Positions 1 through 64,000 of a DNA stretch of 64,000 nucleotides are shown here, in pieces. The DNA is from a bacterium (GTDB taxonomy: Bacteria > JAAXHH01): NCBI GenBank assembly GCA_965225915.1, contig OZ245326.1:3634057-3698056 (forward strand), written 5' to 3'. The notes under the pieces are model-generated. The model made no database searches. It was not told where the DNA came from and was given only the letters and a program-made list of their open reading frames with translations. Made by a program: the position numbers and the translations under genes. Position 1 is the stretch's first letter; every line of letters begins with the position of its first letter.

Positions 1-41
1 GAACTCTACTATCGAATCCTAATGTGCGAGGAACCTCTCCG

Positions 42-1211
42 ATGTCACTTACATCAGAAGTACAGTCCATGCTACCGGATCTGGACGGTTACGCTTATTT
101 CCAGACCAGCGGGTTTTCGCCCAAGTTGAACCCGATTATCGACGAGGTTATCCGCTCGCTGAGGATTCAAAGCCGTGGTCCCGCCCTGCCCTTCGTAGCC
201 CGGAAGTTGCAACAACAGATGCAGGAAACCCGGGGCAAGGTAGCGGATACGATCAACGCAACGCCGGAAGAGATCGTGCTGACGGAAAACACCACGATTG
301 GCATAAACATCGTGGCCAATGGGATCGACTGGCAACCGGGCGATAACGTGCTGCTCAGCACGCACGAGCACCCGGGCAACCGGCTGACCTGGTACAACCT
401 GACTGGCAGATACGACGTGGAACTCCGGTTGGCCCCACTATACAGCGACCATGAAAGAACGCTGGAAGAGATGGATCAGTTGATCGATGAGCGGACCAGG
501 TTGGTCAGCGTAAGCCACGTCTCCAGGCGCACGGGTCTGCGTCTGCCGGGTCGGGCAATCTGCGATCTAGCCCACGGGAAGGATACGCCAGTGCTCTATG
601 ACGGCGCACAATCCTTCGGTGCCATACCGATCGACGTCCGGGACCTGAACTGCGACTTCTACAGCTTCTGCGGACACAAGTACACCATGGCTCCACAGGG
701 AACCGGGGGACTGTATATACGGAGGGACCGTATTGAATGGCTCAAGCCGAGTTGGATCGGATCCCATTCGCAGAAAACCTTCGACCAGGACGGCAACATG
801 GACCTGCTGGACGAAGCCAAGCGATTCGAGTTCGCCACGCGCAGCGTGCCTGACCAGGCCGGATTCGGCAAGGCCCTGGACATCTGGGCCGGGTTTGGCT
901 GGGACACGGTTTTTAACGGGATCGCGGCCTATACGGATCGAATGAAATCCGCCCTATCGGAGATTCCCGGCCTGGTTCTTGAAACCCCGCTTGCCTACGA
1001 CGATTCGTCCGGAATCGTCACCTTCCATGTCCCGGGCCTTGAATCGGGCCCCATGTCCGAAAGCCTGCGGGAGAAGGAAAAGGTGCTGGTCTCGCCGCTC
1101 GATTTCGCCCCGGAAAGCGTACGGGTGTCGACGCACGTTTTCAATTCGGAAGAAGACCTGGACCGGCTGATAGCCGGCATTCTAAGGATCCAGCGCGAAG
1201 GATTGGGCTAA
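42..1211 (+). CDS. Aminotransferase class V / cysteine desulfurase-like PLP enzyme
   Basis: ENTT, HEHP, VSHVS, DGAQ and FCGHKY (PLP lysine) motifs; ATG at 42 follows a GAGGA RBS. Confidence 0.85.
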   Translation: MSLTSEVQSMLPDLDGYAYFQTSGFSPKLNPIIDEVIRSLRIQSRGPALPFVARKLQQQMQETRGKVADTINATPEEIVLTENTTIGINIVANGIDWQPGDNVLLSTHEHPGNRLTWYNLTGRYDVELRLAPLYSDHERTLEEMDQLIDERTRLVSVSHVSRRTGLRLPGRAICDLAHGKDTPVLYDGAQSFGAIPIDVRDLNCDFYSFCGHKYTMAPQGTGGLYIRRDRIEWLKPSWIGSHSQKTFDQDGNMDLLDEAKRFEFATRSVPDQAGFGKALDIWAGFGWDTVFNGIAAYTDRMKSALSEIPGLVLETPLAYDDSSGIVTFHVPGLESGPMSESLREKEKVLVSPLDFAPESVRVSTHVFNSEEDLDRLIAGILRIQREGLG

Positions 1212-1455
1212 GCAGATTACTAGCAGTGTGTTTAAAGCTAGTTCTTACAAGGTTTTGTCTCATGAAACCGGATTTAAACTGATTGGCCATGTGAATTTCA
1301 AATTCCACATGCCAAGGTCGCGATTCTCCAACAGATTTAATTCTTGGGAATCTTCTGCCGAGTGTCCTGCAACCGAGCCACTGGGTATTTCATGCCTCGA
1401 ACGCATATTTTACGTTGTTCGAAATGGCTATGCTGAGTTGTGGATAGGAGGGACA

Positions 1456-2124
1456 ATGGCTACAACAGAATCCGTGATCCATTTAGAAGTAACAATAGAT
1501 GACCATACTGAATCAGCAGATCTGGAAGTTACGCTGGAATCACTAGATTTATGGATAGAAAATAGGGAATTAATCAACGAGGCAGGAACCAGAAAATCCA
1601 AAGAACTATTCAGCAAAGGGCATAAATTCGTTGTTAAGATACTAGGCGCTACGCAGGCACTCGATAAAACAGATGGTGTTTATTCGTCAGCACTGTTGGA
1701 ATTAGATGGGAAACTGAGTCAGCGACTAGACGCCTATGAGTTTGCGTTGCCATTGATCAATTGTCTTACAAGGATTGATCCTGAAGATAAGGTGCTACCA
1801 AAATTGTTAAGTACAGCAATTCAAGGTTGGGGATTATATGTTGGTGATGGTGAAATGTTTTTAGAGTTATACGGTAGATTCATACAGGAATACAAGTTAA
1901 AAGACCAGAAGCAACAAAAAGAAAAAATGATTGAATTGATGTGCGATATGAATAAGATCGTCAAAGAATACGTGTGGGAAAATGGTAAGAAAGAGATTGT
2001 GCCACTACCTGTTTTCGTTAGGAATGTTATTGCCCATCCAGAAAACAAACACAATCGAATAGATCGTACCGGGACCGAACTTCGACAAGCTGAAGAGTTG
2101 CTCAAGTCTTGGTTAGGTGATTAA
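1456..2124 (+). CDS. AT-rich hypothetical protein with C-terminal HEPN-like RxxxxH motif
   Basis: GGAGGG RBS before ATG 1456; C-terminal FVRNVIAHPEN; visibly lower GC than flanks. Confidence 0.55.
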   Translation: MATTESVIHLEVTIDDHTESADLEVTLESLDLWIENRELINEAGTRKSKELFSKGHKFVVKILGATQALDKTDGVYSSALLELDGKLSQRLDAYEFALPLINCLTRIDPEDKVLPKLLSTAIQGWGLYVGDGEMFLELYGRFIQEYKLKDQKQQKEKMIELMCDMNKIVKEYVWENGKKEIVPLPVFVRNVIAHPENKHNRIDRTGTELRQAEELLKSWLGD

Positions 2125-2238
2125 GAAGAACCATGGAGTATATGGAATCGGTACTTGATCATTTTCTGAATGTACATATTGTGAGTTTGCTTGTCCCGCC
2201 AATACAACTCATTTGTACAATCAGTAAAGATGTCAAAA

Positions 2239-3332
2239 CTAACGAAACCAGTCGTAATTAAGACCCAGTGAACGATCCTCCAGGGGCAGGTCGACGCGCA
2301 CGCCGCCCCTCGACGACGAAAGCTTGAGGGCGATTTCCACTTCCAATGCCATGGCCACCCTGCGGCCCGAGTTCTTTGGTTCGTCCAGCTTTCCCGCCAG
2401 GCAATCCATCACGTCATTCAGCGAATAGATCCCGCATAGGGTGGTACGAACTGGGGCCCCGGCCACGGCACCTCGACCCGGTAGGGCCGACCTTCCACCT
2501 CCATGACCTCCCATCGCTGCCATGCCGTCACGAAATCGTAGGCCAGATCGCCCTTGCTCCCATGCAGTCGCACGCCCGGGGCACCCGCGCGAAAATGCAC
2601 TACGAGGCCGCTTTCGGTCACCATCATGCCCTGTCCGGTAAATTCGTCACTTCCCGACTCCCGCCGCGGTTCATCACCGGTACCGATCACCCATGCGGGG
2701 GCGCTGTCCACGAAATACGACCAGTTCTGGTGTTGGGCAAAGGGGTCCGGGGCTTCTATTGACAATAACTCGCCGATTTCACCGTCGCGTACCAACGCTC
2801 CAGCCCGCGCGAAGGAAGGATGTGTGGTGGCGATGGCGCCGCAACTCAATGGAACGCCCGCTTCCGCACAGGTCCGCACCATGCGGTCCGCTTCTTCGAG
2901 CGTGTGAGCCATAGGTTTCTCAGTGAAGATCCCCTTTGCGCCAGGATGTATGGCGAGACAGGTCAGATCAGCGCGATGTTTTGTATTCGTGGCGATTGCT
3001 ACAATTTCCGGGCGTTCAATGGCCAGCATATCCCCGGCATCGTCATAGAGGGAGACTACACCATATCGTTCCCGGAAGGCGCACAGCCGTTTCACATCCC
3101 TGTCCGCCGCCGCGATCAGGTCTACATCTGGACGGTCCCACAGAGCTTCGGCATAGGATGATGGAAGACCCTCTGTTCCAGGATCTTCGTGGTAAAGGAA
3201 ACGCCGATGGATATTCAGTTCAGGCGTGGGACGATCGATATCATCCGCGTCCCATACGCCTGTCCTTTCCGCGAGATCATACAGCATACCCATCCAACCC
3301 AGTCCAATGAGTCCTGCCCGGTACTTTGCCAC
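2239..3332 (-). pseudogene. Gfo/Idh/MocA oxidoreductase with one frameshift near 2435 (may be a sequencing error)
   Basis: GLIGLGWMG Rossmann motif and EKP motif; the natural C-terminus (GIYSLNDVMDCLAGKLDEPKNSG...YDWFR) continues in another frame to 2239. Confidence 0.75.
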
Positions 3333-3437
3333 GTGATCTACCTCCGGTTTATTCCCTGAATCAAAGTCAATTGTGGGCTATTAGCACTTAATGCATAGTC
3401 GCAATTATACGCTTGAAGATCCATACTCGCCCATTCA

Positions 3438-4202
3438 CTACCTACCAATTCGCCTCGAGATGGAATCGAAAAAGTCTGCCAAATTGACCAGACAGTGCGC
3501 AATGATGCAGGGGCGGACGCTGTGCGTGTGGATGGTTGTATAGATGAGCGGCAGGATGCCCAACGTGCGGACCGGAATCATCCAGGGCGTGTCAAAATGG
3601 TATATGGAGAATAGTAAGCTGTGTGCGGCGGGCTTTAGTCGCCCGAACTGGCTTGGCATTCTTGGGAGCAGATACCCACGGAAATAGAGCTCTTCGGTTA
3701 TGGGAACGAGGATGCCGGTGAGCACGATATTCGCAAACAAAACGATCCCTGCGACCTCCGAAACCCCTGTCATTTGATACTTCGCGAAGACGTTGATACC
3801 AAAGAAAGTTTCAAGCCAATGGGTGATCGGTTCAAACACTAAGAAGATAATGGCGGTCGGCAACAGGATCGTGGGAACCCATATGAAATAACGAGACCAG
3901 GAGAGTGGTTGGTTGTATACTACGATGCCTTCAAGCGACCACCCTGGGTTGTGCCGCTTCTTAGCCAGGTAGTAGAGGTAGCCTAGCTGCACGGGAATCA
4001 GCACGAATACGTTTGACAATACACCGATGAATAGTTCAGGCGGTAATGACGGGTTCCACAAAGTCGCAAATCCCAGCAAGGTCGCTGCTATGTTTGCGAT
4101 GCCGGGAGCTAAATGAAGTAAAAGACACTTCCCCAAAGAATGAGGCTCAACCGCTGAACCGATCATACCTCCAGCTGGGCGACTTGATGCAAGTGCCTTC
4201 AT
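3438..4202 (-). CDS. CPBP (CAAX protease/Abi) intramembrane metalloprotease
   Basis: Multiple TM segments; EELYFRG, FSIYH and HCLVN motifs. Confidence 0.85.
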   Translation of the reverse strand: MKALASSRPAGGMIGSAVEPHSLGKCLLLHLAPGIANIAATLLGFATLWNPSLPPELFIGVLSNVFVLIPVQLGYLYYLAKKRHNPGWSLEGIVVYNQPLSWSRYFIWVPTILLPTAIIFLVFEPITHWLETFFGINVFAKYQMTGVSEVAGIVLFANIVLTGILVPITEELYFRGYLLPRMPSQFGRLKPAAHSLLFSIYHFDTPWMIPVRTLGILPLIYTTIHTHSVRPCIIAHCLVNLADFFDSISRRIGR

Positions 4203-4496
4203 CCTCGATCTCCGGGCCGGTTTTGTTCTCTAATTCAAAGTCGATTACGCGCTGTGAGCGTATGTGGGATTAATACATACATTAGTATATGTTGTTATGT
4301 AGTATTATGATACCACAATATATAGTATTAAATGTAGTTTCCATACTGTTCTCTATTTTAAACTCACGAAATCAGTGCGTTATTTAGTTGATTTAGTCGG
4401 TAAAATTAGCCAATTCATCAGAATTTGGCTCCAATTAGATCAATTCAAGTAAAAAATGGTCCAAAACAACCCCGAGAACCACATCTCGCCAATCCA

Positions 4497-5504
4497 TTAA
4501 AACGGCAGCGGTACGTCCAGTCGCTCGCTCATTTCTCGCACAGTTTGCTGTTCGATCTCACCGAATCGGATTCCCTGCTTCCTGTGAAGGGCCATGCGTT
4601 GTTCTTCTATCGCTCCGGGGAGCAGTGCTTCGTCATAGCCCGGCATGGGCTCAAATGATTCCCGCACGTCCTTCACGAAACGGTCTACCTCTCCGCGAAA
4701 GTCTTCTTCAGGAATCACCGTCTCGATATGTATGGCCAGAACCATACCGCCATGGTTCGCTGCCGGCCACCGTTCCTGAACCTCGTCGGCCTCTGGCAGC
4801 GCGGCTCCTGCCAGGGCACATCCCAGCAGCGTTGCCACTGCCCCGTAGCCAATGCTCTTAAAGAAGGCGGCCGGTATGCGGGACAGAAGATCGTCAAATT
4901 CAGGTGATTTCTGATAGTCAGCCAAAATGCGGGTAGCTACGTCCTGTACCACGGGAGGCTCATTGCACGCCGGGATGCCGAAACAGAGCGGCGGGTTGCC
5001 GAAGTAGCCGATCTGCGGTTTAGGATCCTGGCCGCGGGCGTTTCCCATATTGCGGTAGCCCTGGACCGAGAACCCGATGCATCCAGCTTCCATGCACATA
5101 CGGGTGTAGTGGCCAGCAGAACCGTAATGACCGATATGACGGACAAGCCCCATGCCCATCCCTGTTTCACGGGCCTTTGCGATCGCGCTTTCGGTTGCCT
5201 CGACCATGGGCCAGTACCCGAGTGTTCCGTCGCCGTCGACGACAACTGATGTGGGGGATTCCGAGATGACCCGCACATTGGGACGGGGGTTACTGCCGCC
5301 CTCGGCGAAGGTGCGCGTGTAGCCCGATGCCGCCCTGACACCGTGGCTGCGAACGCCCCTCATGTCGGAATTGACGAGCAGTCGACTGATCAGCGCTGCG
5401 TGGCAGTTGGATAATCCCACTTTTTCGAAACAGGCTGTCGTAAAACCCAGCAATTCGTTCTCATGAACGTGGATGTATTTTTCCGGCGGTCGATTCATCA
5501 CCAT
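4497..5504 (-). CDS. Ldh_2 family (malate/L-sulfolactate/ureidoglycolate-type) dehydrogenase
   Basis: DMRGVRSHG, VDGDGTLG, HYGSAGHY, GNPP and LPG motifs. Confidence 0.85.
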   Translation of the reverse strand: MVMNRPPEKYIHVHENELLGFTTACFEKVGLSNCHAALISRLLVNSDMRGVRSHGVRAASGYTRTFAEGGSNPRPNVRVISESPTSVVVDGDGTLGYWPMVEATESAIAKARETGMGMGLVRHIGHYGSAGHYTRMCMEAGCIGFSVQGYRNMGNARGQDPKPQIGYFGNPPLCFGIPACNEPPVVQDVATRILADYQKSPEFDDLLSRIPAAFFKSIGYGAVATLLGCALAGAALPEADEVQERWPAANHGGMVLAIHIETVIPEEDFRGEVDRFVKDVRESFEPMPGYDEALLPGAIEEQRMALHRKQGIRFGEIEQQTVREMSERLDVPLPF

Positions 5505-5575
5505 TCCTTAGGGTATGCCTATCGGCGACTGAACAGAGGAGTCTGCTACATGAGTGGACTGAAATCAGTCCGGGG

Positions 5576-6301
5576 TCATACTACCATGGGCGTCTGCAGC
5601 ACCGTGAGTCCCATGTCGATGTACTTGTCTCGTTCCGATGGGTCCAGGAGTGCCAGGCTGACCGCGACCGAAGTTCCTTCCATCTCCCTGGCGACATGCT
5701 TGACGCATTCTTCAACCGTACGGAAGGGCGGATTATGGTATCGTTCGATGTCGAAAAGCAGGTCGTTGGGACCGAAGGTGAGCACATCCACGCCATTCAG
5801 TGCCAGATTACGGCAGTTGATTACGGCGTCAACCGATTCGAGTTGCAGCCACAGTACGCCTGTTTCATTCCACCAGGCCGCGTATTCGAGGCGATTGGAA
5901 CGATCCCGGATGCCGTGGCGCGCGCTTCCACCCCAGCTTCTTCCACCGAACTGTGGATAATAAAAGAAATGGATCGCTTCTCTCACCGTGTCTTCCTGCC
6001 TGACTTCAGGCACGAGGATTCCCGCGGGTCCCAGATCGAGATAGTTGCCGATCAGGTAGGTGTGCCGGGTGTGTTTTATCCGCAGGATCACCGGCACGCC
6101 CAGCGCTTCAGCGGATGCACAGAAGGAAACGATGCGATCCTCGTTCTGGGTTCCGTGCTGGCAGTCGACATTGAAGAAATCGACCTTCCCTTTCTGTACC
6201 ATCTCTTCCAGGTCGTCCATGCCGGCATCCATGGAGGCGCCAACACCATTCAAGATTTCACCGTTTCGGATGCGATATTTCAGCGAAGTCGGCTCACCCA
6301 T
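5576..6301 (-). CDS. HpcH/HpaI aldolase family protein
   Basis: VDCQH, YLDLGPAGILVPEV, YYPQFGGRSWG, QLES and FGPNDL motifs; GGAG RBS before ATG 6301. Confidence 0.85.
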   Translation of the reverse strand: MGEPTSLKYRIRNGEILNGVGASMDAGMDDLEEMVQKGKVDFFNVDCQHGTQNEDRIVSFCASAEALGVPVILRIKHTRHTYLIGNYLDLGPAGILVPEVRQEDTVREAIHFFYYPQFGGRSWGGSARHGIRDRSNRLEYAAWWNETGVLWLQLESVDAVINCRNLALNGVDVLTFGPNDLLFDIERYHNPPFRTVEECVKHVAREMEGTSVAVSLALLDPSERDKYIDMGLTVLQTPMVV

Positions 6302-6324
6302 TACGAGGTCTCCCTTCCATTCCG

Positions 6325-7068
6325 TTACACTTTCACAAATACTTGCAGTTGTACCGGCGTATCCACCCGGATGACTGCCGAGGGATGTCGATGCATGGTC
6401 CGTTCCAGGCGGCGCCTGTCCGCGACAGGCAGGTGCGCCTTGTCCCATCGATCAGCCCTGTACAGGTCGAATATCGCCAGGCTCTCAATGTAGTACCTGA
6501 AAACGAAATCAGTGTAAAAGTTCGTGACGAGTTTGCGGTCCCTGACGGCCTCCGCCATGATCCGGTCCGCGAAATGAAAGTCGACATAGTCCCGGGCCAA
6601 AGTACCCACCAGGGTTTCCTCTTCCTCCACCAGGCAGAGAACCTGCTGCCTTGCACGACGGCGATTACCCAGGCTGACCGGGAAGTACGGACGAATATCG
6701 ACGACCCGCCCTCCGGGCTTCAACACGCGACCGGCTTCGAGAAGGGCATGCCCCATGCCCTCTTGTTTTACTCATCACAAAGACCAGGAAAAAAGCGCCA
6801 GGTCGAAACTGCGATCCTGAAACGGTAACCTGGAAGCGTCCGCCACGGCGAACCGGGCGATGTCATCCAGCCGCTTCCGGGCATGGGCACGCCGCAGGTC
6901 TTCGCCGGACAGGTCGACCCCGACGACCGAGTGTACCCAATCCCTGATTCTGTTCGATAGGCGGCCATCGCCGCAACCGATATCGATCACGCGCGCGCCG
7001 GCGAAAGGTACATGCTGCATGAGCAGCCGCGTTTCTCGCCGTTCCGGATCAATCCTGACTCCCTTCAT
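6325..7068 (-). CDS. Class I SAM-dependent methyltransferase, putative double-selenocysteine (UU) selenoprotein
   Basis: IDIGCGDG motif I, then LPFQDRSFDLALFSWSL-TGA-TGA-VKQEGMGHALLEAGRVLKPGG in one continuous frame; stop codons at 6777-6775 and 6774-6772; SECIS-like hairpin downstream; GGAGG RBS before ATG 7068. Confidence 0.8.
6741..6762 (-). promoter_or_regulatory. Candidate bacterial SECIS element
   Basis: mRNA after UGAUGA reads GUAAAACAAG-AGGGCAUG-GGG-CAUGCCCU-U: 8-bp perfect stem with a G-only loop starting 18 nt after the second UGA. Confidence 0.7.
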
Positions 7069-7082
7069 TCCGGCCTCCCATC

Positions 7083-8096
7083 TCAATGTTGAATGTCCAA
7101 TCCAGACGCGTCTTCGATTTCAGCCCAATTCCCCGTGTCCTTCGAGTGTTCGATGGCGAGTCCGGTAAGATAGAGCTGCGCAGCCATCTTGCCGTCGGTC
7201 CGGTTCGGCGTGCCGTTCTCTACCGCGTCCAGGAACTCGGTGACACTCTCCGCCTCGCCGGGCCAGCCGCCCACGACAGGCATCGCCGGCTCTACTGTGA
7301 TCAACTCACCTTCCGGTTTGACCTTCGTTCGCAACTGTATCGTATTTTTGAAATAGTCAACGGTCAGGTCACCTTCGTCACCGGTCACCTCTATCGTGGT
7401 CTCCATTTGGTCGACCGAGTTAATATTCAGGTGGATCGTACCCCAGATTCCGTCGTAATCGAATTGGGCCAGGCTGTGGTGCTGCCGCCTGCCTTCCCGC
7501 CCGTTGCCATCCATGACGAGGACACGTGAGGGAGACCGGCCAATTATGCTGTTCAGCCCGTCCACGTACCAGGGACCCAGGTGGTGGGCGAGGCACAGGT
7601 CGGGTCCCCCAAATTCCGCCCAGTTGCTCCGCAATTTCAGGTGCACAGCCTGCATGTTACCGATTGCGCCCTGCCGCAACAATTCGGCGGCGCGATGCAC
7701 GACCGTAGCGAAACCGATCTCCAGATCGCCGTGGGTGATCTGTTCGGCGGCGACCAGCCGCATCAGCATCTTCCGTATGCCAATGGGACAATCGGAGAGC
7801 GGCGGCTCGTAATAGGCAGCGATTCCTGCGTCGAGGACGGCGTTCATGGCTGCTTCATGGATAGGATCGGGTATGGCCATCATGACGGCGTCAAGAGCGG
7901 GACCGTCCAGCAACGCCTCGAATCCACCGTAGATTTTAACATCCGGGCCCAGTTCTTCTCGGATTCTGTCCTGTGAAGCCTCGCTGAATGCCGCCGCGGA
8001 CACGATCCGGACCCGGTCATGCTGCCGAAGAGCGGGCACGAAAGCCAGCCGGGTCCAACCGCCGTAACCGATCAAGCCTACACGTATTTCGGACAT
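7083..8096 (-). CDS. Gfo/Idh/MocA family oxidoreductase
   Basis: VGLIGYGGW Rossmann motif, LDAVMMAIPDPIH, and EPP at the EKP position. Confidence 0.85.
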   Translation of the reverse strand: MSEIRVGLIGYGGWTRLAFVPALRQHDRVRIVSAAAFSEASQDRIREELGPDVKIYGGFEALLDGPALDAVMMAIPDPIHEAAMNAVLDAGIAAYYEPPLSDCPIGIRKMLMRLVAAEQITHGDLEIGFATVVHRAAELLRQGAIGNMQAVHLKLRSNWAEFGGPDLCLAHHLGPWYVDGLNSIIGRSPSRVLVMDGNGREGRRQHHSLAQFDYDGIWGTIHLNINSVDQMETTIEVTGDEGDLTVDYFKNTIQLRTKVKPEGELITVEPAMPVVGGWPGEAESVTEFLDAVENGTPNRTDGKMAAQLYLTGLAIEHSKDTGNWAEIEDASGLDIQH

Positions 8097-8294
8097 GATT
8101 CGCCTTTCCACTGGTTACATATCGTTTCACTACCGGTATCGGTTGAGGTATATTAGGACAATGAAAACCGCCTCATATCGGTAAGGCAAGAACTAAGTAT
8201 ATCGAGATCAACGCACGAATGCGAGGATTGCTGCACATGAATTAATCCCGGCCTCATACCGGTCAGGCTCACACAACAGGTGCCGGAGATAAGA

Positions 8295-9094
8295 ATGTCC
8301 ATCCTGAGACTGCTCGTTTTCATTTCCATTTCAATGGCGGCCGGCCATGCGGCAGGCCAGGTAAATATCGAGGCGCTGCGCCGGGATGCTCGTTCCACGG
8401 GGTTTTCAGGCGCCTTGGCCCTCAACCTGGAGATACATACAGGCAATACGGACCTGAAGGAAATCGGGCTCGAGGGCCGGCTGGATTACAACCACCCCCG
8501 GGTCAACACGTTCGTGCTGGCGCGAAATGACTTCGGTTGGGAACTGGGGGAGCGTTTCGCCGATGAAGGGTTGATTCATCTGAGACAGCACTATCCGCTG
8601 CGCGGCCGCATAGGTCTCGAGGTTTTCGCCCAGTACAATTATGATACCAGTTACCTGCTTGACACCCGCGTGCTGGCCGGTGGAGGAATTCGATTCGGTC
8701 TGATCGAAACCGGCGTTTTCCAACTCTGGGAAGGGGCTTCAGCGTTCCTGGAACACGAACGGCTGGGCGATTTGCCCGATGGTGGGAGTCATCCCGACCG
8801 GGCAACCGTCGGCCGGTGGAGTCACTACCTGTCGTCCCGCCTTGCCGTCAACGATCGCGTAGTCTCCACGTGTACGGTCTATTTTCAACCGCTGTGGGAT
8901 TCCATTGGCGATACACGTGTCCTCGGAGAACTGAGAACGGATTGGCCGTCACTTTCTAGGAGAATCTCGAAGTCGATCTGGCGGGGCCGCTCGTGTTGGC
9001 ATTGAATTTCGTCATGCGCTACGACAGCCGACCGCCGGATGGCGTCAGTAAGCTGGATACCGTGCTGGAGAACGGATTGGCCGTCACTTTCTAG
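8295..9094 (+). pseudogene. DUF481-like outer-membrane beta-barrel, frameshifted by a 29-bp internal insertion
   Basis: Signal peptide then QVNIE...GNTD; alternating beta-strands; removing 8933-8961 restores the frame to ...YDSRPPDGVSKLDTVLENGLAVTF* with a terminal Phe. Confidence 0.7.
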
Positions 9095-9096
9095 GA
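8933..9096 (+). repeat. 29-bp exact direct repeat GAGAACGGATTGGCCGTCACTTTCTAGGA
   Basis: Copies at 8933-8961 and 9068-9096. Confidence 0.95.
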
Positions 9097-9249
9097 TTCG
9101 ACCTGCCCGTCGGCCGCCAATCATGTATTGAAGTATGTATCCTTTCCCTCTATATTCAAGGCTGTTTCACCAAACGAAGATGGACCGGGTTTCAATACGA
9201 TGCCAGTCCGGAAGTTGCATGTAGTGTCGCTTGTGATTTGATAGAGTTC

Positions 9250-10116
9250 ATGCTGACTCAAATCATCCATTTATTGATGGCCATTCCTGACCTGGAAACC
9301 TGCCGCGGATTCTATGGCAAGGCGCTCGGTCTGCCTGAAATCGGAGTCGGCGTCGATAATCTCGGACAGGCTTTCTGCAGGTACCGAATCGGTCCGTCAG
9401 AACTCATCCTGCTGGAAGATCCCTCGGCATTGCCGTACGCCCGACTATCCGGCAGGGTCCGTACCGAGGTCGACCATTTCGCCCTTAACGTGGATGACCT
9501 GGACACCGTTTTCGAGACGCTGCAAGGCAGGAATATCGCCTTTCGAGACAAGCCGCACACTACCGAGCTGGGCCACCGCAATATGCAGCGGTCCCTGGTA
9601 TCGTTCGAGGACCCCAACGGATTCACCCTTCAACTGTCGCAGACAGTGGATCCTCGGCCCCATCTCGCCCCAAGAAAAGAAGCCAAGAAATCCATGGCTG
9701 GATTACAGAACCAGGAAACCAGTCTATTCGGCGGTATAGACCACGTTTCCAGCTATTGCACCGATTTCCAGACCAATCGCACCTTCTACCGGGATATACT
9801 GGGACTAGACGAGTTCTTCTACAGCACGACCCGGGAGGAGGGCGTGGAGGTTTCGGCCGGATTCGAACAGGGTGCTTTTGCGATCGGCGGTACGGACATC
9901 GAGCTGGCATCGGACGACGAATGGCATCGCCTCGCTCCGGGTCCGATTCGCGGTATGGGGTTTCTAACCGACCACATCGATCAGGTGTACGATATTTTGA
10001 GTTCCCGCAGCCTTCTATCCGCCGAATCAACCGAAGCCAGGATCCCACTCTATCCTGGACGAAACACCCTTGATTTCAGTAGCCCGGACGGTATGCGGAT
10101 GCAAATCGTGCAATGA
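9250..10116 (+). CDS. Two-domain VOC (glyoxalase/bleomycin-resistance) family protein
   Basis: Repeated FY..ALGL/ILGL, DHFALNVDDLD, FEDPNG and SPDG motifs. Confidence 0.8.
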   Translation: MLTQIIHLLMAIPDLETCRGFYGKALGLPEIGVGVDNLGQAFCRYRIGPSELILLEDPSALPYARLSGRVRTEVDHFALNVDDLDTVFETLQGRNIAFRDKPHTTELGHRNMQRSLVSFEDPNGFTLQLSQTVDPRPHLAPRKEAKKSMAGLQNQETSLFGGIDHVSSYCTDFQTNRTFYRDILGLDEFFYSTTREEGVEVSAGFEQGAFAIGGTDIELASDDEWHRLAPGPIRGMGFLTDHIDQVYDILSSRSLLSAESTEARIPLYPGRNTLDFSSPDGMRMQIVQ

Positions 10117-10234
10117 ACGAACCGGGGATGGTTTTATAGCGGGTGCGTGAGACCGATCGCGGGTCCGGGGCTGGAACGATCAAGCGTCCGGGAGTACGAC
10201 CTGGATGTTCTGTAGAGTAAAGGAGCTCATGTAG

Positions 10235-10987
10235 ATGGAATTCAACGTCCGGATCAAGGAAGACTTCGATCGCGATGGGTTCGTGTTGATGAAGGGCTTT
10301 TTGTCTTCAGGGGAAACGGCCGAGATCAACGATCGAATCCACCGCTTTATCGACGAGGTGCTGCCTCAAGCGCCGGATCCGACCGCCTTCTATGAGGACA
10401 AGGACGATCCCGCCTCCATCAAGCGACTGCAGAACATGGCCGACCTGGATCCGTATTTCGAGGATCTGTTCCAATCCGATCGGTTCATCGAACTGTCAAA
10501 ATTCCTGCTCGCGGACATGGTGATTCCCAAAAGCTCCCAGTGGTTCAACAAGCCGGCCCGGGTAGGCGGAGTGACCCCGCCGCACCAGGATGGATTCTAC
10601 TTCATGCTGGAACCCAACGAGGCCGTGACCCTGTGGATCGCGCTGAACGACATCGATGAGGAAAACGGATGCATGCGGTACGTGCGGGGATCCCACAGAC
10701 GAGGCATTCGGCCCCACCGTACGTCCAACATACTCGGTTTTTCACAGGGAGTATCGGATTACTCGGGCGATGACCGGGAGCTGGAAGTGGCGATGCGCGC
10801 CAGTCCAGGTGACCTGTTCGCCCACCACAGCATGACTATACACCGGGCGGACGCGAACCAATCCGATCGCCGCCGAGCAGCCCTGGGTCTGGTCTACTTC
10901 GCGGCGCGCGCCCGGAAGGACGAGGAAAAGGCCGAGCGATACAGGCAGGAACTCTTCTCCAGGTGGGAAAAGGAAGGCAAGATCTAG
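10235..10987 (+). CDS. Phytanoyl-CoA dioxygenase (PhyH) family Fe/2OG enzyme
   Basis: FDRDGF, HQD, WIAL, ENGCM.YVRGSH and H...N.S.R.R motifs. Confidence 0.9.
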   Translation: MEFNVRIKEDFDRDGFVLMKGFLSSGETAEINDRIHRFIDEVLPQAPDPTAFYEDKDDPASIKRLQNMADLDPYFEDLFQSDRFIELSKFLLADMVIPKSSQWFNKPARVGGVTPPHQDGFYFMLEPNEAVTLWIALNDIDEENGCMRYVRGSHRRGIRPHRTSNILGFSQGVSDYSGDDRELEVAMRASPGDLFAHHSMTIHRADANQSDRRRAALGLVYFAARARKDEEKAERYRQELFSRWEKEGKI

Positions 10988-11075
10988 AAAATCTCCAGCC
11001 TATACTGCTCACGAACGACACGCGAAGCCTGCCCTATGAACTAACAGCAGTAATTTCCTAGACGTCAGCGGCAAT

Positions 11076-11636
11076 TTAAGCTTGCCGCTCGGCCTCGCGA
11101 TCCTCCGCAAGCTGCGCACCCCACAGGTGCATGGTGTTGACCGGCTTGCCCTGAAGTTTCAAATAGTAGAACAACTGCCCCTTGTGCTGAGCAAGATGCT
11201 GTACCATCTCCATCATGCGATGGCCAAGCACGGGAGATGTCGGGTCCCACGGCGCGGGGGAGGGTTCGTTCTGCATTCTTTCCTCGCCGGCAAGCCTGAG
11301 CATTTCAAAAGCCAGGTCCCGGTCCGCCGCGAGCTTTTCCTTTGCTTCCGCCACCGAGGCGACGGTGGGCATCGCTTCAGCCGGGGGCAACAAATCACCC
11401 GATCCCATGTCGTCCACACTGACGCCTTCAGGCAGTCCGAAGTCGCCGGTTACGAATCCTTTGAACGCCATTCCGCAGGCTTCGGCCACATGGTAAAGCA
11501 GCTGGCCGGTCGTCATCCAGTTGTCGCCCGACAATGGTTTCCAGTCGAGATCCTCATCCTCGACGAGATCCATCAATCCATCTGCTGCATGGTAAGCATA
11601 TTTCAATTCATGGGTCAGTATGTCGGTCCAGTTCAT
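11076..11636 (-). CDS. DinB family protein
   Basis: LDWKP, LLYHV and HLAQHKGQLFYYLK motifs. Confidence 0.85.
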   Translation of the reverse strand: MNWTDILTHELKYAYHAADGLMDLVEDEDLDWKPLSGDNWMTTGQLLYHVAEACGMAFKGFVTGDFGLPEGVSVDDMGSGDLLPPAEAMPTVASVAEAKEKLAADRDLAFEMLRLAGEERMQNEPSPAPWDPTSPVLGHRMMEMVQHLAQHKGQLFYYLKLQGKPVNTMHLWGAQLAEDREAERQA

Positions 11637-11701
11637 GCTTGCTCCATTTCTCTACATCTCAGTAATTAGACGCGTTGATAGTTTACACCGGTACTTCTAC
11701 T

Positions 11702-12091
11702 CTATTCTTCCTTATTCGGTTCCAGGAGCATGATATAGTTACCGCATGTATCGTCGAAAATCGCCTGGATACCGAAGTCCTGTTTCGTGGGATCCACGCT
11801 GAACCGGACGCCCAGCTTCTTCAGTCGTTCGTATTCGGAAGCGATATCGTCCACGGAGAAAATGATAGAAGGCATTCCAGCTTCATAAACCTCCTTCTGG
11901 AAAACCTCTGCGAATTTAGTACCATTCGGTTCGAGCAGAAGCGAAGTACCATCCGGTTCTTCGGGAGAAGCTACGATAGCGAGGTTGGCCTCGGGGACAT
12001 ACATCACTTCTACAAAACCAAGTACCGATGTATAAAACTTGTACGCCTCGTGGGGATCGTTAACTATGATTCCCGTCATCTCGATTCGCAT
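11702..12091 (-). CDS. VOC family protein
   Basis: FYTSVLGF, FSVDDI and FDDTCGN motifs. Confidence 0.9.
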   Translation of the reverse strand: MRIEMTGIIVNDPHEAYKFYTSVLGFVEVMYVPEANLAIVASPEEPDGTSLLLEPNGTKFAEVFQKEVYEAGMPSIIFSVDDIASEYERLKKLGVRFSVDPTKQDFGIQAIFDDTCGNYIMLLEPNKEE

Positions 12092-12187
12092 TTTTCACTT
12101 CTCCTTTAATCTGCATCAATTTGTGATGGCAATTACTTGCGAAATTTAAAACCAGGGATTCAGTCAAGGTAACTACGAAAGGTCGTT

Positions 12188-12409
12188 TTAAGCACCAGAA
12201 CTTCGGAGCACTTCTGCGATGTGCTTTCTGCCTCCCGTCACTGCATGATCAAGCACGGTTTTTCCGGATCCATCCACCGCGTGAATATCGGCGCCGGCTT
12301 CGATAGTAAATTCGGTTACCTGGTGACAGTCGTTGTCCTGCGATGCGTTCATGATCAGCGGCGTTCCACCATAGTAGTCTCCGGCCAGCCGGTACATCCA
12401 TGAATCCAC
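12188..12409 (-). pseudogene. Ankyrin-repeat protein C-terminal fragment
   Basis: GGTPLIMNA...GADIHAVDGSGKTVLDHA...IAEVL; no intact N-terminus. Confidence 0.55.
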
Positions 12410-12657
12410 CCTGACGATGATTCTCAGGCCGGGTTACTTGAACCAAAAACCGCCCTACCTGGATTGTGTGCCGAAAAACCCGGTTAAAGTACAAACTAGG
12501 TGCGCAGAACGCTACTGATTTCGACAAGTTTTGCATGCCCGACAATTAAGGTCCGGATGTTTACAGGTCATCGACTGCCTTCTACATTATCAGTCAGTAG
12601 TTCTGTAGTGATGATTCATGGGCTGGCAAGATTGGCACGGATATACAAGGAGCGAAA

Positions 12658-13325
12658 ATGGCCAGGGTCAGGGTGCTGGTGGGCACTCGTAAAGGGGCGT
12701 TTATCCTCTCGGCGGATGGTGGGCATAAAAACTGGAAAATTGACGGTCCGCATTTTGGAGGTTGGGAGATCTACCACTTCAATGGCTCCTCGGTCAATCC
12801 GGATCGGCTGTACGTATCCCAGACCACCGGCTGGTTCAGGCAGTTGCTGCAGCGTTCGGACGACGCTGGCAAGAGCTGGAACACGGTGAGTAACGAATTC
12901 ACCTTCGAGGGAGAAGTGGGCACCCACCTTGATTTCGACGACACCCGGCATCCCTAAGAGTTCAAGCGGGTCTGGCACCTCGAACCTTCGCTATCCGAAC
13001 CGGATGTTCGTCGCTATATCCGCAGCAGGAGCCTTCCGCTCGCTGGATGGCGGAGAATCCTGGCAACCGGTGAACCGTGGATTGCATTCTGATTTTATGC
13101 CGGAACCGGAAGGCGAGACGGGCCATTGAGTCCATCGCCTCGCCATGCATCCGTCCCACCCCGACGTGCTGTTCATGCAGAACCACAGGAACGTTATGCG
13201 CAGCGACGATGGGGGAGATTCCTGGACCAAAGTGAGTGGCAACCTGCCCAGCGATTTCGGTTTTCCCATCAGCATGCACTCCCACGAACCCGAAACGGTC
13301 TACGTCGTTCCGATGAAGGGTGATT
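12658..13325 (+). pseudogene. BNR/Asp-box (sialidase-like) repeat protein pseudogene
   Basis: [10 protein letters not shown] start; Asp-boxes [16 protein letters not shown] and SDDGGDSW; TAA at 12955, an internal deletion with frameshift, TGA at 13127, and 3' truncation. Confidence 0.8.
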
Positions 13326-13426
13326 CCCTCAGCTCGGTGGAACCATCCGGGACTACGAGACCGCGCGCGCGGCGAGGAACCCTTCCTAATCGTGGGTTCG
13401 GTGGGCGGGGGTTTGTAAGCGGCGGA

Positions 13427-14182
13427 TTACGAAGCGCCCAAGTCACGCAGGATGGCCGCCTCGCGACTAGCTTCTCTCCACTCCGGGTCAAATGCGAACC
13501 GCTCCGCGTATCCCCTGGGCGTCAATTCCAAAACCTCGTCGAAGAAGTGATCTTCCCTCTTGTGTACGCAGTCCATGACCAGGTCGTTGTCACCGGGATT
13601 CGACTGGATGTAGGCCTTCACATCCAGATGCGGCTCCAACTCCAGCAGATTTTCGAACACGTGGAAGCCCGTTCCCTGGTTGGTGCCGACGGCGTGGTAC
13701 AGGGGCGTCTGACCTCCCACGCCGTTCCTTCCCACCGCAGCCCTGGCGTTTAAATCGGCGCCGTGCTCCAGCAGCAGGGCGATCGCATCCAGTTCGTGAT
13801 ACTCCACAGCCACGTGGAGCAAGGTACTACCCCGCAGCGTGAGATGATTTCCGTAGTCGAGCGTGAATCGCGCGTCTACGAGACCCGCGTCCGCGTCAAG
13901 GCGGTCTTCCAGCGCGGCCAGGTCTCCGCGGTGAATGTCCATGACCGGGCCGTCCTCATAGTCGGCGCCGGAATCGATCGACAAATTGATGCAGGTGTGG
14001 AGATGATCGGGGGACGACCGCGTATAGGTCTGCAGGAAGCCGTACCGGACCTCACAGTCCCATCCCTCGTTCCGCGCGTCGTTCGGATGCACACCCAGGG
14101 CCAGCAGACGCCTCAAGTGTTCCAGGTCATGCCCTTCGCAGCAACCGAACAGCGAGGCGGCCAGGTTTCCTTGAGTAGTCAT
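13427..14182 (-). CDS. Ankyrin repeat protein
   Basis: [10 protein letters not shown]...[11 protein letters not shown]...GQTPLYHA. Confidence 0.8.
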
Positions 14183-14207
14183 GATCGTGGCGTACTTTCA
14201 ATGGAGA

Positions 14208-15848
14208 TTAGTTAAGTATCTTCGCGATATCTTCGTTTCCGGCTTTCTGCGCCCGGGCGAGGGGGGTCGCCCATTCCGCGCCTCCGCCCCTGGGATCCGC
14301 GCCGCGATCCAGCAGAAACACCACCATGTCCCTGTGCCCCCAGCGCGCGGCCCATCCCAACGGCGTCGAGCACCACTCATCATCGATAGATTCTATGGCC
14401 GCGCCGCGATCCAGCAACAGGGCGGCCTTATCCACGTCTCCGATCGCGGCCAGCTTGTGCAGGTAGGTAACCCCATGCCAGTTCGCGTTGTTGGGATCGG
14501 CGCCATGATCGAAGAACAGGTTCAGCATTTCGAGGATATCGTCGTGCGTATCCTCGGGCCCCCATTTCAGCTTCCATCCCTTGCGCCGCCGAAAAGCGTA
14601 TCCCATGTAATTGTTGGCGTACCACGGGCGGTTCAGTTCGGCGCCCGCTCGGATCAGCATTTCGATGATCTCCTTGCGGGCGAACCCGGCCGCCATGCAC
14701 AGCACCCCGTAGTCCCCGCCGTAGTTGGCCAAGCCGGGATCCGCTGCAAGCAACTCGCCCACGACCGGAATATCGTCCAGCAATACGTACATCCCGATAT
14801 CGGCTGAAGCTCCATGTTGGTAGAGCAGGTTGATCATCTCCTCGTTTTTATCCTGGCCGAGGGCCTGGGTCAGGGGATTGCCGCTAGATTCCACCGGCGC
14901 ATTGGGGTCGGCCCCGTGATCGAGCAGGAGTTTCGCCGTTTCCAGGTGATCTCCCGCCACGGCTTCGTACAATGCGTGACCGCGTGGCGCATTGTATTCC
15001 GGAGCATTGGGGTCCGCCCCGTGGTCCAACAGAAGTTGTACGATGTCTGTGTATCCCTGACCAGCCGCACTGAACAGGGGCGAGAACCCGCAGGTATCCT
15101 GATCATTTGCAGCGTTTCGATCCCGCGCGAGAAGTTCACGCACACGCCTTTCGTCTCCAAGGGCGCACGCAATCGTCATGCTGTATTCCGCTCCTCTTGC
15201 AATCAGGTATCCAGTCAATAGCGGGTTGCTGCGTCCCTGACTTTTCCTGGTACGAAACACGGCCAGGTGCAGTGGCTTGCACCTATCCCAACGGACGGGA
15301 TCCGGTTCGGCGCCTTTATCCAGAAGCAGGGCCGTCATTTCCAGGTTGTATTCCTCCACGGCCACGTGCAGCGGCCGGTTGCCCCGTTCATCTCCGGCAT
15401 TTACAAGCTCCGGCGAGGTATCGAAAAACGCCCGGGCTTCTTCCAGGTCGCCCTCCCGAACGATCTCGCAGGCGCGCTGGCCAACTGGAGGAGCTTCGTA
15501 TCTGTTCGCAATCGCCTCCGTCAGCAGACTGGATATTTCGTCGTATCCACGGTCCCGGGCCCGTTCCAGCGGCGGTACATGGTACTCGAGTCCCGATGCC
15601 GCAGCGGGAGCCGCACCCTGGTCGAGCAATACGCGAACCGCTTCTGTGTGTCCTTCCCTGACGGCGAAGTGAAGCGGTTGATAGTACGCCCAGTTGCAAT
15701 TGGCCAGTCCTGGATCTTCTTTCAACAGGATTTTCATCCTGGCCAGGTCTCCTTCTACCGCGGCAAGCAGCATATCCCACACCTTGTCCGGCTCGCCGTC
15801 CATGAAATTACCTTGCTCGTTCATAAAATCGGGCCGAATCCATTTCAT
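14208..15848 (-). CDS. Large ankyrin repeat protein
   Basis: About ten PLHxA...LL..GA.PN repeats; start chosen at MKWIRP after a GGAG RBS. Confidence 0.85.
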   Translation of the reverse strand: MKWIRPDFMNEQGNFMDGEPDKVWDMLLAAVEGDLARMKILLKEDPGLANCNWAYYQPLHFAVREGHTEAVRVLLDQGAAPAAASGLEYHVPPLERARDRGYDEISSLLTEAIANRYEAPPVGQRACEIVREGDLEEARAFFDTSPELVNAGDERGNRPLHVAVEEYNLEMTALLLDKGAEPDPVRWDRCKPLHLAVFRTRKSQGRSNPLLTGYLIARGAEYSMTIACALGDERRVRELLARDRNAANDQDTCGFSPLFSAAGQGYTDIVQLLLDHGADPNAPEYNAPRGHALYEAVAGDHLETAKLLLDHGADPNAPVESSGNPLTQALGQDKNEEMINLLYQHGASADIGMYVLLDDIPVVGELLAADPGLANYGGDYGVLCMAAGFARKEIIEMLIRAGAELNRPWYANNYMGYAFRRRKGWKLKWGPEDTHDDILEMLNLFFDHGADPNNANWHGVTYLHKLAAIGDVDKAALLLDRGAAIESIDDEWCSTPLGWAARWGHRDMVVFLLDRGADPRGGGAEWATPLARAQKAGNEDIAKILN

Positions 15849-16071
15849 CACTCTATCTCCGAATGTACCGTCCGTCGACGGTGCGGAATAGTTCAGGAGA
15901 CTTTCATTTATAGTATAAAACCAGCTTGCCAAAAGCCAGGCCGCGATCCGTATCCGGCACCGAAAGGATTGGGCGGACAACTTCATAATGCAGTTGAAAA
16001 TGAAGGATCTTGAAGCGTAGCGGCGTCACATCGCGCAGAACCGGGTCATTTCTGAACATGGATTCGTCTGA

Positions 16072-16986
16072 TCAGGTCCCGCCGGAACCGTAGTCCGCCA
16101 GGAGATACTGTACGGCCAGGTTCGTGAAATCACCCCATACGGACGCGAAATCCCGAATGCGTTCCTCGGAAACACGCTCACCATCGAAGTAGTGCCGCTC
16201 AATGGATCGTTTCACCGCAAGGTCGCCCGCGGCGATGGCGTTTCCGCGACCCAGGTAGCGAGCCAGAAACCAGTCAGCCGTCCACCTGCCAATTCCCACC
16301 AGGGCCGTCAGGTTCTTCTGAACCGAGGCGTCGTCCATTTCGGCCAGTCGATCCAGTTCGATGTCACCGGATCGGATGGCTTGAGCCAGGTTCAGGATAT
16401 ATCGTTCCTTCTGCCTGGAGAACTGTAGCGGCAACAGGTCTCCTGGCTGCAGATCCGCCAGGATCCCGGGGGTCGGGAAGGCATAGCATTCTTCACCATC
16501 GACCTGCAATTTCTCCCCGTACTCGGCCACCAATCGGCCCCGCACCGTGTAAGCGAATCCGAGGTTGATCTGCTGGGCCGTTATGGAAGCGACCAGCATC
16601 TCGAAGGGGTCGACCTGCAGGTTGGGACGAAGGCCGTAATGAGCACGGATCGACGCGGTTAACACCGGGTCATCCGATGCGAATGCGTAGAAATCCTGAA
16701 GTGGATATGAGAGACCCAGGATCTTCTTTGCCGCCACGCGCGCAGCGTCGATAGCCGATGGGTCCGAATCGCGGGCCTCACCCTTCGATTTCAAAGACAG
16801 TTCGATCTTCTTTCCGGATTGATACAACTCAAACAGGCAGAGGCCCATCGGCGTTCGAACGACTTTGCTCAAGACGCCGTCCTGGAACCGGTTTGCCAGA
16901 TCGCTGCCATACCGCCGGTAACGATCCAGGGTAGCCTCGAAGTCGATGATCGTGCCTTCATCCGCAACTGTGTAAACCGTGGCCAT
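16072..16986 (-). CDS. alkA: DNA-3-methyladenine glycosylase, AlkA/HhH-GPD family
   Basis: DPFEMLVASITAQQI, AFPTP, HhH motif LVGIGRWTA and GDLA. Confidence 0.85.
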   Translation of the reverse strand: MATVYTVADEGTIIDFEATLDRYRRYGSDLANRFQDGVLSKVVRTPMGLCLFELYQSGKKIELSLKSKGEARDSDPSAIDAARVAAKKILGLSYPLQDFYAFASDDPVLTASIRAHYGLRPNLQVDPFEMLVASITAQQINLGFAYTVRGRLVAEYGEKLQVDGEECYAFPTPGILADLQPGDLLPLQFSRQKERYILNLAQAIRSGDIELDRLAEMDDASVQKNLTALVGIGRWTADWFLARYLGRGNAIAAGDLAVKRSIERHYFDGERVSEERIRDFASVWGDFTNLAVQYLLADYGSGGT

Positions 16987-17064
16987 GCAGTCTGACTTTC
17001 CTCTTTCCATCGGGCCAGTGCGCTGAAAAACCATGTTTCCGGATCCGGCGTTAAAGCTAGCCGA

Positions 17065-17418
17065 TCAGGATTCCAGAGACTTCCAAAGTCCGATGGATGT
17101 TCCCTCATTGTCGGTTATCCAGGCAAATTGCCCCATGCCCGGCACCTCGGTGGGAGGTACCACTGAAGATCCGCCCAGTTCTACGGCCTTCGCAACGTAT
17201 GCTTCGAGATCGTCGACCTGCACATAGATCAGCGTGTAGTTGTGCGGCTCATGCCCAAGCGCGGAAATATGCCCGGTGATACCCGTTTCATCCTCTGGTA
17301 TAACCATGGATGCATGCTCATGGGACTCCATTTTCCAGTCGAAAAGATTGCTGTAGAAGTTCTGCGTTTCTTCGCGGTTCTTGCAGCCGATCTCGAAATG
17401 TACGACGGGGTTTGCCAT
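17065..17418 (-). CDS. VOC family protein
   Basis: MANPVVHFEI...YVQVDD...GQFAWITDNEGTSIGLW. Confidence 0.9.
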   Translation of the reverse strand: MANPVVHFEIGCKNREETQNFYSNLFDWKMESHEHASMVIPEDETGITGHISALGHEPHNYTLIYVQVDDLEAYVAKAVELGGSSVVPPTEVPGMGQFAWITDNEGTSIGLWKSLES

Positions 17419-17491
17419 GGTGCTCTCCATGGTGTTTGTGCAATGGTTAAAGACTGCGATCCACTTGTGGTGCGTAGTTCCTCTGTTGCTT

Positions 17492-18086
17492 TTATCTTCT
17501 GTACCAGTCGTTAAGCCCGTGCCCGGCAAGAATCATCGGCATGATTTTCTCCAGGCGCTTGTTTCTGGTGTCTTCTCGCCTGGCTTCGGCGATGTATTCC
17601 GCGTACTCCCTCCTTTTCCCCGGGGAGAGCGCGTCGAACTGTTCCCCGGCCTTTTTGTTTGCGGCCAGCGCAGCGGCCAGTGACTCGTGAATCTCAAGGA
17701 GTTTATTCCTGTCGGCCTTGATTTCTCTTCCCTGTCTCTGGTTTTCGATGGCTTCTATTACGTAGGCACCCAACAGTTCGTCATTGATCTCATCCTCGAA
17801 CCGGATACGCCACTGCCGCATGGCCTTCGTCCTTCCCTCCTGGGCGGTTGACCAGCACGCCGTGCTCGTCGCGCAGCAGCGCCCCCTGGAAGAACCACAC
17901 GCTGACGAATTCCTTGAACGCGCCTAGACCTACCACGTTCTTACCACCATGGGCATAGCATGGCTGTCCCCACTTGACCGTCTCATCCAGGTCGGTCTCA
18001 TTCAGCACGGCCCGTAACCGCTCCAGCAGCGGTCTCCATTCGTCGTGGCCCGCCAGATAATCCTGCACCGTCTTGAATCGTTGCAA
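17492..18086 (-). pseudogene. YdeI/OmpD-associated (DUF1801 + OmdA) protein with one +1 frameshift near 17846
   Basis: ETVKWGQPCY and WFFQGALL; removing one C gives VNAQEGRTKAMRQWR...FDALSPGKRREY..YI.EA.R..TR..R. Confidence 0.8.
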
Positions 18087-18108
18087 AGGTCTTCCATTCT
18101 CGAGTGAT

Positions 18109-20652
18109 CTACGTACGCGTAACTTCGGTTGAATCTACCTCTAACCGACCGGTTTTCAATGTATTTCCGAACAGGTTGAGCCGGCCCGATATGGCGGTTT
18201 CGACGTCCAGGTCGTACGCTCGGGATACGGTCGTGACGATGGGCCGGATCTGTTTCTCAATGTAATGGGTGTAGTCGATCGGAGATGTAAGCTGTCCTTC
18301 CGGCTGCGGCCCGTCCCGCGTGATCACGTATCGAATGACACCAGAGGGGCTATCCATAAGCTTTGCCGCTTTCACGTGGGGCGGAACCGATCGCGTGTAG
18401 GATTCCACGGGCTTCCGGAGGTTCTTACGGTATACGAGCAGTTCGTCCTTTTGACCGGTCTGCACCTCCTGGACCCAGTTGAAGATCTCTTCTTCGATCT
18501 CAGCGCCTGACACCTCGTGAAATACCCGGTCGAGCAGTACGGCCTGCAACTGGTGGGCCAGGTCGGTCCAGTCCCGCCGGACGGCCTCCATGCCCACGAT
18601 TTCAACCAGGTCGCCCTCCTCCCCTCGACGCAGCCCCGCATATCCCTTGGCCCGGCCCCGTTCGCTGTCGCCCCGCATGGATGGAAGCAGAAACCGGTGG
18701 TAGAGTTTTTCAAGTTCGAGTTCGAGGAAAGAGGACACGCCGTACCGTTCCATGACGTGATCGGCCAACCTTGCATTGATCCGATCGCATACTTGCCGCC
18801 CGAGTTCCATGGCCCCGGTCGAGTCTGCGGGATCGGCCGAATTAAGATCAACGAACAGTGAGTCGGTATCTCCATACAGAACCCTGCATCCGTCCTTTTC
18901 CAGCTCATCACGGCACCATTTCAATATGTAGTGCCCGAACTCCGTGATCGCTCCGGCCAGTTGGGGCGCGGCGAACCTGCAGGACGCCGAGGCCAGCACG
19001 CCGTAGAAGGAATTCATGACGATCTTGTAGGTGAACGAGGCCAGGTCGTCCCCGCTTGCCTTGGCTTCCTCGCGACTTTTGAAGAACTGTTCCAGCATGG
19101 AAGGGAGTATGCCCGGCTTGCGGGAGAACCGTGCGCCGTTGGGGGCTTCGAGGGATTCTTGCGGATGCTCGCCTACTGACTCGTGACCCTGCGCGCCGGG
19201 ATCCCCATACGAATGTTCTTCCCGCGCCTCGATATGCGCCAGGGGATCGATGTTGAAAGTCCGGATGATGGACGGATAGAGACTCTTGAAGTCGAATACG
19301 AACACGTTGCGGTAAAGACCCGCTTTGGAGGGAATGATCAGGCCGCCGGGGGCGCCCGCTCCGGGCGTGCGGTCGACACCGGTCGTCGGCGCCACCATAT
19401 TCCGGCGATGGAGCGCGTTGATGTAGATATTGTCGAAGGCGGCCACGCTCACCCAGGCTCTTTCAAGGGGCAGGCCCGTGAGCAACCCCCTGCGCAGGGT
19501 CAGGTTGATTAAGCCCTCCGCCTCGAGGATATCCAGTACCAGCCGGGCATCCTCCAGGCAGTAGGCGCAGAATGTCGCTCGATCCTCGCGATAGACTTCT
19601 GTGATCTTATCCGCCCGCGAAGTCCCGGCGTCTTCTTCAAGGAGCTTGCCCCGGCCCAGGATGGCGTTGGCTACCGTGTCCAGTCTGTAGTCGTCGAACC
19701 TCTGCAGCGTTCCGCGGAGGAGATGGAGGGCGTCCAGGATCTGGCGGCCGTGAATGACCATGGTGCTGCCGCCCCATACTTCACCGGAACGATACCAGGA
19801 TCGATCATCCGTCCGTCCGAGCTGGAACGGTACGTTCAAGTCTTTGCATCGTTTCTGCAGGACCTTGAAATCAAAGTCGACCAGGTTCCATCCCGTGAGC
19901 AGGTCGGGATCCATTTCCAGTATCCGGTCCGACACCCCGCGCAGCATCGAAGCCTCGTCGGACCAGCAGACCAGCTCCGGAGGATCTTCGGAGGCGGGTT
20001 CGCCGACCATGTGGATCTCTTCTGCGTCGCTGGCCTCCTTGGGATCCGACAGGACCAGGCCCACGGCGTAAATCGTGGACGCCTCGGGATCGGTTTCGAT
20101 ATCCAGTGCTAGCACACGGAAAGCGGGTTCCCAGTACGCGGGTTCAAGCGACGGGTTGTTGTAAACACGGTCCACCCGGTCGCCGGGTACCCAGGAACCG
20201 GTTATCCTGACACCGCCTCGAAGGCCATGACCGATGAGATATTGCCTGCCGAAGGGTATGTCACCTTCGTAAGTCCGGGTACCCTGCGCTTCCAGCGCCT
20301 TCACCAGGCTGCGCTGATCGCGTACGCGATCGCACTGCACGCCGATCACCGGTTCGCCGTCCATGGTGGTATATTCCGAGGGGATCACCCTGGCTGAAAT
20401 CTCTTCTGAGCGGATTCGGCCGATGGTCGCCTTTTCTTCGGAGACCCGCACGTAGAACGTTGGCGGGACCCGGTCATCCCTGAACTGGAATGACTGGCCA
20501 CACTGAAGTTTACCGACACCACAGATGACATCGCGGCCGTTCACGGTACGATGAAAGACATGGAGCAGGTATCCCACGTCTTCACCCGTGGTTTCGATCC
20601 CAGGGTCTGAGGCGGTACCGCCTGTCTTGCTATGATGCGGCGAAATGTTCAT
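18109..20652 (-). CDS. polB: DNA polymerase II (family B)
   Basis: Exonuclease motifs LDIET, GWN..DFD and YCLED; polymerase motifs [17 protein letters not shown] and YGDTDS; C-terminal clamp-binding-like RLNLF. Confidence 0.92.
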
Positions 20653-23599
20653 GGCTCAAGTGACTTCGCAGATAGTGACCGGTGTAGGACGCGTCGTTGC
20701 AGGCTACTTCTTCGGGTGTGCCGGTAGCGATGACTTCACCACCGCTGTGACCGCCCTCGGGGCCGAGGTCGATGACGTGGTCCGCCATTTTGATCACGTC
20801 GAGGTGGTGCTCGATTACCAGCACGCTGTGACCGGCATCGATCAACCGTTCCAGGCTGGCAAGCAGGTGGACGATATCGGCCAGATGCAGACCGGTAGTG
20901 GGTTCGTCCAGGATGTACAGGATGTGGCTTCCCCGCCGCAGTTTCCCGAGTTCATTCGCGAGTTTAATCCGCTGGGCCTCACCGCCGGAAAGGGTAGTGG
21001 CGGACTGTCCCAGCGTAAGATAGCCCAGGCCCAGCTGATTCAACGTCAGGATCTTCTTCGCAATGGAGGAACGTTCTTCAAAGAAGGTAACGCCCTCTTC
21101 GACGGACATGTTCAGGACGTCTGCGATGGTCTTCCCTTTGTAGGTCACCTCGAGCGTTTCCGGGTTGTACCTTTTCCCTTTGCAGGCCTCACAGGGCACT
21201 TCCACGTCCGGCATGAAGTAGAGCTGGGTGGTGATCGTACCCTCCCCGTTGCATTCCGCGCAACGCCCCTCGGCCACGTTAAAGCTGAACCGGCCCGGCC
21301 GGTATCCCCGGGACTGCGCTTCGTCCGTCCTGGAGAAAAGGGTTCTGACCTGGTCGTAGAAACCGATATAGGTCGCGGGATTCGACCGGGCGTTTCTGCC
21401 GATGGGAGACTGGTCGATACTGATCACGTGGCTGATATGTTCCACGCCTTCAATCCCATCGTGGTCTCCCGACAGTACGCGGCTGTCGTATAGCCGGTTG
21501 TAGAGTTTCTTGAACAGTACTTCGTTGATCAGCGTACTCTTGCCTGAACCCGACGCACCGGTCACGCAGACAAACTGTCCCAGGGGAATATCGACGTCGA
21601 TGTTCTTGAGGTTGTTTTCCCGCGCGCCCAATATGCGTAGCGTCCGGCCGGTAGCCTTTCGTCGGTTCCGTGGGGCTTCGATGTTCCGAACGCCCGAAAG
21701 ATACTGCCCGGTGGGCGACTCCGGGCAGTTCAGGACATCTGAAAGGTCTCCCTGCACGACCACTTCTCCGCCGTGTACCCCCGGCCCTGGTCCCATTTCG
21801 ACGACATGTTCGGCCGCACGAATGGTTTCCTCGTCGTGTTCCACCACGATGACCGTGTTGCCGAGATCCCGTAACTGTCTCAGCGTCCTGATCATCTTCA
21901 TGTTGTCCTTGGGATGAAGGCCGATGCTCGGTTCGTCCAGCACGTAAAGCATGCCCATCAACCCGGAGCCGATCTGTGTGGAAAGCCGGATCCTTTGGGC
22001 CTCGCCGCCGGAAAGGGTACCGGCGCGGCGGTTGAAGCTCAGGTAGTCCAGGCCTATGCCCAGAAGAAGATCGAGACGGCCGGCGATCTCTCGAATGACC
22101 TGTTTGCCGGCGAGCTTTTGACGACCGGTGGGCGCGATCGAATCCAGTTCATCTCGCAGCTCGTCGAAGTTTATCTCGCCGAGATCGTGGATCGTTCGTC
22201 CATTGATCCGGAACAGATGGCGGGTTCCCCTGAGCCGGGATCCATTGCAGTCTGGACACACACGTTCCACCATGACCTTTTCCAGCCAGGCTTCCATGCC
22301 GGAACTGGCAACCTGCTTCTGTCGGTATCTCTTGTAGTTTCTTTCGATACCCTTGCCGATCCCGCCGAATCCCCAGGGTTTGCCCAGGAGCTTGTGATCC
22401 TGTTCTTTGGCATCGGGAGGCGACAGCAAGGGAAACTTCTCGTGCGTGCCGTCGAAAAGGACGTCCTTGATTTGGGAAGGGAATGAATCGAAGGGGGAAT
22501 CCAGGCTGAAACCCATGTGCCGGGAGAGACTGTACATGACACGTCCGGACCAGGTGTCCGGTCTGTAATTGTACGCGTCTTTTACGAAACATCCGCCCCG
22601 TATGCTCAACGATTTGTCCGGTACCAGCAGATCGCGGTGCACGACCATGTACGTTCCGAGTCCCATGCAGGTCCGGCACGCGCTGGACGGATTGTTGAAC
22701 TGGAAATAATCGGGAACCAGGTCGCCTACCGCGAGGTGATGTTCCGGGCATCCGAAGTTAGCGTAGAAACTCTCCAAGGCGCGCGCCTGGCTGCACTCAG
22801 CTAAATGCACTTTCAGGAACTGGTCGCCCACAAGCAACGCGTTTTGTATGCCCGTGGCGAGTTGCTTTTCCACGCCTGGTTTTAAAACGAACCGGTCCAC
22901 GATGACCTCCATCTGCTGGGCATCCGCATCATCGACGTCAACTTCGCCGCTGATGTCCACGCTGACACCGTCGATCACCAGGCGCCGATATCCTTTCTTG
23001 CGGATTTCCGCAAACAGAAAGTCCAGGTCTTCGCCGTAAATCCGGGACACCGGGGCACGTAATTCCACCTCGGTTCCTTCAGGCAGGCTCAGTAGTTCGT
23101 CCAATATCTGCGTGCTGGTCTTAATGGGAAGGTCAAGTCCGCAATGGGGACAGCCGGCCCTGCTGATGGTGGCGAACAACAGGTTCAGGTAACTGCTGAC
23201 GTCCGTCATGGTGCCCACGGTGGACCGTGGATTGCGCGCCACGGTCTTCTGTTCGATGGAGATGACGGGTGAGAGACCGAAGAGGTAGTCCACGTCCGGT
23301 TTGCCCACTTGCTGAATGAAGCGGCGGGCATAGGCGGACAGCGACTCCATGTATCTCCGCTGACCTTCCGCGTAGATCGTATCGAAAGCCAGGGACGATT
23401 TACCCGAACCGGAAACCCCGGTCACCACGATCAAGCGGTTCCGCGGGAGTTCCACGGTGATGTCCCTGAGATTGTGTTCACGGGCTCCCTGGACAAGAAT
23501 GGTCGAACGAGGAACCTGCCGGCCGACCTCCCCGTTACCGGATGGTACAGATGGGGCGAACGCGGCTGAGCGGTTACGCGCCGTGGATTCAGACATCAT
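20630..23599 (-). CDS. uvrA: Excinuclease ABC subunit A (divergent UvrA)
   Basis: Two ABC cassettes (GVSGSGKSS and GASGSGKST; LSGGEAQR twice; LDEP twice), Zn-finger CxxC pairs, UvrB-binding insertion apparently present. Confidence 0.93.
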
Positions 23600-23625
23600 G
23601 GGGCTCCGTCTTCCATCAATCAGTT

Positions 23626-24582
23626 TCAAGGCCGGAAATGGTAGAAAGCAAGTTCCTCGTACTCCACGTTGCTCTTGAGTGTCAGTTTAAGCGGGCTGGA
23701 AACCTTGCTGATTATCTCTTTGTCCGCCAGCCATTCACATACCGTCGTTACTCCCCGGAGGTTCATCTGGTTGTCTAAATAGGTTTCGATTTCCGTGACC
23801 GATCTGACCGATCCCTCTTCCTCCAGGTAATCGAGAATGGGCTGAAACATCACGGGGATGCGCTCCTCGAGATACCTGTCGATGTGCGCCAGGGCCTCTG
23901 CGATCGCTTCGTGCGTGGCAGGCTGATCAATCATGCGGGTGTAGACGGCATTAAAAAAGTCCGGATTCAATCGAAGTGCCTGCTGAATGACTTCGCGACT
24001 GGCCAATTGACTATGAAGAAACACCTCGATCGTTGCCAGTCCGTTGACACAGTGCAAAATGTAAAGGAAACTGTAGTGGAGATCCTGCTTTACATGTAAC
24101 CATTTCTCGGCCTTGTACAGGGTGGGGATAACAAAGGCGCCGGCTTGCATGAGTTGAACCTGCCGGTCTCTTGCCCTCAGTTCCCCAATGCCGTTGTAGA
24201 GCTCGCGTATGGATTCATCATGGGTAAAGAGCAGGCGGCTTTCGGCGAAAGATGAATGCATGAAGGAACTCTGCAGGCCGCCTTCGATCATTTTCCGGAA
24301 CGCGGCACGGGGCTGCATGAACACGTGGATGTACACGTCGTTTTCAAGGAGCGCCGCGCCTTCGGACACCTCGTCGTCGTCCCTGCCCGACTTGCGGAAC
24401 AGGTTCTTGTCGTCTCTTGTCACCACGATCAGGTCGATATCCGATTTCTCCCAGACCCGGTCAGCGGAGAGGCTGCCGAACAGGATCGCGGCCAGTATGT
24501 GGCGGTCTTCCCGGGCCTTGTCAACGAAGGCCTCCAGGGCCGACTCGAAACGCGTCTGAATGGATTGATCGGTGTGATTCAT
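23626..24582 (-). CDS. Pol-beta superfamily nucleotidyltransferase with helical and possible wHTH C-terminal domains
   Basis: AAILFGSLS...SDIDL (GS-x-DxD) motif. Confidence 0.75.
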
Positions 24583-24769
24583 CGGGAATTTTCCTGTTAG
24601 GCGTCCCTTAAACCCGCGGAAGGCTATGAGGACATCCGCGTTTATATAACGAACTACAGAGCCCGCGTCAACGTACAAAGCCCCCGGTTGTATGCATGGA
24701 AAACCCTTGATACCCGGCCGCGACAGCATTTACATGACAACTGGCCTCCTGGCCCTTCTTATGGTTTGA

Positions 24770-26386
24770 ATGACCAGCTTCCACGGAACACTCGGTGCGT
24801 TTCTGAAGGAAAACCTCGTGTCTGCCACCTCAATTAATCGGGACCGCACCGAAGTTCGGACCGCCCTGGCCCACCGGGGCCATCTCGCGACCGTCCTGAG
24901 GCCCGATCCGACCCTGATAGAACGGATCGGCGGACGATCGGTGATTGCATGCGTGATCGACGGCCTGTATGACCGCATCGAAAACGATTCCGATCTGCGT
25001 CCTATGTTTACCCGCACGCTGACTTCCGAACGCATGAAACAGAAGGCCTTTTTGGAAGAATGGATGGGCGGAGAGCCGGGCTATACCCATCACCACGCTT
25101 ACGGCGGGATGCGAAACCGGCACGGCCATATCCACATCACCAGCGAGTCCGCGGAGCGCTGGCTGGCGCACCTGACCGCTTCTCTGCGCGAGCACGTAGG
25201 AGACGAGCACCTCGTAAACGAAGTGCTGAGCACGCTGGGTCCTCTCGCCCGCGGTCTCGTCAACGAGGAAAAGCCTGTCCAGAGTCCGCGGCAATTGAGA
25301 TGCCACAGGGAGAAGAGACTGAGAGAACCAGCGAAAATGGCGGCCAGGGGGCAGGTGGAAGCCCTGGAACGATCCCTGGACGAGGATCCCGCAGTACTCA
25401 ATGATCCACGTCACGGAGCGACCATACTCGTTGAAGCGGCGTTACGGGGCCATACCAGGATAGCAGCCTTGCTTTTGGACAGGGGGGTGGATGTAAATCT
25501 ACCGGCGGCTCACTCGAGTGACATCATGATGACCGCCCACTGTGCCGCGCTAAGCAAGAAGAAGGATGAAACGGCCGATTTCCTGTTGGACCGGGGGGCT
25601 GTCTACGATGTATTCAGCGCCTGTTTCCTCGGTGACATGGACAGGGTTTCCACTTTGCTCAATGAACTACACGGCCTGGTCAACGCGCATGACCCCGCCT
25701 GCGATTTTCTGCCCGTGACTCCGTTGCACCACGCCGTGTACGGTGGCCATGAACACGTCGCCAGGTTCCTGTTTGAAAAGGGTGCTGAAACCGGTGTAAA
25801 CAGCAAGCCCCTGGTCAGTTACGCCGCTGGACGGAGAATGACGATCCTGCTCCGTCTGCTGCTGCGACGCGGCGCCGACGCCTCGCGAATAGGCTGCGGG
25901 CACTGGGTCCTGCATTCGGAAATATCGGCGCTCCTGTTGGACTACGGAGCCGACGTGAACTATCCCGATGGAAACTGGATCCGGACGGCCTGTACGGGAA
26001 ACAACAGCCAGCGGGACGATCCCGGCTACGTGCAGGCACTGTTGGACAAGGGGGCCCGGATCGATACGCAACTGCGCGGCGCCCAGGCGCTGCATTTTGC
26101 GGCCAAGGCAGGATTCACGGGGGTCATGGAGGTGTTATTGGACAACGGCGCCCCGGTGGACCGGCGAAGCGACCAGGGCGAAACGCCCCTGTTTTACGCA
26201 CTGAAAGCCGGCCCCAGGGCGGACATGGTAAAGTCCGTGGAATTGCTGCTTTCTCACGGGGCAAACCCACACTGCGAAGACCGGATGGGTAAAACTCCGG
26301 TGGGAATCGCCCGCCGCATGAAACGTCCCGATAAGGCATGCATCGTCTCGGTGCTGGAAACCGCTAGTCCTTCCGTACCGGCATAA
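24770..26386 (+). CDS. Group II truncated haemoglobin fused to ankyrin repeats
   Basis: IGG...LYDRI..D..LRPMF...EWMGG...Y...MRNRH...RWL globin pattern, followed by TPLHHA, ALHFAA and TPLFYA ankyrin repeats. Confidence 0.8.
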   Translation: MTSFHGTLGAFLKENLVSATSINRDRTEVRTALAHRGHLATVLRPDPTLIERIGGRSVIACVIDGLYDRIENDSDLRPMFTRTLTSERMKQKAFLEEWMGGEPGYTHHHAYGGMRNRHGHIHITSESAERWLAHLTASLREHVGDEHLVNEVLSTLGPLARGLVNEEKPVQSPRQLRCHREKRLREPAKMAARGQVEALERSLDEDPAVLNDPRHGATILVEAALRGHTRIAALLLDRGVDVNLPAAHSSDIMMTAHCAALSKKKDETADFLLDRGAVYDVFSACFLGDMDRVSTLLNELHGLVNAHDPACDFLPVTPLHHAVYGGHEHVARFLFEKGAETGVNSKPLVSYAAGRRMTILLRLLLRRGADASRIGCGHWVLHSEISALLLDYGADVNYPDGNWIRTACTGNNSQRDDPGYVQALLDKGARIDTQLRGAQALHFAAKAGFTGVMEVLLDNGAPVDRRSDQGETPLFYALKAGPRADMVKSVELLLSHGANPHCEDRMGKTPVGIARRMKRPDKACIVSVLETASPSVPA

Positions 26387-27131
26387 CACCTTTCAAGAAA
26401 GATACAAGGGCCTTTCTCGCAGGTGTCGGACCGTGAATTTCAATCCCCACTTCCGCCCATACCAGCGGCGTCGTGCCGTGTTCATAGTCTGTCGCGGCCG
26501 GATCGGCGCCGGCTTCGACGAGCAACTCCGCGATCTCCCGGTTCCCGCATAGATGCAGGGGCGTCTGCCCGGAATCCGCCCGGGCGTTCACATCCGCTCC
26601 CCAGCCCAGCAGCGCCCGGACCGTATCCTCCCGTCCATGCTGCACCGCGGCGTGCAGTGGCGTGCCCACCACGGTGTGGACGCCGATCTTCCCCGAATAT
26701 ACTGTGACGCCCCCATCACTTTTATGTACATGGTGGAGATCGTCTGTTCGCCCCAGCGCCGCAAGCTGGCACGGGTCGGCCGGCACGCCGCGAGCTATCA
26801 GGAACTCCGCGACCGCGCGGCATCGTTCCCCGCGACTGAGCGCCGCGGTCCCGCAGAAGAGCGGCGGCCTCCAGGTGTCCCCAGTACGCGGCGAGGTGCA
26901 GGGCGCTCCAACCCCCGTAGGTATCGGCGCCGTGGTTCGGGTCTACTCCATTCCGCAATAGTACTTCGATGACCTTCGTATTCCCGCGTTCGGCCGCCAA
27001 TTGAATCGGCACGGGATGGCCTCCCCAGCGCGTATGGGCCACCGCCTTGTTGATGATTCCGGGCTCCCGGGACAGGACTTCTTCGACCTGCTCCGGGTCA
27101 AGCATTTGTAATTCAAAAACATTCTCTGCAT
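26364..27131 (-). pseudogene. Ankyrin repeat protein, frameshifted
   Basis: Ankyrin motifs in ORF 26722-27105 (SALHLAA) and ORF 26364-26786 (TPLHAA, QTPLH, TTPLVWA) lie in different frames; the start is uncertain. Confidence 0.7.
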
Positions 27132-28715
27132 CACTACTCTCAAACCAGCTATACGCCCTGAACCCCCATGAAATCGTGAAACCAGGGCATATTCCAAACT
27201 GGCAATAACTGGACGAGTTTATATCAGTTTTGGTTCAAAAAAGGCTGAATTCCACCTATTCAGGCCGATTTCTCCGTCTTCACGAAACCTGTAGTATCGT
27301 AGTCCGATTGCGCCGAAACCCCTTACTGATAGATTTTACGGGATTTATTGACTCTGGTCTTTCTGGAGTTGTGGCATCCTATAAAAAAAACGCGCGCGAG
27401 AAAAACTACGAAAATGCCGGATCCAGGCCGGATGCTTGAGGTTTCGGCCGACCATGCCGAATGGTCGTTTCGATTACCTCGATTTATCGGGTGGAATGAA
27501 CTTGCGGGTCTGATGGCAATGGCAAGACAGCCAGTATCGAACTATCCAAGCGATTTATAACCGCTTGAACCAGGAGGCAGAAACAAGGCAGGAATCCATC
27601 ACTTTGGATGACCCGATGCGAGGAGCAATACCCAGGCACCTGGACCAGCAAAATAAGGAAGGTGGTATTGTCTGGTCGTTACAGAGCCAGGGAGAGATGC
27701 CAGACATCCATATTGACCGGATTGAAGGGCTGCTCTTTCCGAACATAAAAATGGCTGGGCAGTTTCATATTCGGAGCGAGCAAAGATCAGCCATCTGGCC
27801 AGGAGACATCTCGAATCCATGAAGAAGATCAGGATGGTCATCAAGCAGGAGTCTATCAGGTTGTGGATCATCGTTGTATCCATCTCGCATACTTATCAAC
27901 ATTTCCGTTCCGGCAGTTTGAATGTCCGTCGGGATCCTTGGTCGCCGCTACCCGATACGATCACCAGGCTTTCGGCGAACGCGAATGAGACATGTACGGC
28001 TCTTTGAACTGGAATGGCAAATGGTTTCTTGACAAGGCCTTTTCCGGTTTCCTAGTTCGATCGTTTTCTCCGTTTTTAAACACCGTATATGAGGCCAGTC
28101 CGATTGGAGGAATATACCTCCGTGACAAGACTGCGCATGGTTCGATGGTTTTCGTAAAGTTGATTTCGCTTTATCCAGGTCAGAAGGTCAGCACTGAGGC
28201 CGCGTATTACCACCACCAGAAAGTGATCAGCAGCGGCCTGTCCCCCGCACGCCTTCTGGGTGAAACCGACCTCGGATTCGTTTCAGGGCCAGTATGCACA
28301 ATTGTGGTTTTTAGTCCATCGCAACGTACCCCCACCGATCACCATCTCCGACGGACAGAAGCCAGAACCTGTAGCTTTCTCCCATTCAGTCGGTTCCATA
28401 CCTGCCTGCCACCGACATCATCTGTATCAGGCGCAACAGCATCGCTGATCAGGGCTAAATGCTCCTGATTTCGATAAGCCCGATACAGAGACCCGTTTTT
28501 CCCTTCGTTCATCTATTTGAAAGCCGATACCATCGGTAAAGGTTCCGCGACCGTATGAACCCTTCCTCAGTGTGTTCTGAAGGGTACCAATCCGATCGTT
28601 TTATGGTACAAAAACATGTCTAACTTCATGGGTTTTAAAGACTTGCATTGTTTCTCGTATTGTGCGTTCGTGTGTAGTACCAACCACGTTTATACACCAC
28701 AAAGGGAGGTACGAC

Positions 28716-29231
28716 ATGATCCGGTCTGGACCCGAAACAGGGGACATCAAGGAAAGCGCCTGTGCCTGTCACGCGACGCGTCATGAGCTGGCCCCGCTGG
28801 AGACTTTTACGATGGATCAGCTGCGGGAGAAATGGCGCGAACTTTTTGACGGCGATGCCCCACGGTACAAAAAGCAGTTTCTCCTGAGACGGCTGGCGTA
28901 CCGCATACAGGAACGGCTTTACGGTGGTGTTTCCAATGCTTCCCAATCTCGGCTGAAACACATAGCTCAGGACGACGCCCTTGCCCGCGTCGAAGTTCGG
29001 TTTGCTGGCAGGTACCGGGAACCAGGCAGGATACTTCCCGGGACCCGGTTCGTGAGGATATGGAACAACAGTCGATACGAGGTGATTGCCAGGTCGGCCG
29101 GATTCGAATACGAAGGGCAGGCGTACAGGTCCCTGAGCGCCGTGGCTCGCAAGATCACGGGTACAAGGTGGAATGGCAGGCTTTTCTTCGGACTGGTGAA
29201 GACCAGGGAAAGTGGCGGTCAGCGTGTTTGA
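28716..29231 (+). CDS. DUF2924 domain protein
   Basis: LAYRIQE..YGG, PGTRFVRIW and YRSLSAVARKITGTRWNG..FFGL; GGAGG RBS. Confidence 0.9.
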   Translation: MIRSGPETGDIKESACACHATRHELAPLETFTMDQLREKWRELFDGDAPRYKKQFLLRRLAYRIQERLYGGVSNASQSRLKHIAQDDALARVEVRFAGRYREPGRILPGTRFVRIWNNSRYEVIARSAGFEYEGQAYRSLSAVARKITGTRWNGRLFFGLVKTRESGGQRV

Positions 29232-30801
29232 TGTCATGACGCCAGACCGGACCGGAACAGACACCATCAGGTGTGCCATATACACCCGCAAAAGCCACGA
29301 GGAAGGCCTCGATCAGGCATTCAACTCGCTGGATGCCCAGCGGGAGTCGGCCGAGGCGTATATTGCCAGCCAGAGGCTGCAGGGGTGGCTCGCGCTGCCT
29401 GATCGCTACGATGACGGCGGATTCTCAGGCAGCAACCTGGACAGGCCCGGAATCCAGCGACTGCTGGCCGACGTGGACGCAGGTAATGTAGACGTGATCG
29501 TAGTCTACAAGATAGACCGGTTGTCCAGATCGCTCCTCGACTTCATGAAGATGATTGAGACGTTCAACCGGAAGAACGTCAGTTTCGTATCGGTCACCCA
29601 GCATTTCAACACCACAGATCCGACAGGCCGCATGTTCCTGGGTATTCTGATTACTTTCGCGCAGTACGAACGCGAGGTGATTGCCGAGCGCATAAGGGAC
29701 AAGATCGCCGCCACCAAGAAGCGAGGCATGTACTGCGGCGGGCCTGCCATACTCGGCTATGACGTGGACAGGCAGAAGAAGGAGCTTCGCGTGGATCAGG
29801 AAGAAGCCCTGCTTGTCAAAAACATCTTCCGTCGATTCTCCCATCTGGGGTCGGCCAGGGCCATGGCCGCCGAACTCAACGGGCAGGGACACAGAACCAA
29901 GTCCTGGACCACGCTGAAGGGCAAGCATCGGCCGGGTAACGAATGGAATACCAGCCAGATCTACCGCCTGCTCAACAACCTGACGTATATCGGCATCGTG
30001 GCGCACAAGGGCAACGAATACCAGGGTAAGCACGAAGCGATCATAACACGGAAGCTGTGGGACAGCGTGCATGCCATCCTGACTGAAAACACGCAGGACA
30101 AACAGTCAAGAGCCCGGACGAAGTCCATCTCCATACTGCACGGAGTAGTCCGCTGCGGCCACTGCAACTGCGCCATGGGTCCGACCTATACGCAGAAAGG
30201 AACCCGCCGCTACACCTACTACCACTGTGCCAAAGACGCAAAACGGGCGGTCAGCCAGTGCCGGCTGAAGAGGGTACCTGCCGGTGAAATCGAAAGAATC
30301 GTGCTGGAGCACGTTAAATCCGTATTGCAGACACCCGAGTTGCTTTCTCCTGCTTACCTCAATACTGTGGAGATCCAGCGTCTTCAGGTTCATTTACAGG
30401 TAAACGGCAATGCGCTGCCGGAAAGCAATCTTCAGAGTCTTGATACAATGCGTCCGGCCAACGGATCGGAACCACGACCAAATCAATCCATACCGGGTGA
30501 TCCGCAGACAGGCCTGTCATGCCCGCCGGATGAAGAAACCATAGCTACTTCCGGTACCGCGGTGCTGGATACCTTTTCCGAGGCTGAACGCAAAGTGATG
30601 GATACACTTCAGGCCCTGGGTCACCTGTGGAAATACCTGCTTCCCCTTGAACGAAACCGCCTGGTCCGGCTGTTGGTAGAGAAGGTGGAAATCCGCGACA
30701 GCGGGGTTGACCTGGTCATCAGAACACAGGACCTTCCTCACCTCTCCATCGAACTCGCTGAAATAGCCGGCGAGGCCAGGATAAGGAGCGTTCAGGTTTG
30801 A
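29212..30801 (+). CDS. Large serine recombinase (resolvase, recombinase and Zn-ribbon domains)
   Basis: RCAIYTRKS catalytic Ser, DGGFSG, KIDRLSRS, FAQYERE and CGHC...YYHC. Confidence 0.92.
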   Translation: MAVSVFDVMTPDRTGTDTIRCAIYTRKSHEEGLDQAFNSLDAQRESAEAYIASQRLQGWLALPDRYDDGGFSGSNLDRPGIQRLLADVDAGNVDVIVVYKIDRLSRSLLDFMKMIETFNRKNVSFVSVTQHFNTTDPTGRMFLGILITFAQYEREVIAERIRDKIAATKKRGMYCGGPAILGYDVDRQKKELRVDQEEALLVKNIFRRFSHLGSARAMAAELNGQGHRTKSWTTLKGKHRPGNEWNTSQIYRLLNNLTYIGIVAHKGNEYQGKHEAIITRKLWDSVHAILTENTQDKQSRARTKSISILHGVVRCGHCNCAMGPTYTQKGTRRYTYYHCAKDAKRAVSQCRLKRVPAGEIERIVLEHVKSVLQTPELLSPAYLNTVEIQRLQVHLQVNGNALPESNLQSLDTMRPANGSEPRPNQSIPGDPQTGLSCPPDEETIATSGTAVLDTFSEAERKVMDTLQALGHLWKYLLPLERNRLVRLLVEKVEIRDSGVDLVIRTQDLPHLSIELAEIAGEARIRSVQV

Positions 30802-31214
30802 GCCGCAACGCCTCCTTCACACTGACTGATTCCGGCAATCTACGGATCCATATTCCAATGCATTTCAGGCAGATAGGCGGCAGGAAAAGGATAGTGGTGC
30901 CCGAGGCATCGGATGATGGAGAACCCGGTCCGACCCGGGAAGTTCACAGTGCACTCGTGCAGGCTCTGGGCAGGGCGTTTGCCTGGACCGAAGCGATTGA
31001 GAACGGGACGGTCATGTCCATCTCCGACCTGGCCAGGAACCTCGATGTCGACAACTCCTACGTCGTTCGCATACTCAAGCTGACCACCCTGGCTCCAGGC
31101 ATCATCGATGCAATCCTGGGCGGTGAAGAGCTGCATGGCCTGACCCTGACCCGACTTTCCCGGTCATTTCCGGCTGACTGGGACAGTCAGCTCAAACTGT
31201 TCGGATTCAGATAG
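30798..31214 (+). CDS. Recombinase-associated small HTH-like protein
   Basis: GGRK...ALGRAFAW...SISDLA...YV.RIL.L..LAP.IIDAIL.G; overlaps the recombinase stop, typical third gene of DUF2924-recombinase cassettes. Confidence 0.7.
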   Translation: MSRNASFTLTDSGNLRIHIPMHFRQIGGRKRIVVPEASDDGEPGPTREVHSALVQALGRAFAWTEAIENGTVMSISDLARNLDVDNSYVVRILKLTTLAPGIIDAILGGEELHGLTLTRLSRSFPADWDSQLKLFGFR

Positions 31215-31495
31215 GTTCGAAGGTCCGGTGTACGTCTCCTCATGGTTTCACAATCCGGGCGCATTTTCTCTTTACATGTAACATAAAGTGGCAGTGCGGA
31301 TTACGTGCGTCGGTCCGAGGCTGATTTGACAAACCGGCTGAACTCTGACATATTACATCGTGTAACTTAAACGGCCGTTGTTGTTGGAATTCGCGAAGAG
31401 AAGGCGCTTAAGGCTTGAATGGAAAAGGAAACAGGACGAACACCCGTGGCCGCTTCATAGGTGACGGCCATATTCTCAAAAACGAGGAGAGAACG

Positions 31496-31984
31496 ATGAA
31501 AGCAGGACGAAATACCAAACTCACGCCGGAACTGGTCAGGCAAATTTGTAAATTTGTCGAAAATGGTAATACCAACGTGGATGCCTGTAATTTGCTGGAG
31601 ATCAGCACATCCTCGTTCTACGACTGGAAAGCAAAGGGAAAGAAGCAGGCGCGCGGGATACACAGGGATTTCGTTGACGAACTGGAGAAATCCAGGCGGC
31701 GGTACAAGTTGCTGCGACGTGAGATTGTAAACCGGGCGGCCCTGGGGGACACCGTGGCTACCAAAGTCAAAGGGAGAAAGCTGACCAACGGGGATATAGT
31801 AATCGAAACCACCACAAAAACAACCCCGCCAGACTGGCGACACGCCGCCAGGGAGCTCGAACGAGCTTTTCCGGAACAGTTCGGTTCCTCCTCCAGACGC
31901 ATACGGAAGGCCCAAAAGAGGAAGGTTCCGGTAGAAATCATCAATCACCTTGATGAGGTTTCAGTTGAAGCCGATGATAAGTGA
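31496..31984 (+). CDS. Phage-type HTH protein, terminase small subunit-like
   Basis: GR.TKLTPE...IC..V..G....AC...IS.SSFYDW...G and DWRHAARELERAFPEQFG. Confidence 0.6.
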   Translation: MKAGRNTKLTPELVRQICKFVENGNTNVDACNLLEISTSSFYDWKAKGKKQARGIHRDFVDELEKSRRRYKLLRREIVNRAALGDTVATKVKGRKLTNGDIVIETTTKTTPPDWRHAARELERAFPEQFGSSSRRIRKAQKRKVPVEIINHLDEVSVEADDK

Positions 31985-32210
31985 TGGATTTACCGCATAG
32001 AGACATGCCGTGTTTACATATACGAATGTTCGGTCTGATATGATAAACAGGACGTGGAGTCAGTCTACTTACAGACCAACGGAGCCACGGCCTGTCTCCG
32101 AAGTCCCACATGTTAACTACATTCTTGTACTTCGGATTCTCCAGATAGTTGGTACGAGTAACCATTTCAGCCTACCCGCCGAGACCATCAGGACTAACCT
32201 GATGCTGAAC

Positions 32211-33543
32211 GGGTCTGTCACGTATTTTGTGTAACTGACTGTTTCATGTGATGGGCACTCTGTCTTCGTACATGATGATGAACTGGTTGATGGCGGCCGT
32301 CCAGTGGACAAGGGGCCGGATCCACCTTCGGGACAGATTGAGCAGAGCCAGATAGAGCAGTTTCCTGGCCGCCTCGTCTGTGGGGAAAGCGCCTTTGGTC
32401 TTGATGATCTTGCGCAGGCCCCGGTTCATGGATTCGATGGCATTGGTAGTGTAGATGACCTTCCTGATCTCCTGTGGGAAGGCGAAGAACGGGGTCAGAT
32501 GGTCCCAGTGTCTGCGCCATAGCCGGCTGATCGTGGGATATTGCTTATCCCAGTGTTCGGCAAAGCGATAAAGCGCGGCCTCAGCCTGCTCCAAGGTAGC
32601 GGCCTGGTATATCGCCCGGAGATCCTTGGCCACCTGCTTACGGTGTTTCCAGGAGACGTAGGTCAGGCTGTTACGCACCATGTGGACGATGCAGAGTTGC
32701 ACCTGGGCCTTGGGATACACCGTCTCTATGGCCTGGGGGAAGCCGGAGAGGCCGTCGCAGCAGGCGATGAAGATATCACCAACGCCCCGGTTCTTCAGTT
32801 CGGTCAGTACGTAGAGCCAGAACTTTGCCCCTTCGTTCTGCTCGATCCAGAGCCCCAGGAGTTCCTTGTCGCCGCGCAGGTTAACGCCCAGGGCCAGGTA
32901 GACCGCCTTGTTCCGTATGGTGCCGCTGTCACGTATCTTGACGAACAGGGCATCCAGGAACAGGATCGGATAGACCTCATCCAGGGGCCGCGACTGCCAG
33001 GCCAGGACCTCGTCGGTTACGGTGTCGGTGATCCGCGAGACCAGTTCGGGCGAGATGGCCACTCCGTAGAGATCTTCGATGTGGCCCTGGATATCGCGGG
33101 TGCTCATGCCCCTTGCGTACATGGAGATGATCTTGTCGTCGAAATCCGGCCAACGCGTCTGGTACTTGCGGATCAGCTTGGGATCGAAGGAGCCCTCGCG
33201 GTCCCGGGGGATCTCTACCGGCAGATCGCCCTTGTCGTCCTTGAGCGTCTTGGTGGTCTTGCCGTTGCGACTGTTGCCGCGGTTCCTGCCATCGGGGGCA
33301 TGCTTCTCGTAGCCGAGATGATCGGTGAGCTCGGTTTCCAGGATCCGTTCGGCCATGCGCTTCTTCATGCGCTTGAGCAGGCCGTCTTCGCCGAACAGGT
33401 CCTCGGCGTCCACCCCGTCTTCCATGAGCTCATCCAAAAGACGGTCGATCTTACTTGAGGGTTTTCTTTCTCTGGCCATAGCACTTCCTCCTTGTGAGCA
33501 AGATACAGGCTATTGCCAGTTACACAAAACTTGTTACAGACTC
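32211..33543 (-). mobile_element. Complete IS256-family element with 8-bp target duplication
   Basis: Terminal IRs GGGTCTGTCACGTATTTTGTGTAACTG and CAGTTACACAAAACTTGTTACAGACTC; TGCTGAAC at 32203-32210 and 33544-33551. Confidence 0.95.
32244..33479 (-). CDS. IS256 family transposase
   Basis: IPRDREG.F.P, LFLDA, CCDGL, QLCIVH and YTTNAIES motifs. Confidence 0.95.
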   Translation of the reverse strand: MARERKPSSKIDRLLDELMEDGVDAEDLFGEDGLLKRMKKRMAERILETELTDHLGYEKHAPDGRNRGNSRNGKTTKTLKDDKGDLPVEIPRDREGSFDPKLIRKYQTRWPDFDDKIISMYARGMSTRDIQGHIEDLYGVAISPELVSRITDTVTDEVLAWQSRPLDEVYPILFLDALFVKIRDSGTIRNKAVYLALGVNLRGDKELLGLWIEQNEGAKFWLYVLTELKNRGVGDIFIACCDGLSGFPQAIETVYPKAQVQLCIVHMVRNSLTYVSWKHRKQVAKDLRAIYQAATLEQAEAALYRFAEHWDKQYPTISRLWRRHWDHLTPFFAFPQEIRKVIYTTNAIESMNRGLRKIIKTKGAFPTDEAARKLLYLALLNLSRRWIRPLVHWTAAINQFIIMYEDRVPIT

Positions 33544-34244
33544 TGCTGAACTGATGGAATGGCCGCTATGTCGCTACAATGGGAATCGACCGTATCAACG
33601 ACCAACACAACTCCTTTCAGATTGGAAGTTCGTGCCGCATGCTATCCAGATATATCGGGCCACCCCTGCAGTCACTGATGTATTTCTCACTACTGTAAGG
33701 ACTGTCTCTTTGCAGCACGCCTACGGCTTTCGATACGACCCTCAGACTATCTCTGTATCCAGTAGAATTGGACCCGTAGCAAAGCTCCCCATGTGCAACC
33801 GTCTTCATAACCACTCACCATCAGGCCCCGGAGAATAACATGTTTCAAAGCAAGGATTTACGAAAATCTGGCCACCCATCAAAGGCGGAAGCGTGGTTGA
33901 CGGCGTTTTCCTCTTTTCCGATCTAATAAATCGGTGGCGGAAGCTGTGTCAAACGGACTTCCGCCCCCTCCGGTCAGAATAACCCTTTCTCCGGCGTCGG
34001 AACCAGGATATCCGGAACGTCGTTGTGGATGCTGTTCACCCTGGTTCGGACGGGACGCCTTTCGTCGGGTCTACGCGCCAGGTCGTGGAGCGATGGGATA
34101 GGCGACATCAGGTCTCGCCACAGTGTTTAGGAGCTTCCAACGTGCTCCACGGCCGTGACCCGTGGACTTGGCTAATTCGCGAGCCTTCAATAATCGGTGG
34201 TCCGTCGAGATGGCCAGCAGTTAAGAGCAAAGCCCTTGGCTATC

Positions 34245-34963
34245 TCAGGACCCTCCTCCGAAGAGACCGGGGCCGGTTGCGGCAATGCGCTCGCGCCCAC
34301 CGCGCGTAGGGCTCGTGTTGAGGTTTTTCGCCTCGGCACCAGTGCGGGTGTGATTCTCGGCGAGCAGGCGCTTAAGCACCTCGCGGCGAGCGGTGGGGCT
34401 GATGGTGTAGCGAACGCGGTCGTTCTCGGGGAGAATCTCCACCTCATAGAAGTCGTGCTCGAGGTCGAGGTCCTGCCAGCCGTAAGCATCGCGAACTGCG
34501 ATGTCGAGCGCGACGTGCAGCCGACGCAGTTCCAGCAGGGTCTCGAAGCCCGTGACGGCGATATGTAAGTCTTTCTTCGAGACCTTGGCGACCGTCTCAG
34601 GTGACAAGTCGCGGGTGTGAAAGAGGTTGTAGACCTTGGTCAGACCGAGCCAGAGGCACTGCATCAGTTCCTTGCGATGCGCGTGGTAGCGCTCGCCGAA
34701 TTCCGCGAGGCCGGGATCGGTGGTCTGCCAGAGCCCGGCAGGGACGGCGAAGGTGTCAAAGCAGTTGGAGGGTGAGTAGCGGAGGTCTTGTTTTAACGTG
34801 CCGCTGTACTTACGAGCCCAAACCTCGTGGAGGGTGGACTGAACCACGGTGAACAGGTCCCAGCGGTCGGAGGTGAAGATATAAAGGGCGTCACTGTAGA
34901 CAAAGTCCGTCGGCATCGACGAAAAGCTCAGGTGCTTAGTGGTGCGAGCGGCGACGAAACAAT
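34245..34963 (-). pseudogene. C-terminal remnant of a type IIG/IIL (Eco57I/MmeI-like) restriction-modification enzyme
   Basis: QSTLHEVWAR...DLRYSPS.CFDTF, GLTKVYNLFH, LH..LD.AV..AYGW and RYTISP.AR.EVL.RLL..N; the 5' part is replaced by IS256 sequence. Confidence 0.75.
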
Positions 34964-36009
34964 GGTCAGATGGTCCCAGTGTCTGCGCCACAGCCGGCTG
35001 ATCGTGGGGATATTGCTTATCCCAGTGTTCTGCGAAGCGATCCAAAGCGGCCTCGGCCTGCTCCAGGGTAGCGGCCTGGTATATCACCCGGAGATCCTTG
35101 GCCACCTGCTTACGGTCCTTCCAGGAGACGTAGGTCAGGCTGTTACGCACCATGTGTACGATGCAGAGTTGCACCTGGGTCCTGGGATACACCGTCTCTA
35201 TGGCCTGCGGAAAGCCCGACAGGCCCGTCGCAGCAGGCGATGAAGATATCAGCAACATTCTTCAGTTCGGTCAGTACGTAGAGCCAGAACTTTGCCCCTT
35301 CGTTCTGCTCGATCCAGAGCCCCAGGAGTTCCTTGTCGCCCGCGCAGGTTAACGCCCAGGGCCCAAGTAGACTGCCTTGTTCCTGATGCTGCCGCTATCA
35401 CGTATCTTGACGAACAGGGCATCCAGGAACAGGATCGGGTAGATCTCATCCAGGGGCCGCGACTGCCAGGCCAGGGCCTCGTCGGTCACGGCGTCGGTGA
35501 TCCGCGAGACCAATTCGGGCGAGATGGACACCCCGTAGAGATCTTCGATATGGCCCTGGATATCCCGGGTGCTCATGCCCCTTGCGTACATGGAGATGAT
35601 CTTGTCGTCGAAGTCCGGCCAGCGTGTCTGGTACTTGCGGATCAACTTCGGATCGAAGCTGCCTTCGCGGGTCCCGGGGGATCTCTACCGGCAGAGCGCC
35701 CTTGTCGTCCTTGAGCGTCTTGGTGGTCTTGCCGTTGCGTGAGTTGCCGCGGTTCCTGCCATCGGGGGCATGCTTCTCGTAGCCGAGATGATCGGTGAGC
35801 TCGGCTTCCAGGATCCGCTCGGCCATGCGCTTCTTCATGCGCTTGAGCAGGCCGTCTTCGCCGAACAGGTCCTCGGCGTCCACCCCGTCTTCCATAAGCT
35901 CATCGAGAAGACGGTCGATCTTACTGGGATTCTTTCTGTCTCTGGCCATAGCAATTCCTCCTTGTGAGCAAGAGGCTATTGCCAGTTACACAAAACTTGT
36001 TACAGACTC
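34964..36009 (-). mobile_element. Degenerate, truncated IS256 copy
   Basis: Closely similar to 32211-33543 with the same terminal IR ending at 36009; several frameshifts; 3' end missing. Confidence 0.9.
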
Positions 36010-36155
36010 GCCAAAACGCCACCAATTCTCACGCCGACTTTGCATTTTGTCCTTATCTCGAACAGGTTTGACTAGGGTTAATACTCTACGGAATAATAAG
36101 TTACGGGCTGGCCAGCCCGTAACTTATTATTCCGATAATCTATCCCATTGGGAAA

Positions 36156-36605
36156 CTACTGTTCGTCTTTACGTATACTCCTAAATTGATAAGGCATCAA
36201 TACATAAGCGTCGACAGGTTTTCCGTTCTTTATTGCCGGAACGAAGCTCCATGTATATGCTTCCATTAATGCTACACTATCCAGTACTGAATGTCCTGAG
36301 GGGTATTCAACCCATGCTGTGTCAACCACCCCATGTGCTGTAATATACAGATAGAGACCTACATCGCCGTCCAACCCATTAATAAGAGACTTAACTTCTG
36401 CAGAACTCTGATAATTAGACACGCCTTGTGGAGGAGTGTCCCATTGCTCTTCCACGGGAGGAATATCCAGCGGGGTGTTTCCAGAAGTTGCCGACACCGA
36501 AACCTGGTTTGTTGATTCAATATCGGTATCCATACCTTCATTGCTTCCACAGGCAATGAACATCAGCCACAATGTGCATAACGCAGTGTTACGTACTACA
36601 ATCAT
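36156..36605 (-). CDS. Putative lipoprotein with TonB C-terminal domain
   Basis: Lipobox-like FIAC; G.V.L...I...G.V.......SGH..LD..A......W.F.PA..NGKPV pattern. Confidence 0.75.
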   Translation of the reverse strand: MIVVRNTALCTLWLMFIACGSNEGMDTDIESTNQVSVSATSGNTPLDIPPVEEQWDTPPQGVSNYQSSAEVKSLINGLDGDVGLYLYITAHGVVDTAWVEYPSGHSVLDSVALMEAYTWSFVPAIKNGKPVDAYVLMPYQFRSIRKDEQ

Positions 36606-36639
36606 GCGATGATTCTCCCTTTTAAAGTTGTTATACCTT

Positions 36640-37190
36640 TCAGTCTACATTACAAGTTTTCACTATGTGAATATAGCGATTGTATCCCCGCAGAGTCTGC
36701 CATGTCCCGTCTTCTATAAAACATGAAATAGACTGTATGTGCGTCGTAAAGCTATGATTGCCAATACGATTAGGATGGGATAGCAAGTTAACGAAAAGAT
36801 CATTGGCATACGATCTTATAAACACGCTGGATTCGTTTATCGGCATTGAGGCTATATTCTCATGAAAACGAAGGGGAGTATCTAAGTCTGTCGAAGTATG
36901 AAGATAAAGTTCGACATTTGAGGTATAAAACACGGAGATAATCCCCATGTGTGAACGTACATATCCTGCAATGCTACGGAGGGTTTTGTTTCCGCTGAAA
37001 TCACCTACGACAGGAACGATAAGATTACATCTCTGCATTTCTTTGAGGTAGTTAAATTTGTCGTTATTTACAAGAAACCCGGTCAATTCACCTTCTTCCG
37101 TTGTCGAAAGAAGAATGTCTCGAAAAGTTGGATATGAATCTAAGCCTTGGGTAGCGTATCAGTCTGAATTCATCATTTTGAATCGGTATC
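36640..37190 (-). pseudogene. C-terminal fragment of a conserved hypothetical protein truncated by IS3
   Basis: YPTFRD...NLIVPVVGDFSG.K.L...FYTSNVE.YL; no start codon; abuts the IS end near 37198. Confidence 0.5.
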
Positions 37191-37197
37191 ACAAGAT

Positions 37198-38464
37198 AGA
37201 AGTTACCCCGTTTTCGTGGACGGTTTAAGAATGGGGATTCAGGCTGTTTTCTTGAACCTCCTTTCGTAGTTTATGGGTGACAGGAATCCGAGGGAAGAGT
37301 GTCGTCTCCGGGTATTGTAGAAGCCCTCGATGTATTGGAACAGGGCAGGTTTGGCCTCTGTCATGGTGGCAAATCGGTTTCGATCAAGCAGTTCACACTC
37401 CATGCTGGCTAAGAAGCTCTCGCACAGGCGTTGTCTGTCATAGCAGTCGTCGGCCGAACCCATGGACGGTCTTACGCCAGCCTGTCTGCATCGCTTGCCG
37501 AAGGCCACCGAAGTGTACTGTGTACTGTGATCCTTGGTCGCTGTGGTGGATCACCTTGTCAGGTCTACGCTGGCAAAGGGCCATGTCGAGGGCGTCTGTG
37601 ACTAACTCGCCTCGCAGATAGTTGGCAATGGACCAGCCGACCACGCGACGACTGAAGGCGTCTATGACCACGGTAAAGATAGAGGAAGCCCGCATGGGTA
37701 GGTACGTAGGTGGTATCGGCTACCTAGAGCATGTCTGCAGCTTTAGCCGTGAAGTCCCGACGGATCAGATCGGGTGCTTTCTCATTGGACTCCGATCGCC
37801 ATGTGGTGCGTACGGATCTGCGGCGTGACACCCCGCAGATAGAGGTCATGCGCATCAGGCGAGCTACGCGTTTTAACCCAACGCGTATGCCCAACTCGCG
37901 CAGTTCGGCATGGATGCGCTCAAGCGCCCGTAGGTACCCTGGAGCGCTGATGTATCGAGCTGATCCGGCTTAGAAGCATGGCATCCTCTATGACCCTTTT
38001 CGAGGCGGACCGCATAAGCCAAGCGTAGTAGCCGCTGGGGGAGACTTCCAGCAGGCTGGCATAGACGGCGATCCTGATTGGAGGCCTGGTTCGCATTTAT
38101 GAACGAGAAGACTCTGGTAATGTCTCGGTCTCCCGGGCGAACCAGGCCGCGGTTTTTGCAAGGATCTCCCGTTCCATCTTGAGCTTTTTGTTCTCACGGC
38201 GCAGACGACACAGTTAGGCCCGATCTTCGGTGGTCAGGCCGTCTTCACGTCTGCCCTTGTCCAGGTTATCCTGTTTGACCCAGTTGCGAATGGCTTGCTC
38301 AGGTGGGTTCGAACTCTTTGGACAGGGTTTCTCAGGCTGCGGCCGGCGCGAACAAGGTCGACCATCTGCTCATCTAGGCCGCTGGATAAGGGGCATGGGA
38401 TATGGGCATGTGACTCTCCTTTCGACACAAGAAGTTACATGTACACTTAACCGGGTCAACTCCA
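37198..38464 (-). mobile_element. Degenerate IS3-family element
   Basis: Fragments with HHSDQGSQY, DAFSRRVVGWS and FYNTRRRHSSLG; ends match the copy at 48484-49740; many indels. Confidence 0.88.
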
Positions 38465-38549
38465 GCCTGTGACGGGGCCTCTATTGTGGTAGAGGGCTCA
38501 ATGGCCGAGTCCATCACCCAGGACGTCAACCGTCTTGAATAGCCTGAAC

Positions 38550-41500
38550 CTAATGGCGCTCAGGCTCGTGTTCCAAAGAAACGATTGGCACCGTCGCGCC
38601 AAGGGTGGCGCGCGCAATGTCCACTAGGTGCTCGTGGTGCGTAAAGAAGAGCACCTGGGTCACTGCCCCCAGTTGCCCGAGCACCCGAAACCCTGCGGCA
38701 GCACGCTCGTCGTCGAAGTTAATGAACAGATCGTCGGCGACGAAGGGGAGAGGCGGTGCCCGATCAAGATAGTCAGAAACCGCCGCAATACGGAGCGCGA
38801 GGTAAAGCTGGTCAGCGGTGCCCGTGCTCATTCCGGGAACGGGTACGGTAGCGCCGTCCGGGCGCACGCCTATCAAATGGGCCCGGTCCTGATCGTCGAA
38901 GTCAACGCGAAGGCTGCCGAACGAATCGCCGGTGAGCGTGGCGAAGAGCTGCCCGGCGCGCTTGAGCAGGGGCGCTTGCTTTTCGCGTCGATAACGGTCG
39001 ATGGCCCATTGGAGCAGCAGGGCAGCGACGCGAACACGGGTGTACTGTTCCGCCACCGCCCGCATTTCCGCAAGAGCCTCCTGCCGGACCGTCGCGGCAC
39101 GCACCGCGGCATCATCGCCGCCAATGGCCTCGAATGATTGCCGTGCTGCGGTACGGTGTTCTCGGGCTTCGAGGAGACGCTCGTGCAACTCCTTCAACTC
39201 CTGTACCAACGATGTCCCACGAGCTGACACCTGATCCAGGTCGACGTTCTTGCACTCTTCCTCCAACTCCGCGACTGAGAGACCGTCACCTTCCGTGAGA
39301 AGCGCATCAAGGGTCTGCGCCTGTTCCGCCCGAAACACGCGCAATCGATCCGACTTCTCGATTGCAGCCTTGAGTTGATCGACATTTGTAACACCAGCGG
39401 TTTCCTGGAGACCATCGATGACTTCGCGTGCTTCTCGGCGTTCGGCTTCATATTCCTCGATCGCCCGCTCAAGGGTGGCGATAGCCTCGTCCTTCTCCTT
39501 CATTAGCTCCCGTAAGCGATTTGTCTCAGCAAGGCGTCGCTCCAGATGGAGCACGGCCTCTTCGGGCTCGACCTCGGTCAGATCAAGGGCCACCGTCCCC
39601 ACTAGCTGCGCGACGTCCTTACTGAACGCGGTCGCGTCGCGTTCGATCTTGCCGATGCGTTCGTGACGCAGTTCATTCACCCTGACGACACTCGTGCGCA
39701 TTTCATCGATCGTATCGACCTGCACGGCAACCACCTCTGGGTTGACAGCGAGATCGAATCCCAGCGCAGCGAGCGCGTCAGCCCACTGACTCTGCCACTC
39801 CGACCAAGCCGCCTCGGTCTTCTCAAACGCCTTGCGTATTCGCTCGCCATCGACAGCTGACCGACGATGTGCCTCATCCAATTGTCGTCGTCCTTCTACA
39901 GCCCTTTCGTGCTCGCGCAGCAAATTGACTGCGGCTTCAAGGACGACAGCAAGCGGTTGGCGAGCCAAGTCATCCGTGTTGGTACTGACCGCGGCGAGTT
40001 CGTCAAGAACGCTTGTCCGGGCCTGTACTTCCTGACGACGCAGAGCGGCTACCTGTCGCTCTGCCGTCGCCCGTCGCTCGATCGCGCTCAGCGCTGCCTC
40101 GCGAGCTGTCAACCACTCCAGCATTTCGTCTGGCGCCAGAGGCTCAAATGGCGCCTCCGACCACATCTCGCACCAATCGGCATCGAGCGTGTTAAGTTGT
40201 ACGTCGAGCGCCTCAGCTTCCTTACGGAGGCTGTGGAGGAGCTCCTCCTGTTCCGCGAGCTGGCGCGAAGTCACAGCGAGTCGAGCCGCTGCCTCGGCCT
40301 TGTCGAAGCGCAGATCGGCGAGATCATCGGCTGAGCGCACCGCCCCCTCATACGCGTCGGCCAGTTGATCTTTGGGACCGCCAAAGGCGATAATTTCGGT
40401 CTCGGGCACGGACTTTCCATCCACAAAGCGCCGACGGATCAGTGACCAGCCGGTTTCGCGGTGCTCCCTAGCCTGAGCGAGATCGTTGGGGGCGACCGCC
40501 TCTTCGTCGTGGACGAGCCGTTTGTAGGCCTTGTGTTGGCGGTCGTGCTCCTGCTCCGCAGCTCGAACGCGTTCGCGGCTGCTCTCAATGCGCTGGTCCA
40601 GCGTGCGGCACGAGTCGCGGTGTGACAGCACCGTATCCCGAGGTTGTACAGGCAACGCGATTAGCGTTCTCTCGTCCACGACCTCGGGTCTTAAGAGCTT
40701 GAATAACAGCTGGAAATCGGCGTGCGCGTCCTCGAATTCCGCTTCGGCGGCACTGATCCGTGTAGCTATGTCGTCGTTGCCATGCGTGGCTCTTGTCACC
40801 GCCGCGAGCATCGAAATGTCGGTCAGCGTTCCCTGGGCCTCCCGTTGCCGCAGAAGCTCGGCTGCCTTGGTCATTGCTTCCTCTGCTACGGCTTTCGCAT
40901 TCTCGACGGCTGACAGGCGCTCACCCCGCCGATTCAAGAGCGTGCGCACAGTGGCAACCTTCGTACGCGCCGGGATGCGTCCGATGAGTTGATCGACATC
41001 GTTTGCATCCCAGTCGAGTTCCGCAGCCAACCGCCGTAAATCCGCTTCAGCACCGGCAAGTTCGGCTCGGCGCTTGGGGAGGTCGGCCCGTCCATCGCGA
41101 ACCTTGATCCGAATCTCATGGAGTTGCTCTATGTCGTGCTCATGCAAGATAAGGGCTTCGTCGTAGGTCAGCACCGACCGCTCCGCGCGGGCGACCTCGA
41201 GCTGATCCATCAATGTCTCAACGCGTGCCGCGGCGCTATCATCGTCGCGCTCCACGGCCTGCAGAATTTGGAGGGCGTCATCGGGAAGTGCAGTTGCTTC
41301 GCCTAGGTCGGCGATCGTCTGGTCCAGTTCTGCCTTCCGTCGCACATTTCGGTAGACCAGCCGAATACGTCCGAGCTTTCGTTGCTCGGCGGACGTCTCC
41401 TCGATCTCCTTTTCGAGCGCGGTATAGGTGTCTCGGGCAGCATCGTTGACCTGTTTGAGATCGTGCCACTTGGCAGCCGTTACGGTATGGGCGCGTAGCT

Positions 41501-42089
41501 CATCATTCGCCTCTTTTAGCCGGTCCTCCGCTTGGAAGTATCTTCGCCGCGCCGCCCGGCGCGAGGCCCAGAGGCCGTCCGCATCTTCCTCGAGAGTTTT
41601 TAGCGTCTCGCGCAAGCTGGACAGCCCGGCACCGACCGAGAACAGCATCTGGCCGATCTCGTCCTGGGATTCGAGGATCTCGCGGCCGCCCTGGCGCAGG
41701 CGCTCATGATCCATACTGAACATGCGTGTGATAAAGCTGCGATCGGCACCGGCTAGGAATGGCGCGAGCGCGCTGTCACCCACAGGGATCGGAATATCCT
41801 CTGGTGTGAGCAGAGTGTCTTTGTTGCCCTTTCTGCGCCGCACTTCCAGCGTTTCGTTGTCATTCTCCAGGACCGCGCCGATGCGCATGCTGGCATAGTC
41901 ATGGAGGAAATTGAGTGGCGAGTTGTGGGGGATACCGAAGAGCACGTCCTCGATGGCCGCGAGCGCGGTGGACTTACCAACCTCATTGGGTCCGAACACG
42001 ACGTGGACGTCCGGATTGTGGACAGGCAGCTCAAGCGAGACGTCCGTGAAACGGCCGTAGCGGAGCATATCAAGCCGGTTAATCCGCAT
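38550..42089 (-). CDS. yhaN: YhaN/AAA_27 SMC-like (Rad50/SbcC-like) coiled-coil ATPase
   Basis: YGRFTD, Walker A GPNEVGKST, long coiled coil, signature MSTGTADQLYLALR, Walker B FVADD..INFDD and FFTHH. Confidence 0.88.
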   Translation of the reverse strand: MRINRLDMLRYGRFTDVSLELPVHNPDVHVVFGPNEVGKSTALAAIEDVLFGIPHNSPLNFLHDYASMRIGAVLENDNETLEVRRRKGNKDTLLTPEDIPIPVGDSALAPFLAGADRSFITRMFSMDHERLRQGGREILESQDEIGQMLFSVGAGLSSLRETLKTLEEDADGLWASRRAARRRYFQAEDRLKEANDELRAHTVTAAKWHDLKQVNDAARDTYTALEKEIEETSAEQRKLGRIRLVYRNVRRKAELDQTIADLGEATALPDDALQILQAVERDDDSAAARVETLMDQLEVARAERSVLTYDEALILHEHDIEQLHEIRIKVRDGRADLPKRRAELAGAEADLRRLAAELDWDANDVDQLIGRIPARTKVATVRTLLNRRGERLSAVENAKAVAEEAMTKAAELLRQREAQGTLTDISMLAAVTRATHGNDDIATRISAAEAEFEDAHADFQLLFKLLRPEVVDERTLIALPVQPRDTVLSHRDSCRTLDQRIESSRERVRAAEQEHDRQHKAYKRLVHDEEAVAPNDLAQAREHRETGWSLIRRRFVDGKSVPETEIIAFGGPKDQLADAYEGAVRSADDLADLRFDKAEAAARLAVTSRQLAEQEELLHSLRKEAEALDVQLNTLDADWCEMWSEAPFEPLAPDEMLEWLTAREAALSAIERRATAERQVAALRRQEVQARTSVLDELAAVSTNTDDLARQPLAVVLEAAVNLLREHERAVEGRRQLDEAHRRSAVDGERIRKAFEKTEAAWSEWQSQWADALAALGFDLAVNPEVVAVQVDTIDEMRTSVVRVNELRHERIGKIERDATAFSKDVAQLVGTVALDLTEVEPEEAVLHLERRLAETNRLRELMKEKDEAIATLERAIEEYEAERREAREVIDGLQETAGVTNVDQLKAAIEKSDRLRVFRAEQAQTLDALLTEGDGLSVAELEEECKNVDLDQVSARGTSLVQELKELHERLLEAREHRTAARQSFEAIGGDDAAVRAATVRQEALAEMRAVAEQYTRVRVAALLLQWAIDRYRREKQAPLLKRAGQLFATLTGDSFGSLRVDFDDQDRAHLIGVRPDGATVPVPGMSTGTADQLYLALRIAAVSDYLDRAPPLPFVADDLFINFDDERAAAGFRVLGQLGAVTQVLFFTHHEHLVDIARATLGATVPIVSLEHEPERH

Positions 42090-42092
42090 GGC

Positions 42093-43379
42093 CTACTGCC
42101 CTTCCGTCGTGATCCGTGCCGCTAGATAGCCACTTACCTGGCGGATCAAGCTGACGTAGTCGCCGTCGATGGCAGCCTTCAGCACGGCATCTTCTGTATC
42201 GGCACGGAGTTCATGTGGCAGTTTACGCACCAACTCGCCGATATCGACCTCGAGCTGTTGGTGAAGTGCAGTGTCTTTGCTCGCATCCTCCAGCATACGC
42301 TGAAGCTCACCTAGCGCGTCCTCACGGGTGCGAAGGGTTGCGGAATCGAGCACTGGCCGTGTCGCGATGACGATCCGCTCGATCCAAGCCGTTTCCTCGC
42401 CGATTCCTAGGGCTGTGCCCCGCGCGTCTGCAAGAAGATGTTCGGTCGAAGCGAGCAGATTATCGTGGATGTCGCTCGGGCCAGTCAGTTCAATGCGACA
42501 CGCGAGAAGCCGACCGTCTGCGTCGTGCGCTGCCGCGTTTTCGATCGCTGTACGCAAACGGTCCACCGCCTCGGTCATTCGCGTGCACCCGTCAACGGGA
42601 ACAGACAAATGGGTCCAACGCACGACGTCGCTGGGAACTGAAAGTGCCTCGGTAAGTTCGTTATCCTCGACCGTGACGAGGTACGCACCCTTGGGGCCGG
42701 TCTCGCGAATGTGCCGCCCTTGGAGATTGCCGGGGAAGATCACGTGAGGTCGCTCGTGGAGAATAGCCGCCTGATGCACGTGACCGAGGGCCCAGTAATC
42801 GTATCCCTTATTGACAAGGTCATCGAGCGTGCAGGGGGCATAGTTGGCGTGGCCCCCCATACCACCAAGTCCGCTATGGAGCACGCCGATGTTGAACATA
42901 CCCGCAATCGGCTCAGGGTAAGCTGGCACTAGGTTGTCGGCGATATCGCGCTGCCGGAAGCTCTGACCGTGGAGTGCGACATCAAGTTCTTTAAGCTGGA
43001 AGGTATCGGGTTTCTGCGCGGAAAATGTCTTCACGTTCTCGGGGAGAATGAGACGGCGGGTGATCTGGCTCTCGGCATCGTGGTTTCCGTAGAGCAGGAA
43101 GACGGGAACACCGGCTGCCGCGAGCCGGCCCATCTGCCTAACGAAGAAAAGCCCCGTCTGGTAATCACGCCAGTCCCCATCATAGAGATCACCCGCGATG
43201 ATGACAAAGGCGACTTCTTCCTGCAGAGTTTGGCCGACAAGGTTCGCAAACGCCTCGCGAGTGGCTGTCTGGATACGGTCAGCAGCACCACCCTCCTGCC
43301 CGGCAAGGCCCTTCAGGGGGCTGTCAAGATGAATGTCTGCTGTGTGGATAAACCGAAATGATGGCAAGGCATACCTCAT
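42093..43379 (-). CDS. yhaO: YhaO/SbcD/Mre11-like metallophosphoesterase nuclease
   Basis: HTADIHLDSP, AGDLYD, GNHD, YAPC, DYWALGHVH and PGNLQGRH motifs. Confidence 0.9.
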   Translation of the reverse strand: MRYALPSFRFIHTADIHLDSPLKGLAGQEGGAADRIQTATREAFANLVGQTLQEEVAFVIIAGDLYDGDWRDYQTGLFFVRQMGRLAAAGVPVFLLYGNHDAESQITRRLILPENVKTFSAQKPDTFQLKELDVALHGQSFRQRDIADNLVPAYPEPIAGMFNIGVLHSGLGGMGGHANYAPCTLDDLVNKGYDYWALGHVHQAAILHERPHVIFPGNLQGRHIRETGPKGAYLVTVEDNELTEALSVPSDVVRWTHLSVPVDGCTRMTEAVDRLRTAIENAAAHDADGRLLACRIELTGPSDIHDNLLASTEHLLADARGTALGIGEETAWIERIVIATRPVLDSATLRTREDALGELQRMLEDASKDTALHQQLEVDIGELVRKLPHELRADTEDAVLKAAIDGDYVSLIRQVSGYLAARITTEGQ

Positions 43380-43413
43380 TGAAGCACGATTCCGTCAGAT
43401 CTCTAGCGCATGC

Positions 43414-45220
43414 CTACAGCACGTATGGCGGCAGTAGAGAACGGACTATGTTTTCCATTTCCTCGTTTATGTTCGCCGGTTCGGAGAAGAACTGCTTTGC
43501 GTGTCGCTGGTCATCGAAGTGCTGCCCCACCCCCAAGGTGTCCTCGATACGATCTGGAACCTTGGCGAGTCGGTTGCCGTTCAGGTTATCAAGGATTGGC
43601 GCCGTCTGTCCGTATGATTCAGGCTTGCCATCAAGTTCAAGCAGTACGCCATAGTCGCAGCCAAACGCATTCCAGCATCTTCTGAAACTTTGGTATGTCT
43701 CCTTTTCCATCCGCGACGACGATGGACAATCCGATCTCATCTGGTAAATCCTCGATTACGCCCAGCTTCCGGGCCGTCGCGATAATGCTGATCTCGTCCT
43801 CGGGGCCTTCCACGATTATGCAATCTCGAGCGAAAAATAGTTCGTTGTGCTTCAAGCCGAAGCTGGTCAGCAGCTTAAAGCCATTGCGCTCCTCGGCGGT
43901 TCCGAGAACGCCGACGGCGCATTGCCTTACAATCGTTCCGGTAGCAGTCTCTTTCCTAACAACGCCGATTCGTTCATATTGACTGATATCAACGAAGGCG
44001 GGCGCATGTGTTGTGTAGATGACCTGATCCGGGCTTAAAGTTTGATCGGCGTCGTCCGTCAGTCCGGCGAATTCCTTTAGAACCCGAAAAATGAGTCGTT
44101 GCGCATGCGGATGGATGTACAGCTCGGGCTCTTCAATCCCAAGTATGATCGGCCGCGCCTCCCTCTGCTGCTGGCCCGATTTGATCAGCATTTGCAGGAG
44201 TGCGAACACAATGCTACGCTGCATGCCGTGGCCTTTGGCAAGTACATCGGTGAGTACGCCATCATCAATTCTGATCGTGACTCCCTTTGAGAAAATCTCC
44301 TTGGCTTCTTCCACCTCGACAGCGAGTTGCACGCCATCGACGCTTGGCATGAGGCGCTTGACTGTGTCGCGCAAGGAGATTTCCACGCTTGAGAGCGCCT
44401 CAAGACGTTGTGGCTCTTCCCCCTCACCAGGAGGATTCAATAGTTGACGCAGTTTGGTTAGTGTTGTTTCGATTTCGTCATACCGAGGATCGGTTCGCAA
44501 AATCCGGTCAGCAAGATCAGCCATCAAGCGCCGAAAGACCGTTGACGAAGAACGCCGATCTATTTCGTCAGAATAGTCGGTGATGGCCGGTAGAAGGTAG
44601 AACTCCGGCAATGATGCTAGTAAATTTTGTTGGATGCCCAACGCTTGTGTTTGGCCAAGTTCAGGCGCGTCATACTCGATGTCGTCTCGTTCATACAGAA
44701 GCTCTGATAACCCAGACTCGTAGCTAGCTTTGTTGACCTTGCCATCTTCACCGCGAACGTAATCAAGAATGCCGTGTTCGGTAGCAATCTCCTCCCATTT
44801 GGGGCGGGTTCCCTTCTCCGAGATAACCTTTACTGTTGACAGCCACCAGTCCCGTGGCTCGGCGCGATAGCCGTGATATTCCGCTGTGACCTTCGTCTTT
44901 CCACTTCGTTCGTCTTGTGTGATTTCAAGCCGTTTTTGAAGGATCAGGTGATCGCCGATCAGGTAAGTACGCAGGCGTTTCCGTTCGCTGTCGGATAGAC
45001 CACCAAACTCCGCCTCAATTATTGATTGCTGCGCGGGATCGTTGAAGTCATCTGGTGTCATACCGCCAGCAGCAGCGGAAAGAAAGCAGTCAATCGCCAG
45101 CAGGATGTTCGATTTACCCGCGTTATTTTCCCCGACAAATCCTTGAAGCGGCTCAACGCGCAGCTCTTCTATATTTTTGATCGACCGGTAATTTCTGATG
45201 TTCAGCCTTAACAGTTGCAT
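43414..45220 (-). CDS. OLD-family ATP-dependent nuclease (ABC ATPase + TOPRIM), with one +1 frameshift near 43672
   Basis: NYRSI, GENNAGKSN, GHGMQR, IEEPELYIHP, TTH and TOPRIM IIVEGPED; removing one G joins the ORF to the 43414-43740 frame (NAFGCDYGVLLELD...). Confidence 0.8.
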
Positions 45221-45306
45221 GGAGAGTTCCCTTCCTGTTTGCCATTTGCCGAACGACCACCTTAGTATCTGCCATCAATAATACCCCATCACATCGTCGG
45301 GCTTTA

Positions 45307-46075
45307 TTACTTTGATATAGCGGGCCGGGTTCGCCATCGTCGAGCGCTTTGAAATGAACCTCGCCACAGGCGATCTTCGCGACTTCCTTGTCGCACAGGT
45401 CGTCGGTGAACAGGCTGCCCTTGGATTCCACTACGAAGTACAGGCACTCCTACCCGGCCTCGGTCGAACAGGACGGCCCAGTCCGGGTTGTAGGTTCCAA
45501 GCGGTGTCGGAACTTTGAACCAGCTGGCGAGCTTGGCGTAGACCTTCATGGCATCGTTCTTCTCCAAGCTGTTCCGCAACGGTTCGCATCACGGTGCTCG
45601 GGTCGAAAACAACATACTCGTAAACCGACTTCCCGGCGTCTTTCAGCATGTTCGTGAGATAGCCCGTCAGTTCCTTCTGTTCGAAGAGCTTCTGGGCATA
45701 GAAATAATCGTCAGCGGAGCCTCTGGTATTTGATGCCGTCCACCATTGCCAGGCCTTTCGTCTGGTTGATAATCTCGCCGGCCAGATCAATTAAAGGCAT
45801 ACGGATTGCGCTTAAAGTCTGTGAGGCAACCGCTCTCGGTCAGAATGCGCACAACGCTCCGGCGGGTGAGGTGCGTCCTGTCTTGGAGATCGGTCAGCAA
45901 ATCGGGAAGCGCTATATCACCTTCCTCAATGGTGACCGGCGGCCCTGCACTGGAGGTTTCGTTCGCCAGAACACCGTCATGACCGATGGCAATATCGGCC
46001 TTGCGGTTGATGATGCGCACCTTCGGGATTGGTGGCCCTCACGTAATCGCCTTGGCGAAATCCGTTATGTTAATC
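45307..46075 (-). pseudogene. Type III restriction endonuclease (Res) C-terminal remnant
   Basis: LPDLLTDLQD.T.LTR, KSVYEYVVFD, VYAKL..WFKVPTPLGTYNPDWA and KIACG..HF.AL in shifting frames. Confidence 0.8.
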
Positions 46076-46592
46076 GGGAGGAGACTGCTCCGGGAATTGC
46101 CCCGTCTTTTCCGTCCCGTAATATCGTTGCACATGCTTACGCGACCGGCCGATCTTCAGCAGGTCGCGCAACTTGAAGTAATCGAATCCCTAATAATCAA
46201 AATGAAATCACATGATAGACCAATCGTTACTACAGCCACGTACTTCTATGGCATCAGTCGTAGATGATGTTATCTCCTTTGGGGCACATTTCGGGCTATA
46301 AAGGAAGTGTTACAAGCAAAATACCGACATTCTGATATTTTAGGAAAGTTATTATAAGAGGGATTAAGGCAACCACCTAAACAGGACATGATACTGATAG
46401 TTAAGGAAAACGCCCACGATTCCATCTAGGTTTTCTCACTCGTGCCATAGGCAGCAGGATGATGAAACACCACGAAGGAAATTAGTTCGCGGTCGTTCAA
46501 ACTACGATATCCCAAGATTTACCCTCATGTCCAGGTATTTCCTTTCGTATGTAATTCTCACTACTCACCTACCTCTGTTTCCCTTTCAGTCC

Positions 46593-47527
46593 TCACGCCT
46601 CCAACCTCTCAACCCGATGCAACCTGTCTTGAAGGGTGGGATGGGTGAGGAGCTTAGCAACGAATTTTCGAGGGGGTTTCAGGCTGTCGTTCAATTGATA
46701 CAGGCGGTGCAGGGTTTGCTTGTATCGCTTTTTGCCCACCCATCAAGCCGCGGTTGCGTCCGCCTGGTTTTCGTGTCGTCGCGACAAGGGGAACAGGACC
46801 AGGAGCAACAACAGGTAGATATTGGCCATGCTGAGTCCGCCGGTCACCCACATTCTCAGGGATTCATCCAGGGACTCGAGATAGGCGTTGAATTCGATCG
46901 CGTACAAGAACGCCTGTACCGCACAGAGCCACAGGACGAAGGCCAGAAACATCCTGGGCAGTTGATTGTGTCTGGCATGAGCGAGTTCGTTGGCGAAAAC
47001 TGCCATGATCTCTTCTTCGTTCATTCTCTCCAAGAGTTTGTCGGTGAAGAAGGCGTATCGGCCCCTGCGGAACAGGCCGGCTATGACCGCGTTGGCCGTC
47101 CTTCCTCTTATGGCGTAGATCTTTACCGCCCTGAAGTCCATCTCGTTCACGGACCACAGGCGCTTCAGGGTGGGGTCTATCCTTTCGTCCTTCAATTCGT
47201 AGGCATGATAGATGAGCCGAATCTGGTAGGGATAGCTGAAGTACGCGCAGGCATTGCCGAAGATGGCGGATATGACGACCAGAATCACGATGGTAAATGA
47301 TCGCTTTCCCAGAAGCGTGGGGCTATCTCACCTACTGTATCGTGTAACAGGAACAGGACGCAGACGAGTACAATGGCCGCGACCACCATGCCGAATGTAG
47401 CCAGTCCCATGATCAAGCCGAATCCGACCAGCTTGTCGCGCCAGGTCAACGGGATCGTGTCGGATCGTGTCGTCAACGTCCGGGGTATTGCCTCCTGCAG
47501 CAGGTTCCTTGTGGTTGGCGGCATCAT
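46593..47527 (-). pseudogene. M48 (HtpX/Ste24-like) membrane peptidase pseudogene
   Basis: ANA...G, HExxH mutated to NELAH, SRRHE..AD, THP...R; frameshift near 47290 and TGA at 46743. Confidence 0.75.
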
Positions 47528-47852
47528 TCATTTTAAGTCTCCGTTTTACCGATCAGGTCGAGTACATCCGGATGAACCCGTGCGTGATCGCACAGGTATG
47601 TCCTGTCCCCGGATGTCCATCTGGCCGTACTATCCCCAACACACTCTGACTGTGCATTGCATTAAGCCGATCCTGCTTGCCCATTCACGACCCACTGTGA
47701 TAATCGTTTGAAATGAATACGAGTGCATAGACAGGTAAAAAGTATCCGGGCCATAGTGAAGCGACCCGATCGTCCATGCGAACAGATGATTCTCCCGCGT
47801 CGAATGGTTGACTGGAAGATGCCAACTGTTCAGAGTGAAAAATCAGAGAGTG

Positions 47853-48437
47853 TCAATTCAGAAATCCAGCTGAGCAGTCGGTGTTTTCTTGACAGGAACC
47901 TTTTAGATCAACCGGTTCATATATTCCAACTAAACTGGATACACGTTTCCATCCGACAGGTCCAGACGTGTCGGCGACGGTAGTAAGAAAACATCCGCAA
48001 AGGGTGTCATTGTCCTGTACATTCAAACGAAGTAAAGTCGAACTCTCTCGTTTTAAGCCTGTTTCTTTGTATTGAAGCACCAATTGATCAGGAGAAAAAA
48101 ACCGGCGTGTAATTGTACCAGTTACTTCGATGTTCGTTCGTCGGTCGCCATGATAATCTATTTTGTCTTGGGATGGACCGCGATCTGAGAGTTTTTCGCC
48201 GGTGCCCAAGAGTTTAAGATCATTCTGAGTAAGTAAAATCTGATATGTGACTTCAAGGTCTTGGAATGACCTATCTTCAGTATTTTGGTAAACGAGAGTA
48301 AACTTCCAACGACCTGTCATATCAGGTACAGGAGCAATGTAATCATTGTACACAAGATATCCGAATACTAGTGTAATTGTAGTCACAATCGCACTCAATG
48401 ACCTGTCAGCTAACCAAGCAAGTGTTCTTTTTATCAT
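47853..48437 (-). CDS. AT-rich membrane-anchored beta-barrel-like hypothetical protein
   Basis: One N-terminal TM segment, then PDMTGRW and a series of amphipathic beta-strands. Confidence 0.6.
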   Translation of the reverse strand: MIKRTLAWLADRSLSAIVTTITLVFGYLVYNDYIAPVPDMTGRWKFTLVYQNTEDRSFQDLEVTYQILLTQNDLKLLGTGEKLSDRGPSQDKIDYHGDRRTNIEVTGTITRRFFSPDQLVLQYKETGLKRESSTLLRLNVQDNDTLCGCFLTTVADTSGPVGWKRVSSLVGIYEPVDLKGSCQENTDCSAGFLN

Positions 48438-48483
48438 TTTTGGGAATTACATCGAAAGGTAAACGCTGTTGACATCGGGGGAC

Positions 48484-49740
48484 TGGAGTTGACCCGGTTT
48501 AGTGGACATGTAACTTCTTGTGTTTGAAAGGAGCGTGACATGCCCAGATCCCGTGCCCCCTATCCAGTGGCCTTCCGCCAGCAGATGGTCGATCTCGTTC
48601 GCTCCGGCCGCAGCCTGAGAAGCGCTGGCCAAGGAGTTCGAGCCCACCTGAGCAAGCCATCCGCAACTGGGTCAAACAGGACGACCTGGATCAAGGCAGG
48701 CGTGAAGACGGCCTGACTACCGAAGAACGGACCGAGCTGCGTCGTCTGCGCCGTGAAAACAGACAGCTCAGGATGGATCGGGAGATCCTGGCAAAAGCCG
48801 CGGCCTTACTTCGCCCGGGAGACCGAGACTCCGCCCGGGTCTTCTCGTTCATAAAGGCGCATCAGGCCTTTTATCGGGTTCGCCGGATGTGCTGTCTGCT
48901 GGATGTCTCCCCCAGCGGCTACTACGTCTGGCTCAGGCGATCCGTCTCCAGGAGGGCCAGAGAGGACGCTATGCTACTTAGCCGGATCCGCTTGATCCAT
49001 GAACGCTCCTACGGTACCTACGGGGCGCCGCGCATCCATGCGGAACTGCGTGAGTCGGGCATACGCGCAGGACGCAAACGCGTGGCCCGCCTGATGCGCA
49101 TGGCCGCGATCAGCGGAGTATCACGCCGCAGAGCCGTGCGCACTACCTGGCGATCCGAAGAGGGCAGGAAGGCTCCGGATCTGGTCAACCGGAACTTCAC
49201 CGCTCCGGCCAGGGACAGGTTGTGGGTAGCCGATATCACCTACGTGCCGACCCATGCGGGCTTCCTCTACCTCTCGGTGGTCATAGACGCCTCAGTCGCC
49301 GCGTCGTCGGCTGGTCCATGGCCAACCACCTGCGAAGCGAACTGGTCTCGGACGCCTTGGATATGGCCCTTGGCCAGCGTAAACCTGACGAGGTGATCCA
49401 CCACAGCGACCAGGGATCACAGTACACCTCGGTGGCCTTCGGAAAAAGATGCAGACAGGCTGGCGTCAGACCGTCCATGGGTTCGGTCGACGACTGCTAT
49501 GACAACGCCCTGTAAAGAGAGCTTCTTCGCCAGCATGGAATGCGAACTGCTTGATCGCGGGCGTTTTGCCACAAAAACCGACGCCAGACTCGCCCTGTTC
49601 CAATACATCGAGGGCTTCTACAACACCAGGAGACGCCACTCTTCCCTTGGATACCTCTCACCCATGAACTTCGAAAGGAGGTTCAAGAAAACTGCCTGAA
49701 TCCCAAATGGTAAACCGTCCACAAAAACGGGGTAACATCA
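48484..49740 (+). mobile_element. IS3-family element, frameshifted
   Basis: TG...CA ends TGGAGTTGACCCGGTTTAGTGGAC and GTCCACAAAAACGGGGTAACATCA; YGAPRI, WVADITY and HHSDQGSQY motifs. Confidence 0.9.
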
Positions 49741-49936
49741 GCCGGGAGACGCTCTTCAGAATACTCGATAGGGTCTTAGCTTTGATCGGATTGTGCAGCG
49801 GGATTACTTCGTGGTGTTCACCATTTACTTGGGTTGTGATTCGCACGTGCGAGCCCCGTTGGCGCACAGCCTCGTAGCCCAGTCGTCGAAGCGACACTTG
49901 TAGGGTCTCGCCGTTCACGTTGCGAGGCAACTTCAT
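49741..49936 (-). pseudogene. hicA: HicA-family toxin truncated by IS3
   Basis: LGY...RQRGSHVR...IPLH..I...TL.SIL; the C-terminus runs into the IS end. Confidence 0.8.
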
Positions 49937-50145
49937 GCCACGACGACCTCATCGCGAACGAAATGCAGGCGAATCATCTTGGGCCGCGGCATAATGCTAT
50001 CGAAGTAGCATTCTACGGCTTCTTTGACGTTACGACGGATATCTTCTAGTGAGTCGCCCTGGGTGTGAATACCATATCCCAGTGCGCTGGCTGAATATCC
50101 GCCGTCCACTTCGTCTTCTGTGATCTCAAAAATTATCTCTGTCAT
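49933..50145 (-). CDS. hicB: HicB-like antitoxin
   Basis: EIIFEI.ED..GGYSA.A....IHTQGDSLED.R.NVKEAV.CYF; 4-bp overlap with hicA. Confidence 0.78.
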   Translation of the reverse strand: MTEIIFEITEDEVDGGYSASALGYGIHTQGDSLEDIRRNVKEAVECYFDSIMPRPKMIRLHFVRDEVVVA

Positions 50146-50757
50146 GACGTCTCTCCTTCTGTTTTGCCGACGCCCAGGGACTGAAGCCCGCAGCCCCTGT
50201 AGTATCCCGTTCAATGCGCCTTGATACGAGGTAGACCAGTACCCCGAAATGATCAAGGGAAAAACACCTAAAGGGGGTCAGGACGGACGCATGCTGGAAG
50301 GGTAAGGGGTGGAAATCCACCTGTCAACAACAACACTGTATCTTGAGTAAAACCTTTCTAATTCGGAACTTTTGTTACAGAAGGGGATTCCATGCGTAAG
50401 ACACAGTATATGGTGGGGATTGCATCTGGACAACGGTATAAGGCCGTCCGGTGTTCGGTCGCCGGATCTGGTTCCTACTTACCGGACGGCATGCGGCCCA
50501 AGGATGCCACTCCGTATAACAGTCCTTATTTAACTTAACGTCAGATCTCGCGTCTAACGCACGATCTACGCTCGAGGCAGGGTCCAGGATACCCTCGAGG
50601 GGATAGTCGGGTGGCTAAAGGGATTATTGTAAGCCTGGGGAAAGCCGTAGCGTGTTTCAGGAGGGCTGTAAAAGGTACGGGGGTACGGTTTGGACTGATG
50701 TGGATTAGTGGGCGCGGGTGTGGGTTTTGGCGCGCCCTGGGGGGGGGATTAAGAGTC

Positions 50758-50943
50758 CTATTCGGTAAGGCCGAATATAGCCTTCACGTTATTGATATGT
50801 CTTTCCATTTCCCTCTCGTATTCCGCGCGTTGATACTCAAGGACTCCGATCTCTTGGTTTATTTTAGAGATCCCATCCTTACACACGGAGATCGCCTCCT
50901 TACTATTCTTCAGTTGATCGATTTCCAATTCTGTCATGTTCAT
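50758..50943 (-). CDS. Small coiled-coil hypothetical protein
   Basis: 61-aa heptad-rich ORF with a GGGG RBS-like sequence. Confidence 0.4.
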   Translation of the reverse strand: MNMTELEIDQLKNSKEAISVCKDGISKINQEIGVLEYQRAEYEREMERHINNVKAIFGLTE

Positions 50944-51142
50944 TCCCCGCCATTAGTTAAGAGATTCACTCATTACGGGCTATTTCCTATCCAGATAATA
51001 ATCGAGCTAGCTCTCCGATTCCGATCTGGGTTGTTTCTTCGAGGCTATCCATCCGACTACGGCCAGGACTACAACCGCACCAAGTGCCATCAATTTTTTC
51101 ATATACCCTTTCCTCCTTTCGTTGTCAAACTTACGTTTCACG

Positions 51143-51394
51143 CTACGCGATCTCCGGCAGGCCCTTCCGCGGCGAACAGTTCGTTCAACGCCTCGGCCAA
51201 GCAATCCTGAACGGTCCGGTCCTCTTCCAGGGCGATCTGCTTCAATTGCTTCCGGACGGCGGGGGGAAACGGCCGGCGATAAGGACCCTCGTGTCGTGTT
51301 CGGGTTGCGGTGGCGAGACTCCCGCTGGTTTTTTCTCGGCCGCTGGGCGGGTCACGTCCTGCATGGCCTTGCGCAGGTCAGGTCGTTTTGCCAT
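51143..51394 (-). pseudogene. Ribbon-helix-helix (ParB/ParG-like) partition protein, frameshifted
   Basis: GGAGG-ATG; MAKRPDL...VLIAGRF / AVRKQLKQIALEEDRTVQDCLAEALNELF; directly downstream of parA. Confidence 0.7.
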
Positions 51395-51405
51395 ACCGCC
51401 TCCTA

Positions 51406-51453
51406 TACTTGTCTACTTGTATACGGATTTACTGACATACTTGTATACGTGTA
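51406..51453. repeat. Six tandem 8-bp TACTTGTA-like repeats
   Basis: TACTTGTC TACTTGTA TACGGATT TACTGACA TACTTGTA TACGTGTA. Confidence 0.75.
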
Positions 51454-52038
51454 TGATCTCGACCGCCGCCTTGCCCCTCGGTTCGAATTCCTGGGCGGTC
51501 AGCCCAAGTGTGCTGGCATGATCGAACGCGGCGCGATAACCAAAAACCGCAGGACAGACCGTAACCCCCATCGTTTCAGGAACCTCACGGGCTTGATCGA
51601 GTCTATTCCCCCTGGCCGGTGCACCGTTTAAGCACGACAACCATCCTCCGCTCGCCGACAGATCGAACCAGATCGACGGTCGTGGCGACGGTTTCCAGAT
51701 CGACAACCGAAGGCCTGCATGGAATGACAACCAGGTCAAGCCGCTTTTGCAGCTCCCCTGACCGCTTGCTCGGCACGTGGTGGGGTGTCGATAAACGTCA
51801 ATGACGCCCCTGCTGTTTCAGCTGCAGTAAGAACGGCCTCGAGACGTGCCGGCGGCGACGAGGCTACCACCGGCGTATCAGCTTCGCGACGTTTGGCCCA
51901 TCGGTATGCGGAGGCCTGTGGATCCATATCGACAACAGCCGATGTCCTGCCGTCACGTTCAGCGGCGACCGCCAGCCTAAGGCACAACGTCGATTTTCCG
52001 GATCCGCCCTTCTGGGTTATGAGCGCTATAACTCTTAT
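51413..52038 (-). pseudogene. parA: Short plasmid-type ParA ATPase pseudogene
   Basis: QKGGSGKST, VDMDPQAS, IDTPP, VIPCRPS and P.GKAA.EI; start codon reads ATA; several frameshifts. Confidence 0.85.
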
Positions 52039-52069
52039 ACGAGTAAACTTGTATACTCTTATACGGGTG
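52030..52069. repeat. Five tandem 8-bp repeats over the parA start
   Basis: AACTCTTA TACGAGTA AACTTGTA TACTCTTA TACGGGTG. Confidence 0.6.
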
Positions 52070-52214
52070 AGGTGTCAACTCCAGTGGTTTGGAACTGTAG
52101 CGGATCTGGATTTATGCACTCAGATCGGTCTCTTCTACGGCGTTGATATCCGAACCCAAACCGGTCATAGATTGATAGAAAAGCTTGGGTGACTTCTTCA
52201 CATTCCAAAAACAA

Positions 52215-52436
52215 CTAACCGTCGACGACAGCTACGTCCAAGACTGTTGCCGAACATTGTGGATGGGGAACGGGCTCGCCGTGTTCAAGCAAACTCTGGA
52301 TATGAAAAGCTATAGCTTGACGCATCTCCCTGACGACATCCTGTCTGGTAGGCCCTGTTGCAATGCATCCAGGCAGGTCCGGAACGTAGGCGGCATAGTT
52401 GCTCGTCGATTTTTCAATAACTATTGTAAATCGCAT
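52215..52436 (-). CDS. hicB: HicB family antitoxin
   Basis: YAAYVPDLPGCIATG.T......M.QAI.FHI......GEPVP. Confidence 0.9.
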   Translation of the reverse strand: MRFTIVIEKSTSNYAAYVPDLPGCIATGPTRQDVVREMRQAIAFHIQSLLEHGEPVPHPQCSATVLDVAVVDG

Positions 52437-52442
52437 ATGTCG

Positions 52443-52634
52443 TCACTCCCTCAGTCCGGCCTGTTTCATGACGCTCGTCCACGTACCCCGTGGAAGATCA
52501 TCACTTGGCTTACCGGATATGGTCACAGTTCCTTGTTTGTCGTTATGCCTGTACTGTCGGTGACTACCGCTGGTCCGTACCAAACGCCAACCGCCCTTTT
52601 CGATTAAGCGGATTGCCTCCCGTACTTTGGGCAT
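52443..52634 (-). CDS. hicA: HicA family toxin
   Basis: GW.LVRTSGSHRQY.H....G.VTI......DL..GT..S..KQAGL. Confidence 0.9.
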   Translation of the reverse strand: MPKVREAIRLIEKGGWRLVRTSGSHRQYRHNDKQGTVTISGKPSDDLPRGTWTSVMKQAGLRE

Positions 52635-52841
52635 AGCCCGATTCCGTTAGTGTTGGTTTGGGAAACCGGAGATCAATCCGTGTATTGACTAAGTTTTGAT
52701 AAAGTATAAACGAACCAAACGACGTTTGGCAAGCAGTGAAGTCCCAGGAAGTGTCTGTAATCCTTTGACGGTAGATCAGAGACCCTATCATAACCTCTGC
52801 ATTTGAGAACGCCTGGCAACTCAAGCTACATCGACAAGAAC

Positions 52842-54112
52842 TGTAGTGCACCCCAAAATGGGACAACCAGTTAAGCTACTGTTTTAACACGTGTGGTCAT
52901 TTGCTCGAACTCAGCAGGTGGTGTGTAGTCCAGTGCTGAGTGCAAGCGTTTACGATTGTAGAGGTTGTCGATGAAGTAGCCGATACGGGATCGGGCTTCT
53001 TCAAGGGATTCGTACTCGTAGAGATAGACCTCCTCGTATTTGAGGGTTCTGATGAAGCGTTCTGCTTTTGCGTTGTCATAGGGATTGCCGCGCCGGCTCA
53101 TGCTGATCTGTATGCCTTCCTTCTTGAGGGTTTCGACATAGGCATTGGAGGCATACTGCACACCCCGGTCCGAGTGATGCACCAGCCCTTCCGGCACCGA
53201 TCTGGAAGCAAGAGCGCTGTGCAGAGCATTAAGGGTCAGGCTGGCATCGAGTGTTCGCTCCAGAGCCCAGCCGATGCATCTTCTGCTGTAGGCGTCGAGT
53301 ACCACGGCCAGATAGACCCACTCTCGTGCCAGCCTTATGTAGGTGATGTCGGATACCCACAGCTGGTTGACGCCGGTTAGGTTCAGTCCCGGTACCAGGT
53401 TGGCGTAGACGGCGCGATCGTGGTTCGAGTCGGTGGTCGATACGAAAGCTTTACGCCGCAGGACAAGCAGATTGTCCTCGCGCATGAGGCGCAGGATCCG
53501 CTTGTGGTTCACAGGGTATCCAAGACGCTGCAGCGCGCGGGTCATGGGACGGTAACCGTAGGAGGGCCAGGAAAGGGCGAGCCTATGGATCCTGTCCCGC
53601 AGTTCAAGATCCGGATCGGGGCGACCACTACGGCCGCGGTAGTAGCTGGATCGACCGATCGAGAGCGTCTTGCAGAGCCTCTTGACCACGGTACAGTCTG
53701 CGGCTACCTGCTTCTGCGCGACCAGGGAGATCATGAACTGCCTCCATTGCCTCGGGCTGAGCGTGGGATCTCCTTAGGGCCGACTCAAAACTTTTTTTAA
53801 CAGGTCGTTCTCCATGGTCAACTGACCGACTTTACGTTCCAAGGCCACGATCCGGGCCTCGTCCGAGACCGCCCTGCCGTTGCCGGGGAAAGCCCGCTCA
53901 CCCTGACGGCGAAGCTGTTGACGCCAGCGATGGATCAACGTGGGATGGACCTGATGTTCACGAGCCAGTTGACTGATCGACTTGCCCGAATCGGCTTCCT
54001 GGAGGACCTGGAGTTTGAACTCGCGGGTAAACTGACGGCGTTTCAGAGTCATGATGTGCCTCCTCGATCAGAAGGAAGCTTAACTCTGTGTCCCGGTCAA
54101 GGGTGCAGTACA
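52842..54112 (-). mobile_element. IS3-family element (orfA 53774-54052, orfB 52871-53734)
   Basis: IRs TGTAGTGCACCCC..GGGACA and TGTCCCGGTCAAGGGTGCAGTACA; WVSDITY, HHSDRG.QY and NAKAERF DDE motifs; A7G slippery site near 53791-53798. Confidence 0.93.

Positions 54113-64000: not shown

Follow-up and report, generated by a model that had tools for sequence, protein, structure and literature searches.

Evidence for a vicinal selenocysteine pair in a class I methyltransferase gene with two adjacent in-frame UGA codons

A methyltransferase gene with two adjacent in-frame UGA codons very probably encodes a selenoprotein with a vicinal Sec-Sec pair, both UGAs being decoded as selenocysteine. The gene lies on a 64,000-nucleotide stretch of bacterial DNA, hereafter the window (Table 1). 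Our confidence in this reading is high, and it rests on comparative evidence only; selenium in the protein has not been shown directly. We propose the following mechanism: SelB and tRNA-Sec would decode both adjacent UGAs (6777-6772) as selenocysteine; a single SECIS hairpin within the coding sequence (6742-6762) would direct both insertions, the same hairpin serving the codons in turn; and the Sec98-Sec99 pair so formed would sit in the loop right after strand beta-4. The original prediction, made from the sequence of the window, had inferred two consecutive selenocysteines at this place, and conservation, exchange with cysteine, the hairpin and the decoding machinery all support that inference.

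The gene and its reading frame

Two open reading frames on the minus strand, 6775-7086 and 6325-6756, share one frame and are interrupted only by TGA at 6777-6775 and TGA at 6774-6772. These coordinates reproduce those first given for the pair of frames, and the junction quoted with them, running from TCC TGG to GCC CTT across TGA TGA, is present letter for letter. Reading TGA as U yields a continuous protein with a likely start at ATG 7068-7066 and a Sec motif of L-U-U-V. From that ATG to TAA 6327-6325 the frame carries no lesion besides the UGA pair, and Pfam Methyltransf_11 (PF08241) spans the junction, covering residues 34-129 of P0001, the 253-residue read-through product numbered from TTG 7086 (E 1.7e-20, 73.9 bits against a threshold of 21.2). 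Frame and domain match thus agree with the earlier description of a joined 247-residue class I SAM methyltransferase free of other damage. In the SAM-binding motif, residues I30, G31, G33 and G35 are invariant, C32 and D34 reach 90% conservation or more (alignment A2), and a purine-rich motif (GGAGG, GGGAG and the like) precedes the ATG in most of 30 orthologues.

Both gene halves are under purifying selection, since dN/dS relative to the window's gene (Nei-Gojobori) is only 0.07-0.20 over codons 1-97, before the pair, and 0.16-0.29 over codons 112-247, after it, with dS near 1. The possibility that sense codons lie behind an assembly error had been raised with the original prediction; independent assemblies keep TGATGA. 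One contig from a separate study covers the whole of 6200-7200 and differs at three positions, all outside the pair and the hairpin. An RNA-library contig (X20) covers 6644-6893 with 27 differences, and the 24 that are listed all lie outside 6741-6767 and 6770-6786; since such a library may contain DNA, this contig does not show transcription. Judged from its sequence, 6325-7068 is one intact, functional gene for a methyltransferase of 247 residues.

Table 1. Positions in the window of the methyltransferase gene, its predicted elements and its neighbours
Feature	Positions	Strand	Remarks
Whole gene	6325..7068	minus	247 codons + TAA; class I SAM-dependent methyltransferase; predicted Sec at residues 98 and 99
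Shine-Dalgarno-like GGGAGG	7074..7079	minus	5 nt before ATG 7068-7066
SAM-binding motif I, D-I-G-C-G-D-G, residues 29-35	6964..6984	minus	from the read-through translation
UGA-1, predicted Sec98	6775..6777	minus	TGA in 31/31 orthologues; over 80 loci TGA 73, TGY (Cys) 7
UGA-2, predicted Sec99	6772..6774	minus	TGA in 31/31 orthologues; over 80 loci TGA 68, TGY (Cys) 12
Putative SECIS hairpin	6742..6762	minus	5' arm 6754-6762, loop GGG 6751-6753, 3' arm 6742-6750; also encodes E-G-M-G-H-A-L
Zone without synonymous variation, codons 102-111	6736..6765	minus	from synonymous entropy
Upstream neighbour, Gfo/Idh/MocA oxidoreductase	7083..8111	minus	ends with TGA 7085-7083, used as stop
Downstream neighbour, HpcH/HpaI aldolase family	5576..6301	minus	
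Next downstream gene, Ldh_2 (malate/L-lactate dehydrogenase family)	4497..5504	minus	

The UGA pair, its hairpin and the decoding machinery

Orthologues were sought, with stops read through, in 60 genomes, namely the window's own and 59 relatives. They were found in 30 relatives (25 of 26 in the genus, two in the family and three in the order), and each match holds two TGAs. With the window's gene included, the order-level set numbers 31 orthologues. TGATGA is in frame and at a single alignment column in every one, even in those of only 38-45% identity, and the surrounding residues read S-[WC]-S-[LY]-U-U-V. The true stop codons of the 30 orthologues vary (TAA 18, TAG 9, TGA 3); such drift is how real stops behave, and the internal pair, which lacks it, does not behave as a stop. 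The codon after the pair always specifies Val and varies synonymously (GTA, GTG, GTC, GTT), as expected of a translated codon. In the protein database the close relatives appear only as 143-residue C-terminal pieces (P0002-P0033), which means that annotation pipelines have cut the gene. Among full-length homologues, the nearest (P0034-P0043, at 26-30% identity) have S-W-S-L-C-C at the UU column, and more distant methyltransferases read L-H-H, L-H-L or L-H-W.

A wider scan with one genome per species gave 80 loci: 17 close orthologues, several of them in genomes already counted in the order-level set, and 63 others. The 63 come from metagenome-assembled genomes (MAGs) labelled Chloroflexota, Armatimonadota, Eisenbacteria, Dormibacterota, Actinomycetota, Acidobacteriota or unclassified, together with three archaeal ones (two Thermoplasmata and one Thaumarchaeota). 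The pair reads UU in 64 loci, UC in nine, CU in four and CC in three; at least one TGA is present in 77 of the 80, and TAA or TAG never occurs at either position. A maximum-likelihood tree of 79 rows, which omits L113, a duplicate of L112, and the truncated L115 and retains both dicodon columns (2 of 245, with U coded as a gap and C as a letter), requires at least nine changes among the four states. The UC state arises at least five times, and one clade passes from UU through CU to CC. Each of the two positions thus swaps with Cys independently, the classic signature of a selenocysteine codon, and on this comparison both UGA codons are selenocysteine/cysteine positions. The check proposed at the outset, that homologues should carry TGA-TGA, a single TGA beside TGY in either order, or Cys-Cys at this column, was met in every form.

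Downstream of the pair, the original prediction had described a perfect 8-bp stem with a GGG loop 18-21 nt from the UGAs. We find it there with an additional basal G-U pair: the eight Watson-Crick pairs enclose the GGG loop, the minimum free energy is -12.9 to -13.5 kcal/mol, and the distance from UGA to loop start is 21 nt for UGA-1 and 18 nt for UGA-2. The consensus bacterial SECIS model quoted in PMC13188914, a 2026 review, asks for a loop of 3-9 nt with a G in its first two positions, a stem of 4-16 bp, a UGA-to-loop distance of 16-37 nt and a free energy of at most -7.5 kcal/mol. The hairpin passes all four of the model's criteria, and the suggested check for a bacterial SECIS is thereby satisfied. 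Rfam holds no RNA family that matches in 6600-6900; three lncRNA matches lie far below their gathering scores. The stability of the hairpin is unremarkable (z -0.28 for an 81-nt stretch; 68 of 200 shuffles fold as well in this G+C-rich context), and it is conservation, not stability, that marks it as more than chance.

Synonymous entropy is zero at codons 102-111, against a gene mean of 0.87 bits over 168 codons (23 same-length orthologues). Most lineages have a G-U-N loop; in the window's genus it reads G-G-G. The stem also encodes the peptide G-M-(G/V)-H-A, and protein constraint could explain part of the conservation. In an alignment of the dicodon and the next 51 nt, with 78 distinct sequences, 90.9% of the helix cells are paired, against 28.6-54.7% with slid partners, and the five core pairs are never unpaired. 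Four stem pairs have changed on both sides, a count reached by none of 500 shuffles. By two other measures, the share of paired cells and the covariation score, the helix does no better than the shuffle control (366 and 273 of 500 shuffles, respectively, do as well), since the stem hardly varies; the double changes amount to only seven cells. G-C has become A-U within the stem in L126, L127 and L146 and at its base in L056, and in L104, L115 and L132 AUG...CAU is replaced by GCC...CGC, ACC...CGU or AUC...CGU with the stem kept. All three CC loci lack both the hairpin and the peptide, and the peptide is missing from the Cys-Cys proteins P0034-P0043 as well; the peptide is thus dispensable for the enzyme and imposed by the RNA. 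On this comparative evidence the hairpin is selected as RNA. The position of the hairpin is unchanged in the UC and CU forms, so the same spacing works for a UGA at either codon; in the UU forms, we infer from this, a single element serves the two UGAs.

The original prediction would have failed had the genome lacked the Sec machinery. The source genome, a single contig of 3.70 Mb, holds selA (491.6 bits), selB (314.7 bits), selD (266.1 bits) and, just downstream of selB, tRNA-Sec (70.6 bits), all above their curated cut-offs. Among relatives within the order, selA passes its cut-off in all 22 genomes searched, including one without the methyltransferase (G012). Outside the order it was found in 7/7 genomes with U-forms and in 0/3 with CC-forms, genome completeness not being given; the sample includes an unpublished genome (G068). 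By comparison, therefore, the U-forms occur together with the Sec machinery. No Sec-type formate dehydrogenase was found in the source genome, where FdhA-like matches have no internal stops. A crude whole-genome read-through scan yielded 30 candidates, of which ten were examined, and no other selenoprotein gene; its GC3 filter was so strict that even the target gene was not recovered, and the scan carries little weight. In four of the ten (L150, L151, L152 and L156) Pfam matches indicate a real stop, L150 and L151 each holding neighbouring genes in one frame; the other six have no family match. Two consecutive SelB-dependent insertions are expected, by analogy with Escherichia coli, to be inefficient, and the yield of the UU protein may thus be low.

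Other readings of the pair fare much worse. The UGAs might be read through without selenocysteine, either because the genetic code varies here or because a suppressor or near-cognate tRNA inserts Trp, Cys or Gly, the hairpin being a mere stimulator. Hairpins downstream of stop codons can indeed stimulate read-through in other systems, and there are no selenium data for the UU protein. However, this genome uses TGA as a normal stop, since the upstream gene ends in TGA at 7085-7083, and three of the 30 orthologues themselves end in TGA. Relatives have Cys at the aligned positions and neither Trp nor Gly, and selA follows the U-forms and not the CC-forms in the genomes outside the order. The hairpin, moreover, fits a SelB-type model, its loop opening with G followed by G or U. 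We regard read-through without selenocysteine as very unlikely.

Slightly less credible still is a split gene, in which TGA TGA would be a tandem stop and the C-terminal half would be re-initiated at AUG 6756-6754 in the hairpin, giving a two-piece methyltransferase. Public records do annotate the 143-residue C-terminal frame alone, and nearly all U-forms have an AUG 15 nt downstream of the stops. Yet the Cys-Cys relatives are single chains, which also answers the concern, raised with the original prediction, that the halves might occur elsewhere as separate genes; forms with only one of the two UGAs exist; and the 15-nt spacer is always in frame, with a synonymously variable first codon. Neither TAA nor TAG has entered the pair in the order or in the wider loci, while true stops drift. 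In L104, L115 and L132 the methionine codon is lost and the stem is restored by compensatory changes, which argues against re-initiation at this AUG. The GAGGG ahead of the AUG is separated from it by a single nucleotide and stands too near to serve as a ribosome-binding site, and in the AlphaFold2 model the break would fall inside the Rossmann fold. Finally, two in-frame stops ordinarily mark a dead gene, but a pseudogene with two chance nonsense changes, or an assembly or sequencing artefact, is already contradicted by the sequence data, with identical codons in 31/31 orthologues and in many phyla, dN/dS of 0.07-0.29 on both sides of the pair, no further lesions and agreement with contigs from other studies.

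The pair in the fold and its possible function

The AlphaFold2 model (30-row alignment) shows one compact fold with pLDDT 88.3 and pTM 0.84. Strand beta-4 comprises residues 88-94, the Sec pair lies in the next loop and a helix begins at 102, in agreement with the original placement of the UGAs right after beta-4. In class I methyltransferases the loop after beta-4 borders the SAM methyl group and the substrate. Foldseek places the model in a Rossmann-like fold, with E of about 1e-14 to TleD, RebM and SpnF; its neighbours are the small-molecule class I methyltransferases TleD, SpnF, RebM, YcgJ and geranyl diphosphate C-methyltransferase, at TM 0.5-0.6. The fold search gave only such generic small-molecule methyltransferases and no substrate lead, and an Atlas look-up of the Cys-Cys homologue P0034 led to generic methyltransferase clusters.

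The gene neighbourhood does not name a substrate. A Gfo/Idh/MocA gene, the methyltransferase gene and an HpcH aldolase gene are adjacent in 36/36 genus-level loci; many of L070-L086 come from the same genomes as L029-L052. The neighbours are instead FA_hydroxylase, PAP2 and a P-type ATPase in G030 and G031, Zn-ADH and an alpha/beta hydrolase in G029 and an Exo_endo_phos protein in G028. Zn-ADH is the family met most often among the 98 ORFs that flank 52 wider loci, with eight. No partner gene is conserved across lineages in the genus loci, G028-G031 or the 52 wider loci, and no arsenic-resistance genes stand beside the methyltransferase gene in the loci examined. Neither the neighbourhood nor the fold gives specific support to the metalloid binding or methyl carrying proposed for the pair.

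We consider two kinds of function. First, the Sec pair may hold a thiophilic substrate, a metalloid or chalcogen, beside the SAM methyl group. This is the role we favour, by inference, although it accounts for clearly less than half of the functional possibilities; the conserved Cys32 of motif I would possibly be a further ligand of such a substrate. Second, the pair may not be a substrate clamp at all and may act as a catalytic nucleophile, a transient Se-methyl carrier or a redox switch through an eight-membered diselenide ring. Nucleophilic catalysis or an Se-methyl relay alone is inferred to be nearly as likely as substrate holding, and the whole group of such roles falls only a little short of an even chance. 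The position after beta-4 matches motif IV of class I methyltransferases, and the motif IV Cys of cytosine-5 methyltransferases covalently activates carbon for methylation. Several fold neighbours (TleD, geranyl diphosphate C-methyltransferase and RebM) methylate carbon or oxygen, and TleD has S-L-C-H aligned with the S-L-U-U of our methyltransferase. NAD(P)-dependent dehydrogenases are frequent neighbours as well, both the Gfo/Idh/MocA gene in the genus and Zn-ADH, in the wider flanks and in G029. Against the catalytic, carrier or redox roles, no neighbour is conserved across lineages, and nothing separates such chemistries from metalloid binding.

Taken to its full extent, the vicinal Sec-Sec reading would make this an uncatalogued, multi-phylum selenoenzyme family whose active site is the first natural case of adjacent UGAs recoded through a single bacterial SECIS, with the RNA fixing G-M-(G/V)-H-A in the protein. 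A diselenol clamp, perhaps with Cys32, would hold As, Se, Te or Hg against the SAM methyl group and so define a new class of metalloid methyltransferase. This combined proposal is tentative and, as a whole, rather unlikely to hold in every part.

Several consequences reach beyond this gene. The UU, UC and CU versions, with one hairpin at a fixed position, form a natural experiment indicating that one bacterial SECIS can serve a UGA at two neighbouring codons, and the set gives a direct test of SelB reloading between consecutive insertions. The UU family occurs in at least six bacterial phyla and is split in two by gene callers; since public records hold only the 143-residue tail, selenoproteome counts miss it. 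The joint loss of hairpin and peptide in the Cys-Cys forms shows clearly how the structure of an RNA can dictate the sequence of a protein. The proposed vicinal diselenol next to the methyl group of SAM is also a candidate site for metalloid or chalcogen methylation.

Comparison with known families

The UU family is unlisted in the catalogues examined, NCBIfam 20.0 and Table 1 of PMC13188914. The methyltransferase passes no NCBIfam 20.0 model. In Table 1 of the review, adjacent selenocysteines are absent from the 119 prokaryotic selenoprotein families listed, and a vicinal diselenol beside a SAM methyl group is not among their motifs. Among the papers listed in literature searches on consecutive UGA codons, on adjacent, tandem or vicinal selenocysteine, on SECIS methyltransferases (judged by title or abstract), on double selenoproteins and on CpaM, we found no description of an adjacent-Sec methyltransferase family; Haft and Tolstoy 2025, Haft and Gwadz 2023 and supplements were outside the scope of that search. 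Passages of PMC10418091 on methyl-selenium metabolism show no link to the UU family, and passages of PMC1287953 and PMC1242214 contain nothing relevant to it.

The closest named selenoprotein in kind is MduS (methyltransferase domain-containing double selenoprotein), which likewise combines a class I methyltransferase domain of the PF13649 type with two selenocysteines. The original prediction had mentioned a family of this name: the family does exist (NF045649), but the UU protein is not a member of it. It reaches 29.7 bits where membership requires 380, the match being confined to the generic domain (model positions 44-146 of 338), and the Cys-Cys homologue P0034 scores 48.9 bits. The MduS model has 338 positions against 247 residues in the UU protein, and its two selenocysteines stand in a CxxU motif according to Table 1 of PMC13188914, in place of an adjacent UU. 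For seven of seven diverse family members the best-scoring named NCBIfam model is CpaM (corrinoid protein-associated methyltransferase, NF043040), at 59-76 bits over the N-terminal methyltransferase core only; the window's protein reaches 51.7 bits against a cut-off of 180.

The Cys-Cys members (P0034-P0043; L109, L137 and L149) are nearer. They share the length, the N-terminal R-I-D-P-E motif, the E-I-G-C-G-D-G-R-L motif, the S-W-S-L context and 26-30% identity, and differ in having Cys-Cys for Sec-Sec, without the hairpin and without G-M-(G/V)-H-A. They are annotated only as 'class I SAM-dependent methyltransferase'; L109, L137 and L149 lie in archaeal genomes in which selA was not found. 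Other selenoproteins in Table 1 of PMC13188914, with UxxU, UxxxxU or CU motifs, also bring two chalcogen residues close together and depend on bacterial SECIS decoding, and several are linked to mercury or organometallic chemistry.

Membership of the arsenite methyltransferase family ArsM was rejected for the UU protein (NF008823, 25.2 bits against 263), as were the ArsM fusions NF041536 (37.4 against 575 bits) and NF041537 (47 against 510 bits), and solved ArsM chains match the UU-family profile only at E of about 1e-6 to 1e-7. The selenocysteine-containing ArsM has a UxxG motif in Table 1 of PMC13188914, unlike the adjacent UU. The selenocysteine-containing arsenite methyltransferases nevertheless offer the best analogy for a possible mode of action: they are SAM enzymes in which a Sec or Cys near the site of methyl transfer binds the thiophilic metalloid.

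Gene neighbourhood of the UU methyltransferase within the genus

The methyltransferase gene with the in-frame TGA pair lies in a row of four genes; a divergently placed ORF beside the row is possibly an outer-membrane protein. The Gfo/Idh/MocA oxidoreductase, the methyltransferase and the HpcH/HpaI aldolase are contiguous in all 36 of the 36 genus-level loci, and the methyltransferase is less conserved (71-88% identity) than the neighbouring genes (77-92%).

Features of the window and of the single contig (C1) of its genome (G000)
Feature	Location	Strand	Remark
Four head-to-tail genes: Gfo/Idh/MocA oxidoreductase, methyltransferase, HpcH/HpaI aldolase, Ldh_2 dehydrogenase	window 4497-8111	minus	
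ORF, divergently placed	window 8280-9005	plus	weak DUF481 match, E 2.1e-6
selB and tRNA-Sec / selA region	G000:C1:450163-452282 and 466396-467526		outside window
selD match	G000:C1:2984787-2985701		outside window

In locus L058 (G027:C381, a contig of 2.5 kb), the N-terminal part is a separate match piece, residues 7-47 being followed by 91-250; this split points to either a frameshift or a misassembly, and the TGATGA and the hairpin, here with a GUG loop, are undamaged. Three further loci, L037 (G019), L041 (G024) and L046 (G015), were scored with three TGA codons in the read-through search. The third TGA is in the same frame, two codons upstream of the start ATG, and appears to be the stop codon of the upstream gene, not a third selenocysteine.

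Selenocysteine machinery

On the contig of the window's own genome, the tRNA-Sec gene is ~0.9 kb downstream of selB, and selA is ~14 kb from this pair. The selD match sits within an open frame of 743 residues without an internal stop; because this frame far exceeds the 311 positions of the model, it suggests a fusion with a further domain. A Sec-type FdhA was sought in the same genome and was not found. Among the 26 genomes searched in the genus, only G012 is without the UU methyltransferase (best match E 8.3e-10), and despite this absence it retains selA (502.5 bits).

Neighbourhoods in other lineages

Outside the genus, the only recurrent neighbour family is the Zn-dependent alcohol dehydrogenase, with ADH_N in 8 of the 98 flanking ORFs, a tally that does not state which ORFs matched. 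The Chloroflexota-type loci L089, L093, L097, L098, L100, L111, L121, L128 and L067 have an ORF of ~340 residues immediately upstream of the methyltransferase gene and in the same orientation; in genome G029 this upstream ORF is a Zn-dependent alcohol dehydrogenase. In two order-level relatives (L065 in G030 and L066 in G031), the methyltransferase gene directly follows a gene of the FA_hydroxylase family, and its flanks hold one PAP2 gene and one gene for a P-type ATPase of ~725 residues; these surroundings are unlike those in the window.
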